Positions 1 through 64,000 of a DNA stretch of 64,000 bases are shown here, piece by piece (positions within the stretch are counted from its first letter, which is position 1; each line of letters begins with the position of its first letter). Origin of the DNA: an uncultured delta proteobacterium (GTDB lineage: Bacteria > Desulfobacterota > Binatia > UBA9968); the NCBI GenBank assembly GCA_963727625.1, contig CAVSHR010000005.1, positions 864,001-928,000 of the forward strand, written 5' to 3'. The translations under genes and the position numbers were made by a program. The notes under the pieces are model-generated. The model had not been told where the DNA came from and did no database searches. It was given only the letters and a program-made list of their open reading frames with translations.

Positions 1-1783
1 AGCGGTGCCGATCGGATTTCCTCTGGAGGATATGGAGATTCAGATTCTCGACGACGAGGAACGGGAAGTTGAGGGCGAGCGCTCCGGTGAGATTGTCGTC
101 AAAAGCCGTTATCTCGCGTTGGGCTACTGGGGACAGCCCAAACTTACGGATGCGAAATTCAAGCCCGATCCTCAAGATCCGGCCAAGCGTCTTTATTTCA
201 CAGGCGATTTAGGTTTGATCCTTGCCGATGGATGTTTAGTTTACCAAGGGCGCAAAGATTTTCGCATTAAAATTCGCGGATACGGAGTCGACCTGGTAGA
301 AGTCGAAAAAGCGCTTTTATCGAATTCCAGCATTAACGAAGCTGTGGTGTTGGCAAGAACCGGAGACGACGGGTCGACCAGTTTGACCGCCTATTACACT
401 TCCGATCAACCTCAAGCGTTATCCGCGCTCCGCAGTCACTTAAAAACTCGACTCTCCGACTACATGATCCCTTCAGCTTTTATGAGAGTCGAAAAGTTCC
501 CGCTAGCGTCGAACGGGAAGGTGGACCGCAAGGCGTTGGCAAAGCCGGACAAGAAGCGGCCTGAATTGGGGACAGCCTATGTTGAGCCCAGAGATGATAT
601 AGAGAAACGAATGGTCGGTGCATGGGAGGAAGTGCTGGATATACGGCCGATTGGGATCGATGACAATTTCTTCGACCTGGGGGGCCATTCCTTGCTGGCG
701 GCACGGTTGTTTACGCGCCTGGACGATGAGTTTCGGCGGTTATTACCGCTCAGTTTCTTGGTCGGGTCGCCCACCGTGCGGTTGTTGACGGAGCAATTCC
801 GCAGCAAGAGCGAGGCAAATAGAGTTTCTGCATTGGTGCCGTTTGTCGAAACGGGCAGTTATCCGACGATATTTGCAGTACCCGGGGTCTATGGAAACGT
901 CGTGGGGTTGAACGATCTTTGTCGAGAGTTGGGAGTGGAACAGCCATTCTACGGCTTACAATCGATCGGGCTCGACGGGCTGGAGCGTCCGATCGAAAAT
1001 ATCGAGGAGATGGCCAGACGATTTATTAGCGAAGTGCGCACAGTCCAAGCCATTGGCCCTTACAACCTCATCGGTGCCTGTTTCGGCTCGACGGTGGCTT
1101 GGGAGATGGTCTCCCAACTCATGGAGGCGGGTGAAGAGATAAGTTTTTTGGGATTGCTGGACCCGATTCGAATGGTAAAAGCTCAGGAAGGGTTTGGTTC
1201 CGCGAGGGAAGTACCCGCAGCGGTTGGGAGTCCTTCAAGTAAAAGTTTTGTGGCCAGCCGTTTGAAGCTGTATCTTGACGAGATGCGGGACTTAAACAAT
1301 TATGATAGGGCGAGGTTCGTTGCGACCAAAATTATTTTTTTGGGCCGCAAAATGGGAAACAGAAAAGCGTTTCGCGGGGTCCGACGCGAGATGCATCAGC
1401 TGGCGGTGTTTAATGCCAGCCGAGCGGCCGGTGCGCGGTATCGTCCGAAACACTTAACAGGTCGTCGGTTGGGAGCGTTGGAGGTGTTTGTCTCGGGTCA
1501 TCCGCGCAAAGCATATATCGAAGCCTTGAATTGGAAAGAGTTGTGGGCAGGCAAAACCGCATTGCATCACATGCCGGGTAGAGACTCGGGCGATATGTTG
1601 AGCGGCGAGAATGCGAAAGTGCTGGGCGCGTTGTTACGGGACCGATTGCGGGCTGCGATTAACGACCATCCATCAAACGCTCCCGACCATTCAGCTTTCG
1701 CCGCAAACGCTGGGAGTATGGTTGCCAGTCACGATCACACGCGCTGGCAGCCAATTCCACGGCGGCGATCAACGTCAAACTGA
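1..1783 (+). CDS. NRPS terminal module, 5'-partial (adenylation C-terminal part, PCP, thioesterase)
   Basis: A-domain motifs YFTGDL, GRKDFRIKIRG and NGKVDR; PCP motif FFDLGGHSL; TE-like alpha/beta hydrolase with GACFG at the nucleophile elbow. Confidence 0.93.
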   Translation, partial: AVPIGFPLEDMEIQILDDEEREVEGERSGEIVVKSRYLALGYWGQPKLTDAKFKPDPQDPAKRLYFTGDLGLILADGCLVYQGRKDFRIKIRGYGVDLVEVEKALLSNSSINEAVVLARTGDDGSTSLTAYYTSDQPQALSALRSHLKTRLSDYMIPSAFMRVEKFPLASNGKVDRKALAKPDKKRPELGTAYVEPRDDIEKRMVGAWEEVLDIRPIGIDDNFFDLGGHSLLAARLFTRLDDEFRRLLPLSFLVGSPTVRLLTEQFRSKSEANRVSALVPFVETGSYPTIFAVPGVYGNVVGLNDLCRELGVEQPFYGLQSIGLDGLERPIENIEEMARRFISEVRTVQAIGPYNLIGACFGSTVAWEMVSQLMEAGEEISFLGLLDPIRMVKAQEGFGSAREVPAAVGSPSSKSFVASRLKLYLDEMRDLNNYDRARFVATKIIFLGRKMGNRKAFRGVRREMHQLAVFNASRAAGARYRPKHLTGRRLGALEVFVSGHPRKAYIEALNWKELWAGKTALHHMPGRDSGDMLSGENAKVLGALLRDRLRAAINDHPSNAPDHSAFAANAGSMVASHDHTRWQPIPRRRSTSN

Positions 1784-1894
1784 CAGCGCTCATCACCCCG
1801 GAGGAAATGGACCAGGCCACGAAAAAGAGCCAAGGCCGTCATCCGCCTGTCGCTTGAGACAACGGACCGCTTTGTCAGCCCAGGAGATACCGCT

Positions 1895-2897
1895 GTGGAA
1901 AATTCGACTCTACGGCCTGTGACCATCAATAGGCTGCGACATGGTGCCGACGCGGCCTTCGCCATGCTGGCGGGCATGCAGCTCGATGTCTTCACGCCGA
2001 TGAAGGACGGGCCGATGACCGCCGAGCAGATCGCCAACGCCATCCGCGTCAAGGCAGATCGATTGCGCCTGCTGCTGTGGTCGCTCGTTTCCGCGGGACT
2101 GTTAACGGAAAAAGACGGACGGTTCTCGAACACTCCCGAAGCGAATCACTTCCTGGTAAAAGGCATCTCCTCGTACATGGGCAACATGCACGCGAACTAC
2201 TCCAGCGCGTGGGGCTGGAAGCTTAAAACGGCAATCCATTCGCGCCGGCGTACCACAGGCTAAAATTGATTTCTCTAATTCACCGCCGGCGGAACTGGAA
2301 GCGTTCCTTCGGAGGATCAATACGAGCACAGTCGCAGCAACCCGCTCCCTGTTGGAGCGGTACGATTTTTCGTCTCTCAATACTTTGGCGGATGTGGGCT
2401 GTGGCGGCGCCGGGCTAGCATTGACAATGACGAAAGCCTGTCCGCACATTCAAGCAACGGCTCTCGATCTCCCCCAGATTACGCCGATCGCGCAAAAGAT
2501 CGTGAACGAGGAAGGCGCATCAGACCGCGTCAAAGTCTTAACCGCGGACGTCTTAAGCGGCCCACTACCGGGTTCTTATGATACTGCAATATTGAGAGCG
2601 CTTCTCCAGGTGCTTTCCCCGCAAGGCGCACGGCTTGCGGTCAAGAATATAGCCGCGGCGATCCATCCAGGCGGTACAATTTACGTCGTGGGACAGATTC
2701 TCGATGATTCGCGTACTTCTCCCCCGGAAGCAGTGTGGTTCAATTTGAATTTCGTCAATCTGTATGACACGGGCGAGTCCTACACGGAGCAGGAACACAG
2801 AGAATGGCTCAGCGAGGCGGGATTCGTGGAGATCGAGCGCGCAAAAACTCCGCTCGCCCAAGGGCTCGGCCTCATGACCGCGCAAAAGCCGGGCTAG
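1895..2897 (+). pseudogene. SAM-dependent O-methyltransferase (dimerisation + Methyltransf_2 domains), frameshifted near 2233
   Basis: ORF 1895-2263 (wHTH dimerisation domain) and ORF 2352-2897 (DVGCGGA) are joined by the open frame SIRAGVPQAKIDF...LLERYDF if the frame is restored at ~2233. Confidence 0.85.
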
Positions 2898-2990
2898 GCC
2901 GATTAAATCTTCGACCGACGAGCGGAAAGGCGCGAACTGATCGGGCGTTCAAAAAACGAAGCGGATCAAGAAGTGGCAAGAAGCAATACG

Positions 2991-3800
2991 ATGGCCAATG
3001 AAAAAGAAATTCTTCCCTTCGTTTTCTCGGCCGGAGACAAATACGATCGCATGACCGGCGCCTGGAGCCGGCTTTTAGCGCCGCGGTTTGTCGACTTCAT
3101 GCAAATCCAGGAGGGCGAATCGGTTCTCGACGTCGGTTGCGGCACGGGAATGCTCGCTCTCGCCATCGCGGAAAAAACAAGAGCATCGAAGATCGTTGGC
3201 ATCGATTTATCCGCGGGCTTCATCGACTACGCCCGCGGCAAAAGCGGTGATTGCCGGCTTAGTTTCGAACAGGGCGACGCGCGGAATCTTCCCTACGCGA
3301 ACAACTCCTTTGATCGCTGCATGGCAATGCTGATCCTGCAGTTCGTGGCGGACAAAGTCAAAGCCATCGTTGAAATGAAACGTGTCACCAGGCCCGGCGG
3401 CGTCATTGGAATTGTACTGTGGGATACCATCAGCGGGATTAGTCCCAATCAATCTTTGTGGGATGCGGCGCTAGCCCTCGATCTTCCAGCAGACATACCA
3501 TCGGCTAGGCAGTCGGCGTCTAATTCCGCCGCAGGTTTGACAAAACTTTTGTCCGAAGCCGGCCTTGAAAACGTAACCGTCACGGACATCGTCACCGAAC
3601 GGCGCTTCTCATCTTTCGATGAATACTGGATCCCTTTGGCCACAGGCGAGGGCGTTCCCGGAAAATTCCTAGCTTCGCTATCTCCCGAACAGAAAACGGC
3701 AGTTAAAGAGCAACTGCGTAAAACTCTCTTGGGCGATCGCACCGACGGATCGTTCTCCATTAAAGCCAGAGCCGGGGCCGCGCGCGGCATCGTCCCGTAA
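2991..3800 (+). CDS. Class I SAM-dependent methyltransferase (UbiE-like)
   Basis: VLDVGCGTG, GIDLS, GDARNLPY and RVTRPGG motifs. Confidence 0.92.
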   Translation: MANEKEILPFVFSAGDKYDRMTGAWSRLLAPRFVDFMQIQEGESVLDVGCGTGMLALAIAEKTRASKIVGIDLSAGFIDYARGKSGDCRLSFEQGDARNLPYANNSFDRCMAMLILQFVADKVKAIVEMKRVTRPGGVIGIVLWDTISGISPNQSLWDAALALDLPADIPSARQSASNSAAGLTKLLSEAGLENVTVTDIVTERRFSSFDEYWIPLATGEGVPGKFLASLSPEQKTAVKEQLRKTLLGDRTDGSFSIKARAGAARGIVP

Positions 3801-3834
3801 AGTAATTCAAAATGCCTATTCTGAGGAGGCCAGT

Positions 3835-4782
3835 ATGGCGGAGCAAACACTGAAGCCGGTCGATCACGTCGAAGTCTTGTGCATCATGGACAATTCTATA
3901 GATGTTCTTATGGCCAGCACCCCAATCGCGCAACGCGCGCCTTTGTTGCGCGACAAGTTTTCCCGCCCCGAACTGCGCGCCGAGCACGGGGTGTCGATGC
4001 TCATAACGATTGACTCCGAGGGAAGCAAGGACTCTTTTCTCTTCGACGCGGGAACCTCGGTCGACGGAGTGTTACATAATTTTGACGTTTTGGAAGTTCG
4101 ACCGAATGACATTCATTCAGTCGTCCTCAGCCATGGCCACACCGATCACACTCTCGGCCTCATTGGGATCCTAAAACGTCACGGCCGAGCCGGAATGCCG
4201 ATCATTCTCCATCCAGACGCGTTTCTCAATCGCAAAGCGGTTTTGCCTGATGATCATGAGATCGATCTTCCGCCGCCCAAACGCAGCGACATCGAGGCCG
4301 AGGGAATAAAAGTGATCGAGGAACGAGCCCCTACATTCCTGGTGGATGAGAAAGTTCTTGTTACCGGACAAATCCCGCGGCTCACATCCTTCGAGAAAGG
4401 ATTTCCTCCTAATCGTGCCGAGATCGACGGTGTCTGGCAACCGGATCCTTGGATTCACGACGATCAGGCGATGGTCATCAACGTCAAGAACAAAGGCCTC
4501 GTCGTCCTTACCGGCTGCGGACACGCGGGGCTGATCAACACGCTGCAGCACGCAAGGAAACTGACCGGGGTTAACAAGATTTACTCAGTGATGGGCGGTT
4601 TCCATCTCACTGGCAAACTCTTCGAACCGATAATCCCCCCGACCATTCAAGCGCTCAAGGAGTTCAGTCCCGAGGTGATCGTCCCTCAACACTGCACGGG
4701 TTGGCAGGCCACCCATCTGATTGCAAACGAGTTTCCGCAAGCGTTTGTTCCCAATAGCGTAGGGACAAAGTTTGTCCTTTGA
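3835..4782 (+). CDS. Metallo-beta-lactamase-fold hydrolase
   Basis: AEHG, LFDAG, SHGHTDH, TGCGHAG, GGFHL and HCTG motifs; GAGGAGG RBS. Confidence 0.92.
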   Translation: MAEQTLKPVDHVEVLCIMDNSIDVLMASTPIAQRAPLLRDKFSRPELRAEHGVSMLITIDSEGSKDSFLFDAGTSVDGVLHNFDVLEVRPNDIHSVVLSHGHTDHTLGLIGILKRHGRAGMPIILHPDAFLNRKAVLPDDHEIDLPPPKRSDIEAEGIKVIEERAPTFLVDEKVLVTGQIPRLTSFEKGFPPNRAEIDGVWQPDPWIHDDQAMVINVKNKGLVVLTGCGHAGLINTLQHARKLTGVNKIYSVMGGFHLTGKLFEPIIPPTIQALKEFSPEVIVPQHCTGWQATHLIANEFPQAFVPNSVGTKFVL

Positions 4783-4933
4783 TCACTCGGAGGGTGGACT
4801 GTTCTTTGAGATGGCTATTCAGCGAACGTCCGGCGGAGTCCCGTCAGGCCCGAGACCGTTGGCGCTCCGGGAAGCCATTCCCGTGATTGGCAATCTCAAA
4901 CGCCGACTAAAAAACGAAAGGAGCGATCTCATT

Positions 4934-5320
4934 ATGGCGACTGCAAACATTAAAGCTTCCATTGAAGCGGCAAATAAACATTGGATGAACGCGTTCAAGA
5001 ATGCCGATGCAGCGACTATCGCCAGCCTTTACACGGCACAGGCTCAACTGCTCCCGGCCAATAGCGACGTCGTCCAAGGTACCGACGCCATCCGCGATTT
5101 CTGGCAATCCGTAATGAACATGGGAATCAAGGAGGCGGTCTTAGAAACGATTGAAGCGGAAGACCTCGGAGCTACCTCCATCGAAGGCGGCCGGTACAGG
5201 TTACTTGTCGCTAATGGCTCCGTTGCAGATATGGGCAAATATATCGTCATCTGGAAAACAGACGGCGGCGCTTGGAAGCTTCATCGAGACATCTGGACGA
5301 CTAGCCAGCCGTCCAAGTAG
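4934..5320 (+). CDS. SnoaL/NTF2-like (DUF4440/YybH) protein
   Basis: GKYIVIWK...WKLHRDIW C-terminus typical of the family; AAGGAG RBS before the ATG at 4934. Confidence 0.85.
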   Translation: MATANIKASIEAANKHWMNAFKNADAATIASLYTAQAQLLPANSDVVQGTDAIRDFWQSVMNMGIKEAVLETIEAEDLGATSIEGGRYRLLVANGSVADMGKYIVIWKTDGGAWKLHRDIWTTSQPSK

Positions 5321-5418
5321 CTTCCGGAAAACATTCACTTGTAGAAACAAACCGGGATAACGACGCAAGGAGTAATGAAGGAGAAACTGGCGTGCCGTAA
5401 TCTGCGTACAGCAAGGAG

Positions 5419-6431
5419 GTGGAAATCATGGCCATCGAAGATCAAACACTGGGGCAATCCATGATCCGCCTGTTCATGGGCTACATTCCCACCCGGGTGA
5501 TCTACGCCGCAGCCAAGCTGGAACTCGTCGACCACATCGGTAAAGATGGAGCGAGCGCGCAAGACCTCGCGCAAAGACTTAACGTCGATACCGCAGCTTT
5601 GTATCGCGTCATGCGCGTGCTCGCCGGCCTTGGGTACTGCACCAAGACGACAATGACCGATTCTTCGTGACGCCGTTCGGCGAAACCTTGAGCAAGGACT
5701 CTCCCCAATCTGTGCACGACTACGCCATCTACAATCACGAAATCGTCTACGACAGCTTTAAGGAGATCGCAGACAGCGTCCGCAGCGGCAAACCCGTGAT
5801 CGACGACTTTTTCAGCTTTCTGCGGGCCGATCCGGATAAGGAAGCTGTCTTTCACGCCGGCATGAGCAATCGCGGAAGCGTCGAAACCGCGGCTGTCCTC
5901 GATGCGTACAAATTTCCGGACAGCAAAACCGTAGTGGATGTCGGCGGTGGCAACGGCGGATTCTTGTCTGCGACTCTAGCGGGCAACGCTCATCTCTCAG
6001 CGATTTTGTTTGACCAGCCCTCCGCGATAGAAGCGGCAAAGGCGGGGCGGGGCGGGCCCCTGCCCCGTTGCAACCTCGTCGCGGGAGATTTTTTTGACAC
6101 CGTCCCGTCCGGCGGCGACACTTACGTTTTGAAGCGCGTGCTTTTTGACTGGACCGACGAAGAAGCAGTCAAAATTCTAACGAATTGCCGGCGCGCGATG
6201 AACAACGAAGCGCACTTGCTTATCATCGAGCCGTTGATCGGAAAACCCAATCAGCCATCGCCGGCGCATCTCTATGACATGACGTTTCTCGTTATGTTGC
6301 ACGGCCGGCTTAGGACCGCCGATGAATACGCGGCCCTGCTCGGTCAAGCGGGATTCCGCACGGCAAGAATTATACCGACAGACTCTGAAGTATCCGTAGT
6401 GGAAGCGTCAGCAGCGCAGCAGCGAGAGTAG
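5419..6431 (+). pseudogene. O-methyltransferase (Methyltransf_2), frameshift in a G run near 5633
   Basis: Adding one G gives GLGVLHQDDNDRFFVTP, joining ORFs 5419-5670 and 5667-6431; VVDVGGGNG, GDFF and LKRVLFDW motifs. Confidence 0.87.
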
Positions 6432-6844
6432 ATCGAAAGGGAGCTTAATCGGTAGCCCCCTTCCTCAGGCAATTTGCGTGATTAGCCGGGACAGGAGCGA
6501 AAGCACCTGAGAGCGCGCCTACTTGGCTCTTGCGCTGTGAGGACTGTTAATTGGACCGTGGTTGCCTTGTAAATTCGGCCAGTAAAAGCCAGAACATTGA
6601 AACCACGCCAGCGATGCTAACCGCTAAGAAAAGCGTAAGACCGGCACCATAGAGAAACGACGACGGTGCTAACGGCCAACCGACCAAGTTGGCCAAGAGA
6701 AAGAAGCAGCAAGGGTGCTCATGCCAAACACGCACCAGAGCGCCCAAGGTGCCAGGGGCGGATGGCCAAGCCGAGTCAATTGAAAATTTATCATTGGTAT
6801 AGAGACGAGGAATGCGGACATGACTACAAAGGCAGTGCCACTGG

Positions 6845-7650
6845 CGATTTGCCAGAGTGGTAACCAACTTTGAATACAAACTCTATTCGGTGGGTCCGGA
6901 GGTGACGGCCGGCGGGATCGCCTAGCGCGCTGAGTCCGCTGCTGAGGTCCTCGGAATGTTCAGCGCCATCATGGAGAAAGCACCCCCAGAATTGGTTTGC
7001 GTGCCGGCCCTCCGCATCGCCCCGCCCGCGCCGTGGTTGGCCAAAGCGGTTCACGGCAAACCCGTCATTGCACTTTTCATCTGTCACACGGGGCCGTCAG
7101 CCGAAGGCGAAAAACTCGTCGCTCAGATCAAAGCCTTCGGCCAGCCGGTTGGCGACATTATCCAGCGACGCCCCTATATTTCCCAGCAAAGCCTGCTCGA
7201 TGCCACCCAGCCCAAGGGACGGCGCTACTACTGGAAGTCGGAATACCTGCCCAGGGTCGAGCCGGATCTCATTGCAACTCTCATTAAACACGCCGAAAAA
7301 TCGCCTCGCCCCACTCGGCGATCCTACTTTTTCCACTCTATCGCGCGCTCAACCGGCTGCCCGAGGATCACTCGGCCGTGGGCAACCGGGATTCCGCCTG
7401 GGTTCTGAACATCACCGCGTCCTGGGAAAATGCTGAAGACGACAAGACCAACATCGGGTGGGCGCGTGCAGCGTGGGAAGACATGCGCAGATATTCAACG
7501 GGAGGAACGTATATAAACTTTCTGACCGAGGAGGAGGCCGATAACCGTATCCGCGCCGCTTACAGGAAAAACTATGACCGGCTCGTCGAAACAAAATGGG
7601 ATCCGGAGAACTTGTTTCGACTAAACAAAAACGTCGCACCAGCTAGTTAG
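6845..7650 (+). pseudogene. FAD-binding oxidoreductase (berberine-bridge-enzyme-like), C-terminal remnant
   Basis: VVTNFEYKLYSVGPEV followed by an in-frame TAG at ~6923; frameshift in an A run near 7300; C-terminal YINF...KWDPENLFRLNKN; N-terminal FAD domain absent. Confidence 0.85.
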
Positions 7651-7758
7651 CGCGCTTGCCAAACATTTGAACGGGAGCGCAGCGACCCTCCACCCTTCAC
7701 TCTTGACGCTCGGCCGTTCATTCACGTAACGTCGGCGCTGCAACTTTTCCGCGCCGCC

Positions 7759-9048
7759 ATGAGCGTCAAAGCCTTTTCCAATTTTTACTCGCGCATTTTC
7801 TACGGTTGGCGCATGGTCGGACTGGTTTCGCTCATTCGCGTGGTCGGCGGCGGGCTGCATCAGTTCGGCTTCACGGTTTTCTTTCTGCCCATCAGCCAAG
7901 ATCTCAATATAAGCCGCGCGGCGACTTCGCTGGCGTTTTCGCTGTCGCGCGCTCAGGGCGCCGTGATAGCGCCGCTGGTCGGATATTTCATCGATCGCCA
8001 TGGCCCGCGGCCGATTCTCGTCACCGCGGTTTTTCTTGCGGGTATCGGTTACATCCTGCTGTCCTGGGTCAACAACTATACCAACTTCATGATTGTCTAT
8101 CTCGGCGTGATCTGCCTCGCGTTCATTGCCGGCTTCGTCCACTCCCCGATGGTCGTGGCCAACAGCTGGTTCATTCGCAGCCGCGCGCGGGCCATGACGC
8201 TCGTGAGCGCCGCCGTGCCCATCGGCGGGGCATTGATTTCGCCTGTGCTGGCACTTGGCGTCGCTTCCATCGGCTGGCGCTGGGCTGCGTTTGCCTCGGG
8301 CTGCATATTTCTCGTGGTTTGCCTGCCTTTGAGCTTTCAATTAAAGCGCTCGCCGGAAAGCATGGGACTATTGCCGGACGGTGACGTTGTGCCGTCGGAT
8401 GCCGGAGTCCGTCCGCCGCCCGACGCGCCATCCACCGACTCCAATGAAAATTTTACCAGCGGACAAGCGATGAAAACCGCCGCCTTCTGGTTGCTGGTCG
8501 TTGCCATGACCTTGCGGGTCACCTGCTATAGCGCGGCCATAGTTCATTTTATTCCCTTCATGGTCTGGAAAGGATTGTCGGAAGGCGCCGCCGCATCGCT
8601 GCTCGGCGCTTTTGCATTCATCAATCTACTTTCGCATTTCGTGCTCGGCTGGATCGCCGACCGGGTGAACAAACCCAAGCTTTTGGCCACCTGCCATCTC
8701 TTGCCCGCGCTCTCTTTGCCGCCGCTCTTGTTCGGCTTTGGTTATTGGCAACTTTGGTTTTTTACCGCCGCGTTCACGCTTTTGGATGCTTCATTCCCGA
8801 TTGTCTGGGCCACCGTCGGAGATTTTTTCGGCCGGCGCAATTTCGCCACGATCCGAGGAACGATGAGTTTCTTCTACAGTTGGGGCAGCTTCGTCGGGCC
8901 GGTGATGGCCGGAGTCGTTTACGACCGGACCGAGAGTTACTCGCTGGTGTTATGGATCTTCCTAGGACTGCTCACGGTCGCGACGCTGCTGGTTGTGTGT
9001 TTGATTCAGCCTTGGACAAGGCGTATGGCCGCGCTGAAGCCTGCGTGA
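7759..9048 (+). CDS. MFS transporter (OFA/MCT-like)
   Basis: IFYGWRMV start, GYFIDRHGPR motif A, about 12 hydrophobic segments. Confidence 0.93.
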   Translation: MSVKAFSNFYSRIFYGWRMVGLVSLIRVVGGGLHQFGFTVFFLPISQDLNISRAATSLAFSLSRAQGAVIAPLVGYFIDRHGPRPILVTAVFLAGIGYILLSWVNNYTNFMIVYLGVICLAFIAGFVHSPMVVANSWFIRSRARAMTLVSAAVPIGGALISPVLALGVASIGWRWAAFASGCIFLVVCLPLSFQLKRSPESMGLLPDGDVVPSDAGVRPPPDAPSTDSNENFTSGQAMKTAAFWLLVVAMTLRVTCYSAAIVHFIPFMVWKGLSEGAAASLLGAFAFINLLSHFVLGWIADRVNKPKLLATCHLLPALSLPPLLFGFGYWQLWFFTAAFTLLDASFPIVWATVGDFFGRRNFATIRGTMSFFYSWGSFVGPVMAGVVYDRTESYSLVLWIFLGLLTVATLLVVCLIQPWTRRMAALKPA

Positions 9049-9102
9049 TAAGTGCCGGCGATGAAAATTCGGTCGTAATGATCTCGATCGGTAGCGATAG
9101 GG

Positions 9103-9933
9103 CTAATCGTGTTCGCAGATATCGACAAACACGCCGTCAGGGCTCGAAGTCACGTGTATCGCGTGGCGGCAGGAATCGATCAATGCAACCCGTCTTTTGC
9201 CTTCGCTCGGTTCGGCGATGATGCGCTCGCGCATCTCGGGGTTGACTTCGCGCAAAGCGCCGAGCTCTTTCTTTACGGCGTCCACGCTCTCCACTTTGAA
9301 ACCGACGTGCTCCAGGCCGGGACGGTCGATGCCGGCGCCCTCGAAGTCGCTCATTTTCCACGGCGCGATAATCAGCGTCATTATACCATCGGTGAGATAA
9401 AAATTGGGATCCTCCAGCGCTTTGTCGGCTTCCCGGAGATCCAACATATCGCGGTAAAAAGCCGCGATCGCCGGCGCATTCATCACCCGCAGCTTGAGAT
9501 GGTGAATATGGCGAGGCTGTTCGCGCTGCTCACCAGCATAAACGTCTCTCCGATTCGACATACCTTCCTGAGTCAGGTCGAAGTAATTGCCTTCGGGATC
9601 GTGCGCGCCGTAGGTCGCGAACGGCCGGTTGGAGGGCCGCTTGAGCACGGCGACCTCGGGATAATTTTTCTTGATGCGCGCGATCGCCTCATCCACGTCG
9701 TCGACATCGACGCCGAAGTGATGGAGCCCCGGCAAGTAGCCGGGCTTTCTGCCGATCATGGTCACGCCGACATAGCCGTCGCTGATGCTCACGGCGTAAT
9801 TGGTGCGAATCGCCTTCTGTTCCGCCTCCGAGCCGGGTTTCGAGCGCGTCATGCCGAATACGGATTCATAAAACTTCGCCTCACGCACGAAGTTTTCGCT
9901 GACGATGGCAAAGTGTTGAATCCGGGTTAACAT
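9103..9933 (-). CDS. VOC (glyoxalase/extradiol-like) two-domain protein
   Basis: Repeated H...GLHHFG...DPEGN and H...GLEHVG...SPDG modules. Confidence 0.88.
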   Translation of the reverse strand: MLTRIQHFAIVSENFVREAKFYESVFGMTRSKPGSEAEQKAIRTNYAVSISDGYVGVTMIGRKPGYLPGLHHFGVDVDDVDEAIARIKKNYPEVAVLKRPSNRPFATYGAHDPEGNYFDLTQEGMSNRRDVYAGEQREQPRHIHHLKLRVMNAPAIAAFYRDMLDLREADKALEDPNFYLTDGIMTLIIAPWKMSDFEGAGIDRPGLEHVGFKVESVDAVKKELGALREVNPEMRERIIAEPSEGKRRVALIDSCRHAIHVTSSPDGVFVDICEHD

Positions 9934-9955
9934 AAGCCTCCCTGTGGTCGGCCTG

Positions 9956-10078
9956 GTTCAAAACGTTCCAACTGTTCAAGTTGTTCAAGCCGTTAAATTC
10001 CCCAAAACCAGTCCTTCAACCTTCGAAAACGACTTGAACGGAGGCGCAGCCGGTTGACCGGCTTGAACGGCTTGAACA
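9956..10078. repeat. Inverted cluster of GTTCAA/TTGAAC short repeats
   Basis: GTTCAA-like units on the left face TTGAAC-like units on the right. Confidence 0.7.
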
Positions 10079-10082
10079 CGCA

Positions 10083-11066
10083 TCACTTCGAAGCGACTTT
10101 TTTGAAGAATCCTTCCTTGTCGAGCTCGTCTAAGATGCTCTCATCGAGATATTTATTCATGCTCATGTCAAGTTTTGGGTTTTCTTTTGCGAGCACCTCC
10201 AGGCTGTTCTTCATTCCATTTTGAGAGACCCTTATGGGAAAGGAAAACTTCGAGGCAAAATACTGATAGGTTTCTTCCAGCGCCTTCTGGTTATCCTGTT
10301 TTAGCCGCTTTTGGTATACGGAAATTGCCTTTTGCTTGTCGTGGATGAATACGTAGGTTGCCTCAGCATAGGCCTGCAGGAACCGTTTTACCACATTCCG
10401 GTTTTCTTTTAGAAAAGGGCGGCGCACGCCCACGGCAACCATGGGATAATCACCCGATTTGAGTTCGTTCAAATTGCTCAGCTCGTTCATACCCATCCGC
10501 AGAGCCTCGCCAAGCTCCGGATGAGAAAGCACAGTGGCGTCAAGCGCCTTGGTGGATAGGGCGATGAGCCGCTGGTTGCCGCCGCCGGCTTGAATAACCG
10601 ACACCTTGTCTCGGGGGATGCCCCACTCTTTTAGCAGAAGTGTTACGGCGAGATCGTTGGCTCCGCCAAATCCCACAATGCCAATTTTTTTACCAATCAA
10701 ATCCGCCGGCTTGCGAATCTCCTTCTGCGTCACAAAACTAAACGGAAATTTGTTGAGCGACCCGCCAACCATCACCATGTCGGCGCCTCGTGCTACGGCT
10801 TGAATAAATCCCGACGCGTCGACATGGGCGAACTGCAAGCTGCCGGAGATCAAGCCCTGAACCTGGCGGCTCGTTCCCCGTAGCAGCACCGTATCTCCGT
10901 CAAGGCCGTACTTTTTGAGAAATCCCAGATCGTCAACCGCCCACATGGGAGCCTGGAATCCTGCAAACCCGGCGTATCCCAGCATGTATTTTTCCTGGGC
11001 GACGGAGATTTTTGGTAAAACCAGCAGTGACAGCGCGAATAACAGTATCCCGCTTAAAAATTTCAT
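10083..11066 (-). CDS. ABC substrate-binding protein (NMT1/THI5/SsuA-like)
   Basis: Signal peptide; DLIGKKIG motif; C-terminal LDELDKEGFF. Confidence 0.9.
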   Translation of the reverse strand: MKFLSGILLFALSLLVLPKISVAQEKYMLGYAGFAGFQAPMWAVDDLGFLKKYGLDGDTVLLRGTSRQVQGLISGSLQFAHVDASGFIQAVARGADMVMVGGSLNKFPFSFVTQKEIRKPADLIGKKIGIVGFGGANDLAVTLLLKEWGIPRDKVSVIQAGGGNQRLIALSTKALDATVLSHPELGEALRMGMNELSNLNELKSGDYPMVAVGVRRPFLKENRNVVKRFLQAYAEATYVFIHDKQKAISVYQKRLKQDNQKALEETYQYFASKFSFPIRVSQNGMKNSLEVLAKENPKLDMSMNKYLDESILDELDKEGFFKKVASK

Positions 11067-11177
11067 ACGTTCTCCCTTCGTTTTGGTTCCGACTCACAAC
11101 GACCTTGCCGCTGAAAAGTATTGTAGAGCTATGCCATCCTAAGTCTACACACCGGCAGCGATGCTGCCGGGCACCTA

Positions 11178-12470
11178 TCAACTAGGGAATTCGGGTTGCG
11201 CTTGATGATCTTCAACCAGCTTCTTGGCGAAATCTTTCCAGTGCATCGATTTTGGAATGACCTCGGAAACGACCATGAGATGCGGGAAGCGGTTCGCTTT
11301 TGGATCGCTGATTCGGTGGCGGGGCTGGCGGCCCTGCTTGACGTCCTCGATTCCATTCAAGAGAAGTTTGCGCGCCGCCACGATCGCTTTGTCCGACGAC
11401 ACCAGGTGCTCCATGGTGCGGTTTTGAACCGCGCCTTGGCTTTCCGTCGCGAAAGCGTCATGCGCTTGAAAGTTGAGCCCCATGCCGGTGAAGGTTCGAT
11501 CGCGCATAGAATCGCGGTCCTGCAGGTAGCGGTTCGCCGCCTCCTGGCCCAAGCGATAATCCGACGAGACATCGGCCCGGTGTTTTTTGCGCAGCTCGTC
11601 GGTAAGAGCCTTTTCCCGGCTGAACATGAAAACATATTTCCAGTGGCAGGTGTCGTCGATCGGCACATGCCAGTGGATCGCGTAGCCCTCGCCCACCGTC
11701 GAACCGCCAAAGGCGGACAGATTGGGCATGATGAAGTTGGTGATGCGTAGGTAGGTCTTGTCCGAGCCGGTGCCCCGTATCGTGTAAATCCGCAAACCGT
11801 AATCCATCACCTCGACCTCGATGATCGGCGCAAGGTCTTCGGCGAGCAGCGCATTGTCGGTCGTGCGGGTTCCCGGAACGATCCGCTTGTGCGCGACTTG
11901 GGCTTCGTTCAGGTATTGATGCAGAAAGGACAGATGGACGGGATCGATATTCCCTTCATTACCCTGGAGATAATTGCAGCGGTAAAAAATCTTGATCACC
12001 GTCCTCTGCGCTTCCGGCACGGTGAGAAATTCGTAATTTGGCAGCAGCGGCGGTTCGCCGCCTCCCATATAGGCAAACACCACTCCGCCGGCCTCCTGGC
12101 AGGGGTAGGCGAGATGGCAGATGGCGTCCCGCTGCGCCCCGCCGCCCGGCTCGCCGGGTTGTTCAAGGACACGGCCGCGAATATCGTAAAGCCAACCGTG
12201 ATAAAGGCAGCGCAGTCCGCCGTTCTCGACCCGCCCGTAACTTAAATCGGTGCCGCGATGGGAACAGTGCAGTCCCAACAAACCCGGCCGGCCTTGATCG
12301 TCGCGAAACAGCACCAGTTCTTCGCCGAGTATCTTGACCGTCAGCGGTACGCCGCCGGCAGGTAGTTCCTCGCTCAGCGCCACCGGCTGCCAGTAGCGCC
12401 GCATCAGCTCGCCGCAAGGCGATTTGGGACCGGTTTCGGTGAGGAGTCGGTTTTCTTCCTGGGGAATCAT
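11178..12470 (-). CDS. Rieske non-heme iron oxygenase alpha subunit (phthalate 4,5-dioxygenase/LigX-like)
   Basis: CSH...CLYH Rieske ligands; EGNIDPVHLSFLH mononuclear iron site. Confidence 0.93.
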   Translation of the reverse strand: MIPQEENRLLTETGPKSPCGELMRRYWQPVALSEELPAGGVPLTVKILGEELVLFRDDQGRPGLLGLHCSHRGTDLSYGRVENGGLRCLYHGWLYDIRGRVLEQPGEPGGGAQRDAICHLAYPCQEAGGVVFAYMGGGEPPLLPNYEFLTVPEAQRTVIKIFYRCNYLQGNEGNIDPVHLSFLHQYLNEAQVAHKRIVPGTRTTDNALLAEDLAPIIEVEVMDYGLRIYTIRGTGSDKTYLRITNFIMPNLSAFGGSTVGEGYAIHWHVPIDDTCHWKYVFMFSREKALTDELRKKHRADVSSDYRLGQEAANRYLQDRDSMRDRTFTGMGLNFQAHDAFATESQGAVQNRTMEHLVSSDKAIVAARKLLLNGIEDVKQGRQPRHRISDPKANRFPHLMVVSEVIPKSMHWKDFAKKLVEDHQAQPEFPS

Positions 12471-12557
12471 TGTCCCGCCCCTTAGAGATTCGTCGACAAT
12501 CCAATCGCCATCAAATGGCTACTTTATATCTATTTAATCTGCGGTTCGGCAAGTAGT

Positions 12558-12998
12558 TTAACGGGATATTTGCTTCACGATCCCGTCGATGAACCCTGCG
12601 TCATCTAGCTTCTTCACCCAGTTTAAATCCCACAGCGTCATCTGAGCCAAAGCGTCACCGCGTCCGGTTCGACATGCGCTCGCACCGCCATCGTTTTGCC
12701 TTTGAGATCGGCAATGATTTGGATATTTTGCGGCATCGACGAGAGCAAGTCCGCCGCCTTGGCTCGGCGCGCAGAAGAGGACGGCTTTCTTGCCCTTGGC
12801 GGCTCGCTCGTAGAGAAACTCCAAATGCTCGATCAGAACATCCGCGGCGCCGTTGAAGAGCGCCGCTTCATATTCGTCGCCGTCCTTGACCTTGCTGACG
12901 CGAACGTCGAAGTCGTAGTGGCGCGCGGCGATCTCGCGAATAGCGAAGATCACCGGCGTCCGATCGTCGTCGCGGTAGGCGAGCGTCAAGCCGCCCAT
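12558..12998 (-). pseudogene. Internally deleted, signal-less SBP-fold protein
   Basis: N-terminus and C-terminal MTLWDLNWVKKLDDAGFID resemble the 331-aa protein at 28996-29991 (MALWDLHYLRTLDQSGFID); the middle is missing. Confidence 0.7.
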
Positions 12999-13008
12999 TT
13001 TCGAACTC

Positions 13009-13458
13009 TCACGCTGACCCATCAACGCGCCCGCTCGCGGCTTCAATAGCGGATCGGATTCGGGTGGCAAAGCTGATGTCGGGCCGAACTTTCAAAATGC
13101 TGCCATGGGAGACATTGACCGTGCCGGTCTTCACGCCGCGCGGCTTCGACACGTAACGCGCGCGCGTACAGTGCACCGGCACCATTCGGGCGTTGCGCGC
13201 TTTACTGTGATAGGCCGCTACCGCCGCGGCTTGGCGCAGGGTTTCACGGCTCGGCTCTTCACTTTCTTTGGACTGGAGAATGATATGACTGCCGGGAACT
13301 TTGTCTGCGTGAAACCACCAGTCGTTGGGCGCCGATATTCTGGTGCTCAGATAATCGTTAGCGGCATCGGTGGCGCCGGCGAACAGTTTCCATCCGCCGG
13401 GAAGCTCGTAGGCGAATAGGCGCGGCTTGGCGGGAGTCACCATCGCATCGTTGGTCAA
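13009..13458 (-). CDS. Stand-alone NFACT RNA-binding domain (DUF814) protein
   Basis: NDYLS...DWWFHADKVPGSH...AAAVAAYHSKAR...YVSKPRG pattern. Confidence 0.88.
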   Translation of the reverse strand: MTNDAMVTPAKPRLFAYELPGGWKLFAGATDAANDYLSTRISAPNDWWFHADKVPGSHIILQSKESEEPSRETLRQAAAVAAYHSKARNARMVPVHCTRARYVSKPRGVKTGTVNVSHGSILKVRPDISFATRIRSAIEAASGRVDGSA

Positions 13459-13468
13459 TCCGCTTCGA

Positions 13469-14488
13469 CTATTTGCCGTGCAGGCGCTTGAAGAAGCCTT
13501 CTTCTTCCATGTTCTTTAGCAGCGTAAGGTCGAGAAATTCCGCGGCCTTCCTGCCGCGCAAATGCGGCAGTATGCGGCTCAAATCTTCGATATCGTTTTG
13601 AATCGCCGCTTCGTTGGGAAAAGGCCGGATCGGAATCGAGCCGAGCAAATAATTTTTGTGCATCGACTCGAGCAGCTCCTGGTCGGTGATTCTCATATGC
13701 TTGCGATAGGTCTGCATGGCCACTTCTTTGTTGTTGCGACCGATCCAGATGCCCTCGGTGAGCGCCATGAGAAAACCCTTGAGCTGGCGTGGGCGCTGCT
13801 TCAGCATTAGGCGGCTGGTCGCAATATCGCTGCCGGTCGTGAACACCCCGGCGTCGTAGAGATCGGCTAGAACGGAAAATTTCATACCGCGATGGGCAAG
13901 TGCCAGCAGGTTATCCTCCGTGCCCAGCGTCGCGTCGATCTTTCCTTGCATCAGCATTAACAGGCGGCGGTCCGATTCGCTTACTCCGGTGGGGATAAGT
14001 TGCACATCCTTGCCGGGAATCAGTCCGAGCTTGGGCAGCAGACGCTGCAAGGCAAAGTCGGAGCCGGCGCCGATGCGGCTGGAGCCGATGATCTTGCCCT
14101 TGAGCTGCTGCACGCTCTTGATCGAGGGATGAGCGATCAGTTTATAAGCAATATGGCCGAGGCTGGCAATGATCACGATCGGCGCGCCGCGCGCCGCCGC
14201 GCCCACCGCGGAAGAACCCGACGCGGCAATGATATCCACGCTGCCGCTGAGCAAGGCGTTCACGGAAGTGACGCCGGAGGAAATGTAAATCAAATTGCCG
14301 TCGAGACCATATTTCTCGAATAGCCCCAGATCCTTGGCGATCCAGAGCGGCGCGCGGGTTCCCGACACAGAAGCGTAGGAAATGGTGAACGAGTCGAGCT
14401 TCTTGTCTTGCGCGAAGCCCCCCCGTGAAGCGATCACGATCATGAACACGACTATTAGCGACCAGAATGTTTTCCCGAAAGACATCAT
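13469..14488 (-). CDS. ABC substrate-binding protein (NMT1/SsuA-like)
   Basis: Signal peptide; PLWIAKDLGLFEKYGL and QLKGKIIG motifs. Confidence 0.9.
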   Translation of the reverse strand: MMSFGKTFWSLIVVFMIVIASRGGFAQDKKLDSFTISYASVSGTRAPLWIAKDLGLFEKYGLDGNLIYISSGVTSVNALLSGSVDIIAASGSSAVGAAARGAPIVIIASLGHIAYKLIAHPSIKSVQQLKGKIIGSSRIGAGSDFALQRLLPKLGLIPGKDVQLIPTGVSESDRRLLMLMQGKIDATLGTEDNLLALAHRGMKFSVLADLYDAGVFTTGSDIATSRLMLKQRPRQLKGFLMALTEGIWIGRNNKEVAMQTYRKHMRITDQELLESMHKNYLLGSIPIRPFPNEAAIQNDIEDLSRILPHLRGRKAAEFLDLTLLKNMEEEGFFKRLHGK

Positions 14489-14525
14489 AATCGTCCCTCC
14501 GTTACGATGCGCGATCTCCGCGGCA

Positions 14526-15257
14526 TCAGTAGTGCTGACCTTCTTTTAACGTGCGGATTCCGGCGCGAATCTGCGCCTTCGATTTCACCTTATGTTTGTA
14601 GAGCAGGAACGGCCAGGCGCGATAGGGATTCTCCAGGCGCGCGTTGTTGCGTCCTCGTCCGGCGTCGACCATCGGCTTGAGTTCGGTAAGGCTCATCATC
14701 AAAAGCTGGTCCTGACACGCCCTCTCCAGTTGAATCGCCGAGATACAAGCGCCTTCGATCCCCGGCCCGGCCACGACGATGCCGTGACCGCGGAGAAACG
14801 TCGCCCAGTGGGCGCCAAGATTTTCTACCATGCGCTGAGCCAGAGCGAAATCATTGATGCCCCGGCTCTCTGGAAAGATCGGTACGCCGTCGGCGAATAT
14901 ACGTGCTTCGCGGTTGAACGGAATCAAACCTTGATCCAGCAAGCCGACCAGGATCGAATAGCGCGCGTGACAGTGAATCACGCTGCCGACATCGGGCCGG
15001 GCGCCGTAGACGGCGGCATGAATCGGCGATTCGGATGGAATCGGCCCTTTGCCGGCGATCCGTTTGCCGTCGAATGTGACGGTGCAAATGTCTTTCGGAT
15101 CGGCGAGCGCACCGGCAAAGCGCGGGTTGATGAGAAAAGTTTCCGTGCCCGGAATACGCGCGCTCAGATGCCCCGAGCCCGTAAGCACGCCTTCTCCGGT
15201 AATAACTTGAATGCCCTCGACGAGGCGGCGCTTCAAATTTTGGACTTTCGGAGCCAT
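14526..15257 (-). CDS. Class II aldolase/adducin family protein
   Basis: GHLSAR, SESPIH, VIHCH and LRGHG metal-binding motifs. Confidence 0.92.
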   Translation of the reverse strand: MAPKVQNLKRRLVEGIQVITGEGVLTGSGHLSARIPGTETFLINPRFAGALADPKDICTVTFDGKRIAGKGPIPSESPIHAAVYGARPDVGSVIHCHARYSILVGLLDQGLIPFNREARIFADGVPIFPESRGINDFALAQRMVENLGAHWATFLRGHGIVVAGPGIEGACISAIQLERACQDQLLMMSLTELKPMVDAGRGRNNARLENPYRAWPFLLYKHKVKSKAQIRAGIRTLKEGQHY

Positions 15258-15350
15258 TGAACCCTTGAACCTTGAACCCTTGAACGATTTCGCGCTTATC
15301 GCACTGTGTTAAACGTTTCAAACCGCTTGAACGCTTTGAACGGCTTGAAC
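15257..15350. repeat. TTGAAC tandem repeats (7-9 nt period)
   Basis: About seven TTGAAC-like units in the intergenic gap. Confidence 0.75.
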
Positions 15351-15351
15351 C

Positions 15352-16110
15352 TTATCCCCGTTTCAGCCACTCGCAATAAAACCGCCATAGCGTCTCCGCC
15401 CCGCCCCCACCCATGCCCTGCCCGCGCCGGTTCATGAAAGCATCCATGTCCCCTTCCGATATCGTCGAGACTTTGCCCAGTGAGGCGGCCTGCAAATTGA
15501 GTTTGGCCAGGGTATCGAGTTTGACCGCCTTAATGGTCGCGTCCTCGACGTCCTTGCCGCAGACCACCGCGCCGTGACCGCGCAGCACACAGATATCGTT
15601 GTCGCCCATCACCGCCATCATCTCGCGCACCTGATCTTTTGAATGAAGCGTGACACTGCTCTGATAGACCGGAATGCCTGCGATTGCCATGCGCATGGCG
15701 CGCGGATCATACCCGCCGAAAATCGGCCTGAGCTCGATCCCGGCCATGCTGGTCAGCACGATCGAGGCGGGATGCGCATGCACGATCGCGCCGACGTCGC
15801 TGCGGCACTTGTACAGCTCACCGTGGATGCAGGACTCGTTGGGCGGCTTGAGCGCGCCGCTTTTTTGCGTGCGCTGTCCTTCGAAGTCGGCCCGCACAAT
15901 GTCTTTCGGCCTGGTGAATAATAACCCGCTTTCTTCTCTGCCGCGGCCGCGGATCCACATGGATTTGCCGTCGGCGCTGCGCGCGCTCACATGGCCGGTG
16001 GTCTCCTTGAACATGCCGAGCTTGGCGAGGATCTGACACGACAGCGCTACTTTTTTGACGAGAGCGGCGTCGCTTAAGGAATTCTGAATTTTGGATTTTC
16101 GATTTTGGAT
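15352..16110 (-). CDS. Class II aldolase/adducin family protein (start uncertain)
   Basis: GHVSAR, NESCIH, IVHAH and LRGHG motifs; frame stays open upstream of ATG 16014 through ALVKKVALSCQILAKLG to an ATC at 16110. Confidence 0.85.
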   Translation of the reverse strand: MQNRKSKIQNSLSDAALVKKVALSCQILAKLGMFKETTGHVSARSADGKSMWIRGRGREESGLLFTRPKDIVRADFEGQRTQKSGALKPPNESCIHGELYKCRSDVGAIVHAHPASIVLTSMAGIELRPIFGGYDPRAMRMAIAGIPVYQSSVTLHSKDQVREMMAVMGDNDICVLRGHGAVVCGKDVEDATIKAVKLDTLAKLNLQAASLGKVSTISEGDMDAFMNRRGQGMGGGGAETLWRFYCEWLKRG

Positions 16111-16277
16111 TGCGCTGCTCCCGGAAAAGCTATGCGCTTAGTAACACGCGGTCATTCTTGCGTCAACGCGAGATTGATCAAGCGAGGAATCCTTCATTGT
16201 GTGCAGTCTGGCCCTGTATTCAGTCTGTGCCATGACCTTTTGTTGACGGCCGAAACATATTTCGATACCTGTCATCC

Positions 16278-17228
16278 ATGCCGCTTAAAATTTGGCTCCG
16301 CGTAAAACTTCCTGAAAACGAGGTCGCGTCGCTTCGGGATAGCTTTTCCGATTGTGCTTTGCTCCAGGGAGACGATGCGGCAATCGATGCGCAATGGCTG
16401 CGCGAGGTCGAAGGGGTTTTCACGGAAGAGGTTTTACCGGACGAGCTGGTCCAGCGGATGCCCCGCTTAAAATGGCTGCACGTCACCCGCGGCGGCGTGA
16501 ATTCATATCTCACGCCTACCGTGACGGCGCGCCCGATCCAGGTAACGGGCTCCAAGGGCGTACACGGCACGGTCTTTTCCGAGTTCGCCCTGGCCTGCAT
16601 TTTTGCCCTCGCGAAAAAGCTCCCAGCATGCTTCGAGGCGCAAAACGCACGTCAATGGCAGAAGCTTCAACCCGTCGAAATCGAAGGCCAAACTCTCGGC
16701 ATCATCGGCCTCGGAACCGTAGGCACGGTGTTGGCGCAAAAAGCTAAAGCCCTAGGCATGCGTGTGATCGCGACCAAACGTAGCCTTACTGATAAGCCGG
16801 ATTACGTCGATCAGCTCGGCGCGGGCGACTTCCTACCCGAGCTTCTCACACAATCCGATTACGTGGTTTTGCTGCTTGCGTCGGTGCCGTCGACTTTCAA
16901 CCTCATCGGCGAAAACGAGCTGCGCCGAATGAAAAAGAGCGGCTACCTGATCAATCTCACGGGCGGCCGAGCGATCGACGAAACATTGCTCGTGCGCGCC
17001 CTCAAGGAAAACTGGATCGCCGGCGCCGCACTGGATGCCTTCGCGCGTCAGCCGCTGCCGCAAGATTCCGAGTTATGGAACCTGCCGAACGTGATCCTCA
17101 CGCCGCGCATCGCCGGTCTCACCAGCCAAAAATGGCCCGCCCTGCTGCCGATCTTTACCGACAATTTGCGACGCTTCCTCGCCGGCCAGCCACTGCGCAA
17201 TCTGGTCGACAGAGAACTCGGGTATTGA
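16278..17228 (+). CDS. D-2-hydroxyacid dehydrogenase-fold protein with substituted catalytic triad
   Basis: GIIGLGTVG Rossmann motif; NLTGG, DAFARQPL and TPRIAG in place of NxARG, DVFxxEP and TPHxAG. Confidence 0.88.
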   Translation: MPLKIWLRVKLPENEVASLRDSFSDCALLQGDDAAIDAQWLREVEGVFTEEVLPDELVQRMPRLKWLHVTRGGVNSYLTPTVTARPIQVTGSKGVHGTVFSEFALACIFALAKKLPACFEAQNARQWQKLQPVEIEGQTLGIIGLGTVGTVLAQKAKALGMRVIATKRSLTDKPDYVDQLGAGDFLPELLTQSDYVVLLLASVPSTFNLIGENELRRMKKSGYLINLTGGRAIDETLLVRALKENWIAGAALDAFARQPLPQDSELWNLPNVILTPRIAGLTSQKWPALLPIFTDNLRRFLAGQPLRNLVDRELGY

Positions 17229-17468
17229 TCCATTCGAGATGTTGGTTGATGGGAAGGGAGCAAATGCGTTTCACGGTTAGACCCCAATCCCGCTGGGTGA
17301 AAAGCGAAGCCTCCGCTTAGATGCGCATCGTTAAAAATTGGTATTGTGTCCCCCGGAATTGCCCCAATTTCATTATATGGCAAAGCCCGGGAGGCGGATC
17401 TTTGAGGCTCATGCAAAGATGTTAGGCTCAGGAGCGCTCTGACTCACTACCGATTTTTCACCAACCAC

Positions 17469-17501
17469 TTGAACGGTTTGAACAGCTTGAACGTTTTGAA
17501 C
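17469..17501. repeat. TTGAAC 9-nt tandem repeat (4 units)
   Basis: TTGAACGGT-TTGAACAGC-TTGAACGTT-TTGAAC. Confidence 0.8.
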
Positions 17502-17581
17502 TCCCTATAAATTAAGCTCGCCTTGTCCCCCGCCATCTTTCTGTAGTAGATTCCCGGGTAATCAAGCAGGAGGTTAGCGTC

Positions 17582-18625
17582 ATGTCATCCTATCTATACG
17601 TTGGAACCGATGAGGGCGTGGTCACGCTCAAGAGCGAAGACGGCCGGGCCTGGAAACAGGAACATCACGGCTTGAAAGACTGGGCCATACCGGAAGTCGC
17701 GGTCTCGCCTGCCGCGCCGAATAAAGTTTTCGCGGGCACCCGCGGCGACGGCGTGTGGCTGAGCGAAGATTTCGGCGCGACCTGGAAGAAGCCCTGCTAC
17801 GGCAAGCGCGGCCCGGGCAAAGTGCGTTGCTTGACCTTCGATCCGAAGGACAGCCAAACACTCTACGCCGGCACCGAGCCCATCGATGTTTTCGTCAGTC
17901 ATGACGAAGCCAAGAGCTGGGCGCGCCTGGATTCTATTTGGAACGTTCCCTGGGTGTCCACGGTTACCTATCCGGTGGCCGCCGTGGAGCCGCACGTGCG
18001 CGACATCACCATCGACCCGAAAGACACCAAGACCATGTACGTCGCCCTGCAAGTCGGCTACATGCTCAAGACCACCGACGGCGGCTGCAACTGGCAGCTT
18101 TTGAATGAAAACTTGGATTGCGACGTTCACACCATCGTACTTCATCCCGACGACAGCGAGAAAATTTTTATCGCCACCGGCGGGCACGACTGCCGCGCCG
18201 GTCGCGCGCCGGGCCGCGCGCTTTACTCCAGCCAAGACGGGGGCAAGCATTGGACGCCGATGGCGGCCGAGTTCAAAGAGGAATATTCCGTGCCATTGAC
18301 GATCCACCCGAAAAAATCCAACGTGCTTTACTCCGCTGTGGCAAACGGCCAGCCCGGCGCTTGGCGCAAGCGCCCTTCAGGCGCCGAGGCGTTTTTGATC
18401 CAGTCTACCGACGGCGGCAAGAGCTGGGAGAAGCTCGAAGGCGAAGTTTCCAAAGCAAATAAAAGCTTCGTTGAAAGTTTTGCCTTCGATCCGAGCGATG
18501 CCGATCGCATGTACGCGGCACAGCGGAGCGGCGACCTCTTCGGCAGCGAAGACAGCGGCGCGAGCTGGTTCAAACTGAATCTAAACGTACCGCAGCTTTC
18601 GGATCTGAAGGCGGCACACACTTAA
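17582..18625 (+). CDS. BNR/Asp-box beta-propeller protein (Ycf48/VPS10-like), no signal peptide
   Basis: About seven SxDxGxxW Asp-box repeats. Confidence 0.9.
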   Translation: MSSYLYVGTDEGVVTLKSEDGRAWKQEHHGLKDWAIPEVAVSPAAPNKVFAGTRGDGVWLSEDFGATWKKPCYGKRGPGKVRCLTFDPKDSQTLYAGTEPIDVFVSHDEAKSWARLDSIWNVPWVSTVTYPVAAVEPHVRDITIDPKDTKTMYVALQVGYMLKTTDGGCNWQLLNENLDCDVHTIVLHPDDSEKIFIATGGHDCRAGRAPGRALYSSQDGGKHWTPMAAEFKEEYSVPLTIHPKKSNVLYSAVANGQPGAWRKRPSGAEAFLIQSTDGGKSWEKLEGEVSKANKSFVESFAFDPSDADRMYAAQRSGDLFGSEDSGASWFKLNLNVPQLSDLKAAHT

Positions 18626-18688
18626 GGCAGCACACTGGCAGGACCAAACCTTGAACTCTTGAACCTTGAACGTGGAACGAAATTTCTT

Positions 18689-19591
18689 ATGGCAACCCTA
18701 GTAGGCTGCGCGGCCATGTCCCATGCGCCGCAGTTGATGCTCAACCCCGATCACTGGCACCTGCTCAAAAACCGCGAGAGTGAGCACTTGCCCGAGAAAC
18801 CCGGCTTGGAGCGGGAAACCGCCGAGGTCAAGTGGTCCAAATGGAACGGCTGCATGGCGGCCATCGCCAAGCTGCGCGACAGGGTCGAACAGATCAATCC
18901 CGATATTCTGATGGTAATCGGCGACGACCAGCACGAAAATCTCGTCGACGACAACATGCCTCCGTTCACGATTTTCATCGGCGAAGAAGCCGAAGCGAGC
19001 ACCAGTCTGCGCTACTTGAACCAGCCCAAGTCGGAGAACCGCACCAGCTATCGCGTCGATGCTTCGCTCGCAAAATCCTTGGTCGACGGGCTGATGGACC
19101 AAGGATTCGACCCATCTTATTCCAAACGTACGCGCTACGACGGCGGTCTCGGCCATGCGTTCGCCCGAGTGCTAAAATTTTTGAGCCCGCAAGCGAACTA
19201 TCCGGTGATTCCGGTGATGGTGAACACATACTATCCACCGGCGCCGTCGGCCAAACGCTGCGTTGCGTTCGGCAGGGCGCTCGGCGAAGTCATACGCCGG
19301 CTTCCCGATGACAAACGGATCATGATCGTCGCTTCCGGCGGCCTCAGCCACACCACCATCGACGAGAATCTGGATCACGCATTCATCCAGGCCTTGGAGC
19401 AAAACGACCAGAGTTACATGGCCGCCATGCGCGCCGCGGATTTGGTCGAAGGGACTTCCGAGATTCGCAATTGGATCGTCGTCGCGGCCGCCGCCGACCG
19501 GCCCGGGAAGCTCGTCGATTATTTCCCGCTTTACCGTACCACCACCGGCATCGGTTGCGCCATGGGCTTCGCCCACTGGGATTGCGCCTGA
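18689..19591 (+). CDS. LigB-like class III extradiol ring-cleavage dioxygenase
   Basis: MSHAP, GDDQHEN, GHAF, ASGGLSH and GTSEIRNW motifs. Confidence 0.9.
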   Translation: MATLVGCAAMSHAPQLMLNPDHWHLLKNRESEHLPEKPGLERETAEVKWSKWNGCMAAIAKLRDRVEQINPDILMVIGDDQHENLVDDNMPPFTIFIGEEAEASTSLRYLNQPKSENRTSYRVDASLAKSLVDGLMDQGFDPSYSKRTRYDGGLGHAFARVLKFLSPQANYPVIPVMVNTYYPPAPSAKRCVAFGRALGEVIRRLPDDKRIMIVASGGLSHTTIDENLDHAFIQALEQNDQSYMAAMRAADLVEGTSEIRNWIVVAAAADRPGKLVDYFPLYRTTTGIGCAMGFAHWDCA

Positions 19592-19937
19592 TGTTTAATC
19601 CGCCGTTAGTGTAGTGGAATTAAAGTTTGTTAAACAATTTATCCGGCGTACTCCTTGTGATTGAAAGTCCGCGCGGCGCCGATAAATTTTACGACAATTC
19701 ATAACGCGGGGAACGGGGGACTTACCCGCGCCAAGACGCCGAGAACGCAAAGTTCGGAGTCGTAGTTTTTCCTGGAGGTTTTTTGCGCCTTTGCGCGAGC
19801 CATTCCGAAAATCAGTTGTGGCTCTGCCGCGCTGTATTACCGTCATGTCGGTGAAAACGGGTGTCTCTTCTCGGCCTGCTGGCTGTTGCTTCCATGCCCT
19901 TTCGTCCCTTGCGCCGTTCGTGTAGAAGCATTTGTTG

Positions 19938-21263
19938 ATGAGCGACATGTCGAATTCTCCGGCGGCTCCGTCAGGCCGGCTCGCCGCCTTTCACTACCGC
20001 GACTTCAGGCTTTTTTGGCTGAGCTTGTTCATCTCCAACATCGGCACCTGGATGCAGATGACGGCGACCAACTGGCTGTTGTATGAACTCACCGGTTCAC
20101 CGCTGAAGCTCGGCCTCAACGGCGTCTTTCGCGCGATTCCGGCGATCGCGCTCGGCTTGATCAGCGGCACCTTCGCCGATCGATACGATCGCAGAAAGCT
20201 GCTGCTTGGGACCCAACTCGTCTTGGCCGGACTCAGTCTCACCCTCGGCCTCCTCGACTACGCCGGCCATATTCAAGCCTGGCAGATTTATCTCTTTACC
20301 TTTATCAGCTCGTCGGTGGGCTCTTTCGACGGTCCGGCGCGCCAGGCGCTCTTTCCGTCACTGGTGCCGCGCGCGGTTTTGCCCAACGCCGTAGCGCTCA
20401 ATTCGCTTTTGTGGAAGGGCGCCGCCTTGCTTGGCCCCACCCTCGGCGGCATCGCGATTGCTGCCATGGGTACGTCCGGCGCGTTCTTTGCCAACGCCGC
20501 CAGTTTTCTAGCCGTCGTGATTGCTTTGATGCTGATGCGCGCGACTTCGCCGGCGCAGGAAAAACGACGCGACTTCCTCGGCGAGACCAAAGCCGGCTTC
20601 TCCTACATCGTCTCCCAGCCGATTATTCTCGGGCTCACCGTGATGGAGGCCTTCGCTTCGGTTTTCGGCCTGGATCACGCCATGCTGACGATTTTTGCCA
20701 GCGACGTTTTTCGCGTCGGCGCATCGGGCTTTGGCTTCTTGTTATCGGCACGCGGCGTCGGCGCCGTGGTCGGCTCGAGCGTCTTCATCGCCATGGGGCA
20801 GCGCGCCGCTCAGGGCAAGATGCTTTTCATCTCGGCGATCCTGTACGGCGCCGGCTTCGCCGTTTTCGGCCTGTCGCCTTCTTTTACCTCGGCGTTGATC
20901 CTGCTCGCCTTCGTCGGCGCCACGGATACCATCTGGAGCGCTGCCCGCAGCACGATATTGCAAATGCTCACACCGGAAAGGTATCGTGGCCGGGTCATGG
21001 GTGTGTTCCAGTTGAGCAATCGCGGCCTGCATCCGCTCGGGCAGATGGAAACCGGCCTCGTCGTGCCGCTCATCGGCGCGCGCGAAGCGACGGTGCTGGG
21101 CGGCGTGATTGTGACGTTCATGACGTTACTGACCGTCTGGCGGGTGCCGGTGATCCGCCGTTTTAGTTGGGACAAGGAAATGATGGAATCCGACGAACCG
21201 GAAGCCGGCAAAGACAAGGCTGCGAGTGAGCTCAATCGAGCCACGGCGCAGACGGAACGCTAA
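19938..21263 (+). CDS. MFS transporter (DHA3-like)
   Basis: FRLFW...SNIGTWMQ, GTFADRYDRR and RGRVMG motifs. Confidence 0.92.
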   Translation: MSDMSNSPAAPSGRLAAFHYRDFRLFWLSLFISNIGTWMQMTATNWLLYELTGSPLKLGLNGVFRAIPAIALGLISGTFADRYDRRKLLLGTQLVLAGLSLTLGLLDYAGHIQAWQIYLFTFISSSVGSFDGPARQALFPSLVPRAVLPNAVALNSLLWKGAALLGPTLGGIAIAAMGTSGAFFANAASFLAVVIALMLMRATSPAQEKRRDFLGETKAGFSYIVSQPIILGLTVMEAFASVFGLDHAMLTIFASDVFRVGASGFGFLLSARGVGAVVGSSVFIAMGQRAAQGKMLFISAILYGAGFAVFGLSPSFTSALILLAFVGATDTIWSAARSTILQMLTPERYRGRVMGVFQLSNRGLHPLGQMETGLVVPLIGAREATVLGGVIVTFMTLLTVWRVPVIRRFSWDKEMMESDEPEAGKDKAASELNRATAQTER

Positions 21264-21344
21264 GCCGATCCAATCCCAGACCGGCCCTGAAAATTTATCG
21301 GAATGAAATCGCGGGACATCTCATCGACTCCGGCGCGGGAGCTG

Positions 21345-22460
21345 CTAATCGCCGCGCGGCCAAATCGAAATGCTTTCCGGTTTGAGATCGAGAAAAACCT
21401 TGCCGCCCGGCTTCAGTTGGCGCGCTTCGGGTGAGCCTATAACGTGGCTTTCGTCTCCCAGGGTCACCGTATATTCGTAGCGGTCACCGAGAAACTGCAC
21501 CGACTGTAAAATGGATTCGACCCGGTTGATTTGGCCCTCGCGCCGCTCGGCCGACAAGCTGACCTGTTCCGGACGAATCGCCACCATCACGCCCTGCCCC
21601 ACCGCCGGAAAACCGTTGGCTGTCGAAGCGACGTTGCGGCGCTCGAGAATCAGTGGCGCGGCGGCGACCCCGGGAACTTCCACGTTGACCAGTTGCTCGG
21701 AAAGCGCGATCACTTTTCCCGGCAATAAAAAGGTCTTCCCCAAAAAATCGCGCACAAACGGGGTGGCTGGATGATAGTAAACTTCCTCCGGCGTACCCAC
21801 CTGTTCGAGCACGCCGAATTTCATGATCGCGATGCGGTCCGACAGGCTCAGCGCTTCGATCTGGTCGTGGGTGACAAAGATCACCGTCACGTTGACTCGT
21901 TGTTGCAAAGCCTTTAATTCCCGGCGCATCTCTTCGCGCAGTTGCGCGTCGAGATTGCTCAGCGGTTCATCGAGCAGCAGGACCTTGGGCGAGAAAACCA
22001 GGGCGCGCGCCAGCGCGACGCGCTGCTGCTGCCCGCCGCTCAGCGCCGGCGCCGGACGCTCTTCGAGCCCGGACAGGCCTACTAGATTGAGCACCTCGGC
22101 CACCTTGGCCCTAATCTCGGCTCGGCTGGTGCCGCGAAGCTTGAGCGGATAGGAAACATTTTCGAACACCGTCATGTGCGGCCAGAGCGCGTAGGACTGA
22201 AACACCATGCCCATGTCGCGCTTTTCCGGCTTGATGTAGATTTTTTCGTCGGGACTCGCCAGACAGCGCTCGCCCAGATAGATCGCGCCGCCGTCGGGCT
22301 TTTCCAGGCCGCCGACCATGCGCAGGGTGGTCGTCTTGCCGCAGCCGCTCGAGCCGAGCAAGGTGAAAAACTCCCCTTCGGCGATTTCCAGATTGATCCG
22401 GTTGACCGCGACCACACGGTCGAAGCTCTTGGTGAGATTTTCAATGCGCAATAAACCCAC
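21345..22460 (-). CDS. ABC transporter ATP-binding protein (FbpC/PotA-like, TOBE domain)
   Basis: GSSGCGKT, LSGGQ and LLLDEP motifs. Confidence 0.95.
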   Translation of the reverse strand: MGLLRIENLTKSFDRVVAVNRINLEIAEGEFFTLLGSSGCGKTTTLRMVGGLEKPDGGAIYLGERCLASPDEKIYIKPEKRDMGMVFQSYALWPHMTVFENVSYPLKLRGTSRAEIRAKVAEVLNLVGLSGLEERPAPALSGGQQQRVALARALVFSPKVLLLDEPLSNLDAQLREEMRRELKALQQRVNVTVIFVTHDQIEALSLSDRIAIMKFGVLEQVGTPEEVYYHPATPFVRDFLGKTFLLPGKVIALSEQLVNVEVPGVAAAPLILERRNVASTANGFPAVGQGVMVAIRPEQVSLSAERREGQINRVESILQSVQFLGDRYEYTVTLGDESHVIGSPEARQLKPGGKVFLDLKPESISIWPRGD

Positions 22461-22484
22461 GTACGGCTCCCTGAATGAAGATGA

Positions 22485-24221
22485 TTACTCGGCCCGGATA
22501 CCGACCTTGAGGCCAAACGAGCGCGCGATGATGGCGAGGCCCAAAGTGAGCAGCGTGATCAGAATGATGGTGATGCTGGCGACCTCCCGGTAACCCGCGG
22601 CAACCTGGTCGAGCGCGAGCAGCGACAAAGTCCGAGTCTCCGAAGTCGCCAGCAAAATAATCGCCGAGTTGTGCTGCGCCGCGAACATGAATTTGATGAC
22701 CCCCACCAGCACCATCGTCTGCGCCATCAACGGGAATACGACGCGCAAGTAAGTGCGCCAAAAACCGGCGCCGGACATGCGCGAAGCCTCTTCGAGCTCT
22801 TTGCCGAGCTGGAGAAAGTTCGCCTTGAGAATCTGCGTGGCCAGGGTGACCCCGCCGAGCACCTGGGCGATGACCAGCAGCACGAGGGTGCCGTAAAACG
22901 GCCGGAAAAACGGCGTGCCGAGAAACATCCACAAAAGCCCGAGGCCGGACAACACTCCGGGAATCGCCGACGGCAGCCAGCAAATCGAGTCGAGCACCGA
23001 GCGGCCGGGAAGCTTGGTTCGCACCAGGACGTAGCCTATTAATGAAAAGGCCAGCGCGCCGAACACGCCGGCGCTCACCGCGACGATCAAGGTGTTCTGC
23101 AGCCCCTGGATGATGCGCGGATCCTTGAGCGCGGCAATCCAGTATTCCAGGGTCCAGGTCTTGGGTAGATGGAAGAAGCCGAACCGGGTCATGAAGCTGC
23201 CGCCGAGCACGCTCAGGAGCGGCACCACGTCGAGGATGAAAATCACCAGCGCGACAAACGCGGTGGCGGGATAACGCCACACGCCCAGATCGACGGTCTT
23301 GGTTTTGAAATGGCCGGTTACCGTGGTGAACTGCCGGCGCGTGATCAGCCGGCGCTGCAGCGGAATGAAAGCGACCAGGAAGACCAGAATAACGCTGCCC
23401 AGCGCCGCGGCTTGATTGACCAGGGGCGGCTCCTGGCGCGCCAGATCGACAATCTTGGTCGAATAAACGTAGAAGCTCCAGGGCACGCCGAGCAATAGCT
23501 CGATCTCAAAGCTGCTGAAGATGCGGATCACGCTTAACAGGAAAACCACCACGATCACCGGCGTCATGGCCGGCACCGTGATCCGTAACAGCGTGGTAAA
23601 GGCGTTGGCTCCCGACATCCGGCTCGCCTCTTCCATCGAGGCGTCCATGCGCCGAAACGCCGGGGTCAAAAGCATGACCTTGGTGGATATGCCGTGGCTG
23701 ACCAGATGCACCCAAATGATCCCGGCAAACGAATAGATGTCGAAATTGAGACCGCTCAAAAACGGCACATCACGCAACCACGAGTTGATCAATCCCGTGC
23801 TCGGGTCGAGCATCAGCATCCAGCCAAAGGTGGTCGCCAGGCCGGGGAGGAAAAAAGATATCCAGAAGCCGAACTCCAGCGCGTTGCCAAATAAAATGTT
23901 GGTGCGCGCTAAAAGCCAGGAGACAAAAATCCCCAGCGGCAGGGAGACCACCTGCAAGACCACACCGATCTTTATGCTGTGCCATAGCGAGCGCCAGATG
24001 CCCGGCTCGCTGAACGCTTCGCGCCAGGCCCCTAACCCATAGACCGGCGGCTCGGCGATCGTCGCCGTATTGAAGCTGTTGATGATGATCAACGCCAACG
24101 GATAGATGACATAGAACCCCATGAAGCCGATCAACAGCGCCATCAGCGCCGTCCCGCCGTCCAGCGGCGGCAGCCAGCTCCGCGCCGGTAACGCGCCAGT
24201 TACGCTTTCGGTCTTTGCCAT
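22485..24221 (-). CDS. ABC permease, fused two-domain (FbpB-like)
   Basis: Two EAA loops (EEASRMSGA twice); about 12 TM segments. Confidence 0.94.
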   Translation of the reverse strand: MAKTESVTGALPARSWLPPLDGGTALMALLIGFMGFYVIYPLALIIINSFNTATIAEPPVYGLGAWREAFSEPGIWRSLWHSIKIGVVLQVVSLPLGIFVSWLLARTNILFGNALEFGFWISFFLPGLATTFGWMLMLDPSTGLINSWLRDVPFLSGLNFDIYSFAGIIWVHLVSHGISTKVMLLTPAFRRMDASMEEASRMSGANAFTTLLRITVPAMTPVIVVVFLLSVIRIFSSFEIELLLGVPWSFYVYSTKIVDLARQEPPLVNQAAALGSVILVFLVAFIPLQRRLITRRQFTTVTGHFKTKTVDLGVWRYPATAFVALVIFILDVVPLLSVLGGSFMTRFGFFHLPKTWTLEYWIAALKDPRIIQGLQNTLIVAVSAGVFGALAFSLIGYVLVRTKLPGRSVLDSICWLPSAIPGVLSGLGLLWMFLGTPFFRPFYGTLVLLVIAQVLGGVTLATQILKANFLQLGKELEEASRMSGAGFWRTYLRVVFPLMAQTMVLVGVIKFMFAAQHNSAIILLATSETRTLSLLALDQVAAGYREVASITIILITLLTLGLAIIARSFGLKVGIRAE

Positions 24222-24305
24222 AGAGTAATGCGCTGGAAGCGCCCGCGAGTTCTATCGTCGTTGCGCCGTGAATTCAAGCGAGCTATCGACTCGGTCTCCT
24301 GCAAT

Positions 24306-25406
24306 CTATTTATCCGTGCAGCCCGGGTGGTACGGCATGTTGCAATGCGCGCCGACTTTTTTCATCGCCGCTTCGAACTCTTTGTGAATCTGCGGATTCT
24401 CGTCTTCAAACTCAATCTGGCCGCCGCCCTCCTTGATGCTCGTATAAGTGCCGCCTTCGCCGTCCTGCATGCGCATGAAGCGAAACTTCCAGCTGCCCCA
24501 GCGCAGCGCTAGATAGCGCGCCGGCGTGGAGCCGGAATTGAAATGCTGGTGGAACCACTGATCCGGCGGCACCACCACGCTGCCCGGCCTCCAGTCGACC
24601 CGCTGGATCGCCTCGCCTTCCGGCCACAGCACCGAATAGCCCTGGCCGCCGAGAATTATCACATGCGCGCCGGGACCATGCTTGTGACCCTTCTTATATG
24701 TCCCGACCGGAAACTCCGAGATATGGGCGCACATGGTCTGGCCGGCGAGATTGAACTTCATGTTGGTGCTGCCCTTGCCGCGTTCGCTGTAGTCGGCCAG
24801 GCCGATGCTGTGGGTGTCGGGCACGAAGTTGGTCGTCATGAAGAAACGGCCGGTGACTTCGCCCTGGCCGCTGAAGTAGCCTTCGGTGGCGGGATCGAAA
24901 CGGTCGGTAAACGCGAAATCGTCGCCGAAAATAAAATCGACATTGTGAAACAAATTCATCATGAAACAGGAATTGGTCACGGCGAAATAGCGCGCCGTCT
25001 CGGTACCGCTGGCGTTGAAATGTTGATAGTGCGCGTTGATCGGCACGGCGAACAAACTGCCCGGTCCCCATTCAAAAGTGTGTTTCTTGCCGTCTTTCTG
25101 CCACACCGAGGTCGCGCCGTAGCCCTTGGTCACATAAACCATTTCTTCGTAAAGATGCTTCTGCGCCTTGGTCTTGCCGGCGGCAGGAATCTCGCAAACG
25201 TAGCCGTCGTTGATGCCGCCCGTGCCGTCGAGCACGACGAAGGAACAAGGCACCCCCTTCAAATCCCAGGGTTCGACCTCGACCTTGTTCAAGTCTTCGA
25301 CAAAAAAGCCGCGCACCACGGGGATCTTCTGCGCTGCCTGCCAGTTCTTATAAGTATCGATGCGCGCGGGTTTAAGATCCGCTGCTTGCTGTTGAGATTC
25401 CGCCAC
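24306..25406 (-). CDS. Bicupin protein (gentisate 1,2-dioxygenase-like)
   Basis: QKHLYEE...YQHFN and GHKHGPG...FHQHFN cupin motifs. Confidence 0.88.
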   Translation of the reverse strand: MAESQQQAADLKPARIDTYKNWQAAQKIPVVRGFFVEDLNKVEVEPWDLKGVPCSFVVLDGTGGINDGYVCEIPAAGKTKAQKHLYEEMVYVTKGYGATSVWQKDGKKHTFEWGPGSLFAVPINAHYQHFNASGTETARYFAVTNSCFMMNLFHNVDFIFGDDFAFTDRFDPATEGYFSGQGEVTGRFFMTTNFVPDTHSIGLADYSERGKGSTNMKFNLAGQTMCAHISEFPVGTYKKGHKHGPGAHVIILGGQGYSVLWPEGEAIQRVDWRPGSVVVPPDQWFHQHFNSGSTPARYLALRWGSWKFRFMRMQDGEGGTYTSIKEGGGQIEFEDENPQIHKEFEAAMKKVGAHCNMPYHPGCTDK

Positions 25407-25475
25407 CGACGGCCCTCCCTAAATATTCGAAGCTAGAGGAATAGCTCCTGTCCGACACGATCGGCGATCCGAGCG

Positions 25476-26579
25476 CTATTTCTGCGTGCACCCCGGGTGA
25501 TAGGGCATATTGCATTTCGCGCCGGCGGCTTTCATCGCCGCTTCGAAGTCTTTGTGGATTTGCGGATCTTCGTCTTCGAACTCGATCTGGTTGCCGCCGA
25601 GTTTCAAGCTCGTGTAAGTGCCGCCTTCGCCATCCTGTGAGCGCATGAATCGATAGCGCCAGTTGTTCCAGCGCAGAGCCAGATAGCGCGCCGGCGCGGC
25701 GCCGGAATTAAAATGCTGATGAAACCATTGATCCGGCGGCACCACCACGCTACCCGGCCCCCAATCGACACGCTCGGTCGGCTCGCCGTCTTTCCACAGG
25801 ATCGAATAACCTTGGCCGGAAAGAATAATGACATGGGCGCCAGGACCATGGCGATGGCCTTTCTTGTAAGTGCCCACCGGAAACTCCGAGATATGCGCGC
25901 CCATGGTATTGCGCGCCAGATCGAACTTCATGTTGGTGCTGCCCTTGCCGCGCTCGCTGTAGTCCGTGAGCTTGATGGTGTGCGTGTCCGGCACGAAGTT
26001 GGTCGTCATGAAGAAACGGCCGGTGATCTGCCCCTCGCCGTTGAAGTAACCTTCGGTGTGCGGATCGAAGCGGTCGGTAAAAACATAATCGCTGTTAAAG
26101 ATGTAATCGGCATTGTGGAATAGGTTCATCATGAAACAAGAGTTGGTCACCGCGAAATAACGCGCAGCTTCACTGCCACTAGCGTTAAAGTGTTGGTAGT
26201 CGGCATTGATCGGAATCGCGAACATACTGCCCGGCCCCCACTCGAAAGTGTGTTTTTTCTTGCCGTCGCGCTGCCATACCGTGGTCGCGCCGTAGCCTTT
26301 GGAGACGTAGACCATCTCTTCGTACATATGTTTCTGGGGCGTGGTCTTGCCGCCGGCGGGTATCTCGCAAACGTAGCCATCGTTGGTGCCGCCGGTGCCG
26401 TCGAGCACGACGAAGGAACAAGGCACGCCTTTTAAATCCCAATGCTCCACGGGCACCTGATTGACGTCCTTTACAAAGAAACCGCGAATGCAAGGAATCT
26501 TCTGCTCCGCCTGCCACACTTTATAAGTATCGAGCCGCTCCGGTTTAAGGTCGGACGCTTGCTGTGGAGATTGGGCCAT
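25476..26579 (-). CDS. Bicupin protein, tandem paralogue of 24306-25406
   Basis: Same motifs; long identical stretches with its neighbour. Confidence 0.88.
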   Translation of the reverse strand: MAQSPQQASDLKPERLDTYKVWQAEQKIPCIRGFFVKDVNQVPVEHWDLKGVPCSFVVLDGTGGTNDGYVCEIPAGGKTTPQKHMYEEMVYVSKGYGATTVWQRDGKKKHTFEWGPGSMFAIPINADYQHFNASGSEAARYFAVTNSCFMMNLFHNADYIFNSDYVFTDRFDPHTEGYFNGEGQITGRFFMTTNFVPDTHTIKLTDYSERGKGSTNMKFDLARNTMGAHISEFPVGTYKKGHRHGPGAHVIILSGQGYSILWKDGEPTERVDWGPGSVVVPPDQWFHQHFNSGAAPARYLALRWNNWRYRFMRSQDGEGGTYTSLKLGGNQIEFEDEDPQIHKDFEAAMKAAGAKCNMPYHPGCTQK

Positions 26580-26613
26580 TTAGATTGTCCCCTTCAATAG
26601 ACTGATTTCGAAT

Positions 26614-27786
26614 CTAAGCCACCTTCTGCGGCGGCCGCTCGCCGAACAGGCCGATTCGCTCGTTGATCACATCGAGTTCGATCAGCCGATTCCTGACCGG
26701 ATCACGCACCAAGCCCATCGGCTCGCCGCCTTTTCCAACGATGTCGATCTGCTCGTGCAAGATTTTTCTCAGCAGGATGATTCCCTCGTCGCCGACCCCG
26801 AGGTGCTCCTGGGTGCGATCGGTGGGCGCCCCTTGGGTTTCCCAGGCCATCGCATCCTGGACGAGAACTTGATCCAAGCGATACTCGCCGTGTTCGTCGC
26901 GGATCGGGAAATACTCCCAGGGCGTATCGCCGTCGGCCGGCGATCGATCCGTATCGTTGGGCGTGAAATAGACCACGAAGACCTGGGTGTGCGCATCGTC
27001 CACCGGCACGCGAATTTGCAGATTATGGAGCAGGTTGCCGCTCAACAGCCGGTCGCGAAACACATGGCGCAAAGTGATCGGGAAGAGCAGTGGATGCTGG
27101 TCGACAACCGGAGGATCGCCGGCCTTTTTGCCGGGCGTGACGCGCCGCTTGAAAATGCCGAACTCGAAGGGGATGAATTTGTGATCTTCCTCGTAATGGT
27201 CCACCGTGGGCGCCAAATGGGCGGTCTCGCCGTGGAGCCAATACAGGTGCGACGGGTCCACGGAGTTCTCCATCGGCTGGAGCCAATTACAGTTGTAGAT
27301 TTCATGCTTCTGGACCAGGCGCTTACCATTTTCCCAGCTGAGCACGTCCCAGCGCGGCAATAGCGGCCTCGGCTCCGGGCCCATATAGGTCCAGATCAAT
27401 CCGCCCAAGCGTTCGGCGGGGTACGCCGTGTGTTTAATTTTTTCCTTAAATCCACCGTCGGCGGGCTCGGCGGGCTGCTCCAAGCACTTGCCCCTGCCAT
27501 CGAACTTCCAGCCATGATACGGGCAGCGAATACCTTCTTTGTCCACGCGGCCAAACGCCAGTGACGCCTTGCGGTGCGGGCATTGCTCGCCCACCACGCC
27601 GTAGCGGCCCGACTGATCACGATAGACAACGAGATCCTCGCCCAGTATTCGCGCAGACTTGATCGGCTTCTTCTCTGTCAATTCACCAGCGCAGGCAATC
27701 GGCATCCAGTAGCGGCGCAATAACTCGCCGCAAGGCGTGCCGCGCCCGACACTGGTGAGCCGCTTGTTTTCTTCGTGCGTCAGCAT
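26614..27786 (-). CDS. Rieske oxygenase alpha subunit
   Basis: CPH...CPYH ligands; ENSVDPSHLYWLH. Confidence 0.93.
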   Translation of the reverse strand: MLTHEENKRLTSVGRGTPCGELLRRYWMPIACAGELTEKKPIKSARILGEDLVVYRDQSGRYGVVGEQCPHRKASLAFGRVDKEGIRCPYHGWKFDGRGKCLEQPAEPADGGFKEKIKHTAYPAERLGGLIWTYMGPEPRPLLPRWDVLSWENGKRLVQKHEIYNCNWLQPMENSVDPSHLYWLHGETAHLAPTVDHYEEDHKFIPFEFGIFKRRVTPGKKAGDPPVVDQHPLLFPITLRHVFRDRLLSGNLLHNLQIRVPVDDAHTQVFVVYFTPNDTDRSPADGDTPWEYFPIRDEHGEYRLDQVLVQDAMAWETQGAPTDRTQEHLGVGDEGIILLRKILHEQIDIVGKGGEPMGLVRDPVRNRLIELDVINERIGLFGERPPQKVA

Positions 27787-27795
27787 GCTGCTTCC

Positions 27796-28926
27796 CTATT
27801 TCTTTTCAATACCCGCCATGATCTTTTTCGCCAGATCGAAAATCGGTTTCATATCGCCGTATTCCGGCTTGACCACGTCGAAATATTTAACGCCTGGCTG
27901 CATCCGGTTATCCGGCGGAATTTCGTCCTTGGGAATATCGATGCGCCGGGAGTTCGCCGGATCGTCCGGATCCCCCAACTTTTGCAGCGCCATCTGTCCC
28001 TTGCGCGACAGAAACCAGTTGAGAAAGACCTTGGCGGCATTGGGATGAGGCGCCTGATTCAGCAAGCTCACCGACCCGCCGCCCGCGGAAAAACTCGAAC
28101 CTTCTTTCCACCGGGTGGTGTCGAAGTCATCCACCGGCAAGCCCTGGTGCTTGGCGCGCATGGAATCCTTGCAGCCCATGCAAATAGCAAATTTCCCTTG
28201 CGCTAGCCAGTCCGTCATCTGACGGAAATTTTTCGCGTAGGTAATCTCCATGCCGCCGAAGAGCTTTTTCATGAACTCGGCGCCGATTTCCGGGCTGTAA
28301 TAGTAAAACTGCATGGTCGCACCCAAGCCGGTGTCGCGCGGATCGAGGGAGACGATCTTACCTTTCCACTTGGGATTCAAGACATCCCAGTAGGATTTGA
28401 ACTCTTTGGGATCGACCAACTTGGTGTTGTAGGAGAGCTGGGCGTTGCTCGGGCTGGCGATGAACGCAAAAATATACTTGCCTTCCGGATCGGCGTAGCG
28501 CTGCTCGCCGCCGAACCATTTGGACGGGTCGACGACTTCGGGAAGAATCAGCACCGGCTTCAAAGGATCGAGGACCTTCCCTTTATAGAGCGTATTATAA
28601 AGACTGTTCGTGCCGCCGCTATAGACATCGGCGATAAACTTGCCGGCGCGGCGTTCGGCGATGATCCGATGGGTCAGCTGGCTGCCTCGTCCGGTGACCG
28701 AAACGACGTTGATCCCCGGAAAATCGCGTTTGAAGCCGCGCAACAGCGCTTCATAGCGATAAATATAGACGGTGACCTGCCCTTCTTTTCGCGCCGCCGC
28801 CAGGGTTTGCTCCCAGTCCTTTTTCCAGTCCGCTGGCGCGGCGAGCACGCTCGTCGACACGAAAAGCAGGACCAAGCCGGTCAAAAATGAAACGAGTTTG
28901 CTTGTGTATTGATTGCCCATGCCCAT
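27796..28926 (-). CDS. Extracellular solute-binding protein (Fe3+/SBP_bac_6-like)
   Basis: Signal peptide; AARKEG, PKWKGKI and APHPNAAK motifs. Confidence 0.9.
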   Translation of the reverse strand: MGMGNQYTSKLVSFLTGLVLLFVSTSVLAAPADWKKDWEQTLAAARKEGQVTVYIYRYEALLRGFKRDFPGINVVSVTGRGSQLTHRIIAERRAGKFIADVYSGGTNSLYNTLYKGKVLDPLKPVLILPEVVDPSKWFGGEQRYADPEGKYIFAFIASPSNAQLSYNTKLVDPKEFKSYWDVLNPKWKGKIVSLDPRDTGLGATMQFYYYSPEIGAEFMKKLFGGMEITYAKNFRQMTDWLAQGKFAICMGCKDSMRAKHQGLPVDDFDTTRWKEGSSFSAGGGSVSLLNQAPHPNAAKVFLNWFLSRKGQMALQKLGDPDDPANSRRIDIPKDEIPPDNRMQPGVKYFDVVKPEYGDMKPIFDLAKKIMAGIEKK

Positions 28927-28995
28927 CCTTTATCTAAAAACATCTAGGATAACAAAGCTACCGCCTTCAAGGTCAAGGTCAATGGATGATTCCGT

Positions 28996-29991
28996 TTAAG
29001 TTTTCTGCTCGTATAGCTTGTCGATAAACCCCGATTGATCGAGGGTCCGCAAATAGTGCAAGTCCCACAACGCCATCGGGCTCTGCTCCTCGGTTTCCGG
29101 GTTTTTCATACAGCAAAGCTTGTAGGCATTCGCGACGGCTTCGTGCTCCGGATACGGTTTCGGCAGAAGCTTTGCCACACTGCGGTATTGCACGTTCTGA
29201 CATTCAGGCACGCGCCGGCGCAGATCGTCGAGAATCTGTTCCGTCTCGCCGCGGCGCACGCGCGCGAAATGGATACCCATCACCTGGGCCTTCACCAGCC
29301 GCTCGGCCAAGCCTTCTTTGCTTTGCAAGGTGGTGATCGTCGTCGTCAACGTGGGCCCGTTGATCATCGGCAGCCGATCGAGCGTCAAGATCTTCATGCC
29401 CGCTTCTTCGAACTTCTCCGTGTTGCCCGTGACGAAGATTGCGTCGACCTTTTTCGTCCGCAACACATCCAACTGCATCGCCCGGAACTCGTTATTGGAC
29501 TCGGTCAGCTCGACGAATTCGACTTCGTCGAGCCGCAGCCCGCCGCGCATGACGTAAAGCATGTGGTTGCCCCGCGGATGATGGTAACCGCCGATGGAAT
29601 CGACCAGCGTGGTGTCGCCGATCCGCTTGCCTTTCAGTTCCGACAACTGTTTTATTGGAAAATTTGCTACGAGCCGGTCGTTGGTAGAGTTGGAAGGCGA
29701 GGTTAAACAAACGATCGGCTTGCCGCGCCTCACCAAGAGATAGGGCGAAATATGATTGCCCGAGACGAAATCGACGTCGCCGCCGAAGAGCGCCTTTTCC
29801 GCGGCCTCCGAGCTATCGCAGAACTCAAAAGTCACCTTGAGCCCCGCCTGCTCCCAGACGCCGGCCTTGTCCATCACTTCCCAAATCGGCAAGTGGGAAT
29901 GCGATCGATAGAAGCCGCGGATACTCATCGTTGGGCGATCAGACATGTTGGGCTCTCCGTGGATCGTCCGATTCTCGCTTGGTTGCGCCAT
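28996..29991 (-). CDS. Signal-less NMT1/THI5-fold protein
   Basis: ELKGKRIG motif and C-terminal LDQSGFID as in SBPs; no hydrophobic leader; His-rich motifs. Confidence 0.78.
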   Translation of the reverse strand: MAQPSENRTIHGEPNMSDRPTMSIRGFYRSHSHLPIWEVMDKAGVWEQAGLKVTFEFCDSSEAAEKALFGGDVDFVSGNHISPYLLVRRGKPIVCLTSPSNSTNDRLVANFPIKQLSELKGKRIGDTTLVDSIGGYHHPRGNHMLYVMRGGLRLDEVEFVELTESNNEFRAMQLDVLRTKKVDAIFVTGNTEKFEEAGMKILTLDRLPMINGPTLTTTITTLQSKEGLAERLVKAQVMGIHFARVRRGETEQILDDLRRRVPECQNVQYRSVAKLLPKPYPEHEAVANAYKLCCMKNPETEEQSPMALWDLHYLRTLDQSGFIDKLYEQKT

Positions 29992-30012
29992 CCCCGATGC
30001 GACACCCCCGGT

Positions 30013-31149
30013 CTATTTTTTAGCTTGATTTAGCGTTTCTTTGATGAAACTTCGAATTTGACTCATATCCATCCATTCGGCCCGGTCAACGATCGGATAG
30101 CGATTCGGGTCCGATTGCGGCCGGCGATTGCCGCGCGGCACTTTGTCTTTCGGGATGTCGATCCGCAAAGAATCCGGACCGTCGTTGCCGTGGGTGAAAA
30201 TGGTTTGATAGGCGATTTGCCCCTCGCGCGATAACAGCCAATTCAGCGCAACCTTGGCCGCGTTTTGATGCGGCGCCTTATTGATCAGCGCCACCCCGCC
30301 GGAGCCCGCGGTGATATAAGCGCCCTCTTTCAACTGCTCGGGATCGAACCAGCTCACCGGCAAGCCTTGGGTCTGCATCACGTCCAGATCCATGCGTGAA
30401 ATCGGCGCGAAAATGGACAGCGCGAATTTGCCTCCCGCCAGCCAATCGCCCATCTGGCGGGTATCCGTGCTGATCACCAAGTCCGTCTCCGTAAGAACCC
30501 GTCTGATGAATTCCTTGCCGAGGCTCTTGTTGTGATAGAAAAAGCGCATGGCGTCGCCGGCACCGCCGAGCCTGGGATCGTAGGCGACGATCTTGCCCTT
30601 CCATCTCGGCTTGAGCACGTCCCAGTAAGACTTGATTTCAGCCGGTTTAACCAACTTGGTGTTGTAGGCCAGTACGATCCGAGTTTCACCGTTGAGATTG
30701 AACAAGTACCGGCTCTCCGGGTCGACGTAGTGATGCTTGCCTTGATACCACTTGCTGACATCGGTGACCTCCGGCAAGACCAGCAGCGGCGGAATCGGGT
30801 CCAGGACTTTGGCCTTATAAAACACGTTGTAACCGGTGGTCATGCCGTTGACATAGAGATCCGCCAGGTATTTTTCGCCGCGCCGTTCCGCCATAAAGCG
30901 CTTGGCGACATCGGCGCCCCGGCCAAAAATTCCCGTGACTTTAATCTCGGGATATTTTTTATGGAATTCGGCGAAGAGTTTTTCGAAATCGGCGCTGCCG
31001 TAGAGCACCAACTGCCCTTCTTTCTTTGCCGCTGCGACGGTTTTTTCCCAATCCGCCTTCCAGGAGTCGGCCGCCGCACCGTTGGCGGCGGCGGTCCAAA
31101 GCCCGAATAAAACGATTGCGGCGCCGACGAAATTTAATTTTTGTTTCAT
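30013..31149 (-). CDS. Extracellular solute-binding protein
   Basis: Paralogue of 27796-28926; signal peptide. Confidence 0.9.
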   Translation of the reverse strand: MKQKLNFVGAAIVLFGLWTAAANGAAADSWKADWEKTVAAAKKEGQLVLYGSADFEKLFAEFHKKYPEIKVTGIFGRGADVAKRFMAERRGEKYLADLYVNGMTTGYNVFYKAKVLDPIPPLLVLPEVTDVSKWYQGKHHYVDPESRYLFNLNGETRIVLAYNTKLVKPAEIKSYWDVLKPRWKGKIVAYDPRLGGAGDAMRFFYHNKSLGKEFIRRVLTETDLVISTDTRQMGDWLAGGKFALSIFAPISRMDLDVMQTQGLPVSWFDPEQLKEGAYITAGSGGVALINKAPHQNAAKVALNWLLSREGQIAYQTIFTHGNDGPDSLRIDIPKDKVPRGNRRPQSDPNRYPIVDRAEWMDMSQIRSFIKETLNQAKK

Positions 31150-31163
31150 TTGTTCTCCTCACT

Positions 31164-32306
31164 CTACTTTTTCGCGGCCTGCTGCGCTTGCTTGATCAGT
31201 TTGGTCACCGCTCCCATATCGAGCCACTCGGGTCTGCCGGAATAAATATATTTTACTCCCTTGATCCGCCGATAGGCGGGAGGAATCACGTCCATCGAAA
31301 TATCTTCACGCATCGACTGGCGAACATCATGCTGCTGCGCAAATACGGTCTGATAGGCTTCCTGGCCCTCTCGCGAGAGCAGCCAGTTAATCGCAACTCT
31401 AGCGGCGTTAGGATGGGGCGCGTTCTTAAACAAGCTCACCCCTCCCTGCGTCGGTCCGACAAAGGCGCCTTCCTTGAATTGCCCCGGCTCGAAAAACTTT
31501 ACCGGCAGACCCTTGCTCGCGGCGTCCTCGATATCGCTGACGAAAAAGGCCAGAAGAAACTTGCCTGCGCCAAGCCAGTCGATCATCTGCCGCTCGTCGC
31601 GCGAATAGGTAATTTCCATTTCGCTGAAAAATCGTTTGACGAACTCAGGTCCGAGATCCGGATGGTTGTAAAAGAAACGCAACGCGTGAGCCACCGTACT
31701 CACTCGCTTGACGTCATAGGCGACGATCTTGCCCTTCCATTTAGGATCCAGGAAGTCCCAATAGGATTTGATTTCATTGGGATTCACCAGCTTGGTGTTG
31801 TAGGCGGTCTCACCGCCATGAACGTTCCCCTGAAATATGAAGATATATCTGCCGTCAGGGTCTGCGTAGTGATGCTTCCCGCCCCACCACTTCGATTGGT
31901 CGACGACTTCGGGAAGGATCAGTTGCGGCCGGATGGGTTCGAGGATGTTTGCTTTGAAAAAAACTTGAATCGGTGTGACCACGCCGTTGATGAACAAGTC
32001 GACCAAATACTGGCCGGCGCGGCGTTCGGTCATCACCGCTTGTCCATTTTCACTCCCGCGACGATTGGTGATCGATTTGACTTTGATCTCAGGGTAATTA
32101 TTTTGAAACCGCTCAAAAACCTTTTCATATCCTTGGCTGCCATAGAAAGATAATTCACCTTCTTTCTTGGCCGCCGCCAGCGTCCGCTCCCATTCGGCTT
32201 TCCACGCATCCGCCGCGGCCGCGAAGGCCACCTGCGAACTGCCAACTAAGAACACGACCACGAACCACAGAAACAGCCGATAATTTGTCCGCGCTTTTTT
32301 ACTCAT
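31164..32306 (-). CDS. Extracellular solute-binding protein
   Basis: Paralogue with signal peptide; AAKKEG and APHPNAAR motifs. Confidence 0.9.
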   Translation of the reverse strand: MSKKARTNYRLFLWFVVVFLVGSSQVAFAAAADAWKAEWERTLAAAKKEGELSFYGSQGYEKVFERFQNNYPEIKVKSITNRRGSENGQAVMTERRAGQYLVDLFINGVVTPIQVFFKANILEPIRPQLILPEVVDQSKWWGGKHHYADPDGRYIFIFQGNVHGGETAYNTKLVNPNEIKSYWDFLDPKWKGKIVAYDVKRVSTVAHALRFFYNHPDLGPEFVKRFFSEMEITYSRDERQMIDWLGAGKFLLAFFVSDIEDAASKGLPVKFFEPGQFKEGAFVGPTQGGVSLFKNAPHPNAARVAINWLLSREGQEAYQTVFAQQHDVRQSMREDISMDVIPPAYRRIKGVKYIYSGRPEWLDMGAVTKLIKQAQQAAKK

Positions 32307-32352
32307 CACCCAATACTCCATTATTCCATCGATCCAACTTCCCCGTTCCCGA

Positions 32353-33789
32353 TCAGTCCAGTCTCAGAATGTCCTTCCATTTATCGTATATCGCGCCTCG
32401 CGTCGCCTCGGAAAAGTAGCAGGTCTTGGCGTACTGCTCCTTCCAGTGAAAAGGCTGGCAGGCGTCGATGATCGCGACGGAGTTGGTGAAATTGCGCGCC
32501 GCGCGCGCCGCCGGCGCGATGCGTGGGTCGAGCGGCGTGCTCCAGGCTTCCGTGATGACATTGATCGCCGTCGCCGGGTCGCAGCGCGTCGCCAGGGCCC
32601 ACAACACGTCATCGATGTTCGACGGATCGACGTCGTCGTCGACGATGATCACGAAACGGCGATGATAACCATAAGTCGAACCGAGCATCGCCAGAGCGGC
32701 GCGCTTCACATGCCCGCCGTATTTCTGCTTAAGTGAAATGACCGTGATATAGCGGGTCTGATATTCCCAAACCCCTTGCACGTCGGTTACACCCGCTTTT
32801 TCCAGGGCGAGCCAAACGTTTGCAGCGCTCAGCGACACCGACTTGCCGGAGATTCCCGGCGGCATGCCGAGTATAATGGGGTCCTTGCGGTGCATCACCG
32901 ACTTCACTTTCACAACCGGCTCATTGCGCGTCCCCGAGGCGTAGTAACCCGTCCATTCGCCGAATGGCCCTTCGGATCGGCTGTCTTCTTTCGGCGGCAC
33001 GATGTATCCTTCGACGGCGAGCTCGGAGGTAGCCGGAACCGGCAGACCGGTCTCGCCGCCACGGATGATTTTAACCGGCTCGCCGAACAACCACCCGGCA
33101 ATTTCCAATTCCGAGACACCCCAGGCCTCGTACCAGCTTGCGACTTTCGCGAGAACCGGGTCCTGGCCGAAACTGATCACGACCGGACAGGATTTTCCCT
33201 GTGCCCAATATTTTTCCCGAATGAGCCGGCCGTGCTTGCCGGGCGAAATCCAGATGCCGAGGGTTTCTTTATCATGAACACAAACGCGATAGGTGCCGAC
33301 GTTGGTCCACCGGCCATCCGGATCTTCCATGATCACCATGCAGCCGGTACCGATATAACGCCCGCCGTCCTCCTCGTGCCAGCGTGGCGTGGGAAATTTC
33401 AACAAATCGATCTGCGCACCACGGTCGACGTTCTCGAGCACCGGACCGTCCGAGACTTCAATCGGCTTGATTGGCTTCTGCCTGCCTAGTTTTTGCTTCC
33501 ATTCGCGAATCAGGTCGAGGCCGTTCAGTTTAGGGTTGAGACCGAATGCCAATGCGGTTGTCGCCGCGGAACAAACCGCGTTGGTGACAACGCGAAAGCC
33601 TTTCGGGTAACCTTTGATCTGATCGAACAAAACGACCTTCGGATTCGCCGCCCGCGCCGCAACTTCGGTGATCGCGCCAAGCTCGAGATCCCAGTCGGCG
33701 CCGGCGACGCGTCTCAGCTCACCGAGCGTGTCGACCGCTTCGAGATAGCCGCGCAAGTCTTTGTAGCCTAGCGATGAAGTTGTTGCCAT
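32353..33789 (-). CDS. UbiD-family (prFMN-dependent) decarboxylase
   Basis: DGGRYI, NVGTYR, EGPFGEWTGYY and IIVDDDVD motifs. Confidence 0.94.
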   Translation of the reverse strand: MATTSSLGYKDLRGYLEAVDTLGELRRVAGADWDLELGAITEVAARAANPKVVLFDQIKGYPKGFRVVTNAVCSAATTALAFGLNPKLNGLDLIREWKQKLGRQKPIKPIEVSDGPVLENVDRGAQIDLLKFPTPRWHEEDGGRYIGTGCMVIMEDPDGRWTNVGTYRVCVHDKETLGIWISPGKHGRLIREKYWAQGKSCPVVISFGQDPVLAKVASWYEAWGVSELEIAGWLFGEPVKIIRGGETGLPVPATSELAVEGYIVPPKEDSRSEGPFGEWTGYYASGTRNEPVVKVKSVMHRKDPIILGMPPGISGKSVSLSAANVWLALEKAGVTDVQGVWEYQTRYITVISLKQKYGGHVKRAALAMLGSTYGYHRRFVIIVDDDVDPSNIDDVLWALATRCDPATAINVITEAWSTPLDPRIAPAARAARNFTNSVAIIDACQPFHWKEQYAKTCYFSEATRGAIYDKWKDILRLD

Positions 33790-33882
33790 ATTTCTCTATC
33801 GATTCTGGGCAGTGACGACGTTTTTATGTGACCTTCGTCATCGTGTTTGTCCGCTCCGGAGCACCGCAGACGAGGTCGCTTT

Positions 33883-35019
33883 TTATTTCTTCGCCGCTGA
33901 CTTCAAGGCACTATTGACCACTTTGATGATCGGCTTCATGTCAATCCACTCGGGCCGGCCGGTGTCGAGGTATTTTACCCCCTCCAAGCGCCGCGATTCG
34001 TAGGGGACGCCGTCTTTCGGGATATCGATGCGCAGCGAATCCGCGGGAGATTCGGCCTGCGCCAATCGTTTCTGCAACGAGATCTGTCCCCGACTCGATA
34101 GCAGCCAATTGATAAACACCTTGGCCGCATTCGGGTGGGGCGCGTGACTCAACAATGCCAAGGTGCCGAACTGCTGCACCAAGCCGCCGCCCTCTTTGAA
34201 AACTTTCGGTCCGAAAGTGTCGACCGGCAGGCCCTGGCGTTTCAAGACATCGACGTCGCAGAAAAAACAGATGGCGTACTTTCCCGTCGCCAGCCAATCC
34301 GGTCCCTGCCGGTAATCGCGAAACAGCGTGATTTCCATCTCGCTAAACAAGCGCTTAATGAATGACGGTCCGATATTGGGATGGTGGTAAAAGAAGCGCA
34401 TATTCCCGCTGCCCGGTCCCGGCCGCCGCACGTCGCGCGCCTCGATTTTGCCCTTCCATTTCGGGTCGAGAAAATCCCAGTAGGATTTGAACTCTTTCCC
34501 ATCGACGAGCTTGGTGTTGTAGTTGATGGCGCCGTAAGTCGCCGAGCCGACGTAGACAAAAACATACTGCCCTTCTGGATCGGCGTAGGTGTGTTTGCCT
34601 TCGTACCACTTCGTTTGATCCAAAACTTCCGGTAAAATCAGCGCCGGTTTAATCGGATCGAGCATCTTGCCGCGATAGAATTGTTGATAGTTGGGATTGG
34701 CGCCGGCGCTGACCACATCGGCGATATATTTTTCGCCTCGTCTCTCGGCGGCGATCCGCTGTCCAATCTCATTGCCCCGCCCCGTAACCGCGACGACCTT
34801 GATCTCCGGAAATTCTTTTTGAAAATCCGGCAAGATCGAATCATAGCCGCTGATGTAAACGGTTACTTGGCCCTCCTTCTTGGCGGCCTCCACGGTTTTT
34901 TCCCATTCACCTTGCCAAGCGAGTTTCGCCGGCGCGGCACAAACCGCACTCGCGCAACTTAAAAGAACCAACCACGCGGTGATAGCGCGCGATACAGATA
35001 TTGGAAACATGCTCATCAA
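33883..35019 (-). CDS. Extracellular solute-binding protein
   Basis: Paralogue with signal peptide; contains CFFC. Confidence 0.9.
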   Translation of the reverse strand: MMSMFPISVSRAITAWLVLLSCASAVCAAPAKLAWQGEWEKTVEAAKKEGQVTVYISGYDSILPDFQKEFPEIKVVAVTGRGNEIGQRIAAERRGEKYIADVVSAGANPNYQQFYRGKMLDPIKPALILPEVLDQTKWYEGKHTYADPEGQYVFVYVGSATYGAINYNTKLVDGKEFKSYWDFLDPKWKGKIEARDVRRPGPGSGNMRFFYHHPNIGPSFIKRLFSEMEITLFRDYRQGPDWLATGKYAICFFCDVDVLKRQGLPVDTFGPKVFKEGGGLVQQFGTLALLSHAPHPNAAKVFINWLLSSRGQISLQKRLAQAESPADSLRIDIPKDGVPYESRRLEGVKYLDTGRPEWIDMKPIIKVVNSALKSAAKK

Positions 35020-35090
35020 ACGATCCCTCTCGATAAAGAGGCCGGCGGCGCGAAATGCGCCAAACTCGGTCCTGTTTCTTTCTTCCCGAT

Positions 35091-36209
35091 TCAGCTCTTC
35101 CCTGCGCTCTTGAGCGCTTCCTTGACGACATCAAGGATCGGCTTCATGCTTTGCCACTCCGGCTTGCTCGTGTCGATATAGTTGACGCCGTCCAACCGCC
35201 GGCTTATCAACGGCACGTCGTCTTTGGGAATGTCGATGCGCAGCGAATCCGGCGGGCTCTCGGAATTGGCCAGGGTCTTTTGCAAGGCGATCTGGCCTTT
35301 GCGCGACAGCAACCAGTTGATGAACGCCCGCGCGGCGTTCGGATGGGGAGCTTTATTGATCAAGGTCAACGTGCCGAATTGCTGCACCAGGCCGCCGCCC
35401 TCCTTGAAGACCTTCGGTCCGAAAGTGTCGACCGGCAGGCCTTGCTGCTTCAAAACATCGACGTCGCAGAAAAAGCAAATCGAGTATTTGCCGACGGCCA
35501 GCCAATCAGGACCCTGGCGATAATCGCGGAACAACGTGATGTCCATCTCGCCGAACAACTTGCGCAGGAATGACGCGCCGAGCTCCGGATGATAGTAGAA
35601 AAACCTGGCGTTACCGGACCCCGGCCCGGGCGTGCGAATATCGCGCGCAATGATTTTGCCCTTCCATTTCGGGTCGAGCAGATCCCAGTAGGATTTGAAC
35701 GCTTTGCCATCGACGAGCTTGGTGTTGTAATTGATTGAACCGTAAGTCGCCGAACCGACGTAATTAAAAATATATCGCCCTTCGGGATCGGCGTAGTGGT
35801 GTTTTTTCTGATACCACTTTGACGAGTCGGTGACCTCGGGAAGCAGCAAAACGGGCTTGATCGGATCGAGCACCTTGGCCTTGTGCAACCGCCCGTAGGT
35901 CGTTACCCCGCCGGAGCTAAAAACATCGGCCAAATATTTATCGCCGCGCCGTTCCGTCAGTAATCGTTGCGCCATCTGCGAGCCGCGGCCGGTGACCGCC
36001 GTAACTTTGATCTCGGGAAATTCCTTCTGAAACTCCGGCAGCACCGCCTCATAGCCGCTGATATAAACCGTCACCTGTCCTTCTTTTTTCGCCGCTTCGA
36101 TGGTCTTTTCCCATTCGGTCTGCCATGCAGGCTTCGCGTCAGCAGCATAGGCCGCGCCGCCGAACAAAATACAAAACAACCCCACAACTAAATATTTTCC
36201 TTTGGACAT
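35091..36209 (-). CDS. Extracellular solute-binding protein, tandem paralogue of 33883-35019
   Basis: Shares long identical segments such as GLPVDTFGPKVFKEGGGLVQQFGTL. Confidence 0.9.
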   Translation of the reverse strand: MSKGKYLVVGLFCILFGGAAYAADAKPAWQTEWEKTIEAAKKEGQVTVYISGYEAVLPEFQKEFPEIKVTAVTGRGSQMAQRLLTERRGDKYLADVFSSGGVTTYGRLHKAKVLDPIKPVLLLPEVTDSSKWYQKKHHYADPEGRYIFNYVGSATYGSINYNTKLVDGKAFKSYWDLLDPKWKGKIIARDIRTPGPGSGNARFFYYHPELGASFLRKLFGEMDITLFRDYRQGPDWLAVGKYSICFFCDVDVLKQQGLPVDTFGPKVFKEGGGLVQQFGTLTLINKAPHPNAARAFINWLLSRKGQIALQKTLANSESPPDSLRIDIPKDDVPLISRRLDGVNYIDTSKPEWQSMKPILDVVKEALKSAGKS

Positions 36210-36315
36210 TTCTCCGCGCCTCCGGATAGGGACTCTATATAGAAATCTGGGCTTAACTCAAGTCGCTAGACCCGAAACTCGCAACCTTTGCGTTCTTTGC
36301 GGCGGGTGCTTGTTT

Positions 36316-37485
36316 TCACTGCTTCGGCGGCACATGATAGGTCACCGAGCCGGCCTTGCCGACGCGCAAGGATTCATCCAACTTGGTGTCAATGATCGGA
36401 TGATCGGGATCGCGAAAGACATTCATCGGCTCCAAGCCCTGCTCCACTTTATTGATTTCCCGTTTGAGCATGGCGCGGTAAATGACGACGCCGTGATCCG
36501 ACACCGCTAGCCGCTCGCGGCTTCGGTCGAGGATCGGCCCTTGAGTTTCCCACGCCATGAAATCCTGCGCATCGACATCGTCGAGACGAAATTTGGCGAA
36601 CGGATGGCGCACACCGAGCGGATTTTTGAAAGGCCTTCGATAATTCACCGGCACTTCATCCTTATCCAGCCGCGGCTCGACGGCATCGGGCACGAAGTGG
36701 ACGTAAACGATCCAAGTATGGGTGTCGTCGATCGGCACGCGGATCTGCGTGCGGTTGGCCTGACGCAGGACGGTCGGAAACAGGAGCGGATGTTCCTCTA
36801 TTTTACCGTCCCTGAACACGCGCTGTTTGATTAGCCCATGCTCGAACTCCTTGACTTCGTAATGCACGAGATTGTCGATGGTGCCCCGGGTCGTGCTCTC
36901 GACTTTGAAGCCGTCAGTGACAAGCTCTTGGTGGAGAATATGCAGATGAGCCGTGTCCACCGAGTTCTCCATCGCCTGCAGCCAGTTGCAGTCGAGCTGC
37001 GGCAGTGCGCGCAGCCAATGCCAACCATCCGTGCGCGCCCAAACATCATATTTTGGAATTTCCGGCGCAGGCTGCGGGCCGAGATACGCCCAATACAGAC
37101 CGGCAAGTTTCTTCACCGGATAGGCTTTTTGCTTGACGGTGAGACAAAACTTGCTGTCCGCCGGCTCCGCCGGAGTTGCCAGACAATTACCTTGGATGTC
37201 GTAGAGCCAGCCATGATAGGCACAGGCAATGCCCCGTTCTTCGACGCGGCCATAAGACAGGGAAACCCCGCGGTGAGCGCAGCGGTCGTGCAGCAACCCG
37301 GCTTCGCCTTTCGGGGTCACGAACAGCACCAAGTCCTCGCCCAGTATACGGACAAACTTCGTCGGATTATCAGGCGTCAAATCCGCCGCGATGGCGACCG
37401 GATGCCAATAGCGGCGCAGCAGCTCGCCTGCCGGTGTTCCCGGACCGACCCGCGTCAGCATTTCATTTTCTTCAGCGGTCAGCAT
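36316..37485 (-). CDS. Rieske oxygenase alpha subunit
   Basis: CAH...CAYH ligands; ENSVDTAHLHILH. Confidence 0.93.
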   Translation of the reverse strand: MLTAEENEMLTRVGPGTPAGELLRRYWHPVAIAADLTPDNPTKFVRILGEDLVLFVTPKGEAGLLHDRCAHRGVSLSYGRVEERGIACAYHGWLYDIQGNCLATPAEPADSKFCLTVKQKAYPVKKLAGLYWAYLGPQPAPEIPKYDVWARTDGWHWLRALPQLDCNWLQAMENSVDTAHLHILHQELVTDGFKVESTTRGTIDNLVHYEVKEFEHGLIKQRVFRDGKIEEHPLLFPTVLRQANRTQIRVPIDDTHTWIVYVHFVPDAVEPRLDKDEVPVNYRRPFKNPLGVRHPFAKFRLDDVDAQDFMAWETQGPILDRSRERLAVSDHGVVIYRAMLKREINKVEQGLEPMNVFRDPDHPIIDTKLDESLRVGKAGSVTYHVPPKQ

Positions 37486-37538
37486 GATTGAACCCCTCTT
37501 CCATCCGACGTTGAACCCTTGAACCTTGAACGCTCTTT

Positions 37539-38726
37539 TTACCCCGGGCTCGGCACTTGGTGCGAAAGGAAAACCTCTTTGCGCTGGTCGGCCGATTCGA
37601 GCATCGCCAGACAGACTTCCAGCGTCGCCGCGCCCCAGCGGCCGCCGTGAAACACGGGGCGATGGTGCACCACGGCGTTGTACAGCTCTTCGACTTCGGC
37701 TTCGCGGCCGCGGCTTCCCGCCGGCAAATCGACCTCGCGCTGTTCGGTTTCGCCGTAGATCTTGAGGCCGTCCGGCGTCTGGCGAATGTCCCCCTTCTCG
37801 CAGCTGACCATGGTCAAGCCGAAGAACGGCTGCTTGCGCGCGCCGGTCCAGACATGGCTGTACTCCCCCTCGCGCCGGCCGCCGAAGCGCATACCTTCTT
37901 TTAACTGTTCTTCCTCCTCGGCGCTTTTCACTTCACGCAGCTTTTTTCTCACGTTTAAATTGGTCTCGGGTGCGCGATGTTGCCCGCCTTCGCCGACCCA
38001 GTCGAATAATTCCGCCGTATCGAAAAAGCCGTAACCGCTGTAGACCAGCGTCGCCGGCGTGCCGTCCTCGAATTCGAGATAGCAGGTGTAGCTGCCTTCC
38101 CACTGCCGCGCCGGGTCCCAAACGCCGGTCATGGCGCGCACACTGCGCACCATACCGCCGCCGATCAGACGCACGATATCGACGTGGTGCGGCCCCTGAT
38201 TGAGCACGACACCGCGGCTCATGGCCAGCTCATGCTTCATGCGCGGCCGGTACATGAACTCGTTGAAGTTCCAGGTGTTGATCATGCACAGTTTGCCCAA
38301 TTCGCCGCTCTTGACGATCTCGCGGATCTTGCGGATCGGCGGATCGAAGCTGTGGGTGTGGCCGCATAGTAATTTGACCCCGTATTTATCCGCCGCTTCA
38401 TTCATCGCGTCGCACTCGGCCAAGGTCATTGCCATCGGCTTTTCGACGACGACGTGTTTTCCCTGCTTGGCCGCCATGATTGCGTGCTCGGCGTGAAGCG
38501 AATTCGGTGTAGCGATGTAAACCGCGTCGAGGTTGGGGCTGGCGCAGAGCTCTTCGATGCTGGTGTAACCTTCGGCCTGATACTGCTCGCGAAACTTCGC
38601 CACCGCATCCGCGCGCATGTCCGCCGCGGCGGTGATCTTGATGAACGGCAAGTTGGCGATCGGCGGCAGGATCTGCGTACTGGCCACGCCCAAGCCAGCC
38701 ATGCCTAGTCTGAGAATTTCACTCAC
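37539..38726 (-). CDS. Gfo/Idh/MocA oxidoreductase (phthalate cis-dihydrodiol dehydrogenase-like)
   Basis: GLG Rossmann start, VEKPMA, GHTHSFD and NQGPH motifs; lies between two Rieske genes. Confidence 0.88.
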   Translation of the reverse strand: MSEILRLGMAGLGVASTQILPPIANLPFIKITAAADMRADAVAKFREQYQAEGYTSIEELCASPNLDAVYIATPNSLHAEHAIMAAKQGKHVVVEKPMAMTLAECDAMNEAADKYGVKLLCGHTHSFDPPIRKIREIVKSGELGKLCMINTWNFNEFMYRPRMKHELAMSRGVVLNQGPHHVDIVRLIGGGMVRSVRAMTGVWDPARQWEGSYTCYLEFEDGTPATLVYSGYGFFDTAELFDWVGEGGQHRAPETNLNVRKKLREVKSAEEEEQLKEGMRFGGRREGEYSHVWTGARKQPFFGLTMVSCEKGDIRQTPDGLKIYGETEQREVDLPAGSRGREAEVEELYNAVVHHRPVFHGGRWGAATLEVCLAMLESADQRKEVFLSHQVPSPG

Positions 38727-38798
38727 GGTTTGCTCCTGAGAAAGTCGAAATCTTTTTCCTCACCCTTCCCTCTCCCGGAGGGAGCGGGGTCAGACAAA

Positions 38799-40079
38799 TC
38801 AACTCGACGAACTCTGCGCGGCGATTTTTTGTTGCACGATGGCTCGAATATCCGCCGATTTCGGCGCCACCTCGGAAATCACCGCGAGGTGCGAAAAACT
38901 GTTCGCCTTTGGATCGCGCACCACATGCAGCGGATCGCGTCCCTCTTTCACATCCTGAATCCCCTTGAGCAAGAGTTTGCGCGCCGCAACGATGGCTTTA
39001 TCCGAGGTCACCAGATGTTCTTTGGTGCGATTTTGAATCGCCCCGGCGCCTTCAATCACGCAGGCATCCTGCGCCTGGAAATTGTAGCCGATGCCGCTGA
39101 ACGATTTGTTCGTCATTGACTCGCGGTCTTGCAGATAGCGATTCGCCCTGTGGCGCACCATATGGTAGTCGGCCGTCAATTCGTCGCGTCCGCGCAACAT
39201 CATCTCGCGGGACAGGGGCCGCTTGCGGCTAAATACGATGACGAATTTCCAGTGATTGTAGTCGTCGATGGGCACATGCCAGTTGACCGAATACCCCTCA
39301 GCCGCCGTCTGCCCGGGAAACGTGCTGAAGTTGGGCATGATGAAGTTGGAGGTGCGGAAATAAATTCTTTCGTCTTCGATATTGCGTACCGTAAAGATCC
39401 GCACACCGAAATCGGTGAGCTCCAACTCGATCTTTGGCGCCAAGTCCGCGCCAAACAGCGAATTGGGCGGACTCTCGCTGCCGGTGACGCGCCGTTTTTT
39501 GTCGATCTCGGTAAGTTCCAGATTGCGATGCAAGAACGACAGATGCACTGGATCGATGTTGCCCTCGTTGGACTGTAGGTAATTGCAGGAGTGATGAATC
39601 TTGGAAACGAAGCGCTGATCTTCCGGCACCTGGAGAAATTCGTAATTGGGTAGCAGCGGCGGCTTGCCGGGTCCGATATAGGCGAAGATCACGCCGCCGG
39701 CCTCCCGACAAGGAAACGCCGGTTGGCAAAACGCATCGCGGTGCTCGCCGCCATTGGGCTCGCCGGGCTGATTGAGAATCTTGCCGTTCACATCGAATAG
39801 CCAGCCATGATAAATGCACCGCAGCCCGCCATCTTCCAACCGGCCGTAGCTTAAGTCCGCGCCACGATGGCAGCAATGCGCATCCAGGACACCGATGCGC
39901 CCGTTGTCGTCGCGAAAAATCGCCAGCTCCTCGCCCATCAACGTTACCGCCAACGGTGCGCCGTCCGGTTTCAACTCCTCCGACAACGCCACCGGCTGCC
40001 AATAGCGCCGCAACAGCTCGCCGCACGGCGCGCCGGGCCCCGTTTGAGTCAGGAGTTCGTTTTCCTCTCGGCTGATCAT
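38799..40079 (-). CDS. Rieske oxygenase alpha subunit (phthalate 4,5-dioxygenase-like)
   Basis: CCH...CIYH ligands; EGNIDPVHLSFLH; close paralogue of 11178-12470. Confidence 0.93.
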   Translation of the reverse strand: MISREENELLTQTGPGAPCGELLRRYWQPVALSEELKPDGAPLAVTLMGEELAIFRDDNGRIGVLDAHCCHRGADLSYGRLEDGGLRCIYHGWLFDVNGKILNQPGEPNGGEHRDAFCQPAFPCREAGGVIFAYIGPGKPPLLPNYEFLQVPEDQRFVSKIHHSCNYLQSNEGNIDPVHLSFLHRNLELTEIDKKRRVTGSESPPNSLFGADLAPKIELELTDFGVRIFTVRNIEDERIYFRTSNFIMPNFSTFPGQTAAEGYSVNWHVPIDDYNHWKFVIVFSRKRPLSREMMLRGRDELTADYHMVRHRANRYLQDRESMTNKSFSGIGYNFQAQDACVIEGAGAIQNRTKEHLVTSDKAIVAARKLLLKGIQDVKEGRDPLHVVRDPKANSFSHLAVISEVAPKSADIRAIVQQKIAAQSSSS

Positions 40080-40215
40080 CTCTGCAATTCCCTCGCTTTA
40101 TAATCTTAGTCCCCTCTCCCGCTTGCGGGAAAGGGCCAGGGTGAGGGCTGACGAAAATTACAGGTTCCATCCTCACCTTCCCAAAATCGTGGAAAGCCGT
40201 TTCTTCCCGCTGAAA

Positions 40216-41673
40216 TCACGCCCCGGGAAACGGAATGACGCTCTTGAACTTCGCGATGGTCTTCTCGCGCAGCTCGCGGCTCGAGCGGCTGACCTTAGGA
40301 AATTTGTCTTTCCAGGCGAAGGGCCGCACGGCGTAAAAAATCGCCCGGCCGTTGGTATGGTCTTTATTGTCTCGCTTGTCCGGCGGCATGCGCGGATCGA
40401 GCGGCGTCGACCAGCAGCCGTCGATGATGTCGATGTTGGTCGGCGGATCGACCCGCGTCATCATCGCCCACAAAACTTCTTTGACGTTGGTCGGGTCGAT
40501 GTCTTCATCGACCACGACGACATAGCGGCCGTTGCGATTGGCCGCCGCGCAGCTGAGCGCCGCAGTCCCGGCCTGCTTGGCATGGCCGGCGTATTTCTGC
40601 TTGATCGAAACAACCGTGAGATAAGACGTGTGATTGTAGACACCGACGATGTCCTGGATGCCCGCGCTTTCCAGTTGATCCCAAAGCACCCCGGCGGAAA
40701 TATGCAGGTCCATTTTCACCGCGCCGGGCCAGAGCGGCGCTTCGTCTTCGAGGATCGGATCATCGCGATGATAAACCGCCTTGACGCGCACTATCGGCTG
40801 ATTTTCTCCTGTGCCGGTGGTGCCGCCGGAGTAGTAACCCGGCCACTCGCCGAAGGGCCCTTCGGGCCGGGCCTCTTCCGAAGGCGGCGGGATTTCGCCC
40901 TCGATGGCGATTTCTGACGACGCGGGAATCGGCAATCCGGTGATCGGCCCGCGCAGAACTTCCAACGGCCGGCCGATCAGCCCGCCGGAGATTTCCATCT
41001 CCGAACGGCCGAAAGGAAATTTCGTATACGACGGCATGAACACCAGCGGATGCTGGCCATAGGTCGCCACCACCGGGCAGCTTTTACCCTGCTCCCAATA
41101 TTTCATGCAAATCTGCCGGCCGTTCTGTCCCGGGCTCATCCATATGCCCAAAGTATTTTTATCGTGCAGCTGCATGCGATAGGTGCCGGTGTTGACGTAG
41201 CCCGAATCCGGGTCGCGGTTGATCAAACCGCCACCCGGACCGAAATAGCGCCCGCCGTCGTTCTCGTGAAAACGAAGCGCGGGGAATTTAAGCAAGTTGA
41301 CGTCGTTGCCGGTGAGCTTGTTTTCAAACAGCGGCGATCTGCTGACTTCCTTCGGCGCGATCGGCTCGGTGCTTCTCACCTTGCGCGCCGCCAGACGCAG
41401 AATTTCCAATTTGGTTTTATCCGTCGGCAAACCCAAGGCAAGCGCCACGCGCCGGTAAGCGGCATAGGGCAAACTACAAACTCGATAGCCCGCCGGATAG
41501 CCTTTGACCTTGTCGAAAATCAGCATGGGCGGCTGCGGCACCAGCTCCGCCGTCGACTCCACCAGCGCGCCAATTTCGGCGTCCCAATCGGCGCCCTCGA
41601 TAATGCGATAGTCGCTGATCTTCTTCGCTTCCTCGATGAAGCTGCGAAAATCATGGTAGGCCAGTTCAGACAT
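40216..41673 (-). CDS. UbiD-family decarboxylase
   Basis: DGGRY, NTGTYR, EGPFGEWPGYY and VVVDEDID motifs. Confidence 0.94.
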   Translation of the reverse strand: MSELAYHDFRSFIEEAKKISDYRIIEGADWDAEIGALVESTAELVPQPPMLIFDKVKGYPAGYRVCSLPYAAYRRVALALGLPTDKTKLEILRLAARKVRSTEPIAPKEVSRSPLFENKLTGNDVNLLKFPALRFHENDGGRYFGPGGGLINRDPDSGYVNTGTYRMQLHDKNTLGIWMSPGQNGRQICMKYWEQGKSCPVVATYGQHPLVFMPSYTKFPFGRSEMEISGGLIGRPLEVLRGPITGLPIPASSEIAIEGEIPPPSEEARPEGPFGEWPGYYSGGTTGTGENQPIVRVKAVYHRDDPILEDEAPLWPGAVKMDLHISAGVLWDQLESAGIQDIVGVYNHTSYLTVVSIKQKYAGHAKQAGTAALSCAAANRNGRYVVVVDEDIDPTNVKEVLWAMMTRVDPPTNIDIIDGCWSTPLDPRMPPDKRDNKDHTNGRAIFYAVRPFAWKDKFPKVSRSSRELREKTIAKFKSVIPFPGA

Positions 41674-41724
41674 GTTTCTTCTCCCAACTTTAAACTTTGA
41701 ACCTTTGAACCTTGAGAATAGCCC

Positions 41725-42783
41725 CTATTCTTCCACCACCGATATATCCGACTTCACGCCCTTGCGCTTCAACTCTTCCAAAAACATCCGATGAATCTCC
41801 GGCGGTTCCTCCTCGAAGGGGATCATCTCGTGCAGCTTGGTGCGAAAACGGTCCTGGCTGAATTTCGGACTGCGCCCGCGCATGGCGAAGTGGCGCAAAA
41901 CGCCGTGGCCGGTGTTGAAGTGCCCGTGGTACATCAAATCGCCCGGCGAATAGATCGAACCCGATTTGATCTCGAAGCGCGTGCGCTCTTCGCCCTCGCG
42001 CCAGACCATGGCAAAGCCTTCGCCTTTGGTGACGCACACGATGGCGCCCGGGCCGTGACGGTGAAAAGTGCTGCGGCTCCCCGCGGGGAACTCCTGGACG
42101 TGGCAGCCGTAGGTCGTTCCGGCGATGCCGAAGCGCATGATCTTCACGCCCTTGCCTTTCATCGGATAATCGTCGAGTGGAAATTCGTTGACGTCGGGAA
42201 CGAGATTGGACTCCCACGAGCGTGTCGTGAGTTTTTTGTTCTCGTTAAAAAACTCCCGGTCGGGACGGAAGCGGTCGCGAAACTGAAACGGATTGCGGAA
42301 AATAAAGTCTTCGTTATGAAATAAATTGATCACGTGCGGCGCGTTGGTGCCGGCGAGAAAGCGCACCGGCTCATTGGACGCGTTGAAGTGCTGGTACGAA
42401 ACATTGAGCGGAATCGCGAAAAGCGCCCCCGCGCTCCATTCGAAGGTCTGCTTGGCATCCCCTTCGAACCACACCGTGGTCGCACCGCGCCCTTTGTGAA
42501 TGTAAATGAGCGTTTCGAACATGTGGTGCTGCGGCTCGGTCTGCTTACCGGCGGGAATCTCACAAATATAAGCGTCGTGCTCCTGCTGCTCGCCCATGTT
42601 GAGATAAGACCCGAGCGCGCCCATGCGCGCCCAGGGCCTCACTTCGACGTCCATCAGATCTTCGATGAAGAAGCCCGTAACGGAAGGAATGCCTTCTTTC
42701 GCTTGAAACGCTTCGTACGGTGTCGGACCCAACTGAATCGGATCCCGATGCGGCAATCTCACGGCTTTAACTCTCCTCGTCAC
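41725..42783 (-). CDS. Bicupin protein
   Basis: QHHMFE...YQHFN and FHRHGPG...YHGHFN motifs. Confidence 0.87.
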   Translation of the reverse strand: MTRRVKAVRLPHRDPIQLGPTPYEAFQAKEGIPSVTGFFIEDLMDVEVRPWARMGALGSYLNMGEQQEHDAYICEIPAGKQTEPQHHMFETLIYIHKGRGATTVWFEGDAKQTFEWSAGALFAIPLNVSYQHFNASNEPVRFLAGTNAPHVINLFHNEDFIFRNPFQFRDRFRPDREFFNENKKLTTRSWESNLVPDVNEFPLDDYPMKGKGVKIMRFGIAGTTYGCHVQEFPAGSRSTFHRHGPGAIVCVTKGEGFAMVWREGEERTRFEIKSGSIYSPGDLMYHGHFNTGHGVLRHFAMRGRSPKFSQDRFRTKLHEMIPFEEEPPEIHRMFLEELKRKGVKSDISVVEE

Positions 42784-42997
42784 GTCAAATGATCTGCTTT
42801 AAGCTGGGCAACAGCGAATCTATTCTTGAGAGAATAAAACTGCAAGACGAGTTTAGTTAAGGCATCAACGAATATTCAGCGCTTCTAACGATGGTTCCAG
42901 GCTTCCTACCGCGCCATTTTTTCTCTATCAGAGGATGGGTTCGCCACTGAAGCTATCGAGTAAGATTTCAATGTCCCCGGGCGGGGAAAATCGCGAT

Positions 42998-43396
42998 TCA
43001 ACTTGCCGGAAAGTAATCAACCATGATCTGCGGCACTTTCCGATAATGCTCGTCCGTGGACACGACGCGCAAGCCGTATTCCATTGCGCTCGCTGCGATC
43101 CAAATATCGTTGGTCGGTATCGGCGTGCCCGCGTGCCAAAGGGAATTTAGGATGACCCCATATCTTTCGGCAGTTTCCTCGGTAACTTCAAGGACCCCAA
43201 CGCGAGGCGAGGCTAGAAATCGGTGCAGCTCGTCTTCATTCTTACGCCTTCGATTTCCTCGAATAAAACCCGCGAAGAGTTCACCGATAACCACGGAATT
43301 TAAAAAAATTTCTTCATTCGCTCTGATGGCTGCGCAAATGTCGGCGTGCCTCCGCATGAATGCTGAATATGCTGAAGTATCTAACAAGACGCGCAC
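42998..43396 (-). CDS. vapC: VapC/PIN-domain toxin
   Basis: LLDTSA, GEL, PTNDIWIAA and STDEH motifs with conserved acidic residues. Confidence 0.92.
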   Translation of the reverse strand: MRVLLDTSAYSAFMRRHADICAAIRANEEIFLNSVVIGELFAGFIRGNRRRKNEDELHRFLASPRVGVLEVTEETAERYGVILNSLWHAGTPIPTNDIWIAASAMEYGLRVVSTDEHYRKVPQIMVDYFPAS

Positions 43397-43399
43397 TAT

Positions 43400-43663
43400 C
43401 TATTTCCACAATTCGGGATCGATGGATCGTTGAGCGGTTAAAGCCTTATCGAACGCGGCAGCCTCTTTTTTCGTCCATGACCCAGCCAGAGCATCGAGAT
43501 CATCGTGCCCCTTTGTTCTAACCCGCTTCTTTTTGTGGCCCTCGGCCTTACGCTCCAACAAGCTGATCACCGCTTTGTTAATGCTCGTGCGTTGGCGGTC
43601 CGCTTCTTTGCGCACGACCTTTTCAATCTCCGGGGGCAAGTTTCTTAATGTGATCGCCTTCAT
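43400..43663 (-). CDS. FitA-like ribbon-helix-helix antitoxin
   Basis: MKAITLRNLP...SINKAVI; 3 bp upstream of vapC. Confidence 0.8.
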   Translation of the reverse strand: MKAITLRNLPPEIEKVVRKEADRQRTSINKAVISLLERKAEGHKKKRVRTKGHDDLDALAGSWTKKEAAAFDKALTAQRSIDPELWK

Positions 43664-43862
43664 ATTCACCTCGCCATAGTGCATCACCGGTGCGCCATAA
43701 TGATGCATCCTAGCACGATGGATTGGCCGGAGCCAAATACGACAGCCCAGGAATTGAATTTTACAAACCGATTATGCCAGCGGCCCTTGCCATCGACACG
43801 CCACTTGGGCTAAGACAGAAACGAATTCCGACGCAAAAAAATTCAAGCAAGAGGCGGGAACC

Positions 43863-44732
43863 ATGGATTATTTCGAACCTAAAACGGTCAGCGAAGCGCT
43901 TTCCGTGCTCGCCAAGCACGGCGCAGCAGCCAAGGTCATCGCCGGCGGCACCGACGTGATGGTCGATGTCAAATTCAAGGAAGAGCCGGGCGGCCTGGTG
44001 AACATCAAAAAAATCCCCGGCCTGAGCGGCATCAAAGAAAACGGCAACGGCCTGCGCATCGGCGCCCTCACAACGATCCGTGATGTTGAAAGCAACGCTC
44101 TGGTACGCGACAAACTGCCGGTGCTCTGGGAAGCGGCCCATCAATTCGCCTCGCTGCAAGTGCGCAACACCGCAACCATCGGCGGCAACATCTGCCGGGC
44201 CTCGCCCTCGGGCGAAACTCTGGCGCCGCTGCTGGTGCTCGATGCCAAAGCGGTCCTCGCCTTCGCCGACGGCGAAAAAACCGTCCCGTTCACGTCGTTC
44301 TTTCAGGGGCCTGGCAAGAGTAGCGCGGGCGCCAATGGCTTGCTGACCGAAATCGACATCCCCTATCCCGCGGCCGGCAGCAAGGGCGTGTATCTGAAAC
44401 ACGCCGTGCGCGGCGCCATGGACATCGCCATGGTCGGCGTCGCCGTCTTGCTGACGCCGGATGCAGGAAAAAATAACATCCAAGAGGCGCGCATCGGCCT
44501 GGGCGCGGTAGCGCCGACGCCGATTCGGGCGCCGAAAACCGAAGCGTTATTGCGCGGCAAGCCACTGACGGCGGCGCTCTTGAAAGAAGCGGCATCATTG
44601 GCCGCGACCGAAGCCGCACCCATCAGCGATCAGCGCAGCAGCGCCGAGAATCGCCGCTGGATTGTCGAAGCGTTGACCCGCCGCGGATTGCAACAAACCT
44701 GGAAAGCCGCCACCGGCAAGGAGGTAGCGTAA
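43863..44732 (+). CDS. Xanthine dehydrogenase family FAD subunit (CoxM-like)
   Basis: IAGGTD and RNTATIGGN motifs. Confidence 0.93.
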   Translation: MDYFEPKTVSEALSVLAKHGAAAKVIAGGTDVMVDVKFKEEPGGLVNIKKIPGLSGIKENGNGLRIGALTTIRDVESNALVRDKLPVLWEAAHQFASLQVRNTATIGGNICRASPSGETLAPLLVLDAKAVLAFADGEKTVPFTSFFQGPGKSSAGANGLLTEIDIPYPAAGSKGVYLKHAVRGAMDIAMVGVAVLLTPDAGKNNIQEARIGLGAVAPTPIRAPKTEALLRGKPLTAALLKEAASLAATEAAPISDQRSSAENRRWIVEALTRRGLQQTWKAATGKEVA

Positions 44733-45208
44733 TGAGCATTACGATCAATACGAAAATCAATGGCCAGTCGGTCAGCGCCAGCGCGGAACCGTCGACCTCG
44801 CTGTTGGAATTTCTCCGCGACACCTTGGAAATGAAAGGCAGCAAACTTTGCTGCAACACCGGCGAGTGCGGCGCCTGCACGGTGATTTACAACGGCAAAC
44901 CGATCAACTCTTGCGTCACCATGGCCGCTGACGCCAACGGTGCCGAGATCACGACCATCGAAGGTCTTGCCGACGGCGATAAATTGCATCCCGTGCAGCA
45001 GGCGTTCATCGACACCGGCGCGGTGCAGTGCGGTTACTGCACGCCGGGCTACATCATGTCGGTCAAAGCGCTGCTCGACCGCACCACCAAACCGACGGCC
45101 GAAGACATCGAGGAAGCGGTCTCCGGTAATATCTGCCGCTGCACCGGGTACAATAAGATCGTCGACGCGATCCATCTCGCCGCCGACCGCATCGCAGGGA
45201 GGGCTTAA
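44732..45208 (+). CDS. Xanthine dehydrogenase family 2Fe-2S subunit (CoxS-like)
   Basis: CNTGECGAC, QCGYCTPG and CRC motifs; TAATG overlap with the previous gene. Confidence 0.95.
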   Translation: MSITINTKINGQSVSASAEPSTSLLEFLRDTLEMKGSKLCCNTGECGACTVIYNGKPINSCVTMAADANGAEITTIEGLADGDKLHPVQQAFIDTGAVQCGYCTPGYIMSVKALLDRTTKPTAEDIEEAVSGNICRCTGYNKIVDAIHLAADRIAGRA

Positions 45209-45211
45209 GTC

Positions 45212-47521
45212 ATGGCCAAAGCTGAATTTAAAGTCGTCGGCACCAGCCCGAATCGAATGGGCGGCGTCGATCGCGTTGTCGGCAAAGGCGTTTATGGCAT
45301 CGATCTGATGCTCAAAGACCAACTGCACGGCGCCATTCTGCGCAGCCAATACGCCCACGCCAAGATCGTCAGCATCGACACCGGCGCAGCCAAAGCAATG
45401 CCGGGCGTGCACGCCGTCGTAACCGCCGCGGATGCGCCGAACGTGCGTTACGGCCGTAGTTATATCGACCGTTACATTCTGGCGCGTGACAAAGTGCGTT
45501 TCATGGGCGACCCGGTCGCCGCCGTCGCCGCCGATACTCCGGCGATCGCCAAGCAAGCGCTGAAGAAAATCAAAGTCGTCTACGAGCCGCTGCCGGTGGT
45601 CATCGACCCGGAAGAAGCGATGAAGCCGGAGGCGCCGACGCTGCACGAAGACATGCCGCTGCCGAAAAACTTGCCCGAAGGCGTCAAAGTCAAAAACGTC
45701 TGCGGCTTCGCCGCGGTTCGTGTCGGCGATGCCGAGAAAGCGATGGCCGAAGCCGATGTTGTGGTCGAAGAAGTTTATGAAACCAAGATGATCCATCCGC
45801 AGTATCTCGAGCCGCGCATGGCCGCTGCCCAGGTGGAACCGAACGGCCGGCTCACCGTCTGGGCCAACGCCCAAGCACCCTTTCCGGTGCGTCAAGAGGT
45901 CGCCAAAATGCTCGGCCTGCACCTCAATAACGTGCGGGTGATTGCCGCCGAGTTGGGCGGCGGCTTTGGCGGCAAGGGCAGCGGCATCACCTCGGGCGCG
46001 GCCGTCGAGCCGATCTGCGGGCTGTTGGCGATGAAGGCCAAGCGGCCGGTGATGATCGTTCTCGACAAGGCCGAAGAAACCATCTCGACGACGATTCGCG
46101 CCGGCGCCAAGATGTACATCAAGACCGGCGTGAAAAAAGACGGCACCATCGTCGCTCGCACCGGCAAGGTGATTTACGACGCTGGCGGTTATTCCGGCTT
46201 CGGCGTCCAGGCCGGCGGGCGTTGCACCAACATGCTCGGCGGCTGGTACTTGATGCCCAATTGCCATATCGACGGCTATACCGTTTACACCAACAAGCAG
46301 GTCTGCGGCCCGGTGCGCGGCCCCGGCGGCCCGCAGGCGGCGTTCGCCGTCGAGTCGCACATGGACTCCATCGCGGCCAAGCTCGGCATGGACCCCGTCG
46401 AGTTTCGTTTGAAGAATACGCCCAAAGCCGGCGACAGAATCGTCGGCGTGCCCAAGCTGCGCGATGTGTCGCTCGGCGAGGCGATCAAAACCGCCGCGGA
46501 GAAAATCGGATTCAAACAGGTAGGGGCGCAATTTATTGCGCCCACTCTCGGTAAGAACCAGGGCATCGGCCTCGCCACCGGCTCATGGATCGAAAGCGCC
46601 GGGCCCGGCGGCGGCGCCATCGTGAAAGTCAACGAGGACGGCTCGGTGACGGTGCACATCGGCAAGATCGACATGGGCACTATCCCCGGGTTCGGTATTC
46701 CAATGATTGTCGCCGAAGAGCTCGGCATTCCAGTGAGCGATGTCACCGTGGTCAATGTCGACACCGACGCCAGCCCGTGGGACGCAGGCACGGTCGGCAG
46801 CCGGGGCATCCTGGTTTCCGGCACCGCATCCCGGCTCGCAGCCATCGACGCGCGCAACCAGTTGTTTAAAATGGCCGCCAGCCGGCTCGAAGCGAGCCCG
46901 GAGGATTTGGAGATCGTCGACAGACAGATCCAGGTGAAAGGCACGCCGGCAAAGTCGGTGCCGCTGGCGACTATCGCGACGGCTGCGCATAACATCATCG
47001 GCGAAGTGATCGGCCGCGGCTACTGCGACAACCTGGAACTGATGGCCCAAGAAAAAGCCCACGGCAGCTCGCAGCCGTTTACCGCGCACGCCTGCATCGT
47101 CGAAGTGAGCCCTGACACCGGCAACGTGAAGATTCTGAAATACGTCGCCGTGCACGACATCGGCCAGCCGATCCACAGAGCCGCCGTCGAAGGCCAGATC
47201 GAAGGCGCCACCGCGATGAGCATCGGCCAGGCGCTCTGCGAACAAGTCGTCTTCGACAAGGACGGCCGAACCATGAACCCAAGCTTTGTCGATTATTTGA
47301 TGCCGACTATCAACATGATGCCGCGCATCGAGACGACGCTCGTCTCCGGCTACCCCGGCGCCGGCCCCTACGGCGCCAAAGGCGCCGGCGAAATCGCCTG
47401 CGTCCCGCCCATGGCCTGCATCGCCAACGCGATCTTCAACGCCACCGGCGTGCGCATCAACAAACTGCCATTGAGCCCGGAGAACGTGCTGCGAGGATTG
47501 AAGGAGGCGGGGAAGGCGTAA
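45212..47521 (+). CDS. Xanthine dehydrogenase family molybdopterin subunit
   Basis: GGGFGGK, VRGPGGPQ, GQIEG and GAKGAGE motifs; no CODH AYxCSFR motif. Confidence 0.94.
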   Translation: MAKAEFKVVGTSPNRMGGVDRVVGKGVYGIDLMLKDQLHGAILRSQYAHAKIVSIDTGAAKAMPGVHAVVTAADAPNVRYGRSYIDRYILARDKVRFMGDPVAAVAADTPAIAKQALKKIKVVYEPLPVVIDPEEAMKPEAPTLHEDMPLPKNLPEGVKVKNVCGFAAVRVGDAEKAMAEADVVVEEVYETKMIHPQYLEPRMAAAQVEPNGRLTVWANAQAPFPVRQEVAKMLGLHLNNVRVIAAELGGGFGGKGSGITSGAAVEPICGLLAMKAKRPVMIVLDKAEETISTTIRAGAKMYIKTGVKKDGTIVARTGKVIYDAGGYSGFGVQAGGRCTNMLGGWYLMPNCHIDGYTVYTNKQVCGPVRGPGGPQAAFAVESHMDSIAAKLGMDPVEFRLKNTPKAGDRIVGVPKLRDVSLGEAIKTAAEKIGFKQVGAQFIAPTLGKNQGIGLATGSWIESAGPGGGAIVKVNEDGSVTVHIGKIDMGTIPGFGIPMIVAEELGIPVSDVTVVNVDTDASPWDAGTVGSRGILVSGTASRLAAIDARNQLFKMAASRLEASPEDLEIVDRQIQVKGTPAKSVPLATIATAAHNIIGEVIGRGYCDNLELMAQEKAHGSSQPFTAHACIVEVSPDTGNVKILKYVAVHDIGQPIHRAAVEGQIEGATAMSIGQALCEQVVFDKDGRTMNPSFVDYLMPTINMMPRIETTLVSGYPGAGPYGAKGAGEIACVPPMACIANAIFNATGVRINKLPLSPENVLRGLKEAGKA
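46520..46545 (+). repeat. GTAG-type REP-like palindrome inside the CDS
   Basis: GTAG followed by GGGCGCAAT-TT-ATTGCGCCC; translated in frame as VGAQFIAPT. Confidence 0.75.
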
Positions 47522-47549
47522 CAACAGTTTAAAAAAGATGTTCGTAAGT

Positions 47550-47576
47550 TAGGGGCGGGTTTCAAACCTGCCCCTA
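47550..47576. repeat. REP-like palindrome, possibly also a terminator
   Basis: TAGGGGCGGGTTT-C-AAACCTGCCCCTA just after the operon. Confidence 0.75.
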
Positions 47577-47620
47577 TTTATTTTCGAATCTCGTCGCGAC
47601 AGTGCCGGAGCCATCGCATC

Positions 47621-47881
47621 ATGCCTACAATTAGCGTATTCTTCGGTATAATCATTCGCATGTTTTACCGCGATCATAATCCACCTCATTTTCATGCAGA
47701 GTATCAGGGACAAAATGCTACGTTTGATTTCGATGGCAAGCTCCTCGAAGGTGAAATTGATTCCCGAACCGCCAAATCACTTATCAGAAAATGGGCAAGG
47801 CTACACAAATCTGAGCTCAACGAAAATTGGCAGAAAATGCGTCAGAGGAAAGAATTCACGAGAATTGAACCTTTGAAATAG
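47621..47881 (+). CDS. DUF4160 protein (putative TA component)
   Basis: MPTISVFFGI...DHNPPHFHA motif. Confidence 0.88.
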   Translation: MPTISVFFGIIIRMFYRDHNPPHFHAEYQGQNATFDFDGKLLEGEIDSRTAKSLIRKWARLHKSELNENWQKMRQRKEFTRIEPLK

Positions 47882-47889
47882 GAGTTGCA

Positions 47890-48159
47890 ATGCTGCCTTC
47901 AGTTACAAGGGCTAAGTACGTTAGAGACTTTCTGATCGAGGTTAAGTTTAACGACGGCACGAAAAAAGTGATTGATTTTGCACCCTGGCTCACGGGTCCA
48001 ATTTTCAGACCTTTAAAGAGTAAAGACTATTTCAAGAAATTCTTCGTTGACGGCCCTACCATCGCCTGGCCGAACGGGGCCGACATCGCGCCGGAAACTC
48101 TTTATGAAGCGGAGGCCGTAAAAAGAGCCAGTGAATCAAAACTCCGACATGCGGGTTAG
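47890..48159 (+). CDS. DUF2442 protein (putative TA partner)
   Basis: FNDG...TIAWPNGADIAPETLY motif. Confidence 0.88.
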   Translation: MLPSVTRAKYVRDFLIEVKFNDGTKKVIDFAPWLTGPIFRPLKSKDYFKKFFVDGPTIAWPNGADIAPETLYEAEAVKRASESKLRHAG

Positions 48160-48326
48160 GCGAAAACACGCATCTATTCAGTAATCCGGACCCTGGGAGA
48201 GTTCCCCCAAAACGGTCCCCATTCCGTTACCGGAACTCGGAATTGATCAACCTGATCAGCTACATCCCCGCGGCTCCTTATAACGGTACTTCAAGCGGGG
48301 GCGCTGTGGTTGGGAATAGCGCGGAC

Positions 48327-49418
48327 TCACACGCTGAACTGTGCGATCAGTTCGTCTTCCGGGTCCGCGCCGAGACCCGGGCCTTGCGGAACTTCGACGC
48401 CGCCGTTGACGATAGGCACAGTCCTCGCGAACGGAGTCGCGCCGAACTCGGCGAACATCCGCTCGAGCGGACAATCTTTCTCCTTCGCCGCCATGCAGTG
48501 CAACACCGCGAGAAAGGCCGGTCCGATATAAAAGGCGTTGGGCACGCAGACGGCGCCTGCTTCCTCGACCTCGGCGGCCACTTTTGCCATGGCGGTGATG
48601 CCGAGTTTCACCATGGCGGGCTGAATAAAATCTGCCTTGCCGAGGGTGACCATCCTGCGAAAATCGCGCAGGCTGGTGGCATTCTCGCCGATCCCCACGG
48701 GTACGCCGGTCATCGCGCGCAGCTTGGCGAGCGCCTCGAAGTCCTCGGGAGGATAGATCGGCTCCTCGACCCAATATGGCTTGTACGGCGCCATCGCCGC
48801 CACCGCCGCCTCGGCTTCGGCCGGTGTCCAAGCGCAGTTTGTATCCACCATCAAAGGAATGTCCGGGCCCAAAACATCGCGCGCTGCGCCGACCGCCGCG
48901 GGCGTGCGCTCATGCAGCTTAACGTAACGATAGCCGCGTTCGAGAGCGCGGGCGGTGTTGCGCTTGATGTATTCAGGGTTGCCGGAATATTGCAGCAACG
49001 AAGCATAGCATTCGACGCGAGTTCGCCTGGCGCCGCCCAAAAGCTTCGATACCGGAACACCGGCAAGCTTCCCGCGAATGTCCCAGAGCGCGATGTCGAG
49101 TCCCGCGAGCGCGTGGGCCAGCGGACCCGAGCGACTCAATGAGAGCAGCATGCGTTCGATGCGCGGGATAAGTGCCTCGTCCGAGACGCTTTGTCCAACG
49201 GCGAGTCGCCTGACCCAGTTCTCGAACGCGGCGACGACCATGGGACGGGCCGTGCCGAACGACTCACCCCAGCCGACCACCCCGCTGCTGGTCGTCACGC
49301 GCACATAAAGGCTTTCCACATGCGTGCGCGGCGCTCCTTGAGACATCGGCGGCGGTGCCCAGATGTCCAACGGAATGCGCAGGGTGATCGTGTCGATCGC
49401 TGAGATGGTTTGGTCCAT
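48327..49418 (-). CDS. Mandelate racemase/muconate lactonising enzyme family protein
   Basis: GWGE, DIALWDIRGK, MVD, WVEEP, GEN and PGLG motifs. Confidence 0.92.
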   Translation of the reverse strand: MDQTISAIDTITLRIPLDIWAPPPMSQGAPRTHVESLYVRVTTSSGVVGWGESFGTARPMVVAAFENWVRRLAVGQSVSDEALIPRIERMLLSLSRSGPLAHALAGLDIALWDIRGKLAGVPVSKLLGGARRTRVECYASLLQYSGNPEYIKRNTARALERGYRYVKLHERTPAAVGAARDVLGPDIPLMVDTNCAWTPAEAEAAVAAMAPYKPYWVEEPIYPPEDFEALAKLRAMTGVPVGIGENATSLRDFRRMVTLGKADFIQPAMVKLGITAMAKVAAEVEEAGAVCVPNAFYIGPAFLAVLHCMAAKEKDCPLERMFAEFGATPFARTVPIVNGGVEVPQGPGLGADPEDELIAQFSV

Positions 49419-49534
49419 GTTCCTGTCATTCAGAGCAGGAATTCCTGAAAATGTCGAGCCGCATCACACCCCGGCAGCGCGGAATTGACACCCTGGAGAC
49501 CGGCGTAATATACCCGGCTAAGGAGGTAACGCCC

Positions 49535-51012
49535 ATGTCAGCAAACGGTTCCAAGTCGGCAAAAGTCCGCGCCCAAGCTGAATCACCCGATCATCGACAC
49601 CGACGGCCACACCGTCGAATTCATGCCGGTGTTTTTCGACTACATCAAGGAAGTCGGCGGCGCGGGCATGATCGAGCGCTACAAGAAAGCCGTCGCCAGC
49701 CGCTCTAACAACCGCTGGATGGAGCTATCCGAGGAAGAGCGGCACTACACGCGCGCGACCTGCCCGCCCTGGTGGGCGCGGCCGGCGAAAAATACGCTGG
49801 ATCGAGCGACCGCATCGCTGCCGCACCTGCTGTACCAGCGCATGGACGAGCTTGGGCCTGGATTTCGCGGTGCTCTACCCCACCTTCGGCTTGACCGAAC
49901 CGCCGCGCATCGACGAGGAAGAAGTGCGCCGCGCCGCCTGCCGCGCGCTCAACACCTTTCATATGGATATTTACGGTCCCTATGCCGACCGCATGACGCC
50001 CGTCGCCGTCATCCCCGTCCACACGCCGCAGGAAGCCATAGATGAATTGGAGTACGCGGTCAAAAGCCAGGGCTTCAAAGCAGCGGTGATTTCCCACGTG
50101 CAGCGGCCCGTGCCGAAAATATTGAAGGAACATCCCGAGGCGGCCGGTCAAACGACTTTCATCGATCTGCTGGCGTTGGACAGCGAATACGACTACGACC
50201 CGTTCTGGGCCAAGTGCGTCGAGCTGAAAGTCGCCGTGACATCCCACGCCACCGGACAAGGCTGGGGCAGCCGCCGTTCGGTCTCCAACTACATGTTCAA
50301 TCACATCGGCCACTTCGGCGCCGCGGGCGAGGCTTTCTGTAAAGCGTTATTCTTCGGCGGCGTCACGCGCCGCTTCCCCGATTTGCATTTCGCTTTCCTC
50401 GAGGGCGGCGTGCATTGGGCCTGCGGGGTTTTCTCCGACATCGTCGGCCATTGGAAGAAGCGCAACGCCAAAGCGATCCACAATCTCGACCCGCAGAGTC
50501 TGGACGGCGCACTCATGCGCAAACTCATCGACGAGCACGGCACTGGCAGAATGAAGGGCAAAGCCGATGAAATCGTCAAGTGGGTCACCCAGCCGCAGCG
50601 CCGTCCGAAAAATCTCGATGACTGGGCCGCCTGCCGCGCCGAGAAGCTGGAAGATTTGCGCGATCTCTTCATTCCGAATTTCTATTACGGCTGCGAGGCC
50701 GACGATCCCATGGTCGCGTGGGCGTTTAATTCAAAAGTGAATCCCATGGGCGTGAAGTTCAAAGCGATGATGAGCTCGGATATCGGACACTGGGACGTGA
50801 CCGACATGAACGAGGTGGTCGAGGAGGCTCACGAATTGGTCGACGACGGTTTGATCACCGAAGAAGATTTTCACGACTATACTTTTGCCAATGCGGCTAC
50901 GCTCTACGCCGGCATGAATCCCGATTTTTTCAAAGGCACGGTCTGCGAGGCCGCCGTGGCGAAATTGCTACAGAGCGCCTCGCTGGATGCAAAGGAGGCG
51001 GTTTTGGTATGA
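49535..51012 (+). pseudogene. Amidohydrolase_2 family protein with two apparent +1 frameshifts (~49572 and ~49853)
   Basis: IIDTDGH, LYPT, FLEGG, CEADD and SSDIGHWD motifs are spread over three frames; both shifts fall in short homopolymers. Confidence 0.85.
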
Positions 51013-51110
51013 CAGCGAAACGATTCACCGCCATCCTGCTTTTCCTCTTCGGCGTCATGGCTCCATTCGCCCATACGCAAAAACCCCGGAAGACTTGCTC
51101 GAAGAGACCG

Positions 51111-51133
51111 GAAAAGGGGACACGAGCCTTTTT
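51111..51133 (+). repeat. GAAAAGGGGAC-N6-CTTT REP-like motif
   Basis: Similar copies at 51664 (+), 52059-52080 (-) and 58915 (+), plus a half copy at 53571-53581 (-). Confidence 0.75.
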
Positions 51134-51244
51134 ATGTTTTCGAATCATGGTGATTCATTTCAAAACACAGTCAGCGGGATCTAAACATAAAATATTCCAT
51201 TTAACGACCTTCGATAAGGCAGCATGAACATAAAAGGGCAAACC

Positions 51245-51637
51245 ATGAAGCTTAAACATATATTATTGTCGTTCTTATTGACTGGATGCGCGGTGGGCGC
51301 AATAGACAGGATTCAGAGAGCTTCACAGATTCCTCCTCGTCAATTGACTGTTAATGAGCAACAGATTATTGAAGAGGCTGTTAGTAGATCTCTGATCGAT
51401 CCGTACTCTGCTGCATTCGGACATATGCCACTCCGATCAAAGGAAGGGTATTGTGGAGTCGTCAATGCCAAGAATCGCATGGGAGGGTACGCAGGAAAGG
51501 CATTCTTTCTAGTTAAACCAGTCTGGAATGAAGACGTAATGCGTGGTGCTGTTCTGATAGGTATTGATCGAGGTGGCGACGCTGGTGCCATTGGAATTAT
51601 GTGCGTCAAGATGGGATTACTTCCAGAGGGTAAATGA
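51245..51637 (+). CDS. Hypothetical lipoprotein
   Basis: Lipobox LTGC; DPYSA...YCGVVNAKNRMGGY motif; AT-richer than the flanking genes. Confidence 0.72.
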   Translation: MKLKHILLSFLLTGCAVGAIDRIQRASQIPPRQLTVNEQQIIEEAVSRSLIDPYSAAFGHMPLRSKEGYCGVVNAKNRMGGYAGKAFFLVKPVWNEDVMRGAVLIGIDRGGDAGAIGIMCVKMGLLPEGK

Positions 51638-51663
51638 TTTCGGCGGCTCGTTCGGGGGAAAAG

Positions 51664-52080
51664 GAAAAGGGGACTCGAACCTTTTCACATTTGCCTATCT
51701 GTTAATCTCGCGACCTTTCTAGGACGACCGCGAGGCTGAAGTGTGTATCTCAGTCCGAGCGCAACCGCGATCCGAGTCGTCCAATTTTCCGAACCAAAGG
51801 GCGTACCGCGGTTTACGCATCTCCGCAGCGCTTCGGCCTCGGCATCAGTTTGAACTTCGTTCACCCAACCGACCCAAACTTCCGGCCTGTCGCCGCGACC
51901 AGGGTCCGTTTCAAACGCAACATAGTCTTCCCGTTTGGAAAACAGTTCGTTTCGGCCATTCGCCCGATTCAGCGGGTGATAAACCACGCCACCCAGAGCC
52001 ATACGCGCTCGCCGAGGCATGCGCCACGCTCTAATCAAAGGCATCAATTTCGTCAAGGAAAGGTTCGCGTCCCCTTTTTC
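51664..52080 (-). mobile_element. Internally deleted RAYT (Y1/HUH) transposase remnant flanked by inverted REP-like motifs
   Basis: ORF from 52020: MPRRAR...YHPLNRANGR...DYVAF joined to ...RGTPFGS...PRGRPRK; the HUH core is missing. Confidence 0.8.
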
Positions 52081-52089
52081 TTCCCCTTT

Positions 52090-52993
52090 CCGGATGGATC
52101 GTCAAGCCGTATTTGGCCAGTCGCTGCGGCAAGACCGCCAACACCCGCCGTGCGTCTTGTTCATGAGTGAATCCCATGACAAAGTCGTCCGCGTAGCGAA
52201 TGAGAAAGGCCTTACCACGTAAACGCGGCTTAACCACCTGCTCTATCCACTGGTCCAGCACATAGTGCAGGAAGATGTTTGACAGCACAGGTGAAATCAC
52301 TCCGCCTTGGGGAGAACCCGCTTGCGGGTACGTCACTGCGCCGTGTTCGAGAACTCCCGCTCTAAGCCACTTGCCGATCAAACGCCTCAGCACACCATCA
52401 CGCATCCTATGGCCGATCAATCTTCGCAGGTGCGCATGATCCAGAGTGTCGAAAAACTTCCGGATGTCCACTTCCAATATCCAGCCCCCGTGGCTATCCA
52501 TCACTTGTTTCCATAACGACTCAAGCGCCTGGTGCGCCGAACGCCCGGGCCGAAAGCCGAACGAACAGTCATAAAAATCCTGCTCGTAGATCGGCGCCAG
52601 CACCATGGCGACGGCCCGCTGCAGAACCTTGTCCTCCAGCGTCGGTATCCCGATGGGACGCGTATCGGTAGCCGAATTCCCTTTCGGAATGTGTACCCGT
52701 CGCACGGGCGGTGCTCGGTACGTACCGGCTTTGACCCAGCCTAATAGCTCCTCAAGATTACTTTTCAGGTTCGCTTCGTAGTGCTCGGCAGTGATGCCGT
52801 CCACCCCGGCAGCCGCATCCTTGCGCGTGCGCCGGTAGGCCTCCTCTAGCCAGTCGATGTCCATTAGGTGCGCCAGGGAAGTGAATCCCATCTGCGGTGA
52901 CTGCTTGGCCAGCTTTGCTACCCGTTGCTGTTTCGTTGACACGGTACTCGAATTTCTATGCATTCGCCGTCTTTCCCAACAACGGTTCCACAA
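52090..52993 (-). pseudogene. ltrA: Group II intron reverse transcriptase/maturase, truncated
   Basis: [38 protein letters not shown] and RYADD motifs; breaks at LTIHPE; X/thumb domain absent. Confidence 0.9.
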
Positions 52994-53571
52994 TCCGACG
53001 CCTCGCTTCCCTCCACGCGGTCCGGGAGGTCCCGTTCCCGCCTTTCTCAGGTACTATCAAGGCGCTACGACTTGCTGCCGTCCTTTCACGCCGCGCTTGG
53101 TTTCCTTCGCTTGGCGCTGCCACTCGGCGCGCCTTGGGCTTCGCTCCCGCCGTGTCAAAGCGCAACCACGGCGGGCCGGGAGTACTTTATTTTCGGCCAC
53201 TCCTGAGACCGGCTGGATCCGGTGGAGACAACAGCATCTCCCAAGTTCCTGGGAAACCTCCATTGTGCCTATGCCCGGTTCTGCGACTCCGGTGTGACGG
53301 CTCACTCCTCACCCTAACGGTGCGCGCCGCATCGCCCCCGTGAGGGGAACGACGAAGGCTCACAGTTGAAAACTTTCGAAGCTCAATAGCCGGGCCTTGG
53401 CACTCGCTGTCTACGCTTCGCCGCGTGGGTTGCCCCAGCGCAGCGCAAGACTCGCTTCCGGGAGCGGGTTAGGCCTTCCCGGACAGGCTTGTTTACCTGC
53501 AAGGTTTCGCTGAAAGGTTTCAGAGCTGCTTTCTACATCTCTTCCTCCTTTCCCAAGTTTTCTTGGCGCGA
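52090..53571 (-). mobile_element. Group II intron, 3'-truncated (5' ribozyme domains and partial RT ORF)
   Basis: About 580 nt of non-coding leader with intron-like segments (GAAGCGAGTCTTGCG, GCGAAGCGTAGACAG, CCAGGAACTTGGGAG, GATAGTACC) upstream of the RT; no DV/DVI seen. Confidence 0.85.
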
Positions 53572-53844
53572 TCCCCTTTTCTCACTCCCCCTTTTCTCAC
53601 CCCCCGCAGTGATCGCAAAGCGACCTTGGCAAGTTCACCGGCTGTGGTGTAGTGTGGAGAGACAATTGAGAGACTGTCCAATGAAAGTTAAAATGCCATA
53701 ACGAAGACGCGTAAAGGCGTCGAGAGCGTCGGCTATTCGCATCTCGATTACCTCTCCACATGAGAAAAGGGATTGCTGGTTTGGGCTGTACAGGAGGCGG
53801 CGGAGATATAAATCTCGCACCAATACTCCATCGGCTAGGAGACC

Positions 53845-56568
53845 ATGAAGAAGACAAGTAAAAGCTTGGGGCGCACCGGCGAAATAAGTAGTTCAGCTGC
53901 AACTCTATCAGACCGTTTGACCGCTGCCCTAGATCTGCCTAATGGAGCGCGGTTTTACCGCTGTGCATTGCAGATCAACCCGTTTGCGTATTTACATCGG
54001 CATAATAAGAAAACATCCTTCCTCAAAGAAGCCGAATATAATGCGGCTATCATCGCCGCCTGCCAAGAAATTGGAATCGAAGTCATAGGCGTTACGGATC
54101 ATTATCGGGTTGAAGAATCAAAGAGCCTTGTGCAAGCGGCACGAGCCGCCGGCCTGTTCGCCTTCAGCGGCTTTGAGTCTGTAACCAAGGACGGTGTACA
54201 TTTTCTTTGTTTGTTCGATCCTGAGAAGGACAATGCGCTCGAACGTTTTATTGGTGAGTGCGGCGTTCACGACATGGCAGCTGCATCACCAACGGGAGCT
54301 CTCGATTCCATTGAACTCCTTAACCAAGCGAAAGACTGGGGTGCTATTTGCGTGGCCGCACATGTAGCGGGCGAGGGAGGTCTTTTGAACAGGCTCAAGG
54401 GGCAGCCTCGCATCAACGCTTGGAAGTCGCCGGAACTTCTTGCTTGTGCTCTTGCGGGTCCAGTTTCCGATGCCCCTGAGAACATTCGTCCGATCCTTGA
54501 AAACCGAGACTCGCAACACAAGCGTAGTCGACCTGTGGCTGTACTGAACACTTCAGACGTGAACAGCCCCGAGGATCTAAAAAAGAACGGTGCGTCCTGT
54601 TTTCTTAAGATGTCGAATATTTCTGTTGAGGCTCTACGACAAGCCTTTCTTGATCCCGAATCGCGCATTCGCCTACATAGCGATTCTCAAGCGGAGCCTC
54701 ACGCAGAATTTCTGGCTCTGACATGGGAGGGCGGATTCCTCGGGGGCACATCCGTTCATTTCAACGCCAACTTGAACGTCTTGGTTGGCGGTAGAGGAAC
54801 CGGAAAGTCGACCATGGTCGAGAGCATACGCTACGCGCTTGGCCTCGAACCGCTCGGAGAAGACGCGCGTAAGGCCCACGAAGGAGTGATCCGGTACGTA
54901 CTTCGCTCCGGGACGAAAATATCTTTGCTAGTGCAATCGCATAAGCCTTCCGCGCGTTGCTATACCATTGAGCGGTCAATCCCTAATCCACCGATCGTAA
55001 AGGACGAAGCCGGGGAAGTCCTGACGCTCTCGCCGAAAGACGTAATGCCGGGAGTCGAGGTCTTTGGACAACACGAAATATCCGAACTCACCAAAAGCAG
55101 AGAGAAGCTGACGATGCTTCTGGAACGGTTCGTCGACCGCGATCCAACGTTGTTGGGACGAAAATCGAAACTCAAACTGGACCTTCAACGCTCCCGAGGC
55201 CGTATCGTGGATGTTCACCGCGAGATGAAAGCTCTCGACGAACGGCTTGCCGCGCTTCCGGGCTTGGAGGAGACACAGAAACGTTTCCAAGAAGCCGGGC
55301 TTGAAGAACGCCTAAAGGAGAAAAGCCTGCTTATTCGGGAAGAGCGAGTTTTTACGAATGTTACGGAGCGACTTGAACCTGTCCGAGCGCTCCACCGTGA
55401 ATTGGTCGAGTCGTTGCCGCTTGATACTGCCTTCGTTTCTAAAAAAGCTTTGGAGGGACTCCCGAATGCAGCGATTCTAACCGAAATCGGAACGATCTTG
55501 GGCTCCTTGAGTACAAAACTCAAGGCAATTGCCGATCAGCTCGCAAAGGCACTGACAGAAGCGGACAGCTCTGTTGGGGGAACCAAATCCCGGTGGGACA
55601 AGAAACGCAAGGTTATAGAAGAAGTATATGAAAAGCTTCTACGGGAGCTTCAGAAATCGAAGATCGACGGGGCTGAGTTCATCCGGCTACGCAAACAGAT
55701 TGAAGATCTACGTCCTTTGAGAGAAAAAATAGACGCGCTGAAACGTGACCTGGCCAGTCACGAGGCAAACCGCCGCAAGCTGCTCGCGGAATGGGAGGAC
55801 GTCAAGGCGAGTGAGTATCGCGAGTTTGAAAGTGCAGCGAAAAAGGTTTCTCGTCAGCTCCAGGAGCGGGTGCGGGTAGAAGTCGCCATGGCAGGAAATC
55901 GTGAGCCGTTGGAGCAGCTCTTACGTGAGTTGGGTGGAAACTTGAGCGCTGCCTTGGAGCGTCTACGGTCGCTGGGAGAACTTTCGCTGCCGGATTTGGC
56001 GCAGCGCTGCCGGGAGGGCAAGGAGGCTCTGATCAAACAGTATGGACTGCCAGCAGGTTCGGCCGAGAGAATTGCCCAAGCGGACCTAGACTTCTTAATG
56101 AAGATTGAGGAGCTGGACCTTCCGGCGACGACGAAGATTGAATTGAACACTGCGCCGGATGGTGAACCTGCCACGTGGCAGACGTTGGAAGCGCTATCGA
56201 CTGGGCAGAAGGCAACAGCTGTCCTATTACTTCTCTTACTGGAATCGGAAGCTCCTCTTGTGGTCGATCAGCCGGAGGACGACCTCGATAACCGCTTCAT
56301 TACGGAAGGTGTGGTACCAATCATGCGACTGGAAAAGCGGCGGCGTCAGTTTGTGTTTTCAACCCACAATGCGAACATTCCTGTGCTCGGCGATGCCGAG
56401 CTGATTCTGGGCCTGGCCGCATCGGGCGAAGGAAGGGAGGGCCACGCCAAAATCGCTCCCGAACATATGGGATCAATCGACTCCAAACCTGTGCGCGAAC
56501 TGGTAGAAGAAATTCTCGAAGGAGGCAAAGATGCCTTCGAGATGCGCCGTTCCAAATACGGGTTCTGA
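53845..56568 (+). CDS. PHP-domain + coiled-coil ABC ATPase (Ppl/TrlF-like, putative anti-phage protein)
   Basis: N-terminal PHP-like motifs (TDH, GxE, H, AH, SD); Walker A GGRGTGKS; long coiled coil; LSTGQ, VVDQPEDDLD and THN. Confidence 0.85.
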   Translation: MKKTSKSLGRTGEISSSAATLSDRLTAALDLPNGARFYRCALQINPFAYLHRHNKKTSFLKEAEYNAAIIAACQEIGIEVIGVTDHYRVEESKSLVQAARAAGLFAFSGFESVTKDGVHFLCLFDPEKDNALERFIGECGVHDMAAASPTGALDSIELLNQAKDWGAICVAAHVAGEGGLLNRLKGQPRINAWKSPELLACALAGPVSDAPENIRPILENRDSQHKRSRPVAVLNTSDVNSPEDLKKNGASCFLKMSNISVEALRQAFLDPESRIRLHSDSQAEPHAEFLALTWEGGFLGGTSVHFNANLNVLVGGRGTGKSTMVESIRYALGLEPLGEDARKAHEGVIRYVLRSGTKISLLVQSHKPSARCYTIERSIPNPPIVKDEAGEVLTLSPKDVMPGVEVFGQHEISELTKSREKLTMLLERFVDRDPTLLGRKSKLKLDLQRSRGRIVDVHREMKALDERLAALPGLEETQKRFQEAGLEERLKEKSLLIREERVFTNVTERLEPVRALHRELVESLPLDTAFVSKKALEGLPNAAILTEIGTILGSLSTKLKAIADQLAKALTEADSSVGGTKSRWDKKRKVIEEVYEKLLRELQKSKIDGAEFIRLRKQIEDLRPLREKIDALKRDLASHEANRRKLLAEWEDVKASEYREFESAAKKVSRQLQERVRVEVAMAGNREPLEQLLRELGGNLSAALERLRSLGELSLPDLAQRCREGKEALIKQYGLPAGSAERIAQADLDFLMKIEELDLPATTKIELNTAPDGEPATWQTLEALSTGQKATAVLLLLLLESEAPLVVDQPEDDLDNRFITEGVVPIMRLEKRRRQFVFSTHNANIPVLGDAELILGLAASGEGREGHAKIAPEHMGSIDSKPVRELVEEILEGGKDAFEMRRSKYGF

Positions 56569-56571
56569 AAC

Positions 56572-57774
56572 ATGACGACGCATACGGAATTGATGGACAT
56601 CATTGCAAACGGGGAAAGCTCCGGAGTCGAGTTCAAACGAGACGTTCTGCAAAATCATGACCTAGCTAAGGAGCTGGTGGCGTTCTCGAACCTGAGCGGC
56701 GGAGTGGTACTCCTAGGCGTGGATGATGACCGAACCATATCAGGGATCACACGACCCGATCTGGAAGAATGGGTGCTGACCACATGCCGCGACAAGATCA
56801 GACCTAGCATTATTCCTTTTTTTGAGGTTGTTCGAAACATCGAACCAGGAAAAAGTGTCGCCATTGTACGTGTGACGCGCGGCTTCGATGTTCACAGTTT
56901 GTGGCACAACAATCGTAATACCTATTACATACGCGTCGGAACGCAGAGCAGGGAACCGAGCCCGGAGGAGCTCGGCCGACTCTTTCAGCAGCGCGGCTCT
57001 TTCCGCGCGGAACTGCGGCCTGTCTCTGGTGCGACCCTTGCCGATTTGGATCGCCGCCGGCTTCGCGATTATTTCGATCGGATCCGTCAACAGGCAATGC
57101 CTTCTGACGAGGATGAGACGGGTTGGCAAATCCTGTTGGCCAATACAGAGATCATGACTGACGAAGGCGTAACGGTAGGCGGGATGCTCCTGTTTGGTCA
57201 GAGACCTAACCATTTTCTTCCACAGGCCGGCATCGACGCCGCCTCGTTTCCAGGAACTGAAAAGGACTATGCTGCTCGAGAACGGCTCGCTCTCCGTGGT
57301 CCCATGACACCGCTATTTAGCGCTGCAGCGGAACTCGTGGAAAATGGCCTGGTCGAGCAGGCGTTAGACTTTGTACGGCGCAATACACCCGTTACTGCGG
57401 TGCTTGAAAACGGTAGGAGAATCGACAAGCCGACCTATCCGCCTGAAGCACTTCGTGAAGGGGTCGTGAACGCTCTGATTCACCGCGACTACCTTCTTTC
57501 GAGTACGGACATCGAACTGGTTGTATACAGCAATCGGCTAGAGATTATCTCACCAGGCAGGCTACCGAATGGCATTACCCCAGACCGAATGCGCGCGGGA
57601 ACACGCGCAGCCCGAAATCAGCTCTTGAAAGAGGTTATGCGCGACTATCACTATCTAGAACATATGGGAATGGGCGTCCCTCGTAAGATTATTCAGGGGA
57701 TGAAAGCCCATAACAATACCGAACCGGAACTCATTGAAGACCAGGAACGCTTCATTCTTCGCCTGTTCGCTTAA
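56572..57774 (+). CDS. Schlafen/AlbA_2 domain + HATPase_c_4 (RecG C-terminal-like) protein
   Basis: GESSGVEFK, VAFSNLSGG and LLGVDD; REGVVNALIHRDY, SPG, RN and GMG. Confidence 0.9.
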   Translation: MTTHTELMDIIANGESSGVEFKRDVLQNHDLAKELVAFSNLSGGVVLLGVDDDRTISGITRPDLEEWVLTTCRDKIRPSIIPFFEVVRNIEPGKSVAIVRVTRGFDVHSLWHNNRNTYYIRVGTQSREPSPEELGRLFQQRGSFRAELRPVSGATLADLDRRRLRDYFDRIRQQAMPSDEDETGWQILLANTEIMTDEGVTVGGMLLFGQRPNHFLPQAGIDAASFPGTEKDYAARERLALRGPMTPLFSAAAELVENGLVEQALDFVRRNTPVTAVLENGRRIDKPTYPPEALREGVVNALIHRDYLLSSTDIELVVYSNRLEIISPGRLPNGITPDRMRAGTRAARNQLLKEVMRDYHYLEHMGMGVPRKIIQGMKAHNNTEPELIEDQERFILRLFA

Positions 57775-57939
57775 GATCGTATGATGTGATCGACGATCGC
57801 TTTGCGGCTTGCAACGGGGACCGCGCATGGAAGACTCATGGGCGATTACCGTGTCGAATAGAAACGCACTCTTGTCCAGGGCGACGAAGCAAGGAGAGAC
57901 CTGGAAGTCAGACCCAGCCGGTTTCCAAGCCCTCTCACT

Positions 57940-58578
57940 TTAAGGTACCTGAGGTGCCACAGGCGTTGGCGTCGTAGGTCCCTTAGGCGTTGGAAACTCA
58001 GGAAGCTTTCTACGAGGGTGATTTAGAACTGTATCAATTATTGTATCGATATTTGATAGGCTCACGAGCAGTTGTGGCCATGCCGCATAGATCGAGTAGA
58101 TATGAAAATTCTTTTCGTCAGCAGCTAAATTCAACCACTCACGGGCTTTGTCAGGGTCAGAATGAAAGACAACGCCATTGAAGAAGAGATTTATAGCGTC
58201 CGCAACAAGCAGTGGCTTGTTGCCCACAAAATAGTGTGATGGACAACTCTTAAGAGTGTTCGTCCAGTTTTGCCTTGCAGCCCTTATCCACGGCAGCAGC
58301 TTTTTATCGATACCTGCCCTTTCAAGTATATTGCACACCCGGTACAGATTGATTTTTTCACGTGGTGCATAGAACTGTCGCAGACTGACTAACGCGGAAC
58401 GAAACTCATCCATCTTAAAATTTTTTATTTTTGATGTGAGCCCGCGGCCAGGTAGTATCTTGATGGAAATTGAAATCGCGTTTTGACGCCTTTTAAATAG
58501 TCGAACCTTGCGAATTATATCCATCTGATTGAGAAATAGTTTCAATGTTTCTTTTTCGCCGGGTGATAACATGATCAA
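57940..58578 (-). CDS. Hypothetical protein, mostly helical, possibly HEPN-like
   Basis: 212-aa ORF with GAGG RBS; AT-rich; NGVVFHSD motif. Confidence 0.7.
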   Translation of the reverse strand: MIMLSPGEKETLKLFLNQMDIIRKVRLFKRRQNAISISIKILPGRGLTSKIKNFKMDEFRSALVSLRQFYAPREKINLYRVCNILERAGIDKKLLPWIRAARQNWTNTLKSCPSHYFVGNKPLLVADAINLFFNGVVFHSDPDKAREWLNLAADEKNFHIYSIYAAWPQLLVSLSNIDTIIDTVLNHPRRKLPEFPTPKGPTTPTPVAPQVP

Positions 58579-58756
58579 AACCTCATAGGAGACTGTGAGA
58601 AAAGGAATTGAACAAACTCACATAAAAAGAAACCCGGGCTCTTTTATCGGTGCTTCTGCAATCGCTTCGATATGCTTTTGCCCGCACCTTGAAATTCGAA
58701 GTGAAGTTTATTGGCAAAACTTAGCCAGAGACAACCGAAATTCCCGATGGTTTTTA

Positions 58757-58874
58757 TGGTGCACGGGACGAGATTCGAACTCGCACGTCCTTTCGGACAC
58801 GTATTTGCAACAAGTTCCGACTGCGATCAGAACCTCTTACAAATACGCGCGTCTGCCGGTTCCGCCACCCGTGC
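58757..58874 (-). ncRNA. tRNA-Leu-like RNA (118 nt) with the anticodon loop replaced by a long hairpin
   Basis: Acceptor stem GCACGGG/CCCGTGC + ACCA; Leu-type D arm GCGGAACCGGCAGACGC; variable arm GTCC-GAAA-GGAC; T loop TTCGAAT; 38 nt between the anticodon stem strands. Confidence 0.88.
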
Positions 58875-58911
58875 ACAATGGAAAAATGATTTTGCCATAT
58901 TTTGCGTGGGC

Positions 58912-59020
58912 AAGGAAAAGGGGACGCAAACCTTTTAGCTCTGCGTATCTGTTAATCCCACAACCTTTTTAGGACGACCGCGGGGTTGCAGTCTATATTT
59001 CACTCCGAGCGCATCCACGA
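58912..59020 (-). mobile_element. Second RAYT 3'-end remnant with REP-like motif
   Basis: Diverged direct copy of ~51661-51770, encoding ...LQPRGRPKKV. Confidence 0.78.
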
Positions 59021-59107
59021 TTATCAACAGATTTTTTTGTTTGAACTCGACGTTCAACTCCTTCGCCAAGACAGTTGCTTGACCGAGACCAAAAAGCCGA
59101 AATCGGA

Positions 59108-60514
59108 CTAAGGCAAGTCCGCGCCTTTCGGCTGATTTTTGAAATTCTCTGGGTTCAAGTTTTGCGTCAGGCGGAAAACGCCTTCCACGACGTGGCGGCG
59201 TAGTTCGACTTCGATCATCAACGTTTGGTTTGGCTCAAAGTATCGCTTGAGCGCGGCGAAAGTGCCTTTGTGTTCGGCCACGGTGTAGTAGGCGAAACCC
59301 TCGGCCGGTCGTGCCGTGATCCGTACGCCAAATTTTCCTGCCAGCTCGGGCTTGCTGAACCAGTCGTTCATCACATCGTAGTCGATATAATAGGTCAGCT
59401 TTCCTGGGCTACGCTGATTGCGCTGGCGATCCACGAAGAAACCGGGAGGCAAATGGTTTGGGTCATAATCCGGTCCCGCAGTGAAGAGCACGTCGTAATC
59501 GGAAAGATTGTTGCCACGGTCATCGATGATCCTAATGACGAGCATGCAGTACCGGTTAGTCACGAAGGTCCGCCTAAAGACGAACAACTGTTTCACCGCT
59601 TGCTTGCGCTCATCTGTTTGAGTCTTTGTCGTGAGATCCTCTAGGTCCTTGACCAGCCGATTGTAAGCCGCAGCACTGCCCACTTCCAGGCAACGCAAAA
59701 CCCACTGCACCGTGGGGTGCGTGCCGTCATCGTCTGCTGTCACGCTGGCGAGGATGCCGATGGTCGTGCCAGAATGAGATCGCCCCGGCAAAACGCCGAG
59801 TGCGGTTTTTGCGCTGCGATCATCCTTTTTCAGCGCGAGGGCGCCATCGGTCTGCACCAGCCGAATCAGGCCGTAGTTCAAGTTTGCCGCAGCGACCCGC
59901 ACGACTCCATCCGACCCCGCCTCATCGGTGTAGGCATTAAGGTTGTCGTAGAAGGCGCGGTCAATCCTCTGCCCTGTGAGAACGAAGGGATACAACCTTG
60001 CAGCCACGCAGTCGTAAGCGAGCCAGTCACGATTGAGTTCCCAGCTTTGGTCGCTGCCCAGCTCCAGCCAGTCGAGAACGCCTGTGCCAGGTTCGACACC
60101 GTCCGCAGAAAACTTCATCCGCGCAATGCGGCCTTTGCCAAGTTGCGCGAGCGCCGAGCCATGATTCGCCGGCGCGAGCATGACCAAGTGTCCGAGTGGA
60201 CACTTGCTGAGTTTGCCACGATAAAACAGGTCTATCCATTTTCGCACCACCGGCCCACCCGTGGAATGCGTCACGCAAGCGAATTTTTCATCCTTGGTGA
60301 GCTTCGGCAGCACCTCCGCGGCGATGGCTCGCTGCATTCCACGCGCGATATCATCGACTTTCACCTCGTCAGCGAAACTCACATATTTGGCGAGGTAGAG
60401 ATGCGTGATCTGAAGATCGAGTTTCGGAGACGCGTTTTTGACAAGTGCGGCAGGCAGACCACCGTAGGTATTCGTGTTGGTAACACTCCAGCCATGAACG
60501 AAGACAATAAGCAT
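59108..60514 (-). CDS. Alpha/beta hydrolase (lipase/phospholipase-like) with C-terminal extension
   Basis: FVHGW, THSTGG nucleophile elbow, APANHGS, SDGVV and SH motifs. Confidence 0.85.
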   Translation of the reverse strand: MLIVFVHGWSVTNTNTYGGLPAALVKNASPKLDLQITHLYLAKYVSFADEVKVDDIARGMQRAIAAEVLPKLTKDEKFACVTHSTGGPVVRKWIDLFYRGKLSKCPLGHLVMLAPANHGSALAQLGKGRIARMKFSADGVEPGTGVLDWLELGSDQSWELNRDWLAYDCVAARLYPFVLTGQRIDRAFYDNLNAYTDEAGSDGVVRVAAANLNYGLIRLVQTDGALALKKDDRSAKTALGVLPGRSHSGTTIGILASVTADDDGTHPTVQWVLRCLEVGSAAAYNRLVKDLEDLTTKTQTDERKQAVKQLFVFRRTFVTNRYCMLVIRIIDDRGNNLSDYDVLFTAGPDYDPNHLPPGFFVDRQRNQRSPGKLTYYIDYDVMNDWFSKPELAGKFGVRITARPAEGFAYYTVAEHKGTFAALKRYFEPNQTLMIEVELRRHVVEGVFRLTQNLNPENFKNQPKGADLP

Positions 60515-60772
60515 TGTGAATTGCGCCTCCCAGTTTGACAGTTCACGAGGCTTGTAGAGGGCACCTATCCCGTAATGGTTTTTGGAGTCCCGATTTCAAT
60601 AGGCAGTAGGCTATCGCTGAGCCCGCGAGTCGTCAATCAAAATCGAGCGCAAGTGCCACGCCTTGTAGCGAGGGATCAAGACGGAACGAGGCCATTGCTA
60701 CGTTAACGATCTCCTAAGCAACATATGTGTATAAAGCATGTCAAAAGCCAAATTTCCAAAACTGACTCCAAA

Positions 60773-61073
60773 GCGACGGCAGTCGGCGGCGAACTCATCG
60801 AGCGTGTAAGCCACGCGATTTCTCCTGACGTAATTGGAAATTCAATCAACTTGCGGCCCAACTATTCTGCAGACAACTCCGGAACGTGCTCGTCTTCATA
60901 CTTTTCGATAAGTACGCCGACAATTTCCATAAGCGAAGCGAGAGGGTGCGATTCGTCTTCGCCCACTTCATCGACCAGTCGATCGAGCAAGGAAACCAAT
61001 CTGTCGTATTCAGCTGCGGTGTGGGGGACGAATACCGTGTCGGCCAGCGAAGACCACGCGTTTACGGTTTTGC
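60773..61073. repeat. Diverged ~300-bp direct repeat of 62746-63045
   Basis: Contains a second higA-like ORF, the intergenic gap and the first ~14 codons of the cupin gene. Confidence 0.9.
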
Positions 61074-61092
61074 TATCGTCAAATCCTCGCAT
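60862..61092 (-). CDS. HigA N-terminal-like small protein (duplicate copy)
   Basis: Near-identical to 62834-63064 from KTVNAW onward. Confidence 0.65.
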   Translation of the reverse strand: MRGFDDSKTVNAWSSLADTVFVPHTAAEYDRLVSLLDRLVDEVGEDESHPLASLMEIVGVLIEKYEDEHVPELSAE

Positions 61093-61118
61093 GGGATGTG
61101 CCGGTGGTGTCGACGAGC

Positions 61119-62081
61119 CTAACCGCGCCAGTCATAGTACAAACCGGCGTAATCTGTCTTGTAACTACCGCCTTGCTTGATGCCGCGCGGAAAAGTCGAC
61201 GCTGCCGGAAAATCGCCGCTACAATAAATCTCGAGCAGGTTTCCCGAGGGATCTCGGAAGTACATCAAAGCTTTCTTGCCGTCACGCGTCCACGGACCCG
61301 GCGTGACCACCCCGCGGGATTTGAGCCACTCGATCATCGGCAGGAAATTCTCCGCGTCGGCGTGAAACGCGTAATGCGGATATTCGACATCGCGCCCGGT
61401 GGGCTCGCCCCCGCGCGTCGACAAGCCGACGACCGCGCCGGCGACCCGAACCTCGGTGAATGTCTCCGGATCGCTCGTTGACATCGGTTCTCCGCCCAAC
61501 ACATCGATGAAGAAGCGCTTGGACTGTTCGATGTCGCACACCGGCATGCTGAGGTGACCGAAGGAATGGATGCGCGGGCGCTCGGCGGCATTTCCCACGG
61601 AGCCGTTCCATTGATACTGGAGCGCTTCCAACGGCAGCGGTGTCCCGCCCTGGCGGGGCCCGAGTGCCAGCTCGCGAATCTCTTCGTAGCCGCTGTCGCA
61701 GTAAATCTCGAGTAGATTGCCCGAAGGATCGCGAAAATAGAGGAGCGCAGTTTTGTAGTTTCGCGTCCAGCCGTGCCGAGGCACCGCGCATGCTTCGAGC
61801 CAGCGGCGGGCCAGCGCGAAGTTTCTTCCGTCGACATTGAGCCCGTAATGCGGGTACTCCACCGTCGGCCCCGTCCAACCGCCGGATTGCCGAGACATGC
61901 CGAAGATTATGTCGGCGATGCGTACCTCAGCGAATCCCCGAATGTCATGGATGAGTTCCCCACCCAAGACCTGGGTATAAAATCGCTTTGACTCTTCCAC
62001 GTCGCAGCAGGGCAGACTGACATGGTGCAAGGAAGAAAAGCGAGGTCGTTGATGTTGCGCGATTCGGGCGCTGCTCTCCAT
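61119..62081 (-). CDS. VOC-family two-domain protein
   Basis: Two H...EYPHY...YFRDPSGNLLE repeats; GGAGG RBS. Confidence 0.9.
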   Translation of the reverse strand: MESSARIAQHQRPRFSSLHHVSLPCCDVEESKRFYTQVLGGELIHDIRGFAEVRIADIIFGMSRQSGGWTGPTVEYPHYGLNVDGRNFALARRWLEACAVPRHGWTRNYKTALLYFRDPSGNLLEIYCDSGYEEIRELALGPRQGGTPLPLEALQYQWNGSVGNAAERPRIHSFGHLSMPVCDIEQSKRFFIDVLGGEPMSTSDPETFTEVRVAGAVVGLSTRGGEPTGRDVEYPHYAFHADAENFLPMIEWLKSRGVVTPGPWTRDGKKALMYFRDPSGNLLEIYCSGDFPAASTFPRGIKQGGSYKTDYAGLYYDWRG

Positions 62082-62183
62082 GGCTCGGCTCCTCCGGAGT
62101 GTGATGGTCCGACTATTACACGGACCGTGCTGCGTGAACAAGGTGCGACGCAGCGGGGGTCTTTTCAACCCGGTTGAGACCGC

Positions 62184-62210
62184 AAAACGCCGGGGATTTG
62201 CCCCGGCGTT
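62184..62210 (-). terminator. Intrinsic terminator
   Basis: AACGCCGGGG-CAAAT-CCCCGGCGTT then TT on the minus strand, 25 nt after the stop at 62236. Confidence 0.7.
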
Positions 62211-62235
62211 CTAGATTGCGCGTAAGATTTGAAGC

Positions 62236-62787
62236 TCAGGCGGCGCCGCGAAAGTTGGGGCGTTTCTCCACCACCATGGTACCCGCCTCGCTGTTGTAGC
62301 GGCCGCGCGCGATGTTTTCTAGATTTGTACCCGTGACGCGGATGAAACGCCCGCCGGCGGGGTAGGCGATGGAGTGGATGGCGCGGTTCTGGAAGATACC
62401 GGCCTGGCCGCGCTCCATGCGGTAGCTCTTCGCCTTTTCTATGGTCGCTTTGCCGGGAACCGAGCCGTCATCCGTACGCTTCCACTCGCTCATTTCAGTA
62501 TGTTTGACCGCCTGGCCGTAAATTGCCCAGGAGTCGCCATGATCGTGCGGTCCGCCGGCATAGTCCCGGTCCATGATATGCGCCAGGACCTGGAAGCCTA
62601 GCTCCGGGTCCTCATAGAGTAAATTTGTGCCAACGCTCGCGTTCGGCCCGCAATGGGCGACGACGAAATCCTCGTTCATCAGCAAGTCCTGCAATCTTTT
62701 CCGCACCGTTTCGCGCCCCCCCGGACCTGGGTCGGCCTTGAGGATGCGACGGCAGTCGGCGGCGAACTCATCGAACGTGTAAGCCAT
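62236..62787 (-). CDS. Cysteine dioxygenase-like cupin
   Basis: PHDHG..W and IH motifs forming a three-His pattern. Confidence 0.75.
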   Translation of the reverse strand: MAYTFDEFAADCRRILKADPGPGGRETVRKRLQDLLMNEDFVVAHCGPNASVGTNLLYEDPELGFQVLAHIMDRDYAGGPHDHGDSWAIYGQAVKHTEMSEWKRTDDGSVPGKATIEKAKSYRMERGQAGIFQNRAIHSIAYPAGGRFIRVTGTNLENIARGRYNSEAGTMVVEKRPNFRGAA

Positions 62788-62833
62788 GCTATTTCTCCTG
62801 ACGCATCGGAAATTAAATCAACTTGCGGCCCAG

Positions 62834-63064
62834 CTATTCTGCAGACAACTCCGGAACGTGCTCGTCTTCATACTTTTCGATAAGTACGCCGACAATTTCC
62901 ATAAGCGAAGCGAGAGGGTGCGATTCGTCTTCGCCGACTTCATCGACCAGTCGATCGAGCAAGGAAACCAATCTGTCGTATTCAGCTTCGGTGTGGGAAA
63001 CGAAAAGGGTGTCGGCCAGTGAAGACCACGCGTTTACGGTTTTGCCAACATCGAGATTCTGCAT
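62834..63064 (-). CDS. HigA-like antitoxin N-terminal domain (no HTH)
   Basis: EAEYD...LASLMEIVGVLIEKYE; directly downstream of higB. Confidence 0.75.
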   Translation of the reverse strand: MQNLDVGKTVNAWSSLADTLFVSHTEAEYDRLVSLLDRLVDEVGEDESHPLASLMEIVGVLIEKYEDEHVPELSAE

Positions 63065-63067
63065 GGA

Positions 63068-63355
63068 TCACTCCTTCCAACGGCCCTCGTCGTATTCGGC
63101 ATGGGTCAGCACGGCCCGGACATATATCTTTCGTCGATTGTAGTGGATCGCGGCGATCAATCGAACTTTGTTTCCTCCGGTATTGAACACCGTGAGTTTA
63201 CCAACTTGGTCCGCGGTTGGGAAGACGGCGTGAAGCTCGGCGAAATTTGAGAAGGTGCCGTTTTTCATATTTGCGTACCAACGGGCCAGGGCCGACTTAG
63301 TATCCGAAAATTTCTCGGCAAATTCATTGAGGCGTTTTCAAGTGATGACATGCAT
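63068..63355 (-). pseudogene. higB: HigB-family toxin with an in-frame TGA at codon 6
   Basis: MHVIT*KRLNEF...W...VFNTGGNKVRLI...LTHAEYD. Confidence 0.88.
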
Positions 63356-63409
63356 AAAGGTCATCCTGAAATAATAAATTTTCAGACGAACGCGACCCTC
63401 GATGAATAT

Positions 63410-63622
63410 CTAACGCACTTTCTCCAACTCGGCTAAACGACTCTTTGCCTGATTCGCGTAAGGCGAGTCGGGATATTCTTCGACGATCTGTCGATACAGT
63501 TTCGTAGCGTGCGGCCTGTTGTTCTGCTTCTCTTCCAACTGCGCCGTATCGTATAAGTCTTTCGCTTTGTCGCCGCAGCCCACGAGCAGCAGGAGCAGGC
63601 AGGCGGTAAGAAATCATCGCAT
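63410..63622 (-). pseudogene. Small TPR-like lipoprotein with an in-frame TGA at codon 3
   Basis: MR*FLTACLLLLLVGC lipobox, then AKDLYDTAQLEEKQ...IVEEYPDSPYA. Confidence 0.78.
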
Positions 63623-63723
63623 GCGGCTGAATTTCATCCTCACGCGTTAACTCAAACTGCGCCCTGCAGGTCGTCAATCCCTGCCTTGATTCTTTTTTGC
63701 GGGGACAACTTTAGCTTGCCGGC

Positions 63724-64000
63724 TCAGTCCCGGTAGGAGACGTCCTCGCGGTCGAGCATGCGCAGCAGGCTGGGCCAGGCGCGGTCGTCGCCGGCGGGGC
63801 GGCCGCCGGATGCGGCGATGATGTCGGCGGCGGGCATGGCCAAGGGCACACCTGCCGACTGCGCCAGGATCTGAAACTGACACGCCTTCTCGAGATAAAA
63901 GGAGGCGATGAACGCCTCGCACACGGTCTTGCCCGTTGTGATCCCGCCGTGATTGCGCAGGAGCATGACCGGCTTGTCGCCCAGGTCTTTGACGAGGCGC
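63724..64000 (-). CDS. Class II aldolase/adducin family protein, 5'-partial
   Basis: MLLRNHG...LEKACQFQ...WPSLLRMLDR adducin-like C-terminus. Confidence 0.88.
   Translation of the reverse strand, partial: RLVKDLGDKPVMLLRNHGGITTGKTVCEAFIASFYLEKACQFQILAQSAGVPLAMPAADIIAASGGRPAGDDRAWPSLLRMLDREDVSYRD

What the first reader, a model, noticed from the sequence alone, without database searches (positions are those of the whole stretch)
58757..58874. tRNA-Leu mimic whose anticodon loop is replaced by a 22-position RNA helix
Seen: a perfect 7-bp acceptor stem, encoded CCA, A73, Leu-type D loop with A14/A15/G18G19, U48, a 4-bp GAAA-capped variable arm and a canonical T loop. The anticodon arm is CGUAUUUGUAAGAGGUUCUGAU-CGCA-GUCGGAACUUGUUGCAAAUACG: 17 Watson-Crick pairs, 4 G-U pairs, 1 G-G mismatch and a 4-nt loop, 31 nt longer than normal. 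Four of the five non-WC positions are G-U on the tRNA strand, which suggests selection on RNA structure. Known: bacterial LeuRS relies on A73 and tertiary shape, not the anticodon. Inference: a chargeable but non-decoding RNA. It could be a decoy or regulator for tRNA-targeting nucleases (a Schlafen-domain gene lies ~1 kb away), an aminoacyl donor or an RNA antitoxin. Removing 31 nt at position 37/38 would give a GUA (Tyr) anticodon on a Leu body, but no bulge-helix-bulge motif is present. This is the best candidate for an undescribed system.
Basis: partly seen in the sequence, partly recalled or inferred. Interest (0 to 1): 0.9.

Follow-up and report, generated by a model that had tools for sequence, protein, structure and literature searches.

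The report
Orphan leucine tRNA with hairpin anticodon arm
A one-of-a-kind gene in a soil bacterium looks like a complete leucine tRNA, but its anticodon loop is replaced by a long double-stranded hairpin, so it probably cannot read codons; no relative was found, so its role is unknown.

Summary
On the minus strand at 58757-58874 lies a 118-nt class II tRNA-Leu-type gene. It has a perfect acceptor stem, A73, an encoded CCA, a Leu-type D arm, a GAAA-capped variable arm and a canonical T arm. Its anticodon arm is one continuous helix of 22 positions capped by CGCA, much more stable on the tRNA-sense strand than on the antisense strand.

It is not a genome-wide repeat, a group I intron or a bulge-helix-bulge intron. 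No 31-nt excision restores a leucine anticodon.

No homologue turned up in any search:
- same-genus, class and phylum genomes
- a pattern scan of 185,579 species genomes
- viral contigs, phages and plasmids
- the one retrievable locus of each neighbouring gene's relatives

Covariation therefore cannot be tested, and no "system" is supported.

My best reading (about 0.45) is a horizontally acquired, stable, probably leucylatable but non-decoding tRNA-scaffolded hairpin RNA. A young decaying pseudo-tRNA is the main rival (about 0.33).

Side finding: uncultured viral contigs carry many anticodon-less Leu-type tRNA-like genes, with a constant scaffold and an unrelated 45-75-nt middle.

The parts
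58757..58874 (-). 118-nt tRNA-Leu-type gene with a hairpin in place of the anticodon loop. RNA position p corresponds to window 58875-p.
   Evidence: Rfam tRNA 38.2 bits; ARAGORN with introns; cloverleaf fold z=-5.5
58868..58874 (-). Acceptor stem 5' strand, GCACGGG (RNA 1-7)
   Evidence: Pairs 7 of 7 Watson-Crick with 58761-58767
58849..58865 (-). Leu-type D arm: 3-bp stem and 11-nt loop with A14, A15, G18G19 and A20a
   Evidence: Same length and register as the genome's five tRNA-Leu genes; 23 of 24 identical to Leu-GAG over RNA 5-28
58800..58847 (-). Anticodon arm as one 22-position helix plus CGCA tetraloop (RNA 28-75). The outer 5 bp are the normal anticodon stem.
   Evidence: -26.1 kcal/mol, z=-7.7 on the sense strand against -10.3 on the antisense strand; 17 WC, 4 GU, 1 GG
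58805..58842 (-). The 38 nt that replace the 7-nt anticodon loop: 17-position helix extension and tetraloop (loop at 58822-58825)
   Evidence: Single copy in the genome. All eight possible 31-nt excisions give Ala, Asp or Tyr anticodons, none Leu.
58787..58798 (-). Variable arm: 4 bp with a GAAA loop
58768..58784 (-). T arm: 5-bp stem (one G-U) and UUCGAAU loop
58757..58767 (-). Acceptor 3' strand CCCGUGC, discriminator A73 and encoded CCA
58915..59021 (-). 3'-terminal fragment of a multi-copy gene end. I recall it as resembling the C-terminus of IS200/RAYT-type transposase genes. It ends about 40 nt upstream of the tRNA-like 5' end. This is context, not part of the RNA.
   Evidence: Four other copies in G000 at 82-84% identity. 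Near-identical contigs from runs X1 and X3 stop matching at 58909.
57940..58578 (-). Downstream co-oriented 212-aa ORF (P0001) of a tiny family of unknown function, in low-GC DNA. Linkage to the RNA is not supported.
   Evidence: 6 proteins in the family; no Pfam, PADLOC or NCBIfam hit; no fold match at E<=0.001; the homologous locus L163 has no tRNA-like gene
59108..60514 (-). Upstream co-oriented 468-aa alpha/beta-hydrolase-like ORF (P0002). Its DUF7379 match is weak and below Pfam's cut-off. Linkage to the RNA is not supported.
   Evidence: The 85%-identical orthologue in G044 sits in unrelated flanks with no tRNA-like gene.

Best explanation
This is a horizontally acquired derivative of a class II tRNA-Leu gene. 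Its 7-nt anticodon loop has been replaced by a 17-position helix extension and a tetraloop.

Inferred steps, none shown:
- The transcript should fold into a normal tRNA 'top half' (acceptor, T and D arms and elbow) and variable arm.
- It should therefore be matured like a tRNA (RNase P at the 5' end; CCA is encoded), and be stable.
- It very probably is accepted by LeuRS, because it carries every known bacterial leucine determinant and those lie outside the anticodon arm.
- It cannot decode, because it has no anticodon loop and its arm is about 17 bp too long for the ribosomal A site.

The most likely working principle is a natural 'tRNA scaffold' that displays a 22-bp double-stranded RNA helix. 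The helix would be a binding site or substrate for a dsRNA-recognising protein such as RNase III. Alternatively, the whole molecule would act as a sponge or decoy for proteins that recognise the tRNA-Leu body. What it regulates is unknown.
For: Shown:
1. All tRNA body stems are intact: 23 WC and 1 GU of 24 pairs. The tertiary and identity nucleotides U8, A14, A15-U48, G18G19, A20a, the UUCGAAU loop and A73 are present.
2. The new helix stacks directly on the anticodon stem, with no unpaired junction nucleotides.
3. 4 of 5 non-Watson-Crick positions are G-U on the tRNA-sense strand, so 21 of 22 positions pair as RNA. Sense folds at -26.1 and antisense at -10.3 kcal/mol. The genome-wide hairpin scan lists the arm only on the sense strand. 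If transitions were unbiased, 4 of 4 falling as G-U has a chance of 1/16 (my arithmetic).
4. If the extension began as a perfect palindrome, it has taken 5 changes in 34 nt. The same rate predicts about 7 changes in the 48 stem nucleotides of the body, where at most 1 is seen (Poisson P=0.007). That implies purifying selection on the body after the hairpin arose.
5. No 31-nt excision regenerates a Leu anticodon, so this is not simply a working tRNA-Leu hit by an insertion.
6. The insert is single-copy.

From the literature: A73 and the tertiary core define bacterial leucine identity, tRNA-Leu variants without the anticodon and variable arms are still charged (PMC9976931 passages), and the anticodon arm is dispensable for aminoacylation (PMC2377443 abstract).

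Context: uncultured viral contigs hold at least 96 distinct Leu-type tRNA-like genes without an anticodon arm. This shows that Leu-type top halves carrying non-tRNA middles recur in nature. They are not homologous to this gene.
Against: - It is a single sequence from a single assembly, and no independent sample covers it.
- No homologue with a long arm was found in any of these: 40 relatives by BLAST (the hits in 10 genomes, 11 loci, were all normal tRNA-Leu-GAG); 150 genomes of the class with covariance model R1 at E<=1e-15; 400 other genomes of the phylum by pattern; 37 loci from the scan of 185,579 species genomes with GTTCGAATCNNNNCCCGTGCACCA; viral contigs; phages and plasmids.
- Covariation therefore cannot be assessed. 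The selection argument in point 4 rests on an unproven starting state.
- The simple scan found no sigma-70-like promoter or intrinsic terminator.
- The gene lies in low-GC mosaic DNA beside a transposase-gene fragment and other strain-specific genes, where decaying genes are common.
- The relatives of both neighbouring genes that I could fetch lack it (1 of 1 for each).
Confidence: 0.45

Rival explanations
1. A young pseudo-tRNA. A tRNA-Leu gene carried in on mobile DNA had its anticodon loop destroyed by an insertion or replacement with an already imperfect hairpin. It has no function and simply has not yet decayed.
For: - Orphan status in every search.
- Low-GC mosaic neighbourhood with a transposase-gene fragment 40 nt upstream, a group II intron and no synteny with relatives.
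- A near-identical strain diverges at 58909, which suggests recent rearrangement.
- No recognisable promoter or terminator.
- The genome already has all five Leu isoacceptors.
Against: - The hairpin is imperfect while the body is flawless, so the rival needs a foreign, already imperfect hairpin of unknown source.
- That hairpin is not repeated anywhere in the genome.
- It replaced the loop exactly, so that the helix is continuous.
- The non-WC positions are biased towards G-U on the RNA-sense strand.
Confidence: 0.33
2. The 48-bp dyad is a DNA-level element, such as a recombinase or repressor site, or a hairpin that forms in single-stranded DNA. It happens to sit in, or was built on, the symmetric anticodon stem of a tRNA gene. 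The RNA is irrelevant.
For: - Near-perfect dyad symmetry of 22+4+22 bp.
- Anticodon stem-loops are known integration targets (recalled, no call).
- Mobile-element debris lies nearby.
Against: - No tyrosine integrase (0 of 16 hits) and no serine recombinase (0 of 2 hits) lies on contig C5.
- There is no second copy or half-site elsewhere in the genome.
- The mismatches are strand-asymmetric, which duplex DNA recognition does not explain, although a single-stranded DNA hairpin on that strand would.
- An intact tRNA body and encoded CCA are unnecessary for a DNA site.
Confidence: 0.08
3. A real intron-bearing tRNA. The 31 nt are removed by an unknown bacterial pathway (for example cleavage of the helix followed by ligation), giving an 87-nt tRNA with a Leu body and a GUA, GUC or UGC anticodon.
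For: - ARAGORN's intron mode fits an 87-nt tRNA plus a 31-nt intron.
- Every possible 31-nt excision leaves a 7-nt loop with U33 and A37.
- RtcB ligase is encoded elsewhere in the genome.
- The acceptor stem and A73 equal those of tRNA-Tyr(GTA) in 29 of the 37 loci returned by the species-genome scan.
Against: - There is no bulge-helix-bulge; the helix is continuous.
- No EndA-type splicing endonuclease is found in a 98%-complete genome, while the control rings in 4 archaea.
- 31 nt cannot be a group I ribozyme, there is no Rfam intron hit here, and there is no similarity to the genome's real group I intron.
- The product would put Leu at Tyr, Asp or Ala codons.
- A normal tRNA-Tyr exists.
Confidence: 0.05
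4. An assembly or sequencing artefact, that is, a spurious fold-back inside a real tRNA-Leu gene.
For: No independent run covers 58803-58895. The genome has 6.3% estimated contamination.
Against: - Fold-back artefacts give perfect palindromes, and this one has 5 non-WC positions.
- Removing it does not restore a Leu anticodon.
- The contig is 1.1 Mb long.
Confidence: 0.03

Closest known systems
Canonical bacterial class II tRNA-Leu
   Same: 7-bp acceptor, A73, CCA, Leu-type D arm (A14, A15, G18G19, A20a), U48, long variable arm and T loop. The nearest in the same genome is Leu-GAG.
   Different: It has no 7-nt anticodon loop and no Leu anticodon, and its arm has 22 positions instead of 5 bp. 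The review passages I read say natural anticodon stems have 5 bp, or 6 in Sec, Pyl, allo-tRNAs and some mitochondrial tRNAs (PMC7609411).
tRNA-Other, the pseudo-tRNA of Bacillus cereus (PMC3399842; abstract and outline read)
   Same: A tRNA-derived gene in or beside a genomic island that does not serve translation and may have been recruited as a tRNA-like element of a regulatory RNA.
   Different: No sequence relation was tested. According to that abstract, tRNA-Other is part of longer transcripts. A helix replacing the anticodon loop is not mentioned there.
Engineered 'tRNA scaffold' for recombinant RNA (PMC3753655: search listing and start of abstract only; the design details are recalled)
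   Same: The anticodon region of a tRNA is replaced by a cargo RNA, so that the chimera is processed and stabilised like a tRNA.
   Different: That is a laboratory design. This would be a natural counterpart with a plain helix as cargo.
Intron-bearing pre-tRNAs of archaea and eukaryotes (PMC4090602: listing and start of abstract only)
   Same: Extra nucleotides in the anticodon loop region that extend the anticodon helix. The 37/38 position is one possible cut.
   Different: No bulge-helix-bulge, no EndA in the genome, and the spliced anticodon would not match the body.
Bacterial Y RNAs such as YrlA (PMC4201824: listing and start of abstract only)
   Same: A non-coding RNA that mimics a tRNA and also has a long helix.
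   Different: As I recall, in Y RNAs the 5' and 3' ends form the long stem and the RNA partners with Ro60. Here the ends form the acceptor stem with CCA, and the genome has no TROVE/Ro60 gene.
Anticodon-less Leu-type tRNA-like genes of uncultured viral contigs
   Same: Leu-type D arm, T arm, 7-bp acceptor and A73, with a non-anticodon middle.
   Different: Their middle is 45-75 nt, replaces the variable arm as well, is often pseudoknotted and differs between genes. They encode no CCA. 0 of 99 viral loci match the candidate's covariance model at E<=1e-8.

Membership tests
Decoding bacterial tRNA-Leu | 7-bp acceptor stem, discriminator A73, 3' CCA | tested here: met
Decoding bacterial tRNA-Leu | LeuRS determinants outside the anticodon: A15-U48, G18G19, A20a and tertiary core (list taken from PMC9976931 passages) | tested here: met
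   Read from the sequence, in register with the genome's own five tRNA-Leu genes. Charging itself was not tested.
Decoding bacterial tRNA-Leu | 5-bp anticodon stem, 7-nt loop and a Leu anticodon | tested here: not met
   22-position helix with a CGCA loop. No excision yields a Leu anticodon. Default ARAGORN finds nothing.
tRNA with a protein-spliced (bulge-helix-bulge) intron | Bulge-helix-bulge at the exon-intron junctions | tested here: not met
   The helix is continuous with a single G-G mismatch
tRNA with a protein-spliced (bulge-helix-bulge) intron | Splicing endonuclease (EndA, PF01974) in the genome | tested here: not met
   0 hits in G000 (98.45% complete). The control rings in 4 archaea.
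tRNA with a group I intron | Catalytic core matching Rfam Intron_gpI | tested here: not met
   No hit at this place, and the insert is only 31-38 nt. The same genome's tRNA-Asn intron scores 86.7 bits. The insert shows no similarity to it.
REP / MITE-type palindromic repeat inserted in a gene | Several copies of the palindrome in the genome | tested here: not met
   blastn-short of the arm and of the insert against all 15 contigs finds only the gene itself. The next best hits are 15 nt for the arm (E=0.18) and 13 nt for the insert.
Bacterial Y RNA (YrlA type) | A Ro60/TROVE partner gene, and 5'/3' ends that form the long stem | tested here: not met
   No TROVE match in G000. The ends form the acceptor stem.
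tmRNA | tRNA-Ala-like domain (G3-U70) with a tag reading frame | tested here: not met
   ARAGORN reports no tmRNA in the window. Positions 3-70 are A-U.
Island-borne pseudo-tRNA recruited as a tRNA-like RNA element (tRNA-Other type) | tRNA-derived, in strain-specific or foreign DNA, and not used in translation | tested here: inconclusive
   The foreign, mosaic context is met. Non-decoding is inferred from the structure. Expression and any function could not be tested: no RNA run was listed.
   Model R1 matches 0 of 99 viral loci at E<=1e-8. The longest outer helix run among their middles is 8 bp, against 11 for the candidate by the same measure.

The most novel reading that the evidence does not exclude
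Bacteria and their viruses may naturally use the Leu-type tRNA top half as a scaffold to make stable non-decoding RNAs that carry other structured 'cargo'. This top half is recognised by RNase P, by LeuRS and perhaps by EF-Tu without any need for the anticodon. On this reading the window's gene would be a chromosomal example whose cargo is a 22-bp dsRNA helix. It would act in the surrounding defence island as a leucylatable decoy or sponge, or as a dsRNA ligand. The hypervariable-middle genes in viral contigs would be the viral side of the same practice.
Probability: 0.12. Interest if true: 0.8.

Novelty: new variant of a known kind. Interest (0 to 1): 0.4.

Why it matters
If the RNA is made and stable, it would be a natural precedent for the engineered tRNA scaffold. 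It would also be a tRNA-shaped molecule that can probably be charged yet cannot translate. That raises the question of what a cell does with a dedicated non-ribosomal Leu-tRNA look-alike, or with a tRNA-borne dsRNA helix, in a defence-gene neighbourhood.

There is a practical point too. Default ARAGORN and Rfam's filtered gathering scan both miss the gene, so such genes are a blind spot of routine annotation.

If it is only a decaying gene, it is a curiosity. As it stands, with one sequence and no relatives, it cannot carry the weight of an 'undescribed system'.

Tried and rejected
Homologue searches that found nothing with a long arm:
- BLAST of 58700-58930 against 40 relatives. The hits in 10 genomes (11 loci) are all ordinary 87-nt tRNA-Leu(GAG).
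- The Leu-type D-arm / T-loop pattern with a 50-80-nt gap in 401 genomes of the phylum. Only G000 itself matched.
- Covariance model R1. It scores 146.9 bits on itself and 53-74.5 bits on three of the genome's own normal Leu tRNAs. 0 of 150 other genomes of the class matched at E<=1e-15, and 0 of 99 viral loci at E<=1e-8.
- The species-genome scan with the T loop plus acceptor 3' strand plus CCA returned 37 loci: 29 normal tRNA-Tyr(GTA), 2 Leu(TAG), 2 Lys, 1 Arg, 1 Glu, 1 odd 130-nt tRNA-like (L161), and 1 with no gene found. This pattern fixes the acceptor sequence, so relatives with another acceptor stem would be missed.
- The same pattern and a 21-nt piece of the hairpin in viral contigs gave 0 and 0.
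- blastn against phages and plasmids matched only the variable and T arms of normal tRNAs.

Linkage to neighbouring genes:
- The P0001 family has only 6 proteins. The single metagenome scan returned one locus (L163, 71% identity) with no tRNA-like gene.
- The hydrolase orthologue in G044 and four glyoxalase orthologue loci show no synteny and no tRNA.

Expression: no RNA holder was listed.

Read laying: the contigs laid from X1-X4 do not cover 58803-58895. The pieces on 58756-58800 belong to ordinary tRNA-Leu genes of other organisms.

Rejected ideas:
- Group I intron remnant.
- REP/MITE repeat.
- Y RNA.
- Island attachment site next to an integrase: none lies on contig C5.
- Coding antisense ORFs 58595-58972 and 58711-58938: no Pfam family.

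P0001: the model has mean pLDDT 71.5, and 0 solved-structure matches at E<=0.001.

Literature: searches found no description of a natural bacterial tRNA whose anticodon loop is replaced by a long helix, and none of the viral set. This covers only the held library. A search for 'TrlF' gave nothing relevant. Supplementary files were not requested.

G005, flagged as unpublished, is one of the same-genus genomes counted as negative; no other claim rests on it.
Full report
WHAT IS THERE

The feature lies on the minus strand at window 58757-58874, which is contig C5:922757-922874 of a 6.6-Mb, 15-contig genome with 57% G+C.

Routine tools miss it. Default ARAGORN finds no tRNA in the window. The Rfam gathering scan reports only a group II intron domain at 53277-53492.

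More permissive settings find it.
- A sensitive Rfam scan of 58500-59100 gives the tRNA model at 38.2 bits (gathering score 29, E=1.7e-6). The whole model is matched and 33 nt are inserted in the anticodon loop.

The 118-nt RNA folds into a cloverleaf at -57.6 kcal/mol, against -38.1 +/- 3.6 for 200 dinucleotide shuffles. None of the shuffles does as well.

THE ANATOMY

- a 7 of 7 Watson-Crick acceptor stem, A73 and an encoded CCA
- a 3-bp D stem with an 11-nt loop holding A14, A15, G18G19 and A20a
- a 4-bp variable arm with a GAAA loop, followed by G-U (U48)
- a 5-bp T stem with the loop UUCGAAU

The body is Leu type. Its D arm has the length and register of the genome's five tRNA-Leu genes and is unlike the genome's tRNA-Tyr. 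The best other match in the genome is 23 of 24 identical to tRNA-Leu(GAG).

Between the two strands of a normal 5-bp anticodon stem lie 38 nt that form 17 more helix positions and a CGCA loop. Counted by script, the extension has 12 Watson-Crick pairs, 4 G-U and one G-G. The tRNA body has 23 Watson-Crick pairs and 1 G-U out of 24.

The arm alone folds at -26.1 kcal/mol (z=-7.7) as sense RNA and at only -10.3 as antisense RNA. A scan of the whole genome for hairpins of at least 18 pairs lists this arm among about six longest distinct ones, and only on the sense strand.

WHAT IT IS NOT

- Not a repeat. Neither the arm nor the insert has a second copy in the genome; the best other hits are 15 nt and 13 nt.
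- Not a group I intron. There is no Rfam intron match here. The genome's real group I intron, in tRNA-Asn (86.7 bits), shows no similarity to the insert.
- Not a bulge-helix-bulge intron. The helix is continuous, and the genome has no EndA-type endonuclease, while the control search rings in four archaea. RtcB is present but is common in bacteria.
- Not a working tRNA-Leu with a simple insertion. All eight ways of removing 31 contiguous nucleotides leave a well-formed loop (U33, A37), but with anticodon UGC or GGC (Ala), GUC (Asp) or GUA (Tyr), never Leu. A spliced product would therefore be a mis-sense tRNA.
- Not needed for decoding. The genome already has all five Leu isoacceptors and a normal tRNA-Tyr.
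- Not a Y RNA or a tmRNA. No TROVE gene is found, the ends form the acceptor stem, and ARAGORN reports no tmRNA.

SURROUNDINGS

The gene sits in a 530-nt gap between two ORFs on the same strand.
- Upstream is a 468-aa alpha/beta-hydrolase-like protein (59108-60514). Its DUF7379 match is weak and below Pfam's cut-off.
- Downstream is a 212-aa protein of unknown function (57940-58578). It has no family in Pfam, PADLOC or NCBIfam. The whole family has 6 proteins, and a moderate-confidence model has no solved-structure match at E<=0.001.

On the other strand, ending 983 nt from the tRNA 3' end, is an operon-like pair.
- A TrlF-family PHP+AAA ATPase (53845-56568), which scores 502 bits against the NCBIfam equivalog cut-off of 350.
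- A Schlafen/AlbA_2 + HATPase_c_4 protein (56572-57774). By sequence it matches only an uncharacterised solved structure.

The stretch 58000-58999 has 44% G+C, against about 57% for the genome.

About 40 nt upstream of the tRNA 5' end, 58915-59021 is the 3' fragment of a gene end that occurs four more times in the genome at 82-84% identity. I recall this C-terminus as typical of IS200/RAYT-type transposase genes; no call confirmed that.

A near-identical contig from run X1 matches 58909-59123 and then runs on into unrelated sequence. A contig from run X3 ends at the same point. At least one close strain therefore has something else to the left of 58909. This is weak evidence, because the contigs are short and of low depth.

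No tyrosine integrase or serine recombinase lies on this 1.1-Mb contig. The simple scan found no promoter or terminator.

RELATIVES

I found none with a long arm. The searches are listed under Tried and rejected. In short:
- 40 relatives by BLAST
- 30 same-genus genomes with the 5.7-kb neighbourhood
- 400 other genomes of the phylum by pattern
- 150 other genomes of the class by covariance model
- a fixed-acceptor pattern over 185,579 species genomes
- viral contigs, phages and plasmids

The neighbours do not travel with it.
- The one retrievable P0001 relative (71% identity) lies next to a large serine recombinase, with no tRNA-like gene within 4 kb upstream or 2.6 kb downstream.
- The 85%-identical hydrolase orthologue in another species of the genus has unrelated flanks and no tRNA.

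The reach of these searches is limited.

HOW IT MOST LIKELY WORKS

What is shown is the structure.

What is inferred rests on the literature and on two arguments from the sequence.
- The passages I read in the tRNA identity review state that A73, A15-U48, G18G19 and A20a define leucine identity in E. coli. They add that neither the anticodon nor the variable arm matters, and that tRNA-Leu variants lacking both arms are still charged (PMC9976931).
- The Aquifex study's abstract says the anticodon arm is dispensable for aminoacylation but needed for editing (PMC2377443).
- The candidate has all these determinants, so it is probably leucylatable. With no loop and 17 extra helix positions it cannot decode.
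- Two features argue for selection on the RNA rather than neutral decay. First, 4 of 5 imperfect positions are G-U on the sense strand. Second, the body stems are flawless while the extension is imperfect. If the extension began perfect, the same rate of change predicts about 7 hits in the body stems, where at most 1 is seen (P=0.007). The second argument depends on that assumed starting state.

I therefore favour, at about 0.45, a stable non-decoding tRNA-scaffolded helix RNA with an unknown partner. A young pseudo-tRNA is at about 0.33. The remaining weight goes to a DNA-level dyad element, a spliced intron and an artefact.

COMPARISON WITH WHAT IS KNOWN

The review of non-canonical tRNAs gives 5 bp as the conserved anticodon stem length, with 6 bp in Sec, Pyl, allo-tRNAs and some mitochondrial tRNAs (PMC7609411 passages). 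A 22-position arm lies outside that range.

Conceptually the closest cases are:
- the island-borne pseudo-tRNA tRNA-Other of Bacillus cereus, which does not work in translation and was proposed to serve as a tRNA-like element of a regulatory RNA (PMC3399842 abstract)
- the engineered tRNA scaffold (recalled; only the listing of PMC3753655 was seen)

It is a member of neither. I file it as a new variant of the known kind 'tRNA-derived non-decoding RNA'.

SIDE FINDING: ANTICODON-LESS tRNA-LIKE GENES IN VIRAL CONTIGS

What these genes share:
- a 7-bp acceptor, a Leu-type D arm, a T arm and A73, with no encoded CCA
- a middle of 45-75 nt

The middle is not an anticodon arm.
- Only 2 of 96 middles begin with a 5-bp stem and 7-nt loop.
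- Only 5 of 96 contain such an arm anywhere, against 4.2 expected from shuffles.

The scaffold is constant and the middle is not. Among the 32 sequences that share the acceptor strand AGTCAGG, the scaffold is 96% identical at the median. The middles are 54% identical, the same as shuffled middles at 53%.

Other observations on this set:
- Two related middles (L019 and L025) keep an H-type pseudoknot through six compensatory pairs. I read this by eye from the sequences printed.
- 32 of 113 sites have a canonical tRNA within 1 kb.
- Of 15 loci scanned with Rfam, 12 long genes scored 31-41 bits on the tRNA model.
- They do not match the candidate's covariance model, and I found no description of them in the held library.

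They show that Leu-type top halves with non-tRNA middles recur in nature. That modestly raises the prior for a functional reading of the window's gene, but it is not evidence of homology.

VERDICT

Interest is moderate (0.4) because everything rests on one unreplicated sequence with no relatives and no expression data.

Noticed in passing
Viral contig loci L013-L125 (for example L019:6535-6622, L041:2261-2338, L051:2405-2510): At least 96 distinct Leu-type tRNA-like genes: 7-bp acceptor, Leu-type D arm, T arm, A73, no CCA. The anticodon and variable arms are replaced by a 45-75-nt middle. The scaffold is nearly constant (median 96% identity among the 32 with acceptor AGTCAGG), while the middles are as unlike as shuffled sequence (54% against 53%). 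Some middles form covarying pseudoknots. No description was found in the held library.
   Followed up: partly
G000:C2:43006-43342 (outside the window; locus L171:207-543): The only tRNA-Asn(GTT) gene detected in the genome is interrupted by a group I intron of about 261 nt (Rfam Intron_gpI, 86.7 bits). Default ARAGORN finds no tRNA-Asn at all.
   Followed up: partly
window 58915-59021 and 51661-51771; also G000:C5:480944-481049, C6:637-745 and C6:141821-141929: A multi-copy element of about 107 nt at 82-84% identity. It is the 3' end of a gene whose C-terminus I recall as IS200/RAYT-like, followed by a conserved AAAAGG...CCTTTT hairpin. The copy next to the tRNA-like gene is only a fragment.
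   Followed up: partly
window 60773-61094 and 62746-63066: Two copies of a 322-nt repeat at 93% identity within the window. Shorter matches to its first 80 nt or so occur in several genomes of the genus.
   Followed up: no
window 53845-57774 (+): An operon-like pair: a TrlF-family PHP+AAA ATPase (distantly like the Ppl anti-phage protein) followed after 3 nt by a Schlafen/AlbA_2 + HATPase_c_4 protein. It looks like a candidate two-gene defence module.
   Followed up: partly
window 52031-53492 (-): A group II intron: Rfam D1-D4 domain at 53277-53492 (131.7 bits) and a reverse-transcriptase ORF of only 320 aa at 52031-52993, which may be truncated.
   Followed up: no
L161:1229-1358 (-) (JAUQOW010000167.1, Chloroflexota MAG): A 130-nt tRNA-like gene in an array with tRNA-Phe, Val and Leu. 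It has the same acceptor stem GCACGGG and CCA, and about 55 extra nucleotides between the D and T arms (Rfam tRNA, 45.8 bits).
   Followed up: partly
Loci L126-L162: The candidate's acceptor stem, A73 and CCA are identical to those of tRNA-Tyr(GTA) in 29 of the 37 loci returned by the scan, mostly Dehalococcoidia/Chloroflexota and some CPR genomes. The candidate also has GUA at the anticodon position of its 5' arm. This may be coincidence.
   Followed up: no
window 57940-58578 (-) and L163:3989-4618: A family of only six proteins of about 200 aa with an invariant SCPSHY motif, no Pfam family and no fold match. The one other locus seen has it next to a 613-aa large serine recombinase, so it seems to ride on mobile DNA.
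   Followed up: partly
G000:C2:816645-816863 and C5:334737-334801 (outside the window): Very long palindromes elsewhere in the genome. One has arms of about 108 bp, and one is a perfect hairpin of 31 bp.
   Followed up: no
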